Positions 1 to 64,000 of a stretch of 64,000 nucleotides of DNA are shown piece by piece. Positions within the stretch are counted from its first letter, which is position 1, and every line of letters starts with the position of its first letter. The stretch is taken from contig OZ024742.1 of the NCBI GenBank assembly GCA_964016885.1, forward strand, positions 134,106,001 through 134,170,000, given 5' to 3'. The notes beneath the pieces are model-generated. The model was not told where the DNA came from. It did no database searches and was given only the letters and a program-made list of their open reading frames with translations. Made by a program: the position numbers and the translations under genes. The DNA comes from Eledone cirrhosa (Eukaryota).

Positions 1-152
1 GTTTGTTTACAAACACACCGAGCATTATAATAAATGTTCGGTGAATCCATACGTACATATATATGTGTGTGCATGTATGTATATATATATTCATATACTG
101 TACTTATACATACTTATGTATATATATACATATATATATATATAGGTGTATT

Positions 153-210
153 ATACTATGAACATTTCAATGACCGGGTTCAGTATGAATCCGGTTATAT
201 CATCAGGTAT
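153..210 (-). ncRNA. Type I hammerhead ribozyme
   Basis: Minus strand: atac CTGATGA tata accggattca tac tgaacccggt catt GAAA tgttca TA gtat. Stem I atac/gtat, long stem II, AUA cleavage triplet. Confidence 0.8.
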
Positions 211-790
211 TCAAAATATAACAAAGGAATATAACAGATAAAATCCATGGGGCTGAACATCAGAGACAAGAGGATGACCGACTATTTAGCAGCTTCTACC
301 TCAGTCGGCCGCCCTCAAGTGTTGATTATTAAGTCTACTTATGACCATCTGTTGATGGGCGCAAGCTTATAATGTGCTACTACCTTCCCGTCAAAGAGAA
401 ATGTCAGCATTGAGGTCATGCCACAATAAAGTTGACTATGCGTGCTAGAAATTACCGCGAAAAATGTTTTTTCCAAATAACATATATCTTTAACAAAGGT
501 ATATATAGTGGGCGCCTGTATGGTATAATGTGTGGACAGAAACTTCGGTTAGCAATTAGAAACGTTAAACTTATGTTTAGAGTTATATGATGAAATAAAA
601 TTTAATATTTGGGTTGTGAGATTTAGTTAAAGAATTTACAGAAATAGTCTTTTATGAAAAAGTTTAAGTGTATTATAGATAGTCTCGATAAGTTTTCAGG
701 GTAGGATATATAGTAAAGATTAAGCCCTTGTTTAGCAGTCAATAACCAGCGACGACTGCAGACCCTGGCCAGACCTCCCTAACCACGTGT

Positions 791-1245
791 CAGCCGTTCC
801 GAGTAATATCGTCTAGCGAAAGAAATGGAAATGGGAAGCACTCCAGGAATGTAACTGTCTTAGGCGTCGGGTGTGTAAGCGGGAAGTCAGCCATCGCCGT
901 CAGGCCATCGTTTATACCAAACGAATACTATTAATTCACACAGGAGGGGAATTTAGTTACATGCCACTAGGGGGAGGCATGATACAGCTAATAGTTATGA
1001 TTAAGCCTATAATTTAAAGGTACTATTTGGCGGTCAAATCCGGCAGCGCGGCGAGTTCCAAGTCCGACTGGGCCCCGGGGCGAAGCAGCCGTTCCGAGTA
1101 ATTTCGATTACCGTAAGGAGGGGAAATTTAATTTTCAAAGCATTCAAGGAAGTCTTATCAACCCGAGTGCGTGGCGTGCAGTCGGGAAAGCCGCCACATC
1201 CATCGGATCATCGCGTGTTACCAAACGATTATTATATATTCACAC
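791..1245. repeat. Diverged ~295 bp-period duplication inside the 2 kb element
   Basis: cagccgttccgagtaat at 791 and 1086; taccaaacga..ta...attcacac at ~915-940 and ~1219-1245. Confidence 0.75.
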
Positions 1246-2190
1246 CCGTGATGTGAAGTTGGAAGTGGTAAAACCCGATGTAATGCGCAAATAGACTATA
1301 TTTAGTCACCAGTTAATCCGGGTTATAAGTAGTGTGGTTCTTGGGTGGGTAGGGGGAGTGAATAAAGATAAACAGATATGAGGGTACAGAGAGTAATATT
1401 CTAGGGCCGTGTGCTAATGAGCACAGTGATTAGTATATAATGTGAGTAAAGCGAGTAGATAAATAGCTAAATAGAAGGAATAATAAGCAAAATAAATAAA
1501 TAAAAAGCAAAATACAAAAATACAAATACATACATACAGATACATAAATAAAACGCCGTCATAACTAGGGTGGTGATGGAGTAAAACGGAAGTATATAAG
1601 AACATATCGGAGAAATCAAAACACAGGGGAAATACAATATAGATCAAGGTGTAGTTGGATAATACAATGTTATACATATAGATATAGAGGATGGACGAGA
1701 TGGAATGGTATCAGATGATACATAGTGTATGTTCGAGTCTCAGAAATCAATGTGAATCACAACGGCGCTGAAGTATAGGATAGAGAATTCAGTCAATACA
1801 ATACAACTCATAGTATAATACGTAGAATGTTGTCGGAGTCTGAATATTCCCGACAGGGAAGCAGCAGTGGACCAGGTGGGCGGTAGACAAAATCCGAATG
1901 TTGTGTAGATCAGTTAGTCCCATGCTGGCGAAAGCTGTACACTGGAGTCAGTGCCGCTGTTCATTATTACAACTGAAAGCCCTCGACATTTCTGGAGCAT
2001 TATTTATTTAGGGTTGTTGGTTCGCCATTGGATAGAACTGTTCATTCCGTATGGCCAATCTCGATGTAATATTATGGAGAGCACTCAACGTAATGCAACT
2101 CACCTGTTTTCGTTTGTGTAGTTGGTGGTGCGAGTACGGAGTTAATTATTATAGGAGGCTGGACCGGTGTAAATCCTTGAAAGGTTTATT

Positions 2191-2248
2191 ATACTATGAA
2201 CATTTCAATGACTGGGTTCAGTATGAATCCGGTTATATCATCAGGTAT
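2191..2248 (-). ncRNA. Type I hammerhead ribozyme (second copy)
   Basis: Same motif as 153-210, with one stem II substitution. Confidence 0.8.
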
Positions 2249-2472
2249 TCAAAATATAACAAAGGAATATAACAGATAAAATCCATGGGGCTGAAAATCA
2301 GAGACAAGAGGACGACCGACTATTTAGCAGCATCTACCTCAGTCGGCCGCCCTCGAATGTCGATTATTAAGTCGACTTATGAGCATCTGGTCATGCCACA
2401 ATCAGGCTGCCTATGCGTGCTAGAAATTGCCGCGAAACATCTTTTTTCCAAAGAACTTATATCTTCAACAAA

Positions 2473-2511
<39 letters not shown>

Positions 2512-2520
2512 AGAGAGAGA

Positions 2521-2602
<82 letters not shown>

Positions 2603-2924
2603 TGTGTGAGATAGAGATAGAGAGAGAGCGAATGAGAGAAAAATGATCCTGCGAGTAAGCTCTTGCGAATCGGGAGTAACAAGGCCTTCCCCTTCACGAT
2701 AATATATACATATTTAAACTCTATTCCGGTATGGAATAATTTTTCGCAAGTCAATCAAAGTCACACACACAGATATTCACACACACCTACGCACGCATAT
2801 AAATATATATATATGTATATGATGTTATAGAGTATGGCCATTGCACGATATACCATTATTAATAATTATTAATTCTATCGTACAATGCCTGTGCGTGAAG
2901 ATATGTTTTAAAGTGAGGAAAGAC

Positions 2925-3312
2925 TTTGCCCTGAGACAATCCCACTCTTTGAGCGACAGTAGCTATAACCCGAAAAGAAGAAAAGATCAACATCATCGGT
3001 AACTACTGAGCCGCAGGTTTTATATCAGAGTTAGACCAGTTTCCTGAGTTGCCTTCTCCTAGAAGAATGCCCTGACAAATGCTAGGGGTCCTTCACTCCC
3101 AGTGGTTTAACTGCGCGGTACATGTATATATACATATTAACACACTTAAGGATGGTCGTTGACTCTTATGAGTTCTTCCGCCCTTTGTCAGGTTTTGTTT
3201 TATGTCCCACCAAGTAAACTTGGTGGGATCGCCGGTTTAGTCGCCGACGACTCGATCATGAGACAGATTGTACTGGGTTACATGTTACTAGTAGCACTCA
3301 ATACTGACCCGA
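2925..3312 (-). mobile_element. 5' UTR fragment of an RTE-clade LINE
   Basis: Colinear similarity to 53335-53640 (ctctgatataaaacctgc, gagtcaacg.ccatcc, ggcgactaaac..cccaccaag blocks). Confidence 0.7.
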
Positions 3313-3340
3313 CATATATATATATATACACATACATACT

Positions 3341-3390
<50 letters not shown>

Positions 3391-4146
3391 CACATCTCAT
3401 TTTGTCTGACTCGTTTAGCTTGTTCGCTTTTTTGGCTATGGGGGCTATGGCTGGCTTCTTAACCATCGTCTCAGCGTGTATGACCATTTTAACTTATGTT
3501 TATAGCTCTGCTAACCTCTTCATATCCATGGAGCGCTTGTCTGCACAATATGGAAGTTGCGTTTCACTAATTTCTACCCGCCGAAATTCGATTCTCGCTA
3601 AATTCATATTTGTATTAATCTCCCAAGTCAAGCGATTAACCAGTTCATTTGTTTGGCATTTTACTTAATTCTATTGACCGATTAATCGCTTAAGTTTATT
3701 TTAATAACAACTCGGTAGAGAGCTAATTCGTTTTGTGTGGTTTTTGCAAATGTTTGCAATAACTACACATGCTGAATTCACTGACCAACATAGGGGTTTT
3801 CTCCCCTTAGAATCTCACATGTTCTTTCACAACCTGCGAGATTCTGGCGCAAGAAGAACAGAAACCTGTTGAGAAAGCGATGCCTTGTTCGATCATTATA
3901 CCAAAAGCTTATTTTTATAAGCAAACAGTATTATTGATTTAGGTGTTGCAGAACCCCAATTTCGGAATATTCCATCTTCCCCGAGGGTCCGGGTAACTAT
4001 TTCAGTCATATCTCATTTTGTTTGACCCGTTTAGCTTCGCTTTTTTGGCTATGGTGGCTATGGCTTCATAACCATCGTCTCAGCGTGCATTACCATTTTA
4101 AGTTATGTTTATATGCATGGACCGCTTGTCTGCACAATATGGAAGT
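3391..4146. repeat. Small element bounded by ~150 bp direct repeats (period ~616 bp)
   Basis: ca.atctcattttgt..ga..cgtttagc...gcttgtctgcacaatatggaagt at 3391-3558 and 4007-4146. Flanked by (TA)n. Confidence 0.75.
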
Positions 4147-4513
4147 ATATATATATATTATGGAAGTATATATATATTATTATTATTATTATTATTATAA
4201 TTACTTTGAAAGTAATCGGTGTCATGACTGATACAAAATGAAATATGTGTCTTGTCTCTAAAAATCGTTCAAGATAGAATTCATTCAGATAATAAAATAG
4301 AGCCTTAATCATTATAAGAAAGTGATTGAAATATATTCATACACAGATAAGTGTGCACTAAGACATATCAAAACATAGAACTAGAGACAATCTACACTGA
4401 AAGTAAGACTACATAATTCGTTGAGTATCTTATTAAAATTAAATTTTAAAAAATTAAAACAAAATACCTAATAACGATCAAATATATTTCCCTAATATGT
4501 ATACTCAACAAAA

Positions 4514-4573
4514 TCAGAATACATTTCACCAAATAACAGCGAAATTAGATATTTTGACACGGGTCATCAGTGA
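4514..4573 (-). ncRNA. Degenerate hammerhead ribozyme
   Basis: Minus: tca CTGATGA cccgtg...ttggt GAAA tgtat TC tga. Stems II and III are weak. Its 3' part recurs inverted at 4788-4835. Confidence 0.5.
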
Positions 4574-5003
4574 GGGAATTTCAAAATCATGTAATCTCAC
4601 TCAATGCAGGGTTGAAAGTTGCTAAACGCACATGCTACCAACACATGCATTTTAGCACTGGCAACGACATGAAGGGTTCTCGTTCGCCAAAAAATAGCAG
4701 TCCAACATATCGACGATAAACCGCTCACCAAGTAAGGATCAGACATATTATTATTATTACTTTCAAAGTAAAGGGTGTCATGACCGTGAAATGTATTCTG
4801 ATTTTGTGGAGAATACATATTAGGGAAATATACGTATATATATATATAATATATATATATATGTGTGTGTGTGTGTAGGAGGTGAGTTTTATTGTAGTAC
4901 AATAAAGCAATGCAGATATCGGATAAGTAACACTCTACAATTTGTAGGACTGGAGTATAAATAATAATATATAAGATCAAAAGATGGTTAAAAGAGTTCC
5001 ATG

Positions 5004-5074
5004 TATTTTATTATGCGCATTTCAAAAACAAATATCATCATGCAATAACATTTGCGTTTTCGTCAGATAAAATA
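5004..5074 (-). ncRNA. Type I hammerhead ribozyme, intact
   Basis: Minus: tattttat CTGACGA aaacg caaatgttatt gcat gatgatatttg ttttt GAAA tgcgca TA ataaaata. 8 bp stem I, palindromic stem III. Confidence 0.88.
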
Positions 5075-5144
5075 GGGAGACATGATATGAAGGTTAACAC
5101 TGCACTATTCACAAATGTGTTTTAACCTTCATATCATGTCTCCC

Positions 5145-5214
5145 TATTTTATCTGACGAAAACGCAAATGTTATTGCATGATGATATTTTTATTTGAATG
5201 CGCATAATAAAATA
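5145..5214 (+). ncRNA. Type I hammerhead ribozyme, mirror copy with 1 nt deletion (GAAA to GAA)
   Basis: Plus: tattttat CTGACGA ... GAA tgcgca TA ataaaata. Confidence 0.75.
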
Positions 5215-5257
5215 CATGGAACTCTTTTAACCATCTTTTGATCTTATATATTATTAT

Positions 5258-5316
<59 letters not shown>

Positions 5317-5351
5317 GGTGTTAAAGTTTGCTTGAAGCATTGTGAAATGTG

Positions 5352-5760
5352 TAAAAATACGTATTTAAGAAAGCCACAATGCAAAGGGAAATCTCGAGGT
5401 AGGAAGTGAAATATAGATAGGAAAAACAGGTGAAAGTGAAAATTGAGAGAGACAAAGATGAAAACAAGGTGTGATGTCGTTAAGACAGGAATGCCGTTAT
5501 AACGGCATTCCTGTCTTAACGACATCACACCTTTCTCCGCTTGGCCTGTTTCCCCCCTTTTGGAACTTTTCCCCCGTTGATGGGCGTGAGCCCGAAATAT
5601 TGGGATTAAATCTCTACTACGGTAACCCTTCTACCTTTGTTTTGTTTTCATCTTTGTCTCTCTCAATTTTCACTTTCACCTGTTTTTCCTATCTATATTT
5701 CACTTCCTACCTCGAGATTTCCCTTTGCATTGTTGTGGCTTTCTTAAATACGTATTTTTA
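5352..5760. repeat. Foldback element with a perfect 68 bp central palindrome (5466-5533)
   Basis: aaggtgtgatgtcgttaagacaggaatgccgtta|taacggcattcctgtcttaacgacatcacacctt. Outer arms 5352-5465 and ~5642-5760 are reverse complements. About 105 bp extra on the right arm only. Confidence 0.92.
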
Positions 5761-6478
5761 TATATATATATATATATATATGTGCGTGTGAGAGTGAGAG
5801 CGTATGGGAGTGAATATCAAATCAGATTATTACAATCATAGCAGTTTGGTAGGGAAGATAGTAAAGGAATTTTGCATTATATTTGCGTAAATACATGAGT
5901 GTTCTAACTTGGGATTCGTAATCAGGGTATATGTTCTCATATGCTTCAGTTGTTGATATCGTTATTCAGTTGAGGGTATGCTATTCGGAATGTGACTAAT
6001 GAGTCTGTTGCTGGGGGCAATGAGATTCGGCTATATTTGTAAATGTCATGTTGACATTATATACATTAATTAATCTATGATAAGCTGGTATGGTCTAAAT
6101 GTTAGTGTAAATGCATATTTATAAGTATACGAACAAGCACACACGTTAATACGTATCTGCACGGATACATATTTATTTAAATGAATGACTAAAAACATAT
6201 TTAACGATTATATTTGTATCTGACAAAAACATACAGAAACACACCCGCACTCACATAGGTATGCAAACAGACTCACAGAATTGCTCGAAAACGTATAGCA
6301 CATTGTAAACCCAGACACATCCGTACACAGTCACACAGACGCGCCATTCACACGTGTATATTTATATCTACACACACATACATATACATATGTGTGTATG
6401 TGTGTTTGTGTATATATACACACACACATACACCCGCCAGACACACACACTCGCGCGCACACATACACACATATATAT

Positions 6479-6526
<48 letters not shown>

Positions 6527-6589
6527 ATAGTAATAATACTATATTTGAAAGAAAATGGCCTGTTCCAATCGTAGTGGAGAGGTTAAACG

Positions 6590-7790
6590 ATGCACCGATC
6601 ATTAGTAGGCTTTATGATGCAATGTCGAAATAGCCGCATGCACACATATATTGTACAGTGTGTTACTTTTAGAGGAGACATATTAGGTAATAACACAGAA
6701 TGATAGAATGAAGCAGCTGATAAAAATGATTTAATTGGAATCTTTCTCCCATGAAAACTTACGAATAAATGTTGTTTTCTCACTTTCCAAACCCTACTTA
6801 TGTAAAAGTATGTAAAAATATCAAAACTGCAACTGCCACCACATGGTTTCTAATTCATCTATGATACCATAATCCCCTATCACATTCATGTTTAGTAATG
6901 CCAATACTAATGTCATTCTTATCTTCAAATCAGCAAACATGACAAGAGCTATTTATAATATTGCAGCACGAGCCAGCGTGTTGAGAGTCTATGTACCAGC
7001 ATATTTTGCTTTATATAACTTTCAAAACCTAATGTTTCCGTGGTGATTAACTGTGGGTACAATGAAGGTAATTCCAGAAGTCTTTATATAAAAAGTAACA
7101 TGAAAAGGACAACACAGTTCATAGTGTTAACATGTATTACGTAATTGACACCTGTTTCGCCAACTTACAAATGTATACGATCCAAAAATGCTTGTCTGAT
7201 TAGACTTATCGGAGAAAACATGTCACCCTATTTTGTATTATCGAATAAGTCATCTCGTCACAAAAACAATGTTTACATTTATATATTTACCATCTTGTTT
7301 TTGTGTTGTGTGCTGAGGGCACACAACACACAACACACAACACACAAAACAAGCAAAATGGTGTTGGACAGCACAAAGTAGAGACACCTAACAAAAACAA
7401 ATAGTCACTGAGGAGGACACAGAATATGTGACGCGACGAAAGAGATTTGACAATAAAGAAACAACCATCCGGTTATGGAACCAAACAACCAACGTGAAAT
7501 CCATAATAGTTTGAAGTGAAAAGCAACATGTGCGTGTGTTTTTATTGGCAGCATGACCCTTCCAAAGTATAACACCTAATATTTTATTATCCCAAAAGGC
7601 AAAAACATTCTTACTGCATTTGCATTTTATAATGTTCTTTATAAGTGTACGTTGGAAGGGATGATGGTACTTATGAAACTTTATGATTGCGGTTATAACT
7701 AACAATTCAAATTCGAGTCTTTTTACATTGGGTGGCGCTTTTGTTCGGTGTATGAACAAATAAAATATATTCTGCTCTCTTCTCGATTGA
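6590..7790 (-). pseudogene. Highly decayed CSGALNACT-like (chondroitin GalNAc-transferase) fragment
   Basis: Frameshifted minus-strand pieces in the expected order: RREQ..RTK, AFLDRIHL, SFDI, GLESEKTTFIRKF (cf. GWGGEDVHLYRKY), QY/VCMR (cf. QYKMCMQ). Confidence 0.4.
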
Positions 7791-7830
7791 GCACTGTCTT
7801 CCCTTTTCATTTTCATACCTATGGATATTG

Positions 7831-7832
<2 letters not shown>

Positions 7833-7892
<60 letters not shown>

Positions 7893-8107
7893 ACACACAC
7901 ACACACGTGCGCGCGCACACACACACACACACACACACCCACACACACACGCACACACACACACACACACAAACACACATACACACACACACACATACAC
8001 ACACACAAATACACGCACACACACATACACACACACACACAAATACACGCACACACAAACACATACATACACACACATATATATATATATATACAGAGAG
8101 AGAGAGA
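7833..8107. repeat. Compound (CA)n/(TA)n/(GA)n microsatellite, representative of dozens in the window
   Basis: Directly visible. Explains the THTH/CVCV/YIYI ORFs. Confidence 0.98.
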
Positions 8108-10579
8108 GTATGTTCTAAAATGTATGTGAATATGCCTGTGCATCACTTACATCAGTGGAAATGCGTATGTGTATATATGTATGATGCTTCACATAATACT
8201 TTGTATAGTAATGGAAGGGTATTTATTCTTCAACATCTTATATTCATTAGTATACTTCCGAAATGTATATTTGTGTGCGCTTGTGTATTCAATGTTTCGC
8301 ATACATTACTATTGTAATTATATAGTTTCCTACACGCGATATGTTGTGCTTATGCTGACATGTCTATCAACATATCTGTCATAAATAGTCGTTTGTGTCT
8401 TCGCGAGTGTGTATCGATAGCCTTAAGGAATTATTTTAAACAGATAATTGACACCGTCTGTATCTGGTGCCATTTATCTAGTTTTTTTCGAGTATCTCTT
8501 GCAAAGTCGAATTACTAACGGATATGCTGAACTGGTAAATTTACAAATTATTTGTAACTTTTTGACATAACGTACTCGATTATGAGTTAATGTCCTTTTA
8601 GACGTTATTCCGTGGATTATTGATATTCGTTAAGAAACACATTTGTAAATATAATTCCGAGGGTTCATGCCTCAATTTTCTAAAAAATAAAAACACCTAG
8701 GGTTTTCACAGTTGCCTGTTTTCCACGAATCTATCATTTTAACATGGTCTTACACCTCCCATATTATCCTTAGATTCCGACGGATATGGGAATCAGGTTT
8801 GTTGAAAACACGCAAAACAATCCGCGAAAGAATTCTCACCAACTAATAAGACTTCCGAAATAAAAACTCCGAAATCTCCACATCCAAGCCCACGAACCCT
8901 AATTTTCTAATAAAACAGTCGCTTCCGACTGAGTTAAATATCACATTCGTTGGAAACATAGAAAAAGCTGGGATAAAAAAATGTCTACCAAAGAAAACTG
9001 CGAGTATGCGAAACGCGGGTCTACACTCGCCCCTACCTTCCATTTCTAGGAAAACATTTCAATTGCTACTGAATTGGAAGTCAAATTAGTTGTAAACACC
9101 CGAAAAAATTAGGAAAAGAAAGAATTCCTCACGAAGCCCTGAGGGGTCTTTTGTATACATTTACCAATATTTAAAAGAAACGCGGAATTCATTTCATATT
9201 TTGACTCCCTGTTCCATATCAATAAAATCTGTGTATAAATAAATGCTAGTTTCAAGTGTTCAGTTTCAAATCTCATCTGACCTGGTTAACAATCGTTTGT
9301 GGAAGGACATGGCATTACATTAAATAACCAGCATTGTAAATCCATTTAAATATTTTCCCTATTGCAATAGTAATAATACATTTTTTCTATTATACCCCTG
9401 TTATTTAAACGCGAGTGAACACAAGTCAGCTCCCAGATTATAATAATACACCATATCCTATATCACGTCCTACGTGTATTTTGGGAAAAATATCTTCGCT
9501 TTTCTTTAATTCTTTTGTCGACAATGACACTGACACTTTTCTCAGTTACATTTATTTTATTTTCGCTTTTATGATTATTTATAATGTGGAAACAATTATA
9601 TTGTCCTAGTTCCTTATACACGTATTGTCTTTGAAAAATCATTTACATTTCTACTGTATGTTAGCACTTGTCAGCCTATAACCTATGTGTATTTTACATT
9701 AAATTTGTCAATTTCTTCTTGGAAAATGAATAGAGGTGATAACTGTCATTTTTTATAATGATAGGGTATTGATTGCTACCAGAGTTCGAGAACTATTTCA
9801 CAAAAGACGTAATCTAAAACAACGTATTCCGTTTAGATATTCATTGTACTGCCAATGTTAGACATTTTAGGATCGACTATCAAAGCGTATATGAAGACAA
9901 GTTTAATTGTTTACGTAAACTTCAACAACAACAAAGCATCAAACTAGTAGGGATTCGGTAACGGATTAGAGTGATGCATTAGACATTATAAATATCCCAA
10001 CTGAAAGTCTGTGTGGGTCACAAGAATGTTATTAAACTCAATGCCGTTCTAAGAAACGTAATATTTAGAGAAAGAAGTATTAATTAATGTATTGAACTCA
10101 GGAAATGAGTTGACATTGAAAAAGTCGGCGAGTGTTGATCTGGTTTTATAAGCCAAATTACACATGATTTTCGAACAACATATATTTAGGACGTGATAAA
10201 ATACTCACTATCAGCGTTGAAAGTGGAGACCGTCAACACTATGTTACATCACATTCCGTTTTGATTCAATATACTGAAAACTTAACGTTACGTACTTATA
10301 TACACCAAAAAGTGCATAAAATGTTAATATGAAATTGTTAGGGACATGTAAGATATGTAATGTTCAAAGATACTCTCGTTGACAGTGTTTCGGTCAGTAT
10401 GAATCCCAGTGCAAAATTACGGACTGTTAACACTAGTTATATCATGTGGAACGACAACAGTCGGTAGCATTTGAACTTAGAACAGAATTTGTAACATTAC
10501 TACAAATCATTCTATATGAAGAATTAACGACTCTACCAATTTATATAAATACATACACACATATATATATATATGTGTG

Positions 10580-10632
<53 letters not shown>

Positions 10633-10647
10633 ATGGGGGGGGGGGGG

Positions 10648-10718
<71 letters not shown>

Positions 10719-11033
10719 GAGTAGATAGAGGAAGAGTGGAATGGGCATCTAGTCCGGGAAGTTGTGTATCTTCATTTGAAATTCATGGATATCTAGAGGC
10801 TGAATATATAGAACATATCATCTTGATGTATTTACTACCAGAGGAATTAAAGTCTAGACATTTCTTGTACATTACAAAATTGCAGCGTTGGGTGTAGCAA
10901 AGTTGGTGTGGGTGTGTATATAACAGTGTGTCGTATACTCACATGACCATTGAAACATAACACACAAAGAAAACATATATATATATATATATATACAAAT
11001 ACATATGTATACATACATACATACACACACACG

Positions 11034-11075
<42 letters not shown>

Positions 11076-11394
11076 TGTGTGTGTGTGTATGTGTGTATGC
11101 ATGTGTATGAGTGTGTGTTTGTTTGTGTGTGTATGATTGAGTGTGTGTCTATGTGTGGTGCGTGCTTGTCTGTGAAGTAACCCCCGTATATGATTTCGTC
11201 TTATAAATATATTTACACATCCACACACATAGGTACGCATATATGTATATATACAACAAATAAAACACTATACACACACGCAAACGCATGCGCAAAGAAG
11301 ACAAAATAAAATGAACAAACAAGCAAATAAATAAAGAAATATATAGACAGACTGAATAAAATATATGTGTTTGTGTCTATATTGTATCTGAATT

Positions 11395-11555
11395 ATTTTT
11401 GACCGTCGGTCAGTCAATGGCAACATTGAGGACCGAATAAATTAGATTACCGATATAAAAGACACAGAAGCGAGAAGCGAAAAACCAACCAAACAGTTAG
11501 TGTGTTCTGTTATTAATTCTGGCAATATTACACAAATATGACCCTCCCCAAGTAT

Positions 11556-11562
<7 letters not shown>
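11395..11562 (+). mobile_element. Dispersed fragment of the family forming the 20762-21412 foldback
   Basis: Matches 21195-21358 (ggtcagtcaatg...aaccaaccaaac...gacc.tccccaagtataacaatat). Confidence 0.75.
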
Positions 11563-11593
<31 letters not shown>

Positions 11594-11594
11594 C

Positions 11595-11701
<107 letters not shown>

Positions 11702-11864
11702 CTTATTTATTTCCCAAATATAAAAACATGAAGAACTAAACATTGGTATTATTGCATCACATTATTGAAGATGTATGTCATTCTATATAAGCACACGGAT
11801 GCATACCCGCACATATATTCAAACATACATACAAACATACATACAAACATACACATATAGAATT

Positions 11865-12115
11865 CAGATGCCCACTTAACGTCAATATTAAAGAAAAGTG
11901 CAAGAGCAGTATTGTTCCTCCGCACCATTGATGAGGGATTTGACAATGCAACATCCAAATTACTCATTGAGCTTCTTACCCGTTATTATTGGATCTGCAG
12001 GTTATAGACTCTTCAACCCGGGCCAAACGTTAACTGAACTTGGATTTGTGGTGAAACTACGTAGGCCCATAATCTTTAAGCTACCTATCGCCGTAAAACT
12101 TCAAAATCTATAAAC
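11865..12115 (+). mobile_element. 3' fragment of a non-LTR retrotransposon with restriction-like endonuclease (R4/Dong-like)
   Basis: PLMRDLTMQHPNYSLSFLPVIIGSAGY...LTELGF resembles the RLE C-terminus and the 29.2-29.5 kb copy (YTFSFIPIIIGAKC...MTEFG). Confidence 0.5.
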
Positions 12116-12159
12116 TGTTATCATGTACCTGGTGAACAAATTACATGTGTCTCAGGAGT

Positions 12160-12570
12160 TGAGAAAGTGGCTTTTCAGCTGGTTCATGTATATGATGGCC
12201 AGTATGCCTGTGAAGTTGGATCCCATGTGAATATCGATTGTTTGCTATTAGGTCTAGTGAGAAGAGGTTAAATCAGGAAATCCTACAAAATGTGCATAAA
12301 GGATAAAGTGAGAGCCACTTGAATTTAAGTACCACAACAACATACTATGGCATCAAAATACAGCGTACTCCCTGGTCATACTGAGGACATTGAATCCTTT
12401 TCTCAGTTTCTATTTCATCTGTTAAATGTGTCGGCAGAAACGGATGGCTGTGGCATTCAGTGTCACAAGGTAAACTTAGCTTCCAAAGCAGGGCTTGAAA
12501 ATAGGTCCTCTTTCTTCTCTTTGAGGTACTATGAAATTATGCAGCAGAACCCGTAAAGGCGTACATCAAC
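12160..12570 (-). mobile_element. Decayed PLE reverse transcriptase fragment
   Basis: Minus-strand QTIDIHMGSNFTGILAIIYMNQL resembles PLE RT motif B (Q..G..MGS....LA.IYM..LE). Confidence 0.4.
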
Positions 12571-13430
12571 TGCTACAGGAATGCCACCCACAGATATTTG
12601 TTTCTTCATTACACATTGACCCTACCCTCGCAGGTTAAACTGGATATACAAGGAATGAACTCACAAGTAAACGGAACAAATGCAGCAAGGTGAGGGACCA
12701 AGACACACACACACACCCAACATTTCCGAGAAATACTAGATGTCAACATATACGAAACATCCACCGAGAGTAGCATTAGTGGCTTGCAAAGCCGGAAACA
12801 GGATCTACCCTGACATCTGCCTCCTGACACTAACACATGTCAGTGAAATATAAAAACGGTGATGCACCGAACCATCCACAAGGAGAGAATAGATATACAA
12901 TTAACCCTTTCAGGTACTACCCTACGAGTATACCTATCGAAAAGTGATTTTGTGTCAACATGAGTCAATGCACACTGGCAAACTCTCCTACTAATAACAC
13001 AGGTAGGTGCCAGCCGGGATACGTGATATACCGCACACAATGCGATAGTACCATATGACCTCTTCATACGCGCATTAAATACAACTCTCATCATAACCGT
13101 AACCTCCTTCAAGAAAGTAAGTCATATCTCGTGGCTATAACAACAGACGCACAATGATTGAATCAGCTTCTTATAATATTCTTATAATATTCTTATAATA
13201 TTCTGAAGAACAATTTTTGTCAAAAAATGTTAGGGCAAGTAAATATATCAGGAGACGCGTTATCATCTTCCTTGTCTTCAAATTATTTTACAAAATCTGT
13301 TGTCCCTTTTGCAATGTCGTAGGCTTCGATACACATATTAGAGCAATGAAACAAATAAACTACAAGATCCTCATAATATATATATATAGTTGGCTTAGCT
13401 GCTACTCGAACTTCGAATATGCTGTACTTT

Positions 13431-13492
<62 letters not shown>

Positions 13493-13613
13493 GAAATAGA
13501 AGCTTTCGCCGTATTTTTGACTAAAGAAAATGTAGCCTGTTAGTGTGGTTTAGAACTCTCTAAGAAATGGAAAAAGATGAGTATTGACGTACATACATAT
13601 ATATATATATATA

Positions 13614-13903
13614 CTAGCAGCTGAGCCCGGTTGCACCAGGGGTCACTTTTTATTAAGTTTATAATGTGAAAAATGTTATTGAAAGTTTATTATAAAGAAG
13701 CAGTATCAGGAAAAAAATAGAAATATGCACTTGGGGCTGGACGGCGTACAATTAGAAGTGGAGCGACGTGAAAAGCGTTGTTAATTAACAGCGAAATAGC
13801 AATGTCGATGATATGCAAGTTTGAAAATGCAGATTATGAAGGTTTGTATGATAGTTTACACTTTGATTGCCCTGGTCAGCAAGAGGGGCCTCTATATATT
13901 AGA
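13614..13903 (-). mobile_element. Non-autonomous Helitron-like element
   Basis: Minus strand starts TCTAATATATAG and ends with hairpin cctggt-gca-accggg, 8 nt, then CTAG|T. Confidence 0.55.
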
Positions 13904-13940
13904 CGTTTATTAGAAGAGGGGGGTAATACCTTCCCAGCTA

Positions 13941-13984
<44 letters not shown>

Positions 13985-14003
13985 ATATATATATGTATGT
14001 CTA

Positions 14004-14235
14004 TCTATATAAGTATGAATATCATGAATATTTTGTTTACGAATAAAATTTTGAAAACTTTTGGGTGAATGCGGAGTGCAATTTGGCGAAGTTCGGAAGA
14101 AGTAAGAATTAGATATCCCTTGTGTAATCTTTGCAGCAAAAAGTGTTTGTCACAATTGTACTGATGGTCATTATCAAGGCGATGAGAAAACTTAATTCTG
14201 TTCGTCTGAATAAACACACACACTCAGTCTCTCAT

Positions 14236-14277
<42 letters not shown>

Positions 14278-14486
14278 GGTGGTTATATAATAATCCACAT
14301 GTTTTAATTTTAGAGAAAATTATCTGAGAGATTAAAAAATGTTATCTGAAAAAATGACTTTCCGGCCGGAAACTTCAAAATTTCACGGTCGATGAGAGTC
14401 GTCTTGCAGTTGTCAGCATGATCTAAAATGTTGCATACATTGTTTTTTTATGAATTGAAACAAGGCAGCAACGTGGGAGTACTCTA

Positions 14487-14487
<1 letters not shown>
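14004..14487 (+). mobile_element. Non-autonomous Helitron-like element with internal insertion
   Basis: A|TCTATATAAG start, CTAG|T end, degenerate subterminal GC hairpin. Internal 14105-14157 recurs inverted at 14598-14650. Confidence 0.45.
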
Positions 14488-14537
<50 letters not shown>

Positions 14538-15392
14538 TAATATGCACATACATGTGTGTATGTGTGTATGTATATACGTATGTATCATGTTAGAAAAAAT
14601 TGTGACAAACACTTTTTGCTGCAAAGATTACACAAGGGATATCTAATTTTTATATGTTCATTCTATCAGTCATCCTTTCGATATTTTCCCAGAAGTACTT
14701 GTTTCCCGATGTCAACATAAGAAGAAATTGATTCCCAACACTAACCCGGGTACATGTACATACTGCTGAGATAACATGAGCTGTTTGTATATAGATCATT
14801 GCATATCTGTGAATATCTTTTACCTATTTTCTTTTTAAATAATCTCCTTGTCTTACAATATTGCCGTTTGGTATCTGTTATTTTTTTTTTCTTTTTTCTT
14901 TTTGTATTTTTTGTATAGTATATCTAATATACTTTCCTTCTTCGCAAGTAATATTCTGAAACCAAAATGACTCAGTGTTTGCGCTGTGTGCTTCCTACGA
15001 AATGAATATATTATATCGACATTCCTGTATCAACAAAAACACTAATGACTGATCATCTTTCGATGTTCGATTGGCAATTTGCTTTCTGTCGACTTACACC
15101 TATCAGTCCGATCGACTGATTGAATAAATAAACAGTTCGGATTAAGGCCAGAATTTTTTGCATTGAATTGAGTTTCTTTGCCCTTCTTCATGCTTTCTTT
15201 TGTATATTTTCTTCTTGATAAACAGGGATTGACTACAGTGTTCTGGAATGTACGACGCGGAAAACGTTGCATCTGTTGCAAATATATTTGTTAACATTCG
15301 TGATGATGAGAATGATGATCAAGATGACACCCATCATAGTCACCATCTTCATTCTCATACGTTCTTCTTCTTCTTCTTCTTCTTCTTCTTCT

Positions 15393-15570
15393 CAGGCAGC
15401 ATTGGTAGAGCGTCAGACAACATGCTTTGCATCATTGAATTATGACTCTTTACGTTTTGTGTTCACACCAGTAAAATGAAGCACATGTACGTACTGCGAT
15501 CGATTTAATCGACTTTCCCCTCCTGCCAAATTACTGGCCTTGTGCCTATACTAGAAACCATTATTATTAT
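15393..15570 (+). mobile_element. Decayed tRNA-derived SINE
   Basis: ggcagcattggtagagcgtcagac head and ctggccttgtgcctatactagaaacc(att)n tail, shared with the adjacent SINE. Confidence 0.65.
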
Positions 15571-15571
15571 T

Positions 15572-15763
15572 GGTGGATTGGCAGTATCGGTAGAGGGTCG
15601 GACGCCATGCTTTCCAGCATAGTTACCTCCCTTTACGATCTGAATTCAAATCCCGCCGAGGTTGACTTTACCTTTCATCCTTACGGGGTCGATAAAATAA
15701 AGTACCAGTAATGCACAGGGTAATTGCTGGCATTGTGCATAAAGTAGAAACAATTATTATTAT
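15572..15763 (+). mobile_element. tRNA-derived SINE (octopus-type family)
   Basis: A box tggcagtatcggtag, B box-like attcaaatcc, body cctttcatccttacggggtcgataaaataaagtaccag, (ATT)n tail. Four clear copies in the window. Confidence 0.88.
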
Positions 15764-16047
15764 TGGCAGTCAGAGTGTAAAGACGTGTTATTGTGAGCTT
15801 CGCAATGAAGTACATTTACAAAACTTTTCGTTCGAATTAATAGTTGTATTGTTTTTGAAAAAAGGTCGTAAATCTTCCGCCTGAGCCCTATGAAGAGGAG
15901 ACTTTATATTATTTGGTCATTTTGGCCAAAATATTTAAACTTTGTTTATTTTTGGCCTATTAAAAAATGGACGATTCATGACACACCCTCCCCAACATAA
16001 ATCTGTTGTCTTGTGACAGCGACTTCAAAGTTGAGAGGTGGCACACC

Positions 16048-16675
16048 ATGGCAAGCTTAATTATGGACCAACAAAAATCTAATTACAAACACAATATGAA
16101 ACAACACATTTTGCAACACCACCACAAGCCCCACAACGACAGCACCAACAGCAACAGTGAAACAAGTAACGTGAGCAACGACAACTCCAACAGCATCAAC
16201 GTTGTTAAAGAAAACAACACCAAACGCCACAGCGAAATCGACAACAACAGCTGCACTAAGAATAACACCAACTAAAACAGCCGAAACAACACAACCAACA
16301 ACAACAACACCAACAACATCCCCAACAACAACGTGACCAGCATTAGAACCAGCAAAAGCAAGACGGACAACAAGAACACTTTCGCTGCTGCTGTAGCCAC
16401 AAAGAGGCTATACTTCAAGACGGAGCTCAGTGATTAAGATAAAATGTTGGCCCAGGCCTGGAAACTCATCAAACGAAAACAAACCTGGGCCAATTTAACT
16501 GTCCCGGCTGAAGCCATAGAAGCGGAAGCTAGGAGAACAGTGCACTTTAGATGCACTTCAGTGCAGACAAACAAGCGATAGTCATTCCACAATCATTCCC
16601 CAAGCCGAAATTGAAGCCGCGCTTGGGTACCTCAGAGATGAAACTGAGTACATAGTGAGGGACAAATAATACGTC
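16048..16675 (+). pseudogene. Possible decayed LINE ORF1 N-terminus
   Basis: Asn/Thr-rich low-complexity start, then TFAAAVATK and a stop-interrupted protein-like frame. No downstream RT. Confidence 0.3.
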
Positions 16676-19175
16676 ACCATCTCAGACTTCCTTCCAGACA
16701 TGCCAACCTCTAAATCTCAAACAGGGAAGTACCATGGAAAAAAGTGCCCCAAAGAGGAGAAATGAACCAAAATGGGCAGATTTTACCTAATGACAGGTAT
16801 ACCCATTTTTACAACAGATAACGTCTCTCACCTAAACCAAAAGTGATTTGGAGATCTCCCCATCGGACAGGGAGAGTTTACAATTCTGAGATTCTATATT
16901 CCCATTTGTGTTTAGTTATTATTCTTTTATAATATTTCTTAATTAAATTATTTGTTGCTTAAATATTTATACTATTTGCTAACATATTTGCCATATTCCA
17001 TGATTATGACGACAACGGTGCAGCAATGGATCAATTTGCTCCTCAAAAACAGGCTACTTTTAATAATTTATTGGCTATTGTTGCTTGATATGTTATTAAT
17101 CTGAGCGGAGAAATGGTAGGGATTTTCTTATGCAATATTGATATACATCTTACGTCTTTGAATACATTAAAATATATATAATCTTTAATTAAAGGCTCTT
17201 TGTTATAAACTAGAAATTTTGCCATAGGGACCTCGCATAATTTCTTCAAACTGGAAATTTTCTGTATCAAATATTTATTTCTGAAATATCTAGTTCCAAT
17301 TGCCTGATCTTACACCGCTATCGCTGTGGATTATTTTGGAAAAAAACTCGTCCCGTTTAAACGTTTCTGCTTACGTATAATACGAATATGCTTTTTCTTT
17401 GTCATCTATTATCTATTCTCCTCGAAGCTATACTAACGCATCCCTTCACTCCCAGCAACATGACTCTCACATTTTATCCTCAACCAGACGTCTCCGCTTA
17501 TCAACTGGGGTGCTCACACCTTTCTCTTGAAATATTGCTGTCAATATTTGGATGACGGTGTAAATCTCTGTATTATGTCATTGCATTCCTTCTGATACCA
17601 TGTAACTGCTTAATTTTTTTTTTTCATTTTATTACCCCTGCAAAATATCTGATGATGGATTCTACAAACACCTTTCAGGTGCTGGCATTGTATATATCAT
17701 TGAGGTTGTCGCTTGATATCTTCTTTCTCAATCATAGTTATTCTCCTGATGTTGATTTTTATTTTCTTTAGTACATCTTTTATGCCACCAGATCCTAAAC
17801 CCTCTGGACATTTATATCCAACTTCTATTTCAAATAATCTGGTTTAACTTCACTCGATGATGTTTTCCGTAAAATTTATCCTATTTACTCCCAGTCACCA
17901 GAAGTGTTCCACATACGTATATACCGATATATATATGATTTAACGTTCATCAGTCAGATTCCGTGCAGGACCATCCATAGTGAGTGCTTTCTGATTCAGC
18001 AGTTTCGCAATTTAATTTGCAATTGTATCTTGGGCTTCTATTATATCAACATTCTTACTTCTAGTCTCGAGTTTCTTCTTTATATATTTTAGATTTAACT
18101 AGCTGTAGTTTCACATGTATATTTCTTTCTAAATCATTATCGACCAGTAACGAACGTTTCACAAATGATTGATTGAAGGCCTATATCTGTGTTATAAACA
18201 CATATAAATTCAGCATAGGAGCTATTTAGTGAAATAACTGAAATCGGGTAATAACCAGTGTAAGAACTAAAAATGTGCATTCGCAGGACACATTCCTACA
18301 CTTGTAGAATTACAGCTAACTACCACTCACGCACACATACTAACACTCATAACATTCAGTTTTGTTGGAAACACTCATAACATTCAGTGTTGTTGGAAAA
18401 CCACGGTCCCTCGCTCACAAACATTGTCCCGCCATCACCAACCTCTGTTCCCATTCTTTCGATTTGACCACTTACGGTTGCTCACGCCTTATTGACATTT
18501 CACTTCCTCATCGCCATATTTCTCCTGCTCAAATATATCGACTTTACCTTACGTTGAAAACTTCGCGCTGTAACCGCGGATTGTTACCACACACACACAC
18601 ACTCACACACACACACCAACATCCATACAGAAAAATTGACACACACAGACTCTTGCACCATTTCTGCACACATGCAACTACGCGCCTTACACGAACCCAC
18701 ATCACATACAGATATACCACGAATCCCCTTCTTTTAACCGCACACACACACACATGCACATCTAGACATACACCCACACATAAACACAAACACCTACGTA
18801 TTTTTACACGTTCCCATCCCATCCGCTCCCTTCCATCCACACATACACATACAGACCAACACCCATACAGGGACTTTACACAGATACATATACTCCAACG
18901 CGACACACTCAATGTTTTTTTCAAAAGTTACATTCACATTAAAATTCGCTTCATTGCAGTCTCTCATACTTACATCCAAACATAATCCCTTCAGGCGTCA
19001 TATTTTATTGCTTACCCAATCCTTTCTCTCCCCCCTCTCCACATCCACCACCCGTATACACACTACATTGCCACCTCCTTTATTTTTAATTTTTGTTTTT
19101 ATTCTGTTCACTTTATTTTTATTTTTCCCTTCTGTTCGTGTTCCACTTGATAACGTCCCTTATTACTCCCTCTCG

Positions 19176-19217
19176 GAGTTTCCGAGGAAGGAGTTATGTC
19201 CGAAACGTCGAAATCTC
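19176..19217 (+). ncRNA. Minimal hammerhead ribozyme, core mutated
   Basis: gagtttc C-GAGGA a gga gttatg tcc GAAA cg TC gaaatctc. Core U missing or changed. Confidence 0.55.
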
Positions 19218-20761
19218 CCCAACTCTTACCAAGCGTGAAACAAATACAATTATGCAAAATTGACCCCTGCGTTCGTTTGTTTGTCCTTTTGAACTATATA
19301 TGTATAGGAAAATGTTCAAGACCACAACGGCTTGAGCTCTGCCGCGGGGGTCTTGAACATGTTCATATTACCCACTCTACTACCCAAAGTATCGAGTACT
19401 CTGGTGCGTTATGGTCAACCTGGTTCCTTACCACACTTCCTTCGTTATAATATATATATAATATAACAAAATAAGATGCTAATGTTACATATATCGTTTA
19501 ATCATTATAATTATTTCCAAGGTTCTCCATGCAATCGAGATGTCCGTCATGCATTTGCTGTTGATTATGAGAACGTTATCGTCAGATGAAAATCGATATG
19601 TTTGATATGTCATTGGCAGTAAAATCACCGCCAATAGCTTGTGTAGCCAGCAGACATATGAGTTCCTTGAAGGGTTTGCTAGCCGTCGTGTTTGCTAGAA
19701 AAAGCTATCAACTAAATAAAAAACGAAAATCTCTGTGTAGTCAAAACCCAGCTCTGGGGGAGGGTGGGATATATATATTGTTGAAAACCACCAATAGACA
19801 ACAACTACAACTACAACAACAACAATAACAGCAAACCCCCGACTATATCGTCCATACTGGCCGCAGCAGTCGTAGTGATATTACTACCCTACTGACAACA
19901 ACAACGAAATCAACAGGTACAGTAAACAGTTACAACAACATCAACGAGAACAACAGCAAACACACAGACCAGCGTCGTGTACACAGGCAGTAGCAGTCGT
20001 AGTGACGGTACCACCTTGTCGACAATAACAACGATAATGCCAAAGCAATAAAAAGAGTTCTGAAGTACACAGAATTGGTGGTATCAATCACCATGATCAT
20101 ATATAGCAACAATGGCAACAGCAACACACATTAACACCACCCATCACCTACCCCGTTCGACGTAGCAGTGGCGATATCATTGATATTAGTATCAAGTCCA
20201 TTGGTAACACCAATAACAATAACAACAACAACACCAGTGGTGTCCCACTATGGTGACGGCGGCAACAGGAAAAGGTCACGCTTCCGTGAAAAACAAACTA
20301 ACCACAATAGTAGTACGGTGAAACAAGGCGGCGAAAATGGGATAGAAATATAGATGGGTATTTATATATATAAATAAAGACATGCAGAGTTAATACAGTC
20401 GTCTCTATCATTCAAAGGCACAAGGCTAGCAATAATTACAGTGCAGAAAATACGGTTAACCATAATAGCATTCAGTTTTAACTACAGTGGCAAAAACTAC
20501 TATTAAAAGGGATGTTTGACTATGGAAGAGAGTTAGGGGAAGCGAATGTAGGGGCAGAAACAAGCAGATAAGAAATCGAGAACACATATAGAGAACACAA
20601 TAAAAAAGAACGAGACAAAAATACATAAAAAAAACAATATTAGGCATATAAACAGAGAATAATGAACAAGGGACATGAAACATGTACACACAGAGACTCC
20701 AGCTGTGCAAACAAGATATCCATGGCTCGCCTGACGCTGGGGTTGTTGTGTGGCCACGCCA

Positions 20762-21412
20762 TGGCTTTGAATTTGTTTTGCGAGGTGTTTGATATGAAAT
20801 CGTGTGTCGAAATAAATATTCTTATACTTGGGGAGGGTCATATTGTTTTAATAATATTACCAGAAATAATAGCAGAACACACTCTCTGTTTGGTTGGTTT
20901 TCACTTCTGGATCTTTTATATCTCCATAGTTAATTTATTTGGCAATCAATGTTTATCATTGACTGACCAACGGTTAAAAATACACATATATAGTCCAAAG
21001 TTCTTTCTTTGCATATCTGCAACATCATCAGTGGTACTAGTATCATGTTCCCCCCCTATTGTGTTGTGGCGTAAACACTGCAATACAACACAATAGGAGG
21101 GAACATGATAATAGTACCACTGATGATGTTGCAGATGTGCAACTAAAGAACTTTGTTAGACTATATATATATATATATGTATATTTATATCTGTATTTTT
21201 GGCCGTTGGTCAGTCAATGATAAACATGGATGGCCAAATGATTCAATCATGGAGATATAAAAAATGCAGAAGTGAAAACCAACCAAACGGTGAGTGTGTT
21301 CTGTTATTATTTCTGGCAATATTAAAAACAATATGACCTTCCCCAAGTATAACAATATTTGTTTCGACACACGATTTCATATGAAAAACATCGCAGAACG
21401 AATTCATCGCCG
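20762..21412. repeat. Foldback element, ~310 bp diverged arms, hammerhead in each arm
   Basis: 20762-21069 is the reverse complement of 21085-21412 around a ~15 bp spacer. Confidence 0.9.
20991..21040 (-). ncRNA. Type I hammerhead ribozyme
   Basis: Minus: tagtacca CTGATGA tg ttgca gata tgcaa a GAAA gaac TT tggacta. The mirror copy at 21112-21163 (+) has lost GAAA. Confidence 0.65.
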
Positions 21413-21918
21413 TCATATATATATATATGAACAAATTCAGGACCCTGATGGCTGAACTCCGGCCGCTTCGACAGCTGGATCCGAACTAAGCCACTAGTAC
21501 TAGAACGAGAGTAATCTATCTAAACTTACCAAGGGGTACAATCCATATATGGGCATGTCTTCAAAGGAAAAACAGCACACAATCTAAGCAAAGATGTTCT
21601 TGTCTGTCACTTGATGTGGTTAGTGATCTGGAATGTTTTGTACATAATTTATTACCTCCACTGCAGCGGGGCTTAAACAGGCGGGAAATAAAATAGGGGG
21701 GGGGGGTGTTAAGAGGGTGAACTGACCTGGGGATGTTAAGCCAGTCAGGCGTGCACGCACGGCATTAAGAGATTTTTCATCCTATAGAACTATCTATAAT
21801 CTGTAGAAACAGTAAACTTCAATAAACAAACAAGCTAGAAAAAATATATACATATTATCGACGTGTATATTTCAAAGAGTGTCGCGTAGAGTATTTATGT
21901 TAAGTTTGACTTATTTTG

Positions 21919-21960
<42 letters not shown>

Positions 21961-22049
21961 ATATTTGGGGAGGTTCATGTTGTTGTAATATTATTGCCAG
22001 AAATAATATCTATATATGCGCACAGAGAAAGAAAAAGAGAGAGATTTAT

Positions 22050-22485
22050 ATATACATTTGTTTCCACACGATAAATATTTCATACACTTTTAATTTATTT
22101 AATAAAAGACACTTTACAACAAGTTGCTACCCCTCAAACTTCGACATTCCACTGTTTTTTTTCTACCTTCGTGTATGAATTGGGCAAACGTCAATCTCCT
22201 TTCTTTTATTTATGTGGTTTTTCTTAGGAATTAAGCTATTTTGTGCAGGAAAAATATCATAGCTATTATAATGGAAACGGATGATTTTGATGTTCAACAT
22301 AAAGTTTCACAATAATTCTTTACCGACGTCTGGGGTATTAATTCTTATAAAATAATAACAGAGATATTGTGCTTGTATTCGGACTACCTGTTTCATTTCA
22401 CTAAAATTTCACAATATTTCAAGAACAACATATAATTAGAAATCAACTGTAACTATATGCGAAAACAATCGGCCATTTCCTTGGT
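22050..22485 (+). pseudogene. Decayed CSGALNACT-like C-terminal fragment
   Basis: ICFHTINISYTFNLFN..CYP (cf. LFFCDVDIYFTSEFLN..FYP), GFS*ELSYFVQEKYHSYYNGNG/DFDV (cf. [26 protein letters not shown]), YLFHF (cf. GLFHL), in order and register. Confidence 0.5.
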
Positions 22486-23326
22486 TGTGTGTGATGGAAT
22501 GGCAATTAAATGATAAAAAAAAACGGATATCAGTCACACATAAATTCAGCTGCCGTGTGTTTAAGATGAAAGAATGGAAAAATTACGTCTGTGATACAAA
22601 AATGAAAAAAAAAGAAGCAACCACAAAAAAATATGGAAAAAAAGAGGCAATAACCTGAACACCAACAATATCAGCACGAATAAAAACAAAACAAAACAAA
22701 TTAAGCAACATTAGCGAGTGAACAACAGAATGATCTATCTGTAATCTGATTTTTCAGTTATCGTTTACGTAGTTTGTTTATTAAGAATTATCCCAAACAT
22801 TATGATGTGATTAATTTACTCAAATCAAATGATAATGCACATTCTAATTCATCAAAGAAAATATATAGCTGCGCTTATGAGTGTTACTGTTTACTTCCTT
22901 CAATATCAGTATTTTTTCGTTTTTTTCGGTGGTGGGGTATGTGAATGTGCCTGAGTGCGACATGTGGCATTGTGTGTGTGAAGACAATATATAACTGATA
23001 ACATATTCAATTTCAGCATGAAAACACCCGTTTCTCATAGTAATTAATTTTAGACGTATGAGCTATGTCAAATGATCACCGCCTATATGAATTGCATCAA
23101 CCAGTTAACTGATAAAATTATTCTATTCAAACCAAAGAGGACACAGCCGCCTGGTCGTCTGGATTTAAACGTACTTCTAAAACCAATTTATGCTTTCTTT
23201 AATCAGGGTGTGACCTTATGAGTTTCAATTTGTAATAAATTCTGTTAGAAAACTCGAGGCTGTAAAGTCTAGAATATGTTTGCACATGATTTACACATAT
23301 GTATATATATATATATATATATATTT

Positions 23327-23480
23327 AATATAGAAAAGCCTTCTACAGGACTAGAAATGTTTCATTGGAAGGAAACCATCAGGATGAGGATTTCCTTCGA
23401 GTGAAACAGTTCTAGACCTGTAAACTCCATATACTATTATGTATTAGTACCTTACTGTGGTTACCCCCGATTGAACCCGG
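23327..23480. repeat. Mini-foldback of a PLE-like 3' terminus; second copy at 25310-25470
   Basis: tacaggactagaaatgtttca...tgaaacagttctagacctgta inverted arms, followed by gtatt(g)agtaccttac..tggttac in both copies. Confidence 0.7.
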
Positions 23481-23483
23481 AAT

Positions 23484-23519
<36 letters not shown>

Positions 23520-23846
23520 ACAAGTATGTATATATATATACAGTATATATATGAGGGTTGACTGAAGGGTTCACATTGAATGATGAAATAAGTTTTATTT
23601 TTCAACATAGAAGCTATAAAGAAAGAATGCAGTTATTAAGTTGAAATTAATGCATACAGGATTTCACTCCTTCTTATACCGACTACGAACATTTCAGTCA
23701 GCGCTCGTCTATATATTTATCTATATAAACTTGTGACTCTCGGGTAAGTGAATAAATGACTGTTCACAGGAAATTCTACAAGATTTCTCCACTATATGCT
23801 TCCATATAACATTATAATAATAAGCAACCCTTCAAGGAGGGGCGAA

Positions 23847-24036
23847 GGATTGGCAGTATCGGTAGACGGTCTGACGCCATGCTTTGCAGCAATGAGTTAC
23901 GGCCCTTTATGATCTGAGTTCACATCCCGCCGAGGTAAACTTTGCCTTTCATCCTTACGGGGTCGATAAAATAAAGTACCAGTAATACACTTGTATAATT
24001 GCTGGCATTGTGCAAAAAGTAGAAATAATTATAATT
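23847..24036 (+). mobile_element. tRNA-derived SINE
   Basis: Close copy of 15572-15763. Confidence 0.88.
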
Positions 24037-25166
24037 ACAAGCAACACAGAATTATACTACTTTCAAAAGTGGTACCCCCTCCTCTCAAGGGACAGTGACT
24101 CAGCAAACAATGTTGGGTTGAAACGTGGCGAGCAAGTATTATTCTTAGTGTAGAGTTGGCAATCTTCGCTTTGTTTCTCTTTCTCTCTCTCTCTCCCTCT
24201 CTCTTCTGTATGTGTAACAAACATTTATATTTGCGGCCCACTAGCTTAATTCCTATTAATAATTTCTACTTTAGACCATGTAACTAAGGGAACCTAACAT
24301 CTAGTGAATTTGTGTGCACGGTGTCGTTTCGAACGGCGTTTTGGGGGGTAGCTGAGAGTAGTTGAGCTTAACACATCATATTTTGACAGAGACAATTTCT
24401 TATAAAGAAAGAGTCGAGCGAAAGAGAGTGGTAGAAAGATAGAGATAGATAGAGACAAAGAGAGTGAGGAGAGAGACGTAAGGAGTTTGAACTGACAGTG
24501 ATAGTAATATATATATATATATATATAGATAAATCTACCAAAAGTTTACGGTAGTGTCCAATCCGTATGAAAAACTCAATGTAATCCGGATATCATGGAA
24601 AGAAGAGATGCATTCAAAAATCACTTTTTTATTTTATATATATATATATATATATATAAAACATGAGAAGAAAGAAGAATACTGCGTGGTTGCACATGGG
24701 TTACATATTATAAAAATAGTCCTTCGTCAGTGATTTTCCAAACTTCATTGGTATTTCATCGCATTAAAAATCATATACCTCAGGTTGGTGCGACCAATAG
24801 CTAAATAAAGCTAATGGGACAAGGAAATCGCGTAAAGCGAGTGAGACAAGTAAACAACATAGAAATATGAAAGCAACGCACATATAGGAATAAACAAGCA
24901 ACATGGTTATCCGTTCAGCATAAGCTGGGTGGATTCATGAGCGATCGGTGTACAGACCGTCCGACGTGAGTGAGTGAGATGTGAGCAAGAAGATAACCCA
25001 CTACTAGCCAAACGGGAGGAAGTGAGAAGGGGAGAAACAGAGAGTGAGTGAGTGGAAGTGCGTGGAAGAGGTCAGTCGAGAGAAAGTGTAACTGATAGAG
25101 GGGGCGAAAGAAGGTGAGAGCAACAGAGAGAACGGGAAAGCAGTAAGAGAGAAACAGACAAACGCA

Positions 25167-25305
<139 letters not shown>

Positions 25306-25533
25306 TAAATGGTTTCTACAGGACGAGAACTGTTTCATTCAGGAAAGCTTTCCTGATGCTTTCCTTCGAATGAAACAGTTCTAGATGTAGGTGCCATTTC
25401 TATATTAAATATTTATACTCTGCTATGTATTGAGTACCTTACTTACTATGGTTACGCCCTTTGAATACACAAACACACACAAAGAGACACACACACACTC
25501 CGGAATGAAATAGTTCTAGTCGTGTAGAAGTCT

Positions 25534-25563
<30 letters not shown>

Positions 25564-25568
<5 letters not shown>

Positions 25569-26507
25569 ATACTCTGGGGACGTATCTTACATTGCCCATT
25601 GACTACGCTGACATACAACGGGTCCTGGAATTGATAAATATGCTGTGTCCGTCAACTCATTATTATTATCACCCAACTAGCGGACAAATGAGATTAAGTT
25701 AAACACTTTTTCACTTTTTTAATCATGTTTTTGTTTTGATATGCGCTCTATTTTCCTGCTATTAATTTTATCTCTCACTCTTTAAGTTGTGAAATAGACT
25801 GGTTTTTACGCACGCGGCTGCCACATTTCAGCTTTCTACTATATCGCTCTGTAATAGATAATCTCATTTCAAGACCGTTAAAGGTTCTTGGCACTACCAT
25901 TGTTACTATCGCTTTCCACTAGCCATGGGACTTGGAGACATGAGCCGAATGCTACCATTCTATTTTACATCGATGTGGGACTGCTATTTCTAATAACCAT
26001 CTGATAACCTCTTAATAATTTGTGTGTGAGACAGGTTGTCTGAGATTTTGGACGGGAACGAAAAGATTTGTTTTCTATTCTCCCGCTACCACGTAAAGTT
26101 TGTAAATCGGTGGCTAGTCGAGGGACAGAGTTGTATTGGATTCCAGTTGCTAATCGCTTTACCGTGTCGGTTGTCACAAACAGTCATGACCGGCATTGGC
26201 TGAGGTTTGGATTCTGTCAATCGATTGGTTATTGATTAGGCGATACTCGGTGATGGAGCAGCATAAGCCGTTTATGCATTATTGCATAATATATGGAGAC
26301 AGAGGGTGCGGTGCACCATACTGCTACAATAATTGTGGCCGAAACTCGCGTCCAGGAACTCTTATAGTCACCCGTTTTACGTGTGTTGTATTGAAGTGAA
26401 TAACTATGTGTATACTCTGGGAATGTATCTTACATTGCCCATTGAGTACGCTGAGATACAACCGGTCCTGGGGTTAATAAATATGCTGGGTCTGTCAACT
26501 CCTTATT

Positions 26508-26510
<3 letters not shown>
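25564..26510 (+). mobile_element. Non-coding element bounded by ~103 bp direct repeats (period 843 bp) with hammerhead 3' half
   Basis: tgtgtatactctggg...gtcaactc.ttatta at 25564 and 26407. gctacaa ta attgtggc c GAAA ctcgcg TC cagg at ~26323-26356. (TA)n flanks. Confidence 0.65.
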
Positions 26511-26599
<89 letters not shown>

Positions 26600-27263
26600 C
26601 GTGTGTAAGTTGCTCAAGCGCACGTGTGTGTGCATTTGAGGGACTGAGTGTGTATGTAAGTGAATATTTATAGGTTGTATATAGATACGTAAATGTATCA
26701 CTTGGCATATACAAAGTCTTTAATGTTCAAAAGATGTAAGAAAACGGTGGTATCGTTTTCTTGCTCCTTTCCCCTTTCTTGAGAAAACTTCAGAGGTTAT
26801 GACATTTCATCAAAGACTTATACAGAACGGCAAAATGCGAACTCTTATTTGCCTGAATGAAAGAAATCGTTTTGATGTAGTTTATATTTCGTTTCCTCTA
26901 CAAAAAAAATAGTTATGTAGAATTTCTGTCGATGATTTTCAATAATCAAAGATTTACTAAGTTATGTTGTTATAGAAATAAAGGTATTGTTGAGATCATT
27001 TCTGATATCAGGTAAACACTTTTGATAATGGTGCTACCTTTGCTTCTATATGTAGAAACAGGTGAATATGGATTTTAGAAATGTGGTAAGAATATTTATC
27101 AATGAAAGGAAAGGATAGTATTCAGTATTTGAGGTCTTACTGTCGCCTTTACAGCGGCACTTTTTGTTGTTTTGCTAATAATTGGACATAGCAAGGATGT
27201 ATATTATAAATGTGTAGCATGCACACATCATGAAGTCACATGTAATCGTGTGTGCACCCAACA

Positions 27264-27319
<56 letters not shown>

Positions 27320-27371
27320 ATGTGTGTATGTGTATGTGTGTGTGTGTATGTGTGTGTATGTGTGTGTGTGT

Positions 27372-27410
<39 letters not shown>

Positions 27411-28079
27411 TGTGTGTGTGAGTGAGTCTTTAAGTTTGCTTGAAGTATTGTTGAATATGAAAACTGGCCGTTTTAGAGGCCTCTACAATGCAGATAGATA
27501 AATCTCCGGGTTACAATATCAGGTGGTAGTAGGAAGAGAAATGTGACAATAAATGTGAAATGAAATGTGGACCAGGCTATGCAGTTGCCTTGGAACATAT
27601 TTATTATTCCTTATATTTCGGATTTCACATCCATTGTCGGGGCATTCGGAAGAAAAATTGGAGATTTATCGGAAAGGAATCTACGTAGCCAATTGTTGCA
27701 AGTGTAGGTGTCACACATATTGTCATACGCAAACGAATATTCACTATCCGGCGAGTGCACTTGAAATCGGTGCGGTTATTCAGAATTCGTTAAAGTTAGT
27801 AATCGCCACTAAAGCGTGTGATGAGTGTCGTATGGCAGGGTTTGCTCGCAAGCGCCAGTGTTGTTTTCCTCTTGCATTCTAGTAGTGATTCTTGTTGATG
27901 TGTTAGGTAGGTGGGTGAAACGTTGTTGAGAGGTGCAGCATAGCAGCAGAACCTCTTTGTATGTTTGTCTGTTTGCATTCTGGTAAGTGGGCGAAATATA
28001 CATTAACATTCATTGGCTCTTCAGTTCAAGTATACATAACTGTACCAAGAATCTAATGCAGTTTCTAATATTATACCAC

Positions 28080-28990
28080 CTAGGACAAGACAGAACGACT
28101 AACGCACGTTCAAAAGCTTTTACTGAATCCCTCAAAGAAGAGACAGTATTTCAGGAGATTTTAGAAATACTTTCCATAATATTAAGTAAGTTCAAATCTC
28201 TTACTAATAGTGTACATAAAATGGAACAACACACATGCAGCTACGGGGAAAGATTGATTCTCTAATTGCCGCTCGCCAGAAACACAAACAAAATCTGCCC
28301 CTTAAACGCCGTATGCAATGCTTTCAAAGAATTGAATAAATTTAATCTGCAAAAAAAAAAAAGAGCTTTGGAAAAAAATCAACTGAAAAAACCTTCGAAC
28401 CAGTTACTAAATCAAAGAAAACAGGCACACAGGAAAGCCTTGAGGGTTAAAAACCTAGCGGAAACATAACAGATATGGCGAAGTAAGGAACATGTTATAC
28501 TCCCGAGAGAATTCTGAATTAAAGAAGTAACATGGGAGCCAAACGAATAAACAAAACAATTAGGTTGAATCTAGCACTCCAGAATCTTCAGGCTGAAGTC
28601 ACCCTTCTTCGAAGGAGAATACCATAATGCAACAATAAATCCGAATAGTGCAACTCCACCAATCGAGTTAGAACTATTGAAGACCAATACAACCAGAGAG
28701 GAATGAAAATCGAAGAGTATTTTAGAATTAAACACACTATGGCTATAAGAATATGAAAAAAAAACCACAATGGCAAAGACCAAATAAAATCCAGAAAACA
28801 AGCCCACAAGTAAACCAAACATTTTGGTAAGAAATGAAAAATTCTCAGGCAGTAAACAAGCATCAACCATACATCACTGAATCCCAAACGCGAAATTATA
28901 AACATACTTAATATTAAAAAACAGAACAAGATATAAACCCTATCAAAGCTCCAATAACAACTACAAGAAGGAAAATGAAAAACATATGAA
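28080..28990 (+). pseudogene. Decayed coiled-coil ORF, probably the N-terminal region of a non-LTR retrotransposon
   Basis: Long stop-interrupted single frame (LLNQRKQAHRKALR..LAET*QIW..VILPREF..WEP). Family assignment is from recollection only. Confidence 0.3.
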
Positions 28991-29000
28991 GACCGAACGG

Positions 29001-29115
<115 letters not shown>

Positions 29116-29189
29116 CGCTTTCCCTTAAATTTGGCAACATTTTTGACCTGCAAACCTTCTGGTGGCAAGGCTGTAAAAGAACAGAAATT

Positions 29190-29900
29190 GCCATCCCTTT
29201 AATCGCAAGAATGTCTTGAAAATATTGACAGTGCCATATATTGGGGTCATTTTTAATGTATGAAGTAGGGAGCTGCGCTCTTTGTCCACACATCCAAATT
29301 CAGTCATACTTCGGTACCAGCCGGTTGGTATATGACATTTAGCTCCAATAATAATGGGTATGAAGCTGAAGGTGTATATTGGATTCTGTATCTCTACAAT
29401 AGAACACGTTCTCAATGTATGGTCCGAAACAACAATATCAGGCCGGTTGAGCGTCAAGTTTGAGCATATTTTTATATTCAGCTTCCACCAGTATTTTTTG
29501 GTGTCATCTATCTAAATATATTCCTCCTCATTTGTTTTTAATTTAATTTTCCTTAGTGCGTTGCAGATAGTTCTAGCCATCACATAGCGTCTCATAGGGA
29601 GGTAGTAACGAGACGACATTCTTCCACAGTTGTCAATAATGTGCCTAACATGTTTGATGTTTGTCGACTGATGGCCCTCCTCTTTTGTGTAGAATATACT
29701 AGGTAGGGATTTCTTGTTCCTGAATTGCATGGAGATATTCTTGAACGTGGGATGTTATGAGCTTGTCGCAACACCATGCCAGGTTTTTTAATGACATATC
29801 CCCTCTATGGTCTGCATTTTTTCCTCTCAGGTAACGGTGCGCAAATTTCACTGTAAATTGGTCCATCTTTTATCGTTTTCGGACATTGAATAAGATCTTC
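29190..29900 (-). mobile_element. 3' fragment of an RLE-type LINE (R4/Dong-like)
   Basis: HIIDNCGRMSSRYYLPMR (zinc knuckle remnant), then NRPDIVV..CSIVEI..IPIIIGA..GTVNIFKTFL. Confidence 0.75.
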
Positions 29901-30112
29901 CAATGTTCCTGGGAGAGGCGATTTATATCAGGCCTTATTCCATGTCTCTCCTCCAGATCAGTGGCTATTCTAATGATATTATTTCCTTCATGCTCATAAA
30001 TCTGGGCAAGATGGTTGCTGGTATATATGTACGTATGTATGTATTTATGTATGTATGTATGTATGTATGTATGTATGTATGTATGTATGTATGTATGTAT
30101 GTATGTGATTTT

Positions 30113-30608
30113 GGATGGCCATGACTCTTAAGAGCTCTTTGCCCTTTGACAGGTTTTGTTTTTAGTCCTGCAGGATGTCCAAAGTCACCCTCCTCACCGG
30201 GAGAGATGATCCCTTAGCCTTTGTCAAGGCCGAATTCTAAGAGAAGGAAAACTCTGATATAAAACCTGCAACCCAGATGGTATCCAATGATGTTGCCTTG
30301 TTCTTCTTTTTGGTAAATATCATGTTGGTTAAGAGAGTGGGACTGGCTTTGTGTAGTGCCTTTGCTCACTATAAAAGCTTCACGGCACAGGCATTGCTTT
30401 ATATCTGGAGATCTCTCTGCACTTGTCGTCACATGGTACCATGGGCCCAGCACTATGTGTCAATAATTGTCACAAATGTAGTGTTTTTTAACAGAGTTTT
30501 AAAGTCGCTGGCTGGACTAAAATGTCACACTCGTTCAGCGCATCGGTAGGTGTTCTCTTACATGGAAATAAAGTAGTGGCCGTACTCGAAAACGAGTTGG
30601 CAGCCACT
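30113..30608 (+). mobile_element. Non-autonomous internally deleted RTE derivative with inverted 5' tip
   Basis: 30195-30424 = RTE 5' UTR (rc of 53255-53482). 30427-30608 = RTE 3' end (rc of 49653-49832). 30113-30198 matches 53488-53563 in the opposite relative orientation. (TATG)n flanks. Confidence 0.85.
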
Positions 30609-31029
30609 ATGTATGTATGTATGTAATCATGTCAGTATTTGTGCATGAAATATGTATATGCGTGTATGTGTATTTAAATAGTACTGAATAGAAAATGGGT
30701 TATCTTCCGCTGATTAAGTTTTCACAGGTAGAGACGTACTCCATTCAAGCCTCTTTTCTTGTTTGGATTAACTTAGTTGCTTTGTACAATGATACATGGT
30801 CAGGTGCGTTTTCAATATAAATATTTTGGATTAGTTATTATTCCACCCGCTCACACTAAAACATGATCGAGTAGAGAAATAGATCACCAGTTTCAGGCTG
30901 TTGTATATCCACCGAAAATATATGCTTAGTCAGAAAACACAGTGGATGTCTGTTGTCCAATGAGCTGCTCGCTGGATTGAACTTAGAACTATAGAATTAT
31001 TGAGTCACACACATATATCTGAAACTACA

Positions 31030-33200
31030 TACACACACAAACAAAAGTTACATTTATATGCTTTTCTATGCACCGGTTCTACTATATGGTTTTGCATATG
31101 TATGGGTTGTGAATTGGGTTTGTTGATGCATTGTGGTGGTGTGCTCTGGCGTGTATTTAGTTGCGGTGATGTTATATGTTTATGGTTTGTATTTGGTGTC
31201 ACGGTACCTATTTGCGGGCTACTTGATTTAAGAATTCTTTTATAGTTAATTTTATGAATGTGCGATTCTATGTTGTTGGCAGTGGAGTATGATAGTTTGA
31301 TAGTTTTTCTATTTAAAGATTTTATGATATTTATGAACTTTAAGGAAGTGTTTTTCAACTAATTTGAAGAAAGTGTAAGGTAGCTTAGTTTTTATAGAGG
31401 AGTTAAACATTGGATTAAACCATAAGTAGTTTCTATTTCTGCATCTTCTATGGTTATTAGTGATTTCTATATTAGCATTCTGTTCCTTTAAATAATGTGT
31501 TTGTTTCCAATATCTATGTTTATTCCTAGGTTTGTTGTTTCTATAGGTGTGGATAGTGTTATTAATATTGTGTGTTGCTATTTTTTGTATCTGGTATGTA
31601 TTTGAGTCGCTCTTTATGGCCTGCCTTAACTAAAGCTATGTTATAGTAGCTAGCGTGTTGTTTAAAAATGTCCAGCCTACAAGATAGTATATTCCTTAGG
31701 ATCTCGTGCCTATGTGCAGATGCCTAGAGGCAAGTATAGTATAACTATGTAGTATACAACAGGTAGCTTGGCATGGTATTACATTGGTTCCACAGCTGGT
31801 GAATTTAAGAAAGGATGGTACGTACATCGACACTCTATGTCTAACAATAATCTCTCGAATACAACAACTCTCGCCAATAAAATCTGGCAACTCAAGAATG
31901 CAAGCATAGAATATGAAATCAGCTGGACAAAACTATCATAAGCAAGGGCCTATCAAATTGGTATGACCCACTGCAGTCTCTGTAATATGGAACTCTTCCA
32001 AATTCTCAATTTCAACTAAATTCTTCTTAACAGCAAAATTGAACGAATTATTTTTTGTCGGCATAAATCAGCAAAGAAATTCGAGAACTTTAGACCAGCT
32101 TAATTCCATCTTATCTATTCCATAACCCTGATTGTACCACTTGGATCTACTATGATATCACATTATCAGCAGCATCATTACCATTAGAATTATCAAAGAA
32201 CAGCATCTAATCCTCTTATATTTACATTCTTATTTTATATATCTCTATCTTTCACTCTCTATCATTGCATGTCTTTCCCTAAACTTATTTCATCGCGGTC
32301 ATTTATCTTATCATATAATATATCTTAAAACTAGTTAATTAATTTACTTATTAATATAACCTATACACACATGCATATATTTAACATTATCATATTTTCA
32401 ACTTAATATCTATCCATATATTTAACAATTCTCAAAAACTATTCTCAATAATCTTAACTTGTTTAAATATTCTCCGTACATTTTTATTTATTTTACATAT
32501 ATTCTTTTTATTTATTTTCATCTTCACTTATCACATATTATACCATTTTATATTACATTAGATGTAATCTGTTTATTTATTTATTTTTTTTTTCTATCTA
32601 TCAATTTTTTCTATATTTTTTCTATACTTTTTCATTTATTTCCTCATATATTTCTATATATCTATATTTATATTTATTTACATTTACTCACATATTAACG
32701 TTTATTGATCTATTTGCCCCTCTACCTTTTCACTCTATCCTAGTTCTACTCGTGTTTGTCTATCATATTCATCTATCATATTCTTCTCTCTATCCTACGA
32801 TATATCTACTTGTGTTCGCCTATCATACATCTTAATTTTAGCTATAATATTATCCCCTTTTCTTTTTCTTTCGCTATTTCTTTTTCATTCTTCTTCTTTC
32901 TTCTTCCTTTCCCTTCTCTCTTTACTATATCTATCTCCCTTCCTTTTTTTTCTCTCTATATCTTTATTATTAATATTATTATTGATGTTGTAATTTGAAT
33001 TTGTAAATTTGCCGGGTGCATGTATATTTTTTAACGGTGTCTGAAGATATGATAAGGAGACAACATGTATTTTAAATTGAGAGGAACTACTTTCAGTGTT
33101 TAGCAATTTTTAGACAAACTATTAGTGAAACAATTGTTAGACTGTAAATAAATCTCCTTTTTTTGTACTGTTGACCATGTTATTCTCCAGTTTTTCAATT
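31030..33200. mobile_element. 5'-truncated PLE with internal inversion
   Basis: Minus 31690-31030: YYNIAL.KAG...LWFNP...LNRKTIKLSYST. Plus 31720-32103: WQLKNASIEYEISW...CSLCNME...LLNSK...CRHK, then AT-rich 3' UTR with a hammerhead-like motif. Confidence 0.8.
33034..33146 (+). ncRNA. Hammerhead-like motif with long stem II insertion
   Basis: acggt gt CTGAAGA ~80 nt GAAA caattg TT ag actgt. Palindromic stem III, imperfect stem I. Lies at the PLE 3' end. Confidence 0.5.
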
Positions 33201-33206
33201 ATATAT

Positions 33207-33261
<55 letters not shown>

Positions 33262-33325
33262 TATATATATAATTATAATGAAATGACAGGAGGCTGGATT
33301 TGTGTAAATCCTTGAAAGGTTTATT

Positions 33326-33383
33326 ATACTATGATCATTTCAATTACCGGGTTCCGTATGAATCCGGTGATATCATCAGGTAT
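33326..33383 (-). ncRNA. Type I hammerhead ribozyme in a solo repeat (33289-33487) of the 145-2478 family
   Basis: Minus: atac CTGATGA tatc accggattc atacg gaacccggt aatt GAAA tgatca TA gtat. Perfect TGATCA palindrome. Confidence 0.85.
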
Positions 33384-33484
33384 TCGAAATATAATACGTG
33401 AATGTAATAGTTAAAATCCATGGGGCTGAAAATCGAGGACCCGAAGGCGACCGCTATCCTGCACCCTCTACCTTAGCCGGTCGC

Positions 33485-33529
<45 letters not shown>

Positions 33530-33926
33530 GAAGGCACATGGCTTAGTGACTAGAGCAGTAGGCTTTCAATCAAAATGTTGAGTTCAATTCTCGGACCGGG
33601 TGATGTGTTGTTTCCTTGAGCAAGACACTTTACTTCACGTTGCTCCAATTTACTCAGGTGAAAATGAGTACCAGCAATAGCTGGAGGTCTAACCCTGCGA
33701 TGGACTGGCATCCTGTCCAGGGAGGAGTGTTGTACTATCAGTCGCTTCCTGTCATGAAACCGGGATAAGCACCGGCCAAATGAGCCTTCTGGCTTAAGAC
33801 AGACTTTAGAATTACGGCCTGCCCGCCCAGCCAGCGGGATGGCGTCATCGTATGGCTAAAACAGCACAACGTGTTGTGACCAGCGGCGCCGAATAGACGC
33901 CCGACAGACTGGTCGGTCAAAGTGAT
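33530..33926 (+). mobile_element. tRNA-derived SINE with conserved central domain (second family)
   Basis: A box tggcttagtg, B box gttcaattc, tccttgagcaagacactt and accctgcgatggactggcatcctgtccaggg blocks typical of metazoan SINE central domains, 3' hairpin. Confidence 0.82.
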
Positions 33927-34749
33927 ATATATAGATAGATATAAACGAACACACATGCACCGACGTACACACGCTTTTATCATGAAATATATAATATATA
34001 CTATACATTTACAAACTTATCTTATATGTGTATTTAGATATATATGAGAAACTATTCCTTTAAATATATGTTCTGTAGGTTTATGAACCATTATAAAAAT
34101 AATTTCAAAGAAACAACATTGATCCCAAATTAGTTTTCTTTCTTTACGCCTCTTCAATAATTTTAGACTTTAGCCAGAGAAATTCGATATATATTCTTTA
34201 AATTTCCCACATATTATAATGAAAATCAACCATCCTATAACCCACCCTCCATTCAGTAATACTGCTATAAAATACAACTTCATTTACAACCGCATTACTA
34301 CAACTAGAACCATATCCGTGACGGAACCTGGCTTCAGCCATTAACATTGATTCTTCTTTGTTCGATGCCAACGTTCTGAGTGAAGGATTGGTTGGGAAGG
34401 ATAATCAAAGAAAAACGAACAATCATTGGTTTTCCTTTCAACTATGTGATTCGTTACTTTATATTACAAATGTTTATTCGGTAGTGTGCGCAACTTAGTA
34501 AAGGCAAACAAACGATGCTTTTGTGTTTGCCAACGATTTTTCCATGCCAATTTAAGATGTGATCGATGTGGTAGCTTTAAATGACTTTTTCAGTCTCTTA
34601 GTAGAAGAAACCATATATGTGTGCACAATAACCACAGACATAAGCACGCACATAAAATTAATGAAACATATACACAGGCACCCACATTCAACAGTGCGTG
34701 TTCACCCTCACGTGCACATAATAATGTTTGAAAAGAACGTATAATAATG

Positions 34750-34802
<53 letters not shown>

Positions 34803-34904
34803 AGATAGAGAGAGAGAGACGTAGAGATAGAGAGAGAGAGATAGAGATAGAGATAGAGAGAGAAAGAGTGAGTGAGAGATAGATAGATAGGGAGATAGAG
34901 AGAG

Positions 34905-34946
<42 letters not shown>

Positions 34947-36579
34947 TAGAAATTGGGTGGATATATTTGGTGTGTCTATATATTTTTGCAACATGACTGT
35001 GACTATTATCTTATACAAAATGTTAACATAGCTGTTCAAAAATCTGGTCACCAATGAGTGTTCTCCGATTATATTATCATAAACTTTCTGAAGCCCCAAA
35101 TAATTATAGATATCATTTTTACACTTTCTTCGGGGTTTTGAATTTACTCCAGTCATGTCAATACCGGAGGAGAATTCGAGTTGAAATTCATGTCAATTTT
35201 TGCAGAATAACCGCAATGTGTAGATAATTATGTTGTAGTAAATATATTATCCTGTTTAAACATCGTAAGAAGAGGAAATGATGGTGAAATGTTCATTTCA
35301 TGTGATTTGTTTTCGCATACTTTCATAAAAAAAACCTCATATTTCTTAAGAAGTGAAATCATCATTCACATCCTTCAAGTAATATCCGGGTGTGTGTCAT
35401 TGTATCAAAGTCGCTCACATTTTCATAACAATTCCCGGCCAAATATATTTGGTAAATATAGGTGCATTTAAGCCTGATCATGAAAGGATACTTATGATGT
35501 TATTATTATGACAAATCTAGGCGAAAGGTTTTCAACCATGTTCTGTACAATATATATATTATCTGATAATTACCAACAACAAGTATAGGCATGCATACGA
35601 TAGCATTTATAATCGTAAATTGGTTAGTTTACTAATTTATTCTTCTAACTAGACACTTGTATCAATCTAATAACTAGAATCCTTGAAAGATCCACAAACC
35701 TATCAGAAATTGGGAACCATCAAACGTATACTCTGACGACCTAGTGGCCAAGAATGTGACAGTGACAAAGGTATTGAGGATGTGGGGTTACATACCAGCA
35801 CCAATTGTTTAGCATTGTCCAAATAGTGTTAGATCATTAGTTTTCCAAATTGTTAATAGGTTGAAATGGCAAGAAGTAACACGGATACCAGGAACCCATA
35901 GAAGGCGATATAAAATCAACTAATGTAACTATTCTAAAGCATATATTTGATATGTATCTGTGAAATGTTAATGGATTTGGAAGCTTACTTCGAATATTTC
36001 AAAGTAATCTTAAAGATGATGATGGCCGTAAGAGATGTCAAATAATGTAAGCCCTTCAATGCTAAGAATTCAAAGTTCGGTTGCGTTTCAATACGCATGT
36101 TCACATCAGTAACGTTTTACACATATTTCATACATATATTAATATATATTTATGTATTAATTTATTTTACATGTTGCTATTAATTTTATAGACCAATGAC
36201 AAAAGTTTACTAACGAGTCATATTCTTCTTTAAAATAATAAGAATATCTTTTGACTTTATTAGCATACTGTCATTTGCAGGTCAATTTAACAGGTCCAAA
36301 CTATATTGTGAGCTTTTAGATTTGGATGTTACAAGGTCCAGTTTATGATAGAGATATACCCCCCGCACTATTTATCAGGCATGAAAATTAGATGAAATCT
36401 AGAGACTTATATAATATGTGACGGATGTAACTGTAGCAATCATATCCCTTATGCGATGGTTTTGGTGCCATAAGATTTTTGAATAAATGTCTTATTATAT
36501 GCTGAATATTAAAACTTTATTTAACACAGCTATATTTCCTGTGAGGAAAATAATATACCTTATTACTATAAAATACAAC

Positions 36580-37050
36580 TTAATGTTTAATACACCATTC
36601 ACTCCGAGAAAATATTATCAAACATAATTTGAACAGGCTTTGTTTAGTTTGAATTAAAGTTTTGCAATTAGATTTCATGTTTATTGCTAGTTACAAGTGA
36701 GCAGATTTGACAGTGTTAAATGAAGCAGATACCCAGACGGAATCAAACGACGTTTATCACACTGAAGCATCAAAAGATTATATTTCCGCAAGAATGAAAC
36801 GAACAAAATGAATTCTTTAGAAGACATCGTAACTTTTATCCACTACGAATCAAATACAGTCAAAGAGCGTGACATTATCATAGGAAGATCCTCATCACCT
36901 CATTTATAAATAACACGTGAAATTCCAACATACCTATCTTCAGTCCAAGTTACTGATACGTTTAATTTCACCAGCCCACGACCAAAAACATAAGTACGAT
37001 CATTTCTAGCAGTAGATTGTTATCAACATATATGTTCGAGTGAGGGCAAA
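36580..37050 (+). pseudogene. CSGALNACT-like pseudogene fragment
   Basis: FTPRKYYQ (cf. FTLQKVYQ), LTVLNEADTQ..ISARMKRTK, KSVTL, LIRLISPAHDQKHKYDHF*Q (cf. [20 protein letters not shown]). Multiple stops. Nucleotide homology to 38870-39060 (-). Confidence 0.55.
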
Positions 37051-37182
37051 CATTATCGAGCCCTAAATATCTACAATTTCATACCTGTATACATACATGC
37101 GCTTGACGTGACCCACGCACGCACGCAAACATTCTCTCTCTCCCTCTCTCGCTCTCCCCCTCTCTCACTCTCTTCCTGTATG

Positions 37183-37294
<112 letters not shown>

Positions 37295-37982
37295 TAACAG
37301 ATTAAAGTTTAAGCAAAGAATCGCTGCTTTCACCCTTTGGATTTTAGTCTTCACATTTATTATTACTATATATATATATACACACACACACATATATATA
37401 TAAATTATTTTTATTGCCACCGTTTGAACCCGAGATAAACATATATATATATACATATATATATATACATATATATATATGTACACAATATTCTTACGGC
37501 ACAATCAACGTGGCGAAACGAAGCATAGTAAGCATAAATACATTTAAAAGCTATCTCAATTTTTCTTTCATTAGAATTAGCTAATTCAAATACTTGATTA
37601 TACTGCGTTTTCGAACGATAAGAAAAGTAAAATTTACCATAATCTAAGTGTTTAGTCAACAAATTAACACAATTCGTCATAACCAGTAAGCTTTCTTACG
37701 TTATATAAATATACATAATCAATGCAAGGGAGTTAGACCGACCTTACATTTATTGTTATCAAATTAGGGGAGAAAAATAAATTTACCTGCCAAAATGCAC
37801 ATATTCTAAAAATAAACGTGTCTTTTATTAGGGGGGGCGGTTACAGGTAGCTAGACCTATCATAGCATTGAAAGGGCTAGACGTTCAGAAGAGTGCTAAA
37901 AATAGCTCAACAATTGACCTGAAAACTACAACTGAAACATAAGTAACAAATTAAGGTACCCACCAATAGAAAATATATAGAT

Positions 37983-38053
<71 letters not shown>

Positions 38054-38165
38054 CTAGTATATATATATATATATATATATATAATTGACCCGTTATATTT
38101 ATCTAAATACATTTTTTCCAATTCTAACCCACCCATCCCCTCAATCTATCTTATTTCTTATTCTT

Positions 38166-38201
38166 TCTTCTGATGAAGGAATAGCATTCGAAATGTTAAG
38201 A
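38166..38201 (+). ncRNA. Minimal type I hammerhead ribozyme
   Basis: tctt CTGATGA ag gaat agc attc GAAA tg TT aaga. Confidence 0.7.
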
Positions 38202-38274
38202 CCCTCTTCATGCGTTACCCTAATGTATCCCTTCCACATACTGTACCGATTTTGTTGTTATTTCTGTTGACCTC

Positions 38275-38306
<32 letters not shown>

Positions 38307-38719
38307 TTATAGATATATAACAACCATCAATTCTGTATGGACAGTTATACTCGCTGACAATAATCTGGCATGAAGTAATGCAACACAGGAATAACGATTC
38401 AAATAGCTTAGGTCATCGCACTTACCACATAAGCCCGGTTGGTATTCACATTTGCGAACCGATGGAATACATCACCTCTGTTTTATTGTTTCTGGTTGTT
38501 TTCAATGAAAAACAAAATAAATGTTTTGTGCGTATAATGATGATCTACAATTCGTTACGACAATGATTACATGGTTTGCATTTCATGTATAACTCTTTAC
38601 CATGATTATTTTGATGATTACATAGTGTCTGTTTTAGTGATAATTGAAGGAATATGTATCAGTATATGTCGTTAACACTTTATCGCACGTGATTCAGAAA
38701 GAAAAAAAATGTTTATTGA

Positions 38720-39190
38720 ACGTAATTACGATGGCAATATTTCGATAGTGAACGACAGATGACAGTAAGGTTGTTTGAAGATTCTAATGATACTTGTGTT
38801 ATAGTTTCTAGTAGTATTGTTAATATTCGTAATGCCCATACGATAACTCCTCGGTCTGTGGTCTTTTTTGATACGTTGTGGATAATGAATAATAGAACTG
38901 ATATTTCGCATAGACTTCCTTTTGTTCGTTTCACTCTTGCGGAATTACATTCTCTTTGATGATGCAGTAAGATAAATTTCTTTTGATTCCGTCTGGTTAA
39001 TTGCTTGATTTAACCCTGTCAATACTTGCTCTCTTCTAACTGGTAATAAACATAAATTTTAATTGTAAAACTGATTCAATCTTCGCAAAAATGAAGGAAA
39101 ATATCTATCGACAATATTTCATTCAAATGAATGGCAACTTATGAACCAAATATGAAATATGTCTTTAAATGATTCATACTTTTTATCCAA
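38720..39190 (-). pseudogene. CSGALNACT-like pseudogene fragment, convergent paralog of 36580-37050
   Basis: RREQVLTGLNQAINQ (cf. KRDELVEAIESALET), RVKRTKGSLCEISV (cf. RTERDKGTLYELTF). Frameshifts present. Confidence 0.55.
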
Positions 39191-39509
39191 GAAACTGTTA
39201 CTATGTTCAATAATACCATAAAATTACATCTAATAAATTCATTTGATTGAAAGCAGCCTAGCATTTCAATCTAATTTTCAATCATACTTTCAGAAGTTAT
39301 TAAAGCTGCTTGGCTATACATGAATTCTGCGAGTTAATGAAAGAACCTAACCATATCTAGCAAATTCTTGCTTAATGTGTTAAAAAATATGAAGTCAAAT
39401 ATTATGAGGTTTCCATATATAAATATATATATACATATGTGCCCATGTGTGTTGGTGTGAGTGTGTGTGTGTGTTGGGGGGGGGGGTGTATATATATATA
39501 TATATATAT

Positions 39510-39680
39510 TAATAATAATAAATGTGAAGACTAAAATCCAAAGAGAGCTCGATAAGGATAAATATGTATCAAATATATAAGAACTCTAGAGCAAATATTT
39601 ATTAAAATAACAGATTAAAGTTTAAGCAAATGTGAAAGCACCGATTCTTCATTTAAACTTTAATCTGTTATTTTAATATT
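39510..39680 (+). repeat. Short dispersed repeat with terminal foldback (also 37289-37368, 53828-53940 rc, 62845-63050)
   Basis: Shared gaagactaaaa.ccaa.gag.gctcgataagga...agaa..gtagagcaaatatttattaaaataacagattaaagtttaagcaaa. Confidence 0.8.
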
Positions 39681-40335
39681 TATATATATGTGTATATATA
39701 TTAGAAAGTGAAGTTTTTTTACAAAATGAAAAATAACCGAGTGAAAGTATAAAGAAAAAAAGATGAAATCTAAAATGCAACTGGAGTCTTATTTTTTAAA
39801 AATATATATATATTTGACTATAGCACTGAGATAGCGTTTAAGCATAATAAGATGTATAAAAATGATACGTGTCAATAAAACAATAACAATAAAACTATAG
39901 GTTCCTCGCTATCAAAGAAAAATATTTTTTCGAAAAGAAAAGGTGTTTTAAATCACGATTGTAAGAAACGCTGGATATGCAACGCAGCGGTTATAAGATG
40001 TGTTATTAATTCGTCGGTGATTTACTATAGTCAATTTATAATTTTACTTCATTTATACATATATGATATGTTAAACATACGTTTTCATATGCATCGTTAT
40101 TATGCTTAGCCACGAGCTTAGTGAGATTTCTAATTATTTATAATCTGACAAGTTTGCACTTATATGCAATTGCACTATATGCAACTGAGCATCTCCGGCA
40201 AGTTTTCACCACCCAACGTTCCATGCAAACCCTAATCTATTTCGATGTCAGGACCGGATGAGGGCTTGTCACTGATGAAATATTAAGAAATCTTGAGAAA
40301 TAGTACTCACCGATATTGAGAAAATCCACACAGAC

Positions 40336-40366
<31 letters not shown>

Positions 40367-40376
40367 TACACACATA

Positions 40377-40471
<95 letters not shown>

Positions 40472-40472
<1 letters not shown>

Positions 40473-40795
40473 GCAACTTTACATGTGCATCTAAAAACCT
40501 AATCTATGTTTTGAACTGCTCAGGTTGTCAAGAACACTACATAGGACAGACAAAAAACACCCTCCGTCAATGTATGACCGCCCATACATCACAAATCATA
40601 ATACAGGAATGCAGAAAGATTTCGTTTAGTGAACATATCATCAATTGTGCAGCCAACCAACATCCAAACTTAAAAATTGTCCCCATTTACAAATTCATAG
40701 ACAACGCTACTTTCATCCATCGTACCAATAAGGAAACGTATTTCATTAACACATTCCAACCTCTACTCAATGCATTGAACTTCGGACTAAACTAA
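40472..40795 (+). pseudogene. PLE GIY-YIG endonuclease fragment (Neptune/Nematis-type CCHH)
   Basis: NFTCASKNLIYVLNCSGCQEHYIGQT..LRQ...H...EH...KETYFI...P.LN. 3' UTR runs to ~41400 with a decayed hammerhead at 41238-41274 (cat ttgataa t gcat aaaa atgc t GAAA ccag TA ata). Confidence 0.85.
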
Positions 40796-41608
40796 ACTGG
40801 AACGAACAATGAAACAAATCCAAATACCTATGTCTTTCTAAAGAGTTACCTCCCTCACACGCTACCTAATCCTTTTTTCTTATATAAATTAAATACCATC
40901 CATCCTTTCTCTCCCACCCTGAATTACCTCTCCTTGCATATTAACTCTCTAAAAAGGGAAATCATATCAAACGCTAGACTACCATTTGCCTCCATCATTT
41001 ATCAACTAAGCACTCTTGCTATATTAACACATTTTAATCTGCTTATATACAAGAACTATGCCTGTAAATAACATATTTTTTTTCTTTTACATTGCCTTAT
41101 TACGTTCCACATTAGGTCCCTTCTTTTTCTTTTTTTCTTTTCACTTCATAAACCTTGTTTGTAAATAACATTATTCTTTCTGCACCATTTCCTTAATATG
41201 TTCAACCCCACCATTTTACACCAATACATATTATTATCATTTGATAATGCATAAAAATGCTGAAACCAGTAATAGGCAATTATTAAATATATAAATAAAT
41301 AAATGCCATTGTTAATTAATAAATAAATTATCTAATACTTTAACACTTCACACAAAGTAAAATATTTCGTTTTAATCATTTTCTAACCCAGAAAAAAGAG
41401 AGAAAAATAAAAACGAAAAGAATAATTTTTTTCTTCCTAATAATCGTCTTTTTTCTCTCTGTTTTCACACATATATATATATATATATATATAAATATAA
41501 TTCAGCGAGAATCGTATTTCGGCTGGTAGAAAAACCAAAACGAAACGCAAGATCGTAGAAGTGCTGGCAAGCGCTCCAATAGTTAAGGAAACTAGAGCTA
41601 AACAATGT

Positions 41609-41693
<85 letters not shown>

Positions 41694-41859
41694 TGCGAGA
41701 AAAATCACAAAACATCCATCTCCAATCTACTTTTTAAAAGCATGAGGACTGTGAAACCGCTAAAGGAAACAAATAAATATTCGTAAAAAGACTCCAGTTG
41801 CATCTCTTTTCCTCGTACTTTCACTCGTGTAGGACATCTCGTTTTCTTTTTCATTTTGG

Positions 41860-41896
<37 letters not shown>

Positions 41897-42082
41897 GTTG
41901 TTATATAGTAAAGTGTATTATTAGTTGTTTAAAATGTTCCAGTCAATTTATTTTAGCAATATTAAGTTCTCCACGCTTTTGTATGTCTCCAATTCCATTC
42001 AAGGGAACAGCTAGATGATGTAAAACGGAGTATAAGTATCAAAATGAAAATCCGAAGGCAAGGTAAAATTCCAATCATTTAA

Positions 42083-42155
42083 TCACGACACATATTTCAA
42101 TAGGAGATAGATCGATTGTGAAGCCATATCGATAATCACAGATCTCATCAGGTGA
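42083..42155 (-). ncRNA. Type I hammerhead ribozyme in the PLE 3' repeat
   Basis: Minus: tcac CTGATGA gatc tgtga...tcaca atc gatc tatctcctatt GAAA tatgtg TC gtga. The core is deleted in the right arm. Confidence 0.72.
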
Positions 42156-43152
42156 AAATGAATTGTCTTCAAATTATTGATATGAGGGAGAAAAATAATG
42201 ATGTTCTCTCACAAAATTCATTCCTTGATATACAGACACACCAGTCAGAGAAATGGCGACTGCTATTAACTTCAGTTGAGGTCATAAAAGTTGTTAGATT
42301 TCTATCGCCGCAAAAGACGCTGGACATCAATCAAATCTGTAGGGATATAGTTAATGTGAGTGGGTACACACACACTCCACACCCCATACACCGGCTCGAA
42401 GTCAAAGAAAAAAAAAATATATATACACACATTAACACAGTATCAAATCTGTAGAATTGTAAGAGGTCACAGTTAGTGTGGGTGGGTACACACACACGCT
42501 CACACACACCGAAGCGATGTCAGAGAAAAAAAACAACAAATATAGGAAAACAAATATAAGAATGTACCAACACAACACTCATCGAAAGTTAGTTCACAAA
42601 ACAAAAGATACTACAATGGTCAAATCCCTATTGGACGATGTAAATTGGAAATATTGGGTTAATCAACGCCCCATACACACACACACACGCGCGCGCACAC
42701 ACAAGCAAGTAAGTTCAGTTCAGTGTTCTGCTATACGTGTATAGATCGAATTGTAACATCCATATCTTCAAGTGTATGTTATGGTATATACACATCCGAA
42801 TCGTTCAAAAAAGGATATGTCTGGGTATATACACATCCATGTGAAGAGCAAGCAATCAGCTCATATCGAACTCAGTATGTACCGCTGTCCCATTAGAGAA
42901 TCCGAGTCACCATATCCGTGCGTTCAAGCCACCGCAATGTAGGCCAACAAGGTGCTCCGTGTAGGGTTGGGTATTGGGTAAATGCGTCAGTAAGTGCGAT
43001 TTCCCGTCATATGGGCCAATGAACGTTTAAGATAGTCGTTTGAGTGGTGGAGGTGTTTTATCCAACAGAGAAGGTGAAGTAAAAAAACACAGGATAGTAA
43101 AATCCAGAGGATGTGTGTAGGCCCACTAATGGTGTGTAAGTATTATTGTTCA

Positions 43153-43341
43153 GGTGGATTGGCAGTATCGGTAGAGGGTCTGACGCTATGCTTTGCAGCA
43201 AAGAGTTACGCCCCTTTATGGTTTGAGTTCAAATCCCGCCGAGGTTAACTTTGCCTTTCATCCTTACGGGGTCGATAAAATAAAGTACCAGTAATGCACT
43301 GGATAATTGCTGGCCTTGTGCCAAAAGTAGAAACAATTATT
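43153..43341 (+). mobile_element. tRNA-derived SINE inserted into the PLE left arm, 11 bp TSD
   Basis: attattgttca at 43142-43152 and 43336-43346. Empty site in the right arm at ~45939-45950. Confidence 0.92.
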
Positions 43342-43646
43342 GTTCAATCTGTAACAGTGAGTCCTCCATGGTTAGGGTATCTTAAAGTAAAGGTAGGTGT
43401 GCGTAATCGGTCATGCATGAGTGTTCAATCAATTAGTAACAAGGTATTCTAAGTGTGTAATCAATCTAACTATTTACTACCTAGGTATTCTAAAAACAGT
43501 GCACTCAGCTGTGAGAACTCCGTGAAAACAGGCCGAGTATCGTTTGTAAGTGCGCAAACAATCTTAGCCGTCTAACTACCTGAGTGTGTGACTGTTTATT
43601 GAGAGAACTCTATGGCTAAAGTAGAGAGGGAGCCATTAGTGGTAGG

Positions 43647-45390
43647 TTACCTTCCAAAATTCCTGCGGAAGGTTTTCAAGATTCTATGTTGGCAGTTGCT
43701 GAAAAAATCAGATCTCCTATTAATTAATAGGGGGCCGCCTCTAATAATATTAAAGGTTTCAGCTATACATAAATTGCAGACGTCATTGCTGCCGTTATAA
43801 GGTGGGGGTTAAGCAAACTATGGACCAGGAAAAGGAGTGCTCTATATTCTGATATTTAAGCTTCCAGACTAATTCAGAAAGTGCCGTGATGTTTTTTTTA
43901 TCTAATCTATTAAAGGTATGGCGGTGATTATACCATCTATCCTTAAATTCTATGGCAGTTGCCCGAACATACCTAAAGGTTCTATCAGGAGTGGAGACCT
44001 TACAGTCGTAGACTATGTTATTGGTAAAGCATTTCCCAGCCATGGGGCAGGTGGCGGTGCTTATGTAGTTACATATTTTGCTATCGACCTGGGTAGTTCC
44101 AGATGGACCACGGTTCCTTAGGGGTCGGGTCTCAGTTCCTGTCTGCTCTATAGGTAAATTCCCTGGGGTTGGGGAGACCCGAATCGCCTCACGTGTATGA
44201 GTCAGTTCCTCCATAGAATTCCATCTTGGGCTGTCCTATATCTACTATAATTCATCTTAACTATATTCTGAGCTATGTTAATAGTTGTGGAGTAGGACAG
44301 CTTGATGGTATTCCTATTGAGTAAGTTATAATATCTGTGCAATCTAGGGAAGCATTTGTCTAATGCCCTAAAGGAAAGCTTAGCTATACTAGTGGTCAGG
44401 CCAGTGGAGTAAGGGGGGTTATACCACAGGACTTTTCTGGTACGAGGCCTCTTGTTCTTACTAACTATATTAGAGTTACTTGTCTCCCTAATAGTTACTG
44501 GTCTATTGCCACTGGAAAATGCCTGTGGGTCGATGGTGTCCTGGGGTGTCACGATTGTGTTCGGAATCGTCCCAAGTCTCCATGGCGGTGTACCCCCCGT
44601 GCAGCTATTGGGATTACCCTCGATAGCTGAGGTTATATCCACTAAGCGTCTGCTACACCTGTCCCTATTCCCCTTACTCGACCCTCGTTTCAAACTGCGT
44701 TCAACGGTAGTTTTATCGCTTCTACAATTAAGGTTACCATTAGAGTTTTCGCTGGTGTTACGTTGCTCAGACCCCGGGTTAGTACATGGGTGGTTGTTTC
44801 TATTGTTACCAACAGCATTGGAACTAGGCGGCAATACAACATGAAGTCTATATAAATCCTCCCTCGTATCACGCCTGCTGTTAACTAGAGTGTCACTATT
44901 TAGGCCTAAGCTATTGCAGGCAATGTTGCTTCTACTATTTAATGGAAGTTTGAATCAGATTCTCTCGCTATGCCCCGCGCGTTCCAGGGCGCTATTATAG
45001 TAATTCGAGATCTTATTAAATTTATCTTCATTAGAAGATTGTCCTGAAATTCTACTAGAGACGCTCTTGGTAATACCGTTAGTGACTATTCCAGGGTTGT
45101 TCGATTTTGCGTTGACATAGTTTAAATTCTCGTTGGGTTTGTGGTAGGGTTGGAGGGTCCTGAATTGAGGTTAAGTGTAACATCTAGAAAATTAACTATA
45201 TTTAAGTTCTCTTCAAATACTATACTTGGGTCTATGTTCTTGAAGAATTTACTTAGTTTTTTCCTCGCCCTCTCTACCATACTATTATTATGGAACAACA
45301 CAGTAAACAAAACGTCGTCACGGTAAGCGCCGCCTCCCAAGTGGGGCATTTCCACTCCGAGACAGTCAAGGAGGTAAAGGCCCACCTGAT
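43647..45390 (-). pseudogene. PLE RT (C-terminal half) + GIY-YIG endonuclease, frameshifted
   Basis: YRDD, NFLDVTLNL, WYNPPYS..LNRNTIKLSYS, CPMAGKC..NIVYDC..FKDRWYNH, CNLC..E. Confidence 0.92.
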
Positions 45391-47035
45391 TTTTTCAGCA
45401 ACGGCCAACATAGAACCCCGAAAACCTTCCGCAGGATTTTTGGAAGGTAACCTACCATTAACTTCTCCCTCTCTACTATAGCCATAGAGTTCTCTCAATA
45501 AACAGACAGTCACATACTCAGGTAGTTAGACAGGCTAAGATTGTTTGCTCACTTCAAACGATACTCAGCCTGTTTCCACGGAGTTCTCACAGCTGAGTGC
45601 ACTTTTTTAGAATAACTAGCTAGTAAATAGTTAGATTGATTACTCACTTAGAATATCTAGTTAGTAATTGATTGCACATTCAGGCATGACCGATTACGCA
45701 CACCTACCTTTACTTTAAGATACCCTAACTATTGAGTTCTCTCAGTTGGGATATAGCTAATCGTAATACACACTTAGTCAGAACCGATTACGCTCTCTAT
45801 ACATAACTCTACACACAGTACCCGTTTCCTTTAGACATTGAGCACCCACAATTACGACCGTCACGTTCCTACCGACTGAACTCTATACCAGGTTTTGGTC
45901 CGTGATCATCTAACCATGGAGGACTCACTGTTACGGATTGAACAATAATACTTACACACCATTAGTGGGCCTACACACATCCTCTGGATTTTACTATCCT
46001 GTGTTTTTTTACTTCACCATCTGTGTTCGATAAAACACCTCCACCACTCAAACAACTATCTTAAAAGTTCATTGGCACAGATGACGGGAAATCGCACTTA
46101 CTGACGCATTTACCCAATACCCAACCCTACACGGAGCACCTTGCTGGCCTACATTGCGGTTGCTTGCACGTACGGATTTGGTGACTCGGATTCTCAATGG
46201 GACAGCGGTACATACTGAGTTCGATATGAGCTGATTGCTTTCTCTTCACATGGATGTGTATATACCCAGACATACCCTTTTTTGGACGTATCGGATATGT
46301 ATATACCATAACATACACTTGAAGATATGGATGTTACAATTCAATCTATACACGTATAGCAGAACACTGAACTGAACTTACTTGCTTGTGTGTGTGTGTG
46401 TATGGGGCGTTGGTTAACCCAAATTTTCCAATTTACATCGTCAAATTGAGATTTGACCAGTGTAGCAGCTGTTGATTTGTGAACTAACTTTCGGTGAATG
46501 CTGTGTTGGTACATTATTATATTTGTTTTCTTATATTTGTTTTTTTCTTCTCTGACATCGCTTCGGTGTGTGTGAGAGTGTGTGTGTACCCACCCACACT
46601 AATTGTGACCTTTATAATTCTACAGGTTTGATACTGTGTTGATGTGTGTATATATATGTATATATTGTTTTCTTTGACATTGAACCGGTGTGTGTGGTGT
46701 GGAGTGTGTGTGTACCCACTCACATTCACTATATCCCTACAGATTTGATTGATATCCAGCGTCTTTTGCAGCGATAGAAATCTGACAACTTTTTATGACC
46801 TCAACTGAAGTTAATAGCAGTCGCCGTGTTTCTGACTAGTGTGTCGTCATATGAGGGAATGAATTTTGTGAGAGAACATCGTTATTTTTCTCCCTCATAT
46901 CAAGAAATCGATCAACAAATCGATCTATCACTTATTGAAATCGATCTATCACTTATTGAAACATGTGTCGTGATTAAATGATTGGAATTTTACCTTGCCT
47001 TCGGATTTTCATTTTGATATATATACACATATATA

Positions 47036-47470
47036 TATATATGAATGTATATACAGTGTATTTTACAATACACTGTATGCTTAATTAAAAGCATTTCGAA
47101 GACCTTATGCTATTGTTTTAGAGTAGTGACAGACTCACCTACTTTACATTTTCAGCAAACAGGGGAGATAAAGCTGACAGAGCTATGTTTCGTACTGATT
47201 GGTACTTATCAAAGCCAAGTTCTCCACCTGTTTGCTGAAATGTTTGATTCTTATAGAATTTCTAGTAATAATCAGGAATTGATTATACAGAGCGGTTGCC
47301 GATCAAGCAGAAATTGAAAATTATAATTGGCGCTCTGAAATAGCTATATATGTATGAATGTATATACAGTGTATTTTGCAATATACTGTATGCTTAATTA
47401 AAAGCATTTCGAAGACCTTATGCTATTGTTTTAGAGTAGTGACAGACTCTCTTACTTTAAATTTTCAGCT
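47036..47470 (+). repeat. ~120 bp direct repeats (period 313 bp) enclosing a hammerhead remnant
   Basis: atgaatgtatatacagtg...attttcagc at 47041 and 47354. Between them: ttgatta tac agagcg...cgctct GAAA tagcta TA. Confidence 0.7.
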
Positions 47471-47855
47471 GATGTATATATATCAAAATGAAAATCCGAA
47501 GGCAAGGTAAAATTCCAATCATTTAATCACGACACATGTTTCAATAAGTGATATATCGATTTTAAGCATTATATTATAACTGTTATGCAGTACACCTGAT
47601 GATGTCCCTGGAATTCTACTGGCCATTGAAGTGTCTGCAAAATTAATAACATTAATGGAATATTAACCTTCCAGCTGCTTGTCTCTTTATTCAACAATAA
47701 TATTTAACTTTATTCACGCACCACCAACAGAATCTTACATCAAAATAGTTGAGCTCCGTACGTTGAGTGCTTTACTAACTAATGCTTCATTATTATCTAT
47801 ACGGAATGAAGAGTTCTATCCAGTGTTGAATAACAAACATGAATGCATATATATG

Positions 47856-48650
<795 letters not shown>

Positions 48651-48804
48651 ATAGATATATATATTATGTTTAGACAACATAACGTGTGTATAAGATACAG
48701 GCGTCCTGTCGAATATATGACAGTATTTAGCTCAATGCTTGAAAGCAGAGCCTTTATATGGAACAAAAACAAAAAGCGCTTACATCATCAACTAATCTTT
48801 ATTT

Positions 48805-48849
48805 GCTGACAGTGTTTCGTCCATGCATAATTGCAGGACTCATCAGAGC
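48805..48849 (-). ncRNA. Canonical type I hammerhead ribozyme
   Basis: Minus: gct CTGATGA gtcc tgca atta tgca t ggac GAAA cactg TC agc. GUC cleavage triplet, AATAAA just downstream. Confidence 0.9.
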
Positions 48850-49533
48850 GTTATAAAGAGGAAATAAGATCAATAGTATAAACTCTACCGACCTATATCA
48901 CAAGAACGATCCATATGTAGCACAGAGGATATAGACGAGTGGGGTGCTTGGACGACGCGTCACCGCTAGAAGCCGATACATATTAAGACCAAAATCAGTT
49001 ACAATAATTAAAGATAAGGAAAAATAAAAGATAAGGAAATAAAAGATAAGGAAATTAAAGATAAGAGATAAAACTAGAAGTAAGGATAAAATAAACATAA
49101 CAATAAAGTGATGATAATATAAGGAAATATAAAAAAAATAATAACAAATAATAAAAATTAAAATAAACATTAGAATAAAAATAGGAGGTGATGAAAATAA
49201 AAATAAAAATGAAACAAAAAAGATAACACATTATATAAGCAATGCAAATAGATGCAAGTAAATATGGTTGTACACAGTAGAGGGTTCCAGACGTGACAGT
49301 TTAAGAATGGTATCAAACAAAGTGAATGTAAGCAGAGTCAGATATAGCGGGAGCCAGATGAAGCGATCATATAATGGAACTCCATGTATCCATCCCAGTA
49401 TGGCAACAAGTGTTATAGGTGGCGTTCAAATGCAATTTATCTGTGTGGTTCACAGAACATACATGTCGCTAAAGCAAAGTGTAGTGGAAGCAGGTGAAAG
49501 CAATCATCATATATATCAGTTAACATAACTTTT

Positions 49534-49577
<44 letters not shown>

Positions 49578-49652
49578 TTCTGTGTGTGTGTGCGTGTGTG
49601 TGTGTAAGTCTACATAGACCCACGCACACACGCACACACACACATATATATA

Positions 49653-52600
49653 TGGTAGCTACCAACTCGTTTTCGAGTACGGCCACTACTTTATATCTAT
49701 GTGGGAGAACTCCTACCGATGCGCTGAACGAGTGTGGTATTTTAGTCCAGCCAGCGACTTGAAACCTCTGGTACAAACACTACACTTGTGACAATTATTG
49801 ACACCTAGTGCTGGGCCCATGGTACCATGTGACCCAAGGTGTCGTGTGAGATCACTACTCGACCTGCATACCCTTCCACAAACATTACTTGTCGTCGTCT
49901 GTTGAAAACTTATAGCACCACAGGTGCCCGCTTCCCAGTTCTTGTGCACTCTCACGTGACACTTTAGACCTGTCATGCTCAGAGAAACCCTATTACAGGT
50001 CTCACATGTCAGGTCAGGCCGTCTGTCAGTGCTGTCGGGAAGGCCAACATGGATTCCTTTCCGGACATCTCTTTTTGGTGTCGCGTGCCTTCTTGTTTCC
50101 TCAAATAGACTCTTGCCACTAGCCACTGCTTTCCTCCAATGCGATCGGTCACTAGTGCATGCTTCCCAGTTCTCACAAAGGATGTTACTTTTCTTGAGCA
50201 CCCCCTTGATGCAGTCCTTAAAACGCATCTTGAGTTTGCTCGCGTTCCTTTTTCAGATTTGGAGATCGCCATAAAGCAGCTACTTCAGCATTCGCTTGTC
50301 ATTCCTCCTTACAAGATGTCCTGTCCAGCGCAGCTGATATTTCGAAATCAAGGACTCGACACTATCACAGGCACTTCTGTCCAGAACCTCGACGTCACTG
50401 ACAAACATTTGCCAAGTTATGCCGAGGATCCGACGTAATCTGTACTGGTGGAACCTCCGAAATCGCTTCATCTGTCTACGGTAGACCACCCATGTCTCAC
50501 ACGCATAAAAAAGTGCCGCGAGCACACACGCATGATACACTTTGAGCTTTGTCTTTACCGAAATTCCGTGTTGAGAGCAGAGACACTTGTTCAGTTTTCC
50601 AAAAGTATCACTGGCTTTCTGTATCCTGTTTGATATTTTCCATCAAGATCGCAGGACATACTCAGAGCGCTTCCAAGATATACAAAACTGCCAACGACCC
50701 TTAGCCTTTCACCATAAACCAAGATGTTGGGCTCACAACATGGCTTCCCAGGGGCTGCGTGGTACATGGTTACCGTCTTTTTCAGGCTTATGGTAAGTCC
50801 CAATGCAGTACACGCATTAGAAAATGCATCCATGATATGCTGCATATCAATCTCCGTGTGCGCTACCAGGTCACAGTCATCTGCATAAAGCAGATCCCTG
50901 ATTAGTGACAAGTGAACATTTGACTTAGCATTGAATGTCCTGATATTAAACAGCTTTCCGATAGCGAATATATATACCATGATTGCTGTTCCCGAAGGCC
51001 TGTTCGAAGACAATGGAGAAGTACAAAGCAAAGAGCATTGGAGCTGGAATGACATCCTGTTTGACTCCATTCTCGACCGTCACCAGCTCAGAGAGCTTTC
51101 CACCAACATTTACCCATGCCTTCATGTCATCATGAAACAAACGCAAAATGGAAACAAACTTCTCAGGGCACCCCAGCTTCTTCAATATATCCCATAAAGC
51201 CTTTCTGTTGACCATGTCAAACGTCTTTGTCAGATCAACAAACACCTGGTAGAGATCCACATTCTGCTCAACACACTTTTACTGCAGTTGCCTGGCTGTA
51301 AAGATCATGTCCACAGTGCCACGCCCAGCCCGAAAGCTCGATTGCGACTCTGGTAGAGCTTCATCAGCAATCTGGAACAATAAACGGTCCAACAGAATTC
51401 TACAGAGAACTTTGCCGACAACAGACAACAGAGATATCCCACGATAGTTTCCGCAGTTATCCCTGTCTCCCTTTCCCTTGTACAAAACAACCATCACAGC
51501 ATCCTTCCAGTCATTGGGATGGGAACATGATTGTTGTTCCAGGCATCCAGAACCAAAGAACGAAGTCGGTGCAAGAGATTCTCTCCACCGTGCTTCAAGA
51601 TCTCAATATACAGCCCGTCCAATCCAGGCAACTTCCCTACCATTCAGTTTCCAGACATCACTTTTAACCTCCTTGATAGTTGGAGGCTCAGCAAGGATTT
51701 CCTTTACTGGCTTATTTCCTTTACTCTTCGTCAACCTCTGAATCCCTATTGAGAATCTCGTCAAAGTGATCTCGCCATCTCAACAGGATATCATTGGGAT
51801 TTCTAAGGAGCTGATTGCCATCCTTTGTCATAAGAGGCGCAACTGGTGATGTAGGTCGTCCATACATTGCCTTAACGTCCTTCACATCCGACGCAAGTTT
51901 TATTTCATAGGCTTTGTCATTCCACCTCTTATTCTTCATTTCACGCAATTTTCGTTGCACATCAGCTTTTACGAGCTTCAGCTTATCAGCGATTGCCTTC
52001 TGCCGATCGTTGCTTAAATCACTACCAAGCAGTGCGGAGTGGAGCATATGTTTCTCCTCCAAAAGCTTGTCTATAAGTTTGTCATGTTGGTCAAACCGAT
52101 CCTGATGCTTCTTATCCGCGAATCCAACAATATCAGCACATTCCCCATAAACTGTCTCCTTAAAGGAAGTCCAGTCATTTCCGCACTCTTACGCATCCAT
52201 CTTTCTAACCAGTTTTTCTCTGACTTCAGGATCCTTCAGACGGGCAACGTTAAGCCGTTTGGGAAGTGATACCCCTCGCCGTTTCTCCCTTTTACGAACT
52301 ACACATCTTGCTCTTGCTCTCACAAGACGATGGTCGGTCTAACACTCTTCCCCAGGCATCACACGAACACTGCACAGATCCTATACATCCCGCCGCCTCA
52401 CAAGGAGATAATCAATCAGGTGCAGTGTTCTATTCAGGATGCATCCATGTTGTCTTGTATCTGTCCTTCTGTTGGAACATAGTGGACCCAATGAACAAGT
52501 TCAGCTCAGTGCACATTTGCAATAACAAGAGTATATTGCCATTGCACTTTCCGACCCCATGCTTACCCAGAGCTCTCTAGGTCTCACAATCACGGCCCAC

Positions 52601-53790
52601 GCGAGCATTAACATCTCCAAGAATGAAAATGTTGTCTGCTGCAGGCACTTTCCAGACAAAAAACCTTAAATCGTCATAAAAAGCCAGCTTTGCTTCATCA
52701 ATGCATTCCATAGTTGGTGCATAAGAACCAATCACGGTTGCACATCTTCCACCCTCTAGAGGAACTCTCACAGTGATCAGTCTGTCACTAACGCCTGTCG
52801 GCAGCTCCTGTAGATGGTCTGTTATAACTGTTTTTATGGCAATAGCGACACCAGCTCACCCGCCCTCGGAAAAACGTATATCCACCGGATGTCTCTGTGA
52901 AATGGCCCTCACCCTGAAATCGAGTTTCTGAGAGGGTCACAACATCCATATCCTAACGCCTGAGCTCCTTAGCAACCGATGCCGATCTTCTTTCAGGTCG
53001 ATGGATATTTTGTTTGAATATCAAGCAAAGTACGCACATTCCAGCACCCATCATTGAGTTGTTTGCACACAGTAGACTGATGATGACCAAGCCCAGACTG
53101 CGGCACTCTGGGACACCTGCCCGGCCAGACCCTTTCACATGATGCTGATCCAGAGCCCTTATTGCCATTTACTTCAATTGTGTTAGGTACCTTCATTGTA
53201 ATGTAGTTTGCCTTTTTAGGCTACGGCCAGCCACAGTTCCACATCAAGATGAAAAGTGCAGAGAGATCTCCAGATTTAAACCATACCTGTGACGTGAAGC
53301 TTTTATAGTGAGCAAAGGCACTGCACAAAGCCAGATCCACTCTCTTAACCAATATAATATTTACCAAAAAGAAGAACAAATCAACATCATTGGATACTAT
53401 CAGAGTTGCAGGTGTTATATCAGAGTTTTCCCTCTCCTAGAATTCTGCATTGACTAGGCTAAGGGGTCATCGCTCCCGGTGAAGTTGGATGGCCATTGAC
53501 TCTTAAGAGCTCATTTGCCCTTTGAGAGGTTTTGATTTTAGTCCTAAAGTCACCCTCCTGACCAAGAAACCTTGGTGGGGTTGTCAGTTTAGTCGCCAAC
53601 GACCCGACCATAGCACAGGTTGTACTGAGAATACATACTTAGATGTATCTACGGGTTGCACTCGTCCGTGTTTTTCCTTACGATTACAATATCATCTACT
53701 CCAGTCTCATGCCGTGATCAATACCTCCGCATCATAGCTGTGGGGCTATGAAGCCATGCAATCCTAAGTTTCCCAGCATACCACGTGGTG
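49653..53790 (-). mobile_element. Full-length but decayed RTE-clade LINE (APE + RT + C-terminal C2H2 fingers)
   Basis: WNVRTLLD, RPERRSA, YAPT, LGDVNARVG, NYRGISLLS, FVDLTKTFD, GVKQ, LLYADD, QLRWTGH, three CxxC..H..H-like motifs. Many frameshifts. Microsatellite tail. Confidence 0.95.
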
Positions 53791-54390
53791 TAACGAATGA
53801 CTTAAATTCTCCATGTCATATAGGTATATTTAATCTGTTATTTTAATAAATATTTGCTCTACGGTTCTTATATATTTGATATATATTTTCCTTATCGAGC
53901 CCTCTTTGGATTTTAGTCTTCAATTTTATTATTATTACTATATATATATATATATATATACATACTCACACACACAGTGTATATAAAGATGTGTGTGTGT
54001 GTGTGTGTTTGTGCGTATACATATATAAATAAGTTTCAATAAAGTAGATTTAGTAACAACATTACAGCAAACCATGCAAATATCGAAGGGGACATCCTAT
54101 TAAGAAACCCGATTTTTCTACAATAGCTTTCATTCCGATAACTTTGTTTGCTTTTATTGATTTCTAATGAGAATCTATATTATAAAAGTCAAGCTGATCA
54201 CCGTCTGTCTGTTCGACACAATATATAGGTAGTAGGGAGAAAAGTAGGAATAAAAAAGGGAGACAATTACTGTCACAACAGGGAATAAGGGAAAGCGAAA
54301 ATGTTACAGGTGCTGAGAGAGAGAAACGTATTGAGAGAGCGAAAGAGTGCCTCTGTGAGAGTTGTATATAATTTAAAATGTAATTTAAAA

Positions 54391-54580
54391 TTAATAGTTT
54401 CTACTCTTGGCACAAGGCTAGCAAATACCCGGTCAATTACTGGTACTTTATTTTATAGAACTCCTAAGGATGAAAGGCAAGTTATTCTAGTAGGGATTTG
54501 AACTCATAATGGCATGGGTCGTAACTCTATGCGTCAGAGTATGGCGTCCGTCCCTCGACCGATACTGCCAATCCACCGCC
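54391..54580 (-). mobile_element. tRNA-derived SINE, diverged copy
   Basis: Reverse complement of the 15572 family (ggcggtggattggcagtatcgg...gagttcaaatccc...aaaataaagtaccag). Confidence 0.82.
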
Positions 54581-54776
54581 CACGTAATTAAAAAATAGTG
54601 TGACCTCATGATAAAATTTGATATATTTCAATATCTTTCTTTGAATTTTACAAAGATGCGTCAATGTTTTGTACACATTAAACATTATTATAAAATATGT
54701 GTGTTTGTGTGTGCACATATATACAAGGTAAAACAGACTTAAAATAGTTCGACACTTCTCCTTCAAAATTATATAA

Positions 54777-54815
<39 letters not shown>

Positions 54816-54855
54816 GATATTAAATAAATGGAAACTATATTTATAAAACCATATC

Positions 54856-54921
54856 TATTTCATTATATATATTTCAGGGATATCATATTAACAATATGTT
54901 ATGCCTTCCTCAGACAAAATA
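54856..54921 (-). ncRNA. Type I hammerhead ribozyme (3' pLTR)
   Basis: Minus: tattttgt CTGAGGA agg cataa catatt gtt aatatg atatc cct GAAA tatata TA atgaaata. Confidence 0.8.
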
Positions 54922-55771
54922 CAATATAGACAGTTTTATAGATAAATAGATTTGACATACCGTTCAACATCGACTTGTATTTGAAAAAGTTGATTTGGCA
55001 GTGAAAAATTGTAAACAGAAAGAAAGAAAGAAAGAAAGAAGGAAAGAAAGAAAGAAAACGAAGAAAAAGAAGAAAAAGAAGAAATGCATGCAACAAAATA
55101 GAGAGATGGAAAGATAGATAAAGAGAAGAACTTCATGTAAAGAAACAGAGAGAGATATATATAGAGAGAGGAAATAGATAGAGATAGATATATATAGAGA
55201 AAAGTAGGTAGTTGAACATCCGTTGAATGAACGTATCAATGATACATTTATTTATTTATTTATTTATTTAGCTCTAGTATTAATGTAAGGGAGATATATG
55301 TGGTTAGGAAAGAAACCAGCCGTTATATAGAGAGAAAAATGAAAAGTAACCAGACATAGGCGAGGCAGAATTTAAAAACCCTATGTTTTAATGTAGAAAT
55401 ATTAGTTCGTATAAAAACCAGGCACTATAATGTCAATATCAGTATTCCTGAATGAGACACGTATCCATAATGTGTGAAAAGTAATGATCTTATGTCTAGT
55501 TTTAAAAATTCATATGTTTATATGATAACTACAAACATCGATGTGAATTTACGTGATCAACTCTGCAAACCCCTATTTCACACGGAGAACATTCTCATTG
55601 TGCTATAAAAATTTAAGTATACATATATGTGTATATATACACATATATATAGAGTCTATATTAATTTTAACAATACTATTCTTGTCTTTACTCTACATGA
55701 TTATCTATCAAGCAGAAATAGAGAACAGATTTCAATATATTAATAAAAAATATCAGAAACAAAAACAAAAA

Positions 55772-55867
<96 letters not shown>

Positions 55868-56348
55868 CAAATAGATAAAATAGAAAACTAAAAAATATTA
55901 CATATTAAAAATAAAAATATTAAAAATATTAAAAAATATTAAAATAATAAAAATAAAAACATAATAGAAACAAAATATGCCACGCAAATCGACCACAAAG
56001 ATCAACCCTTCAAAATTAATTGACAATATATTGCCAAGTTCATTATAAGCATCAGAGTCGAAAACAGATAAAGCTAAAAATTAAAAATGATTTACCAAAT
56101 CGCGTCTAGCAGAAATCATTTCAAAAAGTTTAGGATGCCCATTTGGTCTACATATGTTCTTATATTTAATATAGAAGTTTATCTAGTGTAACGTTTATTC
56201 GATATATTTGGAGCATCAACTTTTAGGGTAGTTTAATTTTTCATGAAGAATGTTTAAATAAAAATAAAAATAAAAAGAAGAATAAAAAGAAGAAATCGAA
56301 AGATTTATCGGCTAGTTTCCCAAATAATTATAAATCAAACTTAATATA

Positions 56349-58561
56349 CTACATTTTAAATTTAAATTTATATTTAAAAGTTGAGTTCAATCTATGTTTG
56401 CAGCAACTGAATAAATTTGTCCGTAGATTAAGGGAATTTTAGATTTTAGTATAAAGAATATCTCCTCCGCGCAGAGGTCATATATCTCAGAGGATGAATT
56501 AAAAGGAATCCCTCTTGAGACTATATTCCAAGCCGTCAAATATCTAACGTTATCTTGCCTAAGTTGCCAGAGTACGCCTGATAATGCTGTTGAAGATTTT
56601 TTGCTTGGATCTGTGAAAGAATTCTTGTGGTTATTATAGCGAAGTTTAAATTCCGTCAATGTGGAACCGACGTAGTTAAAAGAATTAGAGTCCGTTTTAA
56701 CATTACAGTTGTATATTATATTTTTAACTAAGCAGTTGTTATTTAACGGACATTTAGATCTATCTCTACAGTTACATTTGTTAACTTGTATATTATTTAT
56801 GTTATTATCGCTAGGTTTTAAGTTCCTATTATTTATTCTATAAATATTTTGTGCTAAATTTTTGGTGGATGAGTAGGTTAATTTTATAGTATGTCTATTG
56901 AAAATTGAGTGATACCTATGTGTTCTAGGGAAGCGATTATCAAGAGCTTTAAAAAATAGTTTAGCGATGTGGGTTTTAATGTTTAGTGAGAAAGGGGGGG
57001 GGGCAAACCATATTATGTTCCTAGTTCTATTTCTTTTTTGGCTTTTGGAATTATTGTAATGCTCTCTATTATAGTTGTTAAGGTTGTGGCCGTAATTAAA
57101 ATAGTTGTTATTTTGTTTAGTTTGTCTATCATTATCCATGTACATAATCTTATCACTATATCCTGCTCTAGCTAACGCTTCATTGTAGTACTGGGCTTTT
57201 TCGTCGAAAATCTTTCTATTAGACGAGATTCTAGAGATACGTTTTTGAACAGAGTTTACTATAGAGTTTTTGACAGAATGGGGTGGTTAGAGTTAAAGCT
57301 GACATAGTTTAAGTTTTCATTCAACTTGTGAAAAGGATAGTGAAGACATGTTGAGATTTAATGTTATATCTAGGAAATTGACTATTCTATGTTTGTTCTC
57401 AATTTCTATTTTTAGATTAAAGTAATTAAAAAATTGTGTAATTTGTTTTCTTTTTCTATTTAGTTCAGAGTTATTATTATCAATAAGTAAAAGCATGTCA
57501 TCTCTATATAAACCTCCGGTAGTACCAGGTATTTTCCTATGTAGCGAATTGATTAAAAATAAGCCCACAAGGTCAGTTACCTGAGCTGAGTCGGATGATC
57601 CCATAGTAATGTCAAAATTGCTATCCCTATCTGCTCTGGTCCATAGTTGGTCATTAAATGCTATCAATGTTTTCCTAGCCGAGAATATAATGTGCATTTC
57701 ATTGCTAGTTAGGTCTGTATGTTTGAATGCGTAATTTAGTGCCTTATTTAGTAGATTAGGGGTAATAGAAGAATAATAGTTAGCAATATCAAGTTGAATA
57801 AACTTATTATTATTGTTATATTTAATTTGCTTAAACCACTCAACAACCTCTCCAGTTCCCTTCCACAAGCTCAGGTTAGGTAAACAATCCAAGTTTTTAA
57901 TTTGCTGTATCACCCTGTCAAGAATGTTTTTGCTTAATTTGCCCAGGTCCGATTTTGATGGTGCGATCAATCTAACTGGCAAGTCATTTTCAAAATTCCT
58001 TTTGTGATCTTTCATATTGATCTTCGGTTTCCTGGGCACGAAAGGTTGTGTTCTGTTCTCAATTTCCAACTCGTGCATTATACAAGATGCTTCGACATTC
58101 ATTTTCTCAAGCTCAGCCTTATCTGCTACCTTGTACTTTTTCCTCAGTTCCTTCAGTATGAGGCCATTATACATGTCTTTCTGCACTCCATAGAGGTTGT
58201 TGGTCTTGTCAGATTTCACCAAGATCCTCTCAGTTTTCTCTAAGCGCTCAATATTATCCTTAATGCCTTTCAGATATTCCTGGCCTTTGAAGTTTCTCTT
58301 GAATTTGACCCCTTGTATGATAGAAATTATATCGTTTTCAAAGTCAGATAAAAGTTTGTTAGGGGGTGGATTTCTTTTAGATTTGAAAACTTTGTTTAAG
58401 TCCGAGACATTTTCGTTTATATTAGATTTATCAAAGTGGAATGCTCGCCACATGATTCTCCTTATAAAAGAGTCAGATTTATCTATTAATTGTTTTATAA
58501 AGTCTTTGTTTCTAGGTAGAGGTATGTCTTTTAAAGAGGAAGTAATGTTAAAGAATTCCAT
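56349..58561 (-). pseudogene. PLE RT + C-terminal GIY-YIG ORF (~735 codons, Hydra-clade-like), three small indels
   Basis: KSDKTNN, KDHKRNF..RLIAPSKS, LDIANYY, MGSSDSA, YRDD, FLDITL, CNCR..CPL..CL..IIY..YVG..RYNNH, (C)DLC. Indels near 57350, 57280 and 56436. Confidence 0.95.
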
Positions 58562-58739
58562 TTTTTCAGTTATAATATAAAGCGCTCAACAGTATTGGAG
58601 CAAGATACATGGAAAGTTATATTTAAATTGTTGGGTTACAACTAGTAAATATTTATAACTGATATAAAAGCACTCAACAAGTATTTGGAGTATATTTACG
58701 ATATTATATAAATGGAAACTATATTTATAAAACCATATC

Positions 58740-58805
58740 TATTTCATTATATATATTTCAGGGATATCATATTAACAATATGTTATGCCTTCCTCAGACA
58801 AAATA
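58740..58805 (-). ncRNA. Type I hammerhead ribozyme (5' pLTR)
   Basis: Identical to 54856-54921, about 180 nt upstream of the ATG. Confidence 0.8.
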
Positions 58806-59649
58806 CAATATAGACAGTTTTATAGATAAATAGATTTGACATACCGTTCAACATCGACTTGTATTTGAAAAAGTTGATTTGGCAGTGAAAAATTGTAAAC
58901 AGAAAGAAAGAAAGAAAGAAAGAAGGAAAGAAAGAAAGAAAACGAAGAAAAAGAAGAAAAAGAAGAAATGCATGCAACAAAATAGAGAGATGGAAAGATA
59001 GATAAAGAGAAGAACTTCATGTAAAGAAACAGAGAGAGATATATATAGAGAGAGGAAATAGATAGAGATAGATATATATAGAGAAAAGTAGGTAGTTGAA
59101 CATCCGTTGAATGAACGTATCAATGATACATTTATTTATTTATTTATTTAGCTCTAGTATTAATGTAAGGGAGATATATGTGGTTAGGAAAGAAACCAGC
59201 CGTTATATAGAGAGAAAAATGAAAAGTAACCAGACATAGGCGAGGCAGAATTTAAAAACCCTATGTTTTAATGTAGAAATATTAGTTCGTATAAAAACCA
59301 GGCACTATAATGTAAATATCAGTATTCCTGAATGAGACACGTATCCATAATGTGTGAAAAGTAATGATCTTATGTCTAGTTTTAAAAATTCATATGTTTA
59401 TATGATAACTACAAACATCGATGTGAATTTACGTGATCAACTCTGCAAACCCCTATTTCACACGGAGAACATTCTCATTGTGCTATAAAAATTTAAGTAT
59501 ACATATATGTGTATATATACACATATATATAGAGTCTATATTAATTTTAACAATACTATTCTTGTCTTTACTCTACATGATTATCTATCAAGCAGAAATA
59601 GAGACAGATTTCAATATATTAATAAAAAATATCAGAAACAAAAACAAAA

Positions 59650-59684
<35 letters not shown>

Positions 59685-60579
59685 ACAAATAAATGTCCGT
59701 TAAATAACAACTGCTTAGTTAAAAATATAATATACAACTGTAATGTTAAAACGGACTCTAATTCTTTTAACTACGTCAGTTCCACATCGACGGAATTTAA
59801 ACTTCGCTATAATAACCACAAGAATTCTTTCACAGATCCAAGCAAAAAATCTTCAACAGCACTATCAGGCGTACTCTGGCAACTTAGGCAAGATAACGTT
59901 AGATATTTGACGGCTTGGAATATAGTCTCAAGAGGGATTCCTTTTAATTCATCCTCTGAGACATGTGACCTCTGCGCGGAGGAGATATTCTTTATACTAA
60001 AATCTAAAAATTCCCTTAATCTACGGACAAATTTATTCAGTTGCTGCAAACATAGATTGAACTCAACTTTTAAATATAAATTTAAATTTAAAATGTAGTA
60101 TATTTAGTTTGATTTATAATTATTTGGGAAACTAGCCGATAAATCTTTCGATTTCTTCTTTTTATTCTTCTTTTTATTTTTATTTTTATTTAAACATTCT
60201 TCATGAAAAATTAAACTACCCTAAAAGTTGATGCTCCAAATATATCGAATAAACGTTACACTAGATAAACTTCTATATTAAATATAAGAACATATGTAGA
60301 CCAAATGGGCATCCTAAACTTTTTGAAATGATTTCTGCTAGACGCGATTTGGTAAATCATTTTTAATTTTTAGCTTTATCTGTTTTCGACTCTGATGCTT
60401 ATAATGAACTTGGCAATATATTGTCAATTAATTTTGAAGGGTTGATCTTTGTGGTCGATTTGCGTGGCATATTATGTTTCTATTATGTTTTTATTTTTAT
60501 TATTTTAATATTTTTTAATATTTTTAATATTTTTATTTTTAATATGTAATATTTTTTAGTTTTCTATTTTATTTATTTG

Positions 60580-60615
<36 letters not shown>

Positions 60616-61468
60616 TTTTGTTTTTGTTTCTGATATTTTTTATTAATATATTGAAATCTGTTCTCTATTTCTGCTTGATAGATAATCATGTAGAGTAAAG
60701 ACAAGAATAGTATTGTTAAAATTAATATAGACTCTATATATATGTGTATATATACACATATATGTATACTTAAATTTTTATAGCACAATGAGAATGTTCT
60801 CCGTGTGAAATAGGGGTTTGCAGAGTTGATCACGTAAATTCACATTGATGTTTGTAGTTATCATATAAACATATGAATTTTTAAAACTAGACATAAGATC
60901 ATTACTTTTCACACATTATGGATACGTGTCTCATTCAGGAATACTGATATTTACATTATAGTGCCTGGTTTTTATACGAACTAATATTTCTACATTAAAA
61001 CATAGGGTTTTTAAATTCTGCCTCGCCTATGTCTGGTTACTTTTCATTTTTCTCTCTATATAACGGCTGGTTTCTTTCCTAACCACATATATCTCCCTTA
61101 CATTAATACTAGAGCTAAATAAATAAATAAATAAATAAATGTATCATTGATACGTTCATTCAACGGATGTTCAACTACCTACTTTTCTCTATATATATCT
61201 ATCTCTATCTATTTCCTCTCTCTATATATATCTCTCTCTGTTTCTTTACATGAAGTTCTTCTCTTTATCTATCTTTCCATCTCTCTATTTTGTTGCATGC
61301 ATTTCTTCTTTTTCTTCTTTTTCTTCGTTTTCTTTCTTTCTTTCCTTCTTTCTTTCTTTCTTTCTTTCTTTCTGTTTACAATTTTTCACTGCCAAATCAA
61401 CTTTTTCAAATACAAGTCGATGTTGAACGGTATGTCAAATCTATTTATCTATAAAACTGTCTATATTG

Positions 61469-61534
61469 TATTTTGTCTGAGGAAGGCATAACATATTGTT
61501 AATATGATATCCCTGAAATATATATAATGAAATA
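61469..61534 (+). ncRNA. Type I hammerhead ribozyme (inverted copy)
   Basis: tattttgt CTGAGGA ... GAAA tatata TA atgaaata on the plus strand. Confidence 0.8.
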
Positions 61535-61661
61535 GATATGGTTTTATAAATATAGTTTCCATTTATTTAATATCGTAAATATACTCCAAATACTTGTTGA
61601 GTGCTTTTATATCATTTATAAATATTTACTAGTTGTAACCCAACAATTTAAATATAACTTT

Positions 61662-61710
<49 letters not shown>

Positions 61711-61758
61711 TATATACAATATATTAACAAATGGAAACTATATCTATAAAACCATATT

Positions 61759-61824
61759 TATTTTATTATATATATTTCAAGGGCCACCAAGGCAAATCAT
61801 GATGCGCTTTCATCAGATAAAACA
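61759..61824 (-). ncRNA. Type I hammerhead ribozyme of a sister PLE family (element end from ~61718)
   Basis: Minus: tgttttat CTGATGA aag cgcatca...tggtggc cctt GAAA tatata TA ataaaata. Flanks homologous to 54817-54875, stem II replaced. Confidence 0.8.
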
Positions 61825-61889
61825 TAATACAGATTAGTTTTATAAATAAATATTAACATACCCTGAAAAAAGGCAACGTTAACGGTTGG

Positions 61890-62761
61890 AGCTTCCTAGC
61901 AACCAGCCCACTCGCCGTAAGCAACCAATCACATTATTTCTGAATTGACCACTGCTACGTCACAGTTCTTAGCCATTTTGAATTCGTTTCTGGTGGAGAT
62001 CACTTAAGAAAATTCTTTGTCCAAACGAGTTTGTTTCCTGAATAGTTCGAAGCTAGAAATTTTATCCTTGATAGGATATTTCCGAAAGCGACGAAACCCT
62101 AAGTGTAGAAACGTAATCCTGATATGCGTATAGGCATTTTTTCTTCTAATTTAAATTGTATACCTAATTGTGTATGGTTGACGGTATATTTTATCGATTT
62201 CCACGTGCTATTGAAATGTTGGGTAAATATTCTATAGCGGTTAGTCACGAATAGATTGCTGTCGTTTATTTATCTACTATTTCTTCATAGGTGCCTTTTA
62301 ATCTTATAGCTTGGTTTAATTGATTTTTTGTGTGGTTGATTATGCTAATTGGGAGAGGAAATGGTGTATATATATTATCAAATGATTCTATGGACTTACT
62401 TTATAGTATATTGCTCTGATTATTTATTTATTAATTCATCATTAAGCCACATCGTGAATGGTTGCCGAAACATATATATTTGAGACTCTGTCTAGTGTGT
62501 GTATATGTAAATCTTTATATTTAATAATCCCCCATAAGGTTGAGATGCAATTTGGGCAATATTGGGATGCGCTTTCTAGCAACCAGCCCACTCGCTGTAA
62601 GCAACCAATCACATTCTTTCTGACTTAACCACTGCCACGTCACAGTTCTTAGCCACTTTGAATTCGTTTCTGGCGGGGATTATTTGAGAAAATTCTCTGT
62701 CTAAATGAGTTTGTTTCCTGATGAGTTCGAAGCTCTAGATTTTATCCTTGATAGGATATTT
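61890..62761. repeat. ~190 bp direct repeat (61890-62081 and 62571-62761)
   Basis: ctagcaaccagcccactcgc.gtaagcaaccaatcacatt...acgtcacagttcttagcca...ttttatccttgataggatattt. Confidence 0.88.
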
Positions 62762-63041
62762 GGACATACTTTATAGTATATATATATATATATAATATAT
62801 ATGTATATATATGTGTATGTGTGTGTGTATATATATATATAGTAATAATAATAATAAATTTGAAGACTAAAACCCAACGAGGGCTCGATAAGGATAAATA
62901 TATATTTTTATATAAGAACCGTAGAGCAAATATTTAATAAAATAACATATTAAAGTTTAAGCAAAGTATCGCTGCTTTCACCCTTCAGAAGGTCCGTTAA
63001 GTGTAAAAGCAGCGATTCTTTGCTGAAACTTTAATCTATTA

Positions 63042-63102
<61 letters not shown>

Positions 63103-63479
63103 TCTGGTCATTTTTGCGTGTATATTCTGCCGTCACCGTAGTGACAGGATTTTACTAATTATATTTAAAGGTGTATTATTGCAGCTAATTTATAATAAAT
63201 ACTCAAACAGATTTATGCTACTATAATTGACTATATTTTGGCAGTCACATGAATCAATTACATTTATAATTCTTTTTATTAATTTCATTTTTTACAAATA
63301 AAATAAAACGGAAATATTTCAAATTCTGTATATGTGAAATGTGTAATTGTTAACATTAGAAAATGAAAAGAACGAAGTGAAATAAATCAAGACTTAGAGT
63401 AAAAAAACATGAGATGCGAAACAATACATTTGAAAGTATTTGAGATTGAAATTAATGGGTTGATGTGAAGAGTGTTATT

Positions 63480-63760
63480 GTATACCTGAGTGGGAAGATA
63501 TGAATGTAGAATCGAAGTGAAAGAGGGGTATAATAAGTGTGTAAACATTTTGTGGGCGAAGAAGAATAATGTATAGCTTTCACGTATAGTGAATGCAATA
63601 TCTACTACAATATAAACAATAAACTTACTGAAAAACGGGGGAAAACGTAATACAAAAGGGCGTAATTAACTCATAACTAAACTAAAGTTAATGTGGAGGA
63701 TTACAGTCAAAATATTTACGCGAGAAAAACAGTTTTTATTTGTTATATTCTTATAGTTGA
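63480..63760 (-). pseudogene. Decayed CSGALNACT-like fragment
   Basis: NYKNITNKNCFSRVNILTV (cf. NFTFIQLNGEFSRGKGLDV), LLFIL/VDIAFT (cf. LLFFCDVDIYFT), LYP about 24 residues later. Confidence 0.45.
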
Positions 63761-64000
63761 TATTTTGTTTAGGTGAGACGATTTCTGTAAAGAACAAATC
63801 TCAGTTGTGGCCTGTGTTGAATTATTTTATCTCACCATACCATCGTATTTTTAGGATACGATAAATGTCAGACTCATACAGTTTATAGATTATATCCCTA
63901 GTATGACATCTTTACCGGAATGATATAATACTGAAAGAAATGAACGTCATAGCTGTAGTTTGCATGTGGCGTTGCATTAGAAGCCAGAAATGGTCACAAA

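Follow-up and report, generated by a model that had tools for sequence, protein, structure and literature searches.

The window analysed here, 64,000 nt of the Eledone cirrhosa genome (contig OZ024742.1, positions 134,106,001 to 134,170,000), raises the question of what kind of element carries two hammerhead motifs on one strand with no evident gene between them. An earlier note, made from the sequence alone, took the locus for a 2-kb non-coding, retrozyme-like parasite of Penelope-like elements (PLEs). We find that it belongs to a large repeat family whose members are very probably non-autonomous Hydra-type PLEs, a judgement based on the structure of the copies, their targets, their ends and a leader organization common to intact Hydra-clade elements.

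The insertion occupies positions 145..2482 (minus strand), abuts (TA)n on both sides and is a partial tandem, composed of a 2038-nt non-coding unit and a 5′-truncated second unit. As the note had claimed, it includes two near-identical minus-strand hammerhead motifs within direct repeats; both are of type I. The 3′ motif (149..218) has its predicted cut at 156/157 and the 5′ motif (2187..2256) at 2194/2195, a spacing of 2038 nt. Both carry the CUGAUGA core, GAAA and the cut triplet AUA, a stem II of 9 positions with U.U and A.C mismatches, a stem I of 4+4 pairs with a bulge between them, and a stem III with a 6-nt insert; the stem III palindrome is broken in both. The pseudo-LTRs are formed by a 3′ direct-repeat copy (145..507, minus) and a 5′ copy (2183..2482, minus) carrying a 63-nt deletion; their first 214 nt are 94% alike and their last 94 nt 88% alike. 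A putative vestigial ATG (1962..1964, minus), aligned with the start codon of autonomous Hydra-clade leaders, is followed by a stop after 16 codons. The non-coding interior (508..1960, minus) is colinear between two subfamilies. Within it a stretch of about 155 nt occurs twice (791-941 and 1086-1245), the two versions being about 70% alike; this duplication is kept in many copies of the unit, and no role was found for it. In one sub-lineage (L008, L014, L017, L019, L220-L222 and L225-L227) a SINE-like piece is located at an (AAT) run just upstream of the vestigial ATG and has spread together with the unit.

The window copy is atypical in that its 3′ end is located just 12 nt beyond the left predicted cut and the usual 55- or 200-nt extension is missing. 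A third family member, also proposed in the note, is confirmed at 33.3 kb: it is short and 5′-truncated (33270..33487, minus), has its short end against (TA)n, is 82-84% alike over 33289-33487 and retains an intact hammerhead motif (33322-33391). Rfam returned no hammerhead in the window at the gathering score and, at E<=5, chance microsatellite-driven matches alone; a tRNA search found none. For each of the four hammerhead motifs tested, the monomer in its catalytic fold lies 13-20 kcal/mol higher than in the fold of minimum energy, and activity is accordingly a prediction.

The ORF for reverse transcriptase (RT) and GIY-YIG endonuclease located between the repeats of autonomous PLEs is absent from the unit, in agreement with the note. 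The longest frame free of stops in 145-2478 has 98 codons, the six translated frames have no match in Pfam, and neither the PLE proteins of the window nor an intact genomic one match the unit. Counting stops column by column revealed no majority-open frame longer than 127 codons in subfamily 1 (20 copies) or 92 codons in subfamily 2 (8 copies), and only 4 of the 25 fixed indels between the subfamilies are multiples of three. The idea that the unit is a decayed ORF was rejected on these grounds.

A parent combining this leader with an ORF was not found: the 13 exact matches to hairpin 2 are in no case followed by a PLE frame, and every long copy of the unit continues into the leader and never into an ORF. 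The genome searches scored the best 40 candidates each, a depth at which a rare parent could escape. Two candidate parents were rejected. At locus L044 (1081-3341) a unit fragment is fused, 8 nt past the hammerhead cut and via a shared CCTTT, to about codon 14 of an autonomous RT; 11 other copies over the junction keep their own leader and the locus is a chimera, possibly the product of template switching between the RNAs of parasite and helper. Locus L134 is a nested insertion, in which the unit is located within (TA)n upstream of another RT.

How is this family represented in the 3.0-Gb genome? Exact matches to a 23-nt fragment of the hammerhead occur 5,455 times, and the reversed control has 0, so that the family cannot be ascribed to chance; the palindrome-breaking variant found in the window adds 600 (reversed control 0). 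Full-length copies number only tens among these thousands, since a 23-nt motif confined to long copies has 13 exact matches (subfamily 2 may escape it) and 34 distinct long copies were collected. Most copies are 5′-truncated, dispersed and located in (TA)n, often as inverted pairs. Among the first 100 hammerhead matches listed, 22 close pairs are head-to-head inverted and one is tail-to-tail at 4.6 kb; there are no same-strand pairs within 5 kb. With so few such pairs and full-length copies, the two-hammerhead layout cannot be upheld as a family trait. A single full dimer was found (L065, units 99.8% alike) and no longer array. The double hammerhead is the ordinary partial tandem with pseudo-LTRs, also present in the autonomous PLEs of this genome: it represents PLE anatomy and not a retrozyme array.

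The length of about 2 kb given in the note is indeed conserved. Subfamilies 1 and 2 are 80% alike over aligned columns, colinear across the whole unit and both about 2.0 kb long (the period of subfamily 2 is 1.96-1.98 kb). Their best-conserved parts are the hammerhead and the leader. Hammerhead stems I and III vary among families in a pair-keeping manner, and the motif is kept in every family examined.

The 3′ ends of the insertions fall into two classes. In a position-ordered sample of 30 loci, which gave 35 distinct hammerhead segments, 17 ends are at +52 to +60 from the cut, 16 at +192 to +204 and 2 elsewhere, with none exactly at the cut; all 33 segments with a short or a long end finish against TA runs. 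A further 106 segments from score-selected loci include 43 short and 44 long ends, and the remainder mostly continues into the next unit. In the window the short site corresponds to 2140..2152 (minus, about +55 nt from the cut) and the long site to 1995..2010 (minus, about +200 nt), which we infer to be reverse-transcription starts 1 and 2 respectively. Outward-facing inverted pairs (n=32) tend to combine the two: 24 of the 26 that could be classified are long plus short (binomial p 5e-6). The distance between short and long ends is about 145 nt in the unit family and 85-95 nt in autonomous families. The family displays partial tandems with pseudo-LTRs, 5′ truncation and inverted upstream copies, all features of non-autonomous PLEs, and its alternative 3′ ends represent an optional tail of about 145 nt. 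A tail at one end, of 30-40 bp, is described for PLEs in parts of PMC8557442 and PMC3846280.

Both end sites adjoin a predicted hairpin of the leader. Hairpin 1 (2080..2142, minus; ACUC-C...GAGU-GCU with an AC-rich loop) is located directly 3′ of the short site and hairpin 2 (1978..1998, minus; GCUC-C-N9-GAGC-GCU in its family form) directly 3′ of the long site. In the predicted folds their closing pair differs in a compensating way; one closing pair of hairpin 2 is broken in the window copy. The order hammerhead, motif 1, motif 2, ATG is common to the unit and to two autonomous Hydra-clade families, and in all three the short end coincides with the 5′ foot of predicted hairpin 1 and the long end with that of predicted hairpin 2. 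The ends are at 55/200 and the hairpins at 60/204 in the unit; 12 short and 9 long ends are at 50-59/130-149 in family B-auto (hairpins at +56/+146), and 5 short and 2 long ends at 57-60/155 in family A-auto (hairpins at +60/+155). None of 2000 shuffles gave two motif hits, a flattering figure as the motif was defined after viewing three of these leaders; motif 1 is also present in three families left out of its definition. In plain local alignment the unit leader resembles the autonomous leaders only weakly (9/500 and 35/500 shuffles score equally high), while no shuffle in 500 scores as high as its alignment with the leader of sister family B. Folding of the leader is no better than that of shuffles (z -0.28). 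Taken together with the positions of the ends, the predicted hairpins probably set the start sites of reverse transcription and, by analogy with the anole Poseidon protein (PMC11167929), they are likely to be enzyme binding sites. A splice-donor-like CAG/GTGAGT occurs inside hairpin 1 (2098-2106, minus); in Penelope, an intron is located close to the hammerhead (PMC4209133).

The window also includes a potential source of enzyme, an autonomous-type Hydra-clade PLE (54815..61665, minus) whose ORF (58561-56387) is frameshifted in this copy. It has the same hammerhead, the twin-hairpin leader and one short and one long end. Its family is young and present in high copy number, and many copies (L207-L214) have an unbroken frame of about 745 codons. 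The period is about 3.8 kb, the intact protein has 737 aa and the 3′ UTR is about 1.4 kb long; the element is longer than the Hydra elements described, which are under 3 kb. The intact protein has no Pfam match and carries RIRWR (an RWK-type motif), DKT, a CxCX5C linker, CxxC, CxH and a C-terminal endonuclease. The RWK-type motif, DKT, CxCX5C, CxxC and CxH are the marks of the Hydra clade given in section 11 of PMC8557442, and would place the family in this clade; its hammerhead and (TA)n target point the same way. Assignment to Naiad or Nematis was dropped on the same marks. This family is our candidate enzyme donor for the unit.

Other related elements are also present. A copy of sister family B (47560..47848, plus) has a related hammerhead and leader with its long end against (TA)n. 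The family (L093-L116) yielded 854 first-look candidates with a covarying hammerhead, all those seen being short copies, and a pattern search found no full-length leader for it. A remnant of another Hydra-like PLE, at 42030-46960, has large inverted arms; its hammerhead motif is located near 42151 (minus). Fragments of two further hammerhead-bearing families are located at 4870-5075 and 61750-61830, with stem III inserts TGCGCA and TATATA respectively; the former fragment has hairpin 1 in a related copy (L084) and ends at a TA/CA run. The microsatellites and the SINE of the window appear octopus-like. Finally, a frame at 40304-40795, without Pfam match, resembles what we take to be GIY-YIG, and broken RT frames at 49713-52188 are presumably of LINE type.

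What template gave rise to these copies? Relative to the upstream cut, the 5′ ends of the 34 long copies are scattered between -443 and +237: 17 copies run upstream through the cut and only one stops within 5 nt of it (L160, which starts at +1). The length of the junction over the cut is exactly preserved in 79 of 83 cases, compared with 54 of 62 for a control interval. The scatter of 5′ ends and the exact junction length imply that the template spans the cut without a scar. Rare variants are common to the two arms of one insertion at a mean of 0.87, against 0.10 for random pairs, which shows that the arms have a common template and fits circular and linear molecules alike. The cut-site junction itself is uninformative concerning circularity, since thousands of genomic copies already contain the joined sequence.

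Copies exceeding one unit impose a further constraint. A long end is carried by 7 of 17 such copies of the unit and by 4 of 5 such autonomous copies. Inserted copies stop short of the hairpin that placed their end, and for this reason the 3′ repeat in an ordinary partial tandem cannot give rise to a copy with a long end. The long end requires a hairpin 2 beyond a complete unit, and copies of more than one unit hence need a circle, a multimer or strand transfer. The full dimer at L065 is the sole possible linear donor found.

We tentatively favour the view, at somewhat less than an even chance, that the window insertion is a full-length partial-tandem copy made in trans by a Hydra reverse transcriptase-endonuclease and inserted into (TA)n, possibly from circular RNA. 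A read-through transcript of a two-hammerhead copy would undergo cleavage at each of the two motifs, probably in dimeric form, and the resulting 2-kb monomer would be ligated into a circle. The Hydra protein would then bind hairpin 1 or hairpin 2, and copying would begin just 5′ of the hairpin, primed by nicked (TA)n. Copying would mostly end early, giving truncated copies, and would sometimes exceed one full turn, generating the pseudo-LTR; priming of both target strands, one per start site, would produce inverted pairs. That the template is circular is, taken by itself, plausible but a little short of probable. A circular RNA template was proposed in PMC4209133, and circular RNA has been shown for small retrozymes (PMC7229834, in part). 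A ligated circle explains simply how the template crosses the cut without a scar, and an uncut multimer or homology-guided strand transfer does so equally.

The wider idea that Hydra-clade PLEs and their 2-kb parasite both make circular RNAs through their hammerheads, and that the duplicated hairpin recruits a dimeric reverse transcriptase to two sites, each serving one target strand, is rather unlikely as a whole. If true, the unit would represent the largest animal retrozyme-like circle in the literature searched and the leader would be a portable signal by which a Penelope enzyme could insert any RNA of 2 kb into (TA)n.

A non-autonomous Hydra-type element could also be copied from uncut linear RNA, either from a multimer master locus or by a start in the 5′ leader followed by homology-guided transfer to the 3′ repeat, the hammerhead acting late or being simply a passenger. 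We regard this as a serious possibility, although not a probable one. Homology-guided transfer is scarless and uncut RNA therefore fits all the end and junction data; in the parts of PMC11167929 covered, uncut RNA is the main substrate of the anole Poseidon protein and hammerhead cleavage is dispensable for insertion in vitro. Moreover, a circle is not required for PLE anatomy since Naiads, which are without hammerheads, make the same tandems and tails (PMC8557442, in part). The weak catalytic fold, the amplification of the palindrome-breaking variant to 600 exact copies and the existence of one full dimer with nearly identical units also fit. However, the hammerhead, among the best-conserved parts, is retained with pair-keeping changes in every family examined, 5′ ends show no pile-up that would mark a fixed transcription start, and no array beyond the dimer was found. 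If, on the other hand, double cleavage yielded a linear monomer on which the enzyme jumped from the 5′ to the 3′ end without ligation, cleavage alone would account for initiation in the leader and for read-through of the cut, and the copy beginning at +1 (L160) would be explained. An untemplated jump should leave stops and indels at the cut, but just one of the 34 long copies stops there and 79 of 83 junctions are exact, making this route improbable.

Even less probable are three other origins of the unit: an autonomous PLE that has decayed, the long 3′ UTR belonging to an autonomous parent that escaped detection, or a repeat that spread as DNA. Autonomous Hydra elements in this genome do have 3′ UTRs of about 1.4 kb, and a rare parent could lie beyond the best 40 candidates of each search. 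Nevertheless, all long copies run into the leader rather than into an ORF, there is no majority-open frame and the fixed indels are mostly frame-breaking, while the dispersal of the copies into (TA)n, with 3′ ends that are fixed and 5′ ends that are ragged, is a pattern of retrotransposition.

Among known systems, Hydra-clade PLEs (Craig et al. 2021, PMC8557442, here and below in its main-text parts) share with the unit a canonical hammerhead, (TA)n targeting, partial tandems, inverted 5′-truncated copies and a tail at one end. The unit differs in having no ORF and in a distance between ends of about 145 nt instead of a tail of 30-40 bp. These parts of the paper include no non-autonomous Hydra element or leader hairpins. 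The Chlamys non-autonomous PLEs of the same paper, such as MRC1, are also non-coding, with pseudo-LTRs and a 3′ end resembling autonomous families; they are found in a green alga and mostly have no hammerhead, and what the unit shares with the autonomous families of this genome is a pair of short structured motifs rather than alignable sequence.

The Poseidon element PAc of Anolis carolinensis (Frangieh et al. 2024, PMC11167929, in part) also has two internal starts 3′ of the hammerhead cut and an AC-rich stem-loop, requires an RNA stretch 3′ of the start, and nicks and extends both target strands. In contrast to the unit it is autonomous, belongs to another clade and has its start sites 30-40 nt apart inside the ORF. 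The parts of that paper covered include no duplicated hairpin or long-plus-short pairing rule, and report no RNA-seq reads ending at the hammerhead cut. The origin of PLE pseudo-LTRs and tails and the role of the hammerhead are treated as open in the covered parts of PMC8557442 and PMC11167929. The unit family reduces this problem to a few cis parts (the hammerhead, two predicted hairpins and two start sites) common with young, intact helpers; with it, circle and strand transfer could be tested against each other directly in vitro, and it provides a candidate minimal signal for mobilizing foreign RNA.

With non-LTR retrozymes (Cervera and de la Pena 2020, PMC7229834; Li, Clavereau and Pollet 2026, bioRxiv 10.64898/2026.07.22.740005; both in part) the unit shares its non-coding nature, a type I hammerhead per unit, low GC and kinship to PLE pseudo-LTRs. 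According to the literature passages covered, axolotl HHR_Amex2, whose cleavage is better in the dimer, likewise has a U.U pair at the stem II base. Retrozymes are tandem repeats, dimers to multimers under 1 kb, whereas the unit family is almost never tandem, and its length of about 2 kb compares with 150-450 bp in the former study and with 51-972 bp in the latter, where the period search was limited to 1000 nt. This suggests that size-capped retrozyme searches, like Rfam models, miss kilobase-long hammerhead-bearing non-autonomous PLEs. Searches of a mostly open-access literature, in its main texts, listed no description of the unit family or of its twin hairpins. The proposal of a 2-kb non-coding retrozyme-like PLE parasite thus stands in part: the unit is non-coding, about 2 kb long and, as judged from its ends and leader, very probably PLE-dependent, but the two-hammerhead layout is not general and full-length copies are rare, numbering only tens. 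In its working it would resemble a PLE-dependent retrozyme, without the tandem arrays and the small size of retrozymes. Its size is a modest novelty; the pattern of ends and hairpins is more useful, since it renders the mechanism of PLEs testable.

Follow-up and report, generated by a model that had tools for sequence, protein, structure and literature searches.

The window analysed here is a 64,000-nt stretch of the Eledone cirrhosa genome (contig OZ024742.1), and at 4875..5258 it contains an insertion made of two head-to-head, 5'-truncated copies of the terminal repeat (pLTR) of a Penelope-like element (PLE) that we assign to the Hydra clade. The two copies form a near-perfect inverted repeat with arms at 4960-5100 and 5119-5258, which are 97% alike and differ at 4 of 139 aligned positions. 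The hairpin strand is computed to fold at -207 kcal/mol (z = -38.7), with none of 200 shuffles equally stable, and the 3' ends of both arms face outward into TA-rich repeats. An earlier reading made from the sequence alone had described a near-perfect hairpin of about 300 bp in this orientation, and the inverted repeat and its computed fold bear this description out. The start at 4961 given there has to be revised and the element is asymmetric, because an 85-bp tail at 4875-4959 also belongs to the element and lies on one side only. The one-sided tail is found in 17 of the 17 best-matching hairpins (16 by script, L016 by eye), whose centres differ from one another. Since the tail stands on a single side and the centres vary among copies, the insertion is taken as 4875-5258 and is asymmetric.

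On the minus strand, the tail of about 85 bp (4875..4959) occupies the interval between the two end points of the family, and the tail-bearing arm (4960..5097) begins some 40 nt downstream of +1, the 5' end common to the family. The tail-less arm (5094..5258, plus strand) starts at +11 and finishes at the short end point; it is consequently the longer arm at the centre, and this is the source of the apparent loop at 5098-5118. The arms are joined at a shared, self-complementary TTAA (5094..5097), and a genome search found this centre once in the 3.0 Gb assembly. An (AT)n/(GT)n target repeat lies on the tail side (4836..4874) and a (TA)n target repeat on the short side (5259..5313), the latter in common with a neighbouring PLE hairpin. 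Both flanks are thus microsatellite, within which a target duplication is unreadable, and the same difficulty with target-site duplications has been reported for PLEs in the accessible part of PMC8557442.

An assembly fold-back artefact was considered and rejected, as the arms stop at two different fixed points with TA repeats behind each, and public contigs from runs of three organisms contain both of these points (the short end in organism A only). The tail end with (TA)n behind it was recovered from the contigs of each of the four public runs, and the short end from both runs of organism A; runs X1 and X3 represent one sample, which may be the one used for the assembly.

Hammerhead ribozyme motifs

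An intact minimal type I hammerhead is predicted on the minus strand at 5004..5074 from a motif scan with stem checks. Read from 5074 to 5004, it comprises an 8-bp stem I, the core at 5066-5060, a long stem II, GAAA at 5023-5020, a palindromic 1-bp stem III and a UA site, with the predicted cut between 5012 and 5011. It was the only match within this element in a window-wide type I scan with stem checks. The plus-strand counterpart at 5145..5214 is damaged and predicted to be inactive, with one A of GAAA gone (5196-5198) and two substitutions in stem II. The proposal of a hammerhead on each strand therefore stands for the minus arm (5074->5004), which passes the scan, and falls for the plus arm (5145-5214) of the window copy, which does not form a minimal type I hammerhead; the features of that type (CUGANGA and GAAA cores, stems I and II, a short palindromic stem III and a UH site) occur together in the minus arm only. 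Across the family, 84 of 98 arms retain an intact hammerhead core.

An Rfam scan of the whole window returned nothing at the gathering score, so the ribozyme call is based on the motif and stem scan together with the published description of minimal PLE hammerheads. Single arms allowed to fold freely were no better than shuffles (z -0.5 to +1.1), and folding energy thus lends no support to the ribozyme; the support comes from the motif and stem scan. Minimal PLE hammerheads of the same form have been reported to cleave poorly alone (PMC4209133), and a dimer or protein was described as needed for good cleavage in the available text of PMC4209133 and PMC11167929.

The predicted hammerhead cut site serves as the 5' end in 1 of 100 copies, and on this count ribozyme cleavage was rejected as the origin of the 5' ends. 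The ribozyme would rather be a passenger, as insertions do not start at its cut site. Rare copies with a 5' end at the predicted cut do exist (L053 and G000:C1:9898923), which possibly were copied from self-cleaved RNA.

Parent element and clade assignment

In 20 loci drawn from the shorter genome matches, the arm corresponds to the 3' end of a longer element. Among another 20 loci, several contain ORFs of about 800 codons that are free of interruptions and flanked by the terminal repeat on either side; the ORFs carry a YRDD reverse transcriptase (RT) core and a YFGS variant of GIY-YIG, and are followed by the same arm as that of the hairpin. A partial tandem, in which the terminal repeat leads into the ORF leader, was found in L050-L054, L056 and L064, while L019 has the same layout as the hairpin at 4.6 kb, with an RT C-terminus and a GIY-YIG ORF on either side. 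A protein search of the genome gave 91,559 first-look candidates, and all 90 scored matches (90/90) were 92-100% identical.

The parent protein has DKT instead of DKG, a CxCX5C linker, CxxC and CxH around the endonuclease (EN), and a C-terminal EN without CCHH, and these features (DKT, CxCX5C, CxxC, CxH, no CCHH) are given as hallmarks of the Hydra clade in section 11 of PMC8557442. CxxC is present in L050, L051 and L057 and changed in L052. Four database relatives were found, one of them from Argonauta hians (38%); the N-terminal RWK site is RWI in the studied family and RWK in three of the four relatives. Pfam and PDB searches of the parent ORF gave nothing significant, and the domains are accordingly assigned from motifs and from likeness to published Hydra proteins. 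Judged by these motifs and by comparison by eye, the studied family can be added to the Hydra clade of PLEs as a new member. As far as the accessible text of PMC8557442 describes the clade, the family shares with it the C-terminal GIY-YIG without CCHH, DKT, CxCX5C, CxxC, CxH, insertion into (TA)n and a hammerhead. It differs in that its unit exceeds the usual 3 kb, with an ORF of about 2.4 kb and a 3' UTR of 1.1-1.2 kb, and in its asparagine-rich linker. From the material available on Hydra-1_Obim of Octopus bimaculoides, the parent protein is only moderately alike by eye and the hammerhead of that element differs, so that the two are regarded as separate families.

The sequence-only reading had set the hairpin apart from a MITE of a DNA transposon, and this distinction was confirmed, since the arms represent the terminal repeat at the 3' end of an element with RT and GIY-YIG, and the ribozyme core is conserved in most arms. 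A MITE was rejected in its own right, because symmetric terminal inverted repeats, a fixed length and a DNA transposase would be expected of it, whereas the tail here is one-sided, centres and lengths vary and the parent is a retroelement.

Population of copies in the genome

The hairpin query gave 87 matches from 40 scored candidates in the genome searched (3.0 Gb). The exact 13-base hammerhead word occurs 22,942 times (control, 244), which corresponds to about 22,900 ends, and at least 3,670 pairs of it stand head to head at a spacing of 40-140 nt (control, 0). When the first 100 sites on C1 are considered, neighbouring pairs of ends less than 8 kb apart number 36, and 30 of these are head to head, in sizes running continuously from 82 bp to 6.7 kb; the ORF-bearing copies are included in this range. 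Insertions of the studied family fall in (TA)n.

In a sample of 50 unselected hairpins (the first 50 on C1), 46 have one short and one tail end, while the other four comprise one two-tailed hairpin, two that are cut and one of another family. Of the 47 pairs that could be called, 46 thus combine a short with a tail end (p = 3e-13 against an expectation of 50%), a pattern that applies to spacers of 40-140 nt on a single chromosome. L113 (the hairpin of another family), L074, L088 and L106 are included in the count of 50 and were excluded from the 46 used for junctions, in which about 6 of the 46 arms with indels in the alignment walk were placed by eye. The two end points of the family lie about 90 nt apart, one per arm. 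The arms of one locus are much more alike than arms of different loci, with a median divergence of 0.8% within a locus vs 7.7% between loci.

Some further hairpins were recorded in this survey. In L086, L089 and L116 the two arms carry different variants of the family, which may reflect two RNAs copied in one insertion. L113 (G000:C1:70617109-70617236) is a head-to-head hammerhead hairpin of yet another family.

A common 5' end and an extra G

Most short copies begin at the common 5' base, +1, located 70 nt before the hammerhead core. In the first 100 of 14,878 sites of the +1 word, counted by eye, about 39 break exactly there, about 60 run on into the upstream element and about 2 break within the next 20 nt. 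Similarly, at least one arm ends at 0 to +4 in 38 of the 46 hairpins, and no arm extends beyond -2. Across the 14,878 sites, the base before +1 is G in 2,403, T in 2,176 and A in 843, while the element itself has C; the G:A odds are 5.8 times those predicted from the composition of the partner strand. T is almost as frequent as G at this position, and in many instances with T the copy is joined directly to (TA)n. Contig depth, a weak measure when taken from contigs, rises about 3.5-fold at +1 in X1 and X3.

Part of the G cases might have another source. T precedes G in 77 of 100 listed G cases, as expected if the template were switched to a similar word at +47 (47 nt downstream); about 12 of the 100 match three more bases of that word and 23 cannot derive from it (by eye). 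About 13 of the 100 listed cases are short tandem duplications. The neighbouring PLE family has a 5' cluster too, but across 20 loci an extra G was not clearly present. That +1 follows a spliced or trans-spliced leader was also considered, and was rejected since the preceding sequence varies among truncated copies.

Judged from DNA junctions, +1 may be the capped start of an RNA made from a promoter in the terminal repeat. The sequence around this position agrees with an initiator consensus. In full-length L1 insertions, an extra G has been reported to mark the cap (PMC11702581), and the promoter of Penelope has been located inside the pLTR in Drosophila (PMC2377424), both as described in the accessible parts of these papers. 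A literature search of mainly open-access papers found no report of a start-site hotspot or a cap G in PLE insertions.

One exact centre recurs in 905 copies, and at least five sequence variants are present among 11 sampled. This recurrent centre is simply two +1 ends annealed by their self-complementary first four bases. The window copy reaches +1 on neither arm.

Origin of the head-to-head hairpins

We consider it likely that both cut ends in the TA repeat primed reverse transcription of a short RNA leader and that the resulting copies were joined head to head. A capped RNA would be made from the promoter in the terminal repeat, starting at +1, and each DNA end would prime at one of two internal AU-rich sites, at about +167 and about +260, positions which come from junction mapping. 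Synthesis of each cDNA would then run off at the capped end, with the addition of one extra base read as G, while repair would join the two cDNA ends via microhomology or short templated inserts. For the window copy, both ends would have been trimmed, to +11 and about +40, before being joined at TTAA. The broader proposition that every family insertion is two-ended with fixed RNA priming sites, that the mini-hairpins are capped-leader run-offs and that short leader RNAs rather than full-length mRNA are the main substrate of the enzyme is one that we favour with some reserve.

The sequence-only reading had offered a snap-back product of truncated PLE reverse transcription, in which one cDNA or antisense template folds and copies itself until the TA repeat. 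Its origin in PLE reverse transcription stands, and the near identity of arms within a locus (median difference 0.8%, against 7.7% between loci) is what such copying would give. Junction microhomology of at least 2 bases in 20 of 46 hairpins and short inserts in 19 of 46, some of which are alignment artefacts, agree with it as well, and self-priming has been proposed for rotifer Penelope elements in the available text of PMC3846280. However, in a simple snap-back the tail arm could not be shorter than its partner, while the script called the tail-less arm longer in 12-13 of the 46 hairpins (one of the 13 cases is equal by eye), the tail arm longer in 7 and the two equal in 26; the tail-less arm is also the longer one in the window copy. 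Moreover, L055, L069, L024 and L034 have the tail alone as the inverted piece, with no overlap, which could not be copied from the partner cDNA. Simple snap-back is thus a poor fit to the arm-length asymmetry and the tail-only inverted pieces and seems unlikely, whereas priming from both cut ends fits them.

A different template may also be envisaged, namely short non-autonomous RNAs that consist of a single arm and tail and come from hairpins or 3' repeats keeping +1, so that the hairpins would be self-renewing with a new centre at each insertion. Hairpins make up about one third of all ends (7,340/22,942), contig depth at the ORF start is about 200-fold lower than at the terminal repeat, and a promoter inside the pLTR is known in Drosophila from the accessible literature; the commonest end variant is also found in 22 of 46 short-hairpin loci vs 8 of 34 arms at ORF loci, the latter being query-biased. 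Nevertheless, the same set of variants is present in short hairpins and in ORF-bearing loci, and many tail ends keep two bases of the ORF-leading sequence, which makes this source improbable as the main template. The window copy has lost +1 on both arms and is thereby excluded as a source of this kind.

A self-propagating palindromic family, MITE-like or retrozyme-like and moving as a ready-made hairpin, had been the other proposal of the sequence-only reading, which had suggested asking whether copies share their centre. Centres vary, as those of the 17 best hairpins do. The single exact centre present 905 times could speak for such a family, but it represents annealed +1 ends on at least 5 variants among 11 copies. 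With the window centre occurring once in 3.0 Gb, the ends asymmetric and one layout running without a break from 82 bp to 6.7 kb, the proposal is unsupported and very improbable. A non-LTR retrozyme was likewise rejected, given the head-to-head arrangement without a monomer repeat. Hardly any credence is left for +1 as a mere DNA hotspot, at which the cDNA would be cut within ATAT by repair or by an endonuclease that seeks TA, or the RT would stall. The site is TA-like and palindromic, and a minor junction cluster lies at the similar word at +47 (3/46); such a hotspot, however, leaves the G excess unaccounted for, and the break is sharp and on one side only (about 39 copies at the site vs about 2 in the next 20 nt upstream).

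The hairpin is therefore a minimal insertion of a high-copy Hydra-clade PLE in a TA microsatellite, and both a MITE and a self-copying palindrome are rejected. With its arms starting at +11 and about +40, the window copy is without the putative start and likely inert; most likely it was dead on arrival and has no function of its own. The sequence-only reading had also proposed that read-through RNA of the hairpin forms a long dsRNA, as a potential ADAR or siRNA substrate; this would hold on thermodynamic grounds, on which such an RNA would bury the ribozyme. siRNA from inverted Penelope repeats has been reported before (PMC3681739, available in part).

Other elements in the window

A second hairpin, at 5314-5765, sits on the same TA repeat as the studied one and is the stub of a different PLE whose GIY-YIG is accompanied by CCHH and which does not belong to Hydra. 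One of its ends is short and the other has a tail of about 40 nt, and both end types were found by exact match in 10 of 19 other loci. In 8 of 20 loci the arms of this family fall together at a single 5' point, and a hammerhead-like word with an altered core lies at about 5578-5600. On the other side of the studied insertion, 47-bp inverted arms 256 nt apart with TA-rich ends form a MITE-like element at 4483-4832, an internal 39-bp word of which recurs at 4190-4228.

A long head-to-head insertion at 54807-61669 belongs to a sister Hydra family, with an RT ORF at 57317-58585 (minus strand) that is 54% identical to the studied parent, an EN part at 56387-57286 (minus strand) and three hammerheads. 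Its two ends are of the short and the tail type, an internal repeat runs into the ORF, and its tail begins like that of the studied family. The type I hammerhead of a further family adjoins it at 61759-61824 (minus strand). In addition, a large inverted repeat at 42030-47026, with arms about 89% alike and Hydra-like endonuclease fragments at 43795-44954 (minus strand), is probably an older head-to-head PLE insertion.

Hammerhead-like cores at 165-206, 2203-2244, 33338-33379 and 48815-48846, all on the minus strand, failed the strict stem scan; the first three sit in copies of one repeat. Broken RT frames of a non-LTR retrotransposon (type assigned by eye) and zinc-finger fragments are present at 49700-52200 on the minus strand.

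Comparison with known systems

An inverted, 5'-truncated copy with a tail at one end is the standard anatomy of PLEs that encode the endonuclease (EN+), according to the accessible text of PMC8557442, PMC3846280 and PMC2377424, and the hairpin layout described here is in this respect already published. The likeness to EN+ PLE insertions extends to head-to-head repeats of variable size, a tail at one end, palindromes at the junction, a hammerhead in the pLTR and TA-repeat targets. In contrast to the 30-40 nt given in these sources, the tail of the studied family measures about 85-90 nt, and its hairpins are very many, at least 3,670. Both copies in the window are reduced to the terminal repeat, so that no ORF is left, unlike in the typical EN+ insertions that these sources describe.

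The anole PLE PAc (Poseidon, Anolis) has been studied in vitro, where both strands are cut and extended, two internal start sites bound the tail and hammerhead cleavage is dispensable (PMC11167929). The start sites of PAc do not resemble the cut DNA, whereas the end points of the studied family share TA-like bases with the target. Neither the joining of copies head to head nor a cap at the 5' end is dealt with in the accessible text of PMC11167929.

Twin priming of L1, as far as it is described in the available part of PMC11702581, is alike in that the other DNA end primes second, microhomology is found at internal junctions and a G is derived from the cap. The L1 cDNAs barely overlap and the internal site is variable, while in the studied family the cDNAs would overlap almost fully, the two sites would be fixed and dual priming would be the rule. 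Animal non-LTR retrozymes, for which bioRxiv 10.64898/2026.07.22.740005 and PMC7229834 were accessible in part, are also short and non-coding, carry type I hammerheads and are kin of PLE terminal repeats; they are, however, described as head-to-tail monomers or multimers, whereas the studied hairpin is head to head and has a direct autonomous parent.

Implications

As a single copy, the hairpin in the window is ordinary transposon debris, while the copies as a population bear on how PLEs form inverted repeats and tails. At least 3,670 short perfect hairpins in the genome are possible substrates for editing or small-RNA pathways. The model of priming from both cut ends predicts a start at +1, priming near +167 and +260 with one site per strand, and dispensable ribozyme cleavage. 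If it is true, the genome records the start site, the cap and both priming sites of the element at base resolution. The origin of PLE inverted repeats and tails was named as unresolved in the accessible text of PMC8557442, and two-ended insertion, if true, would account for these structures in PLEs in general.
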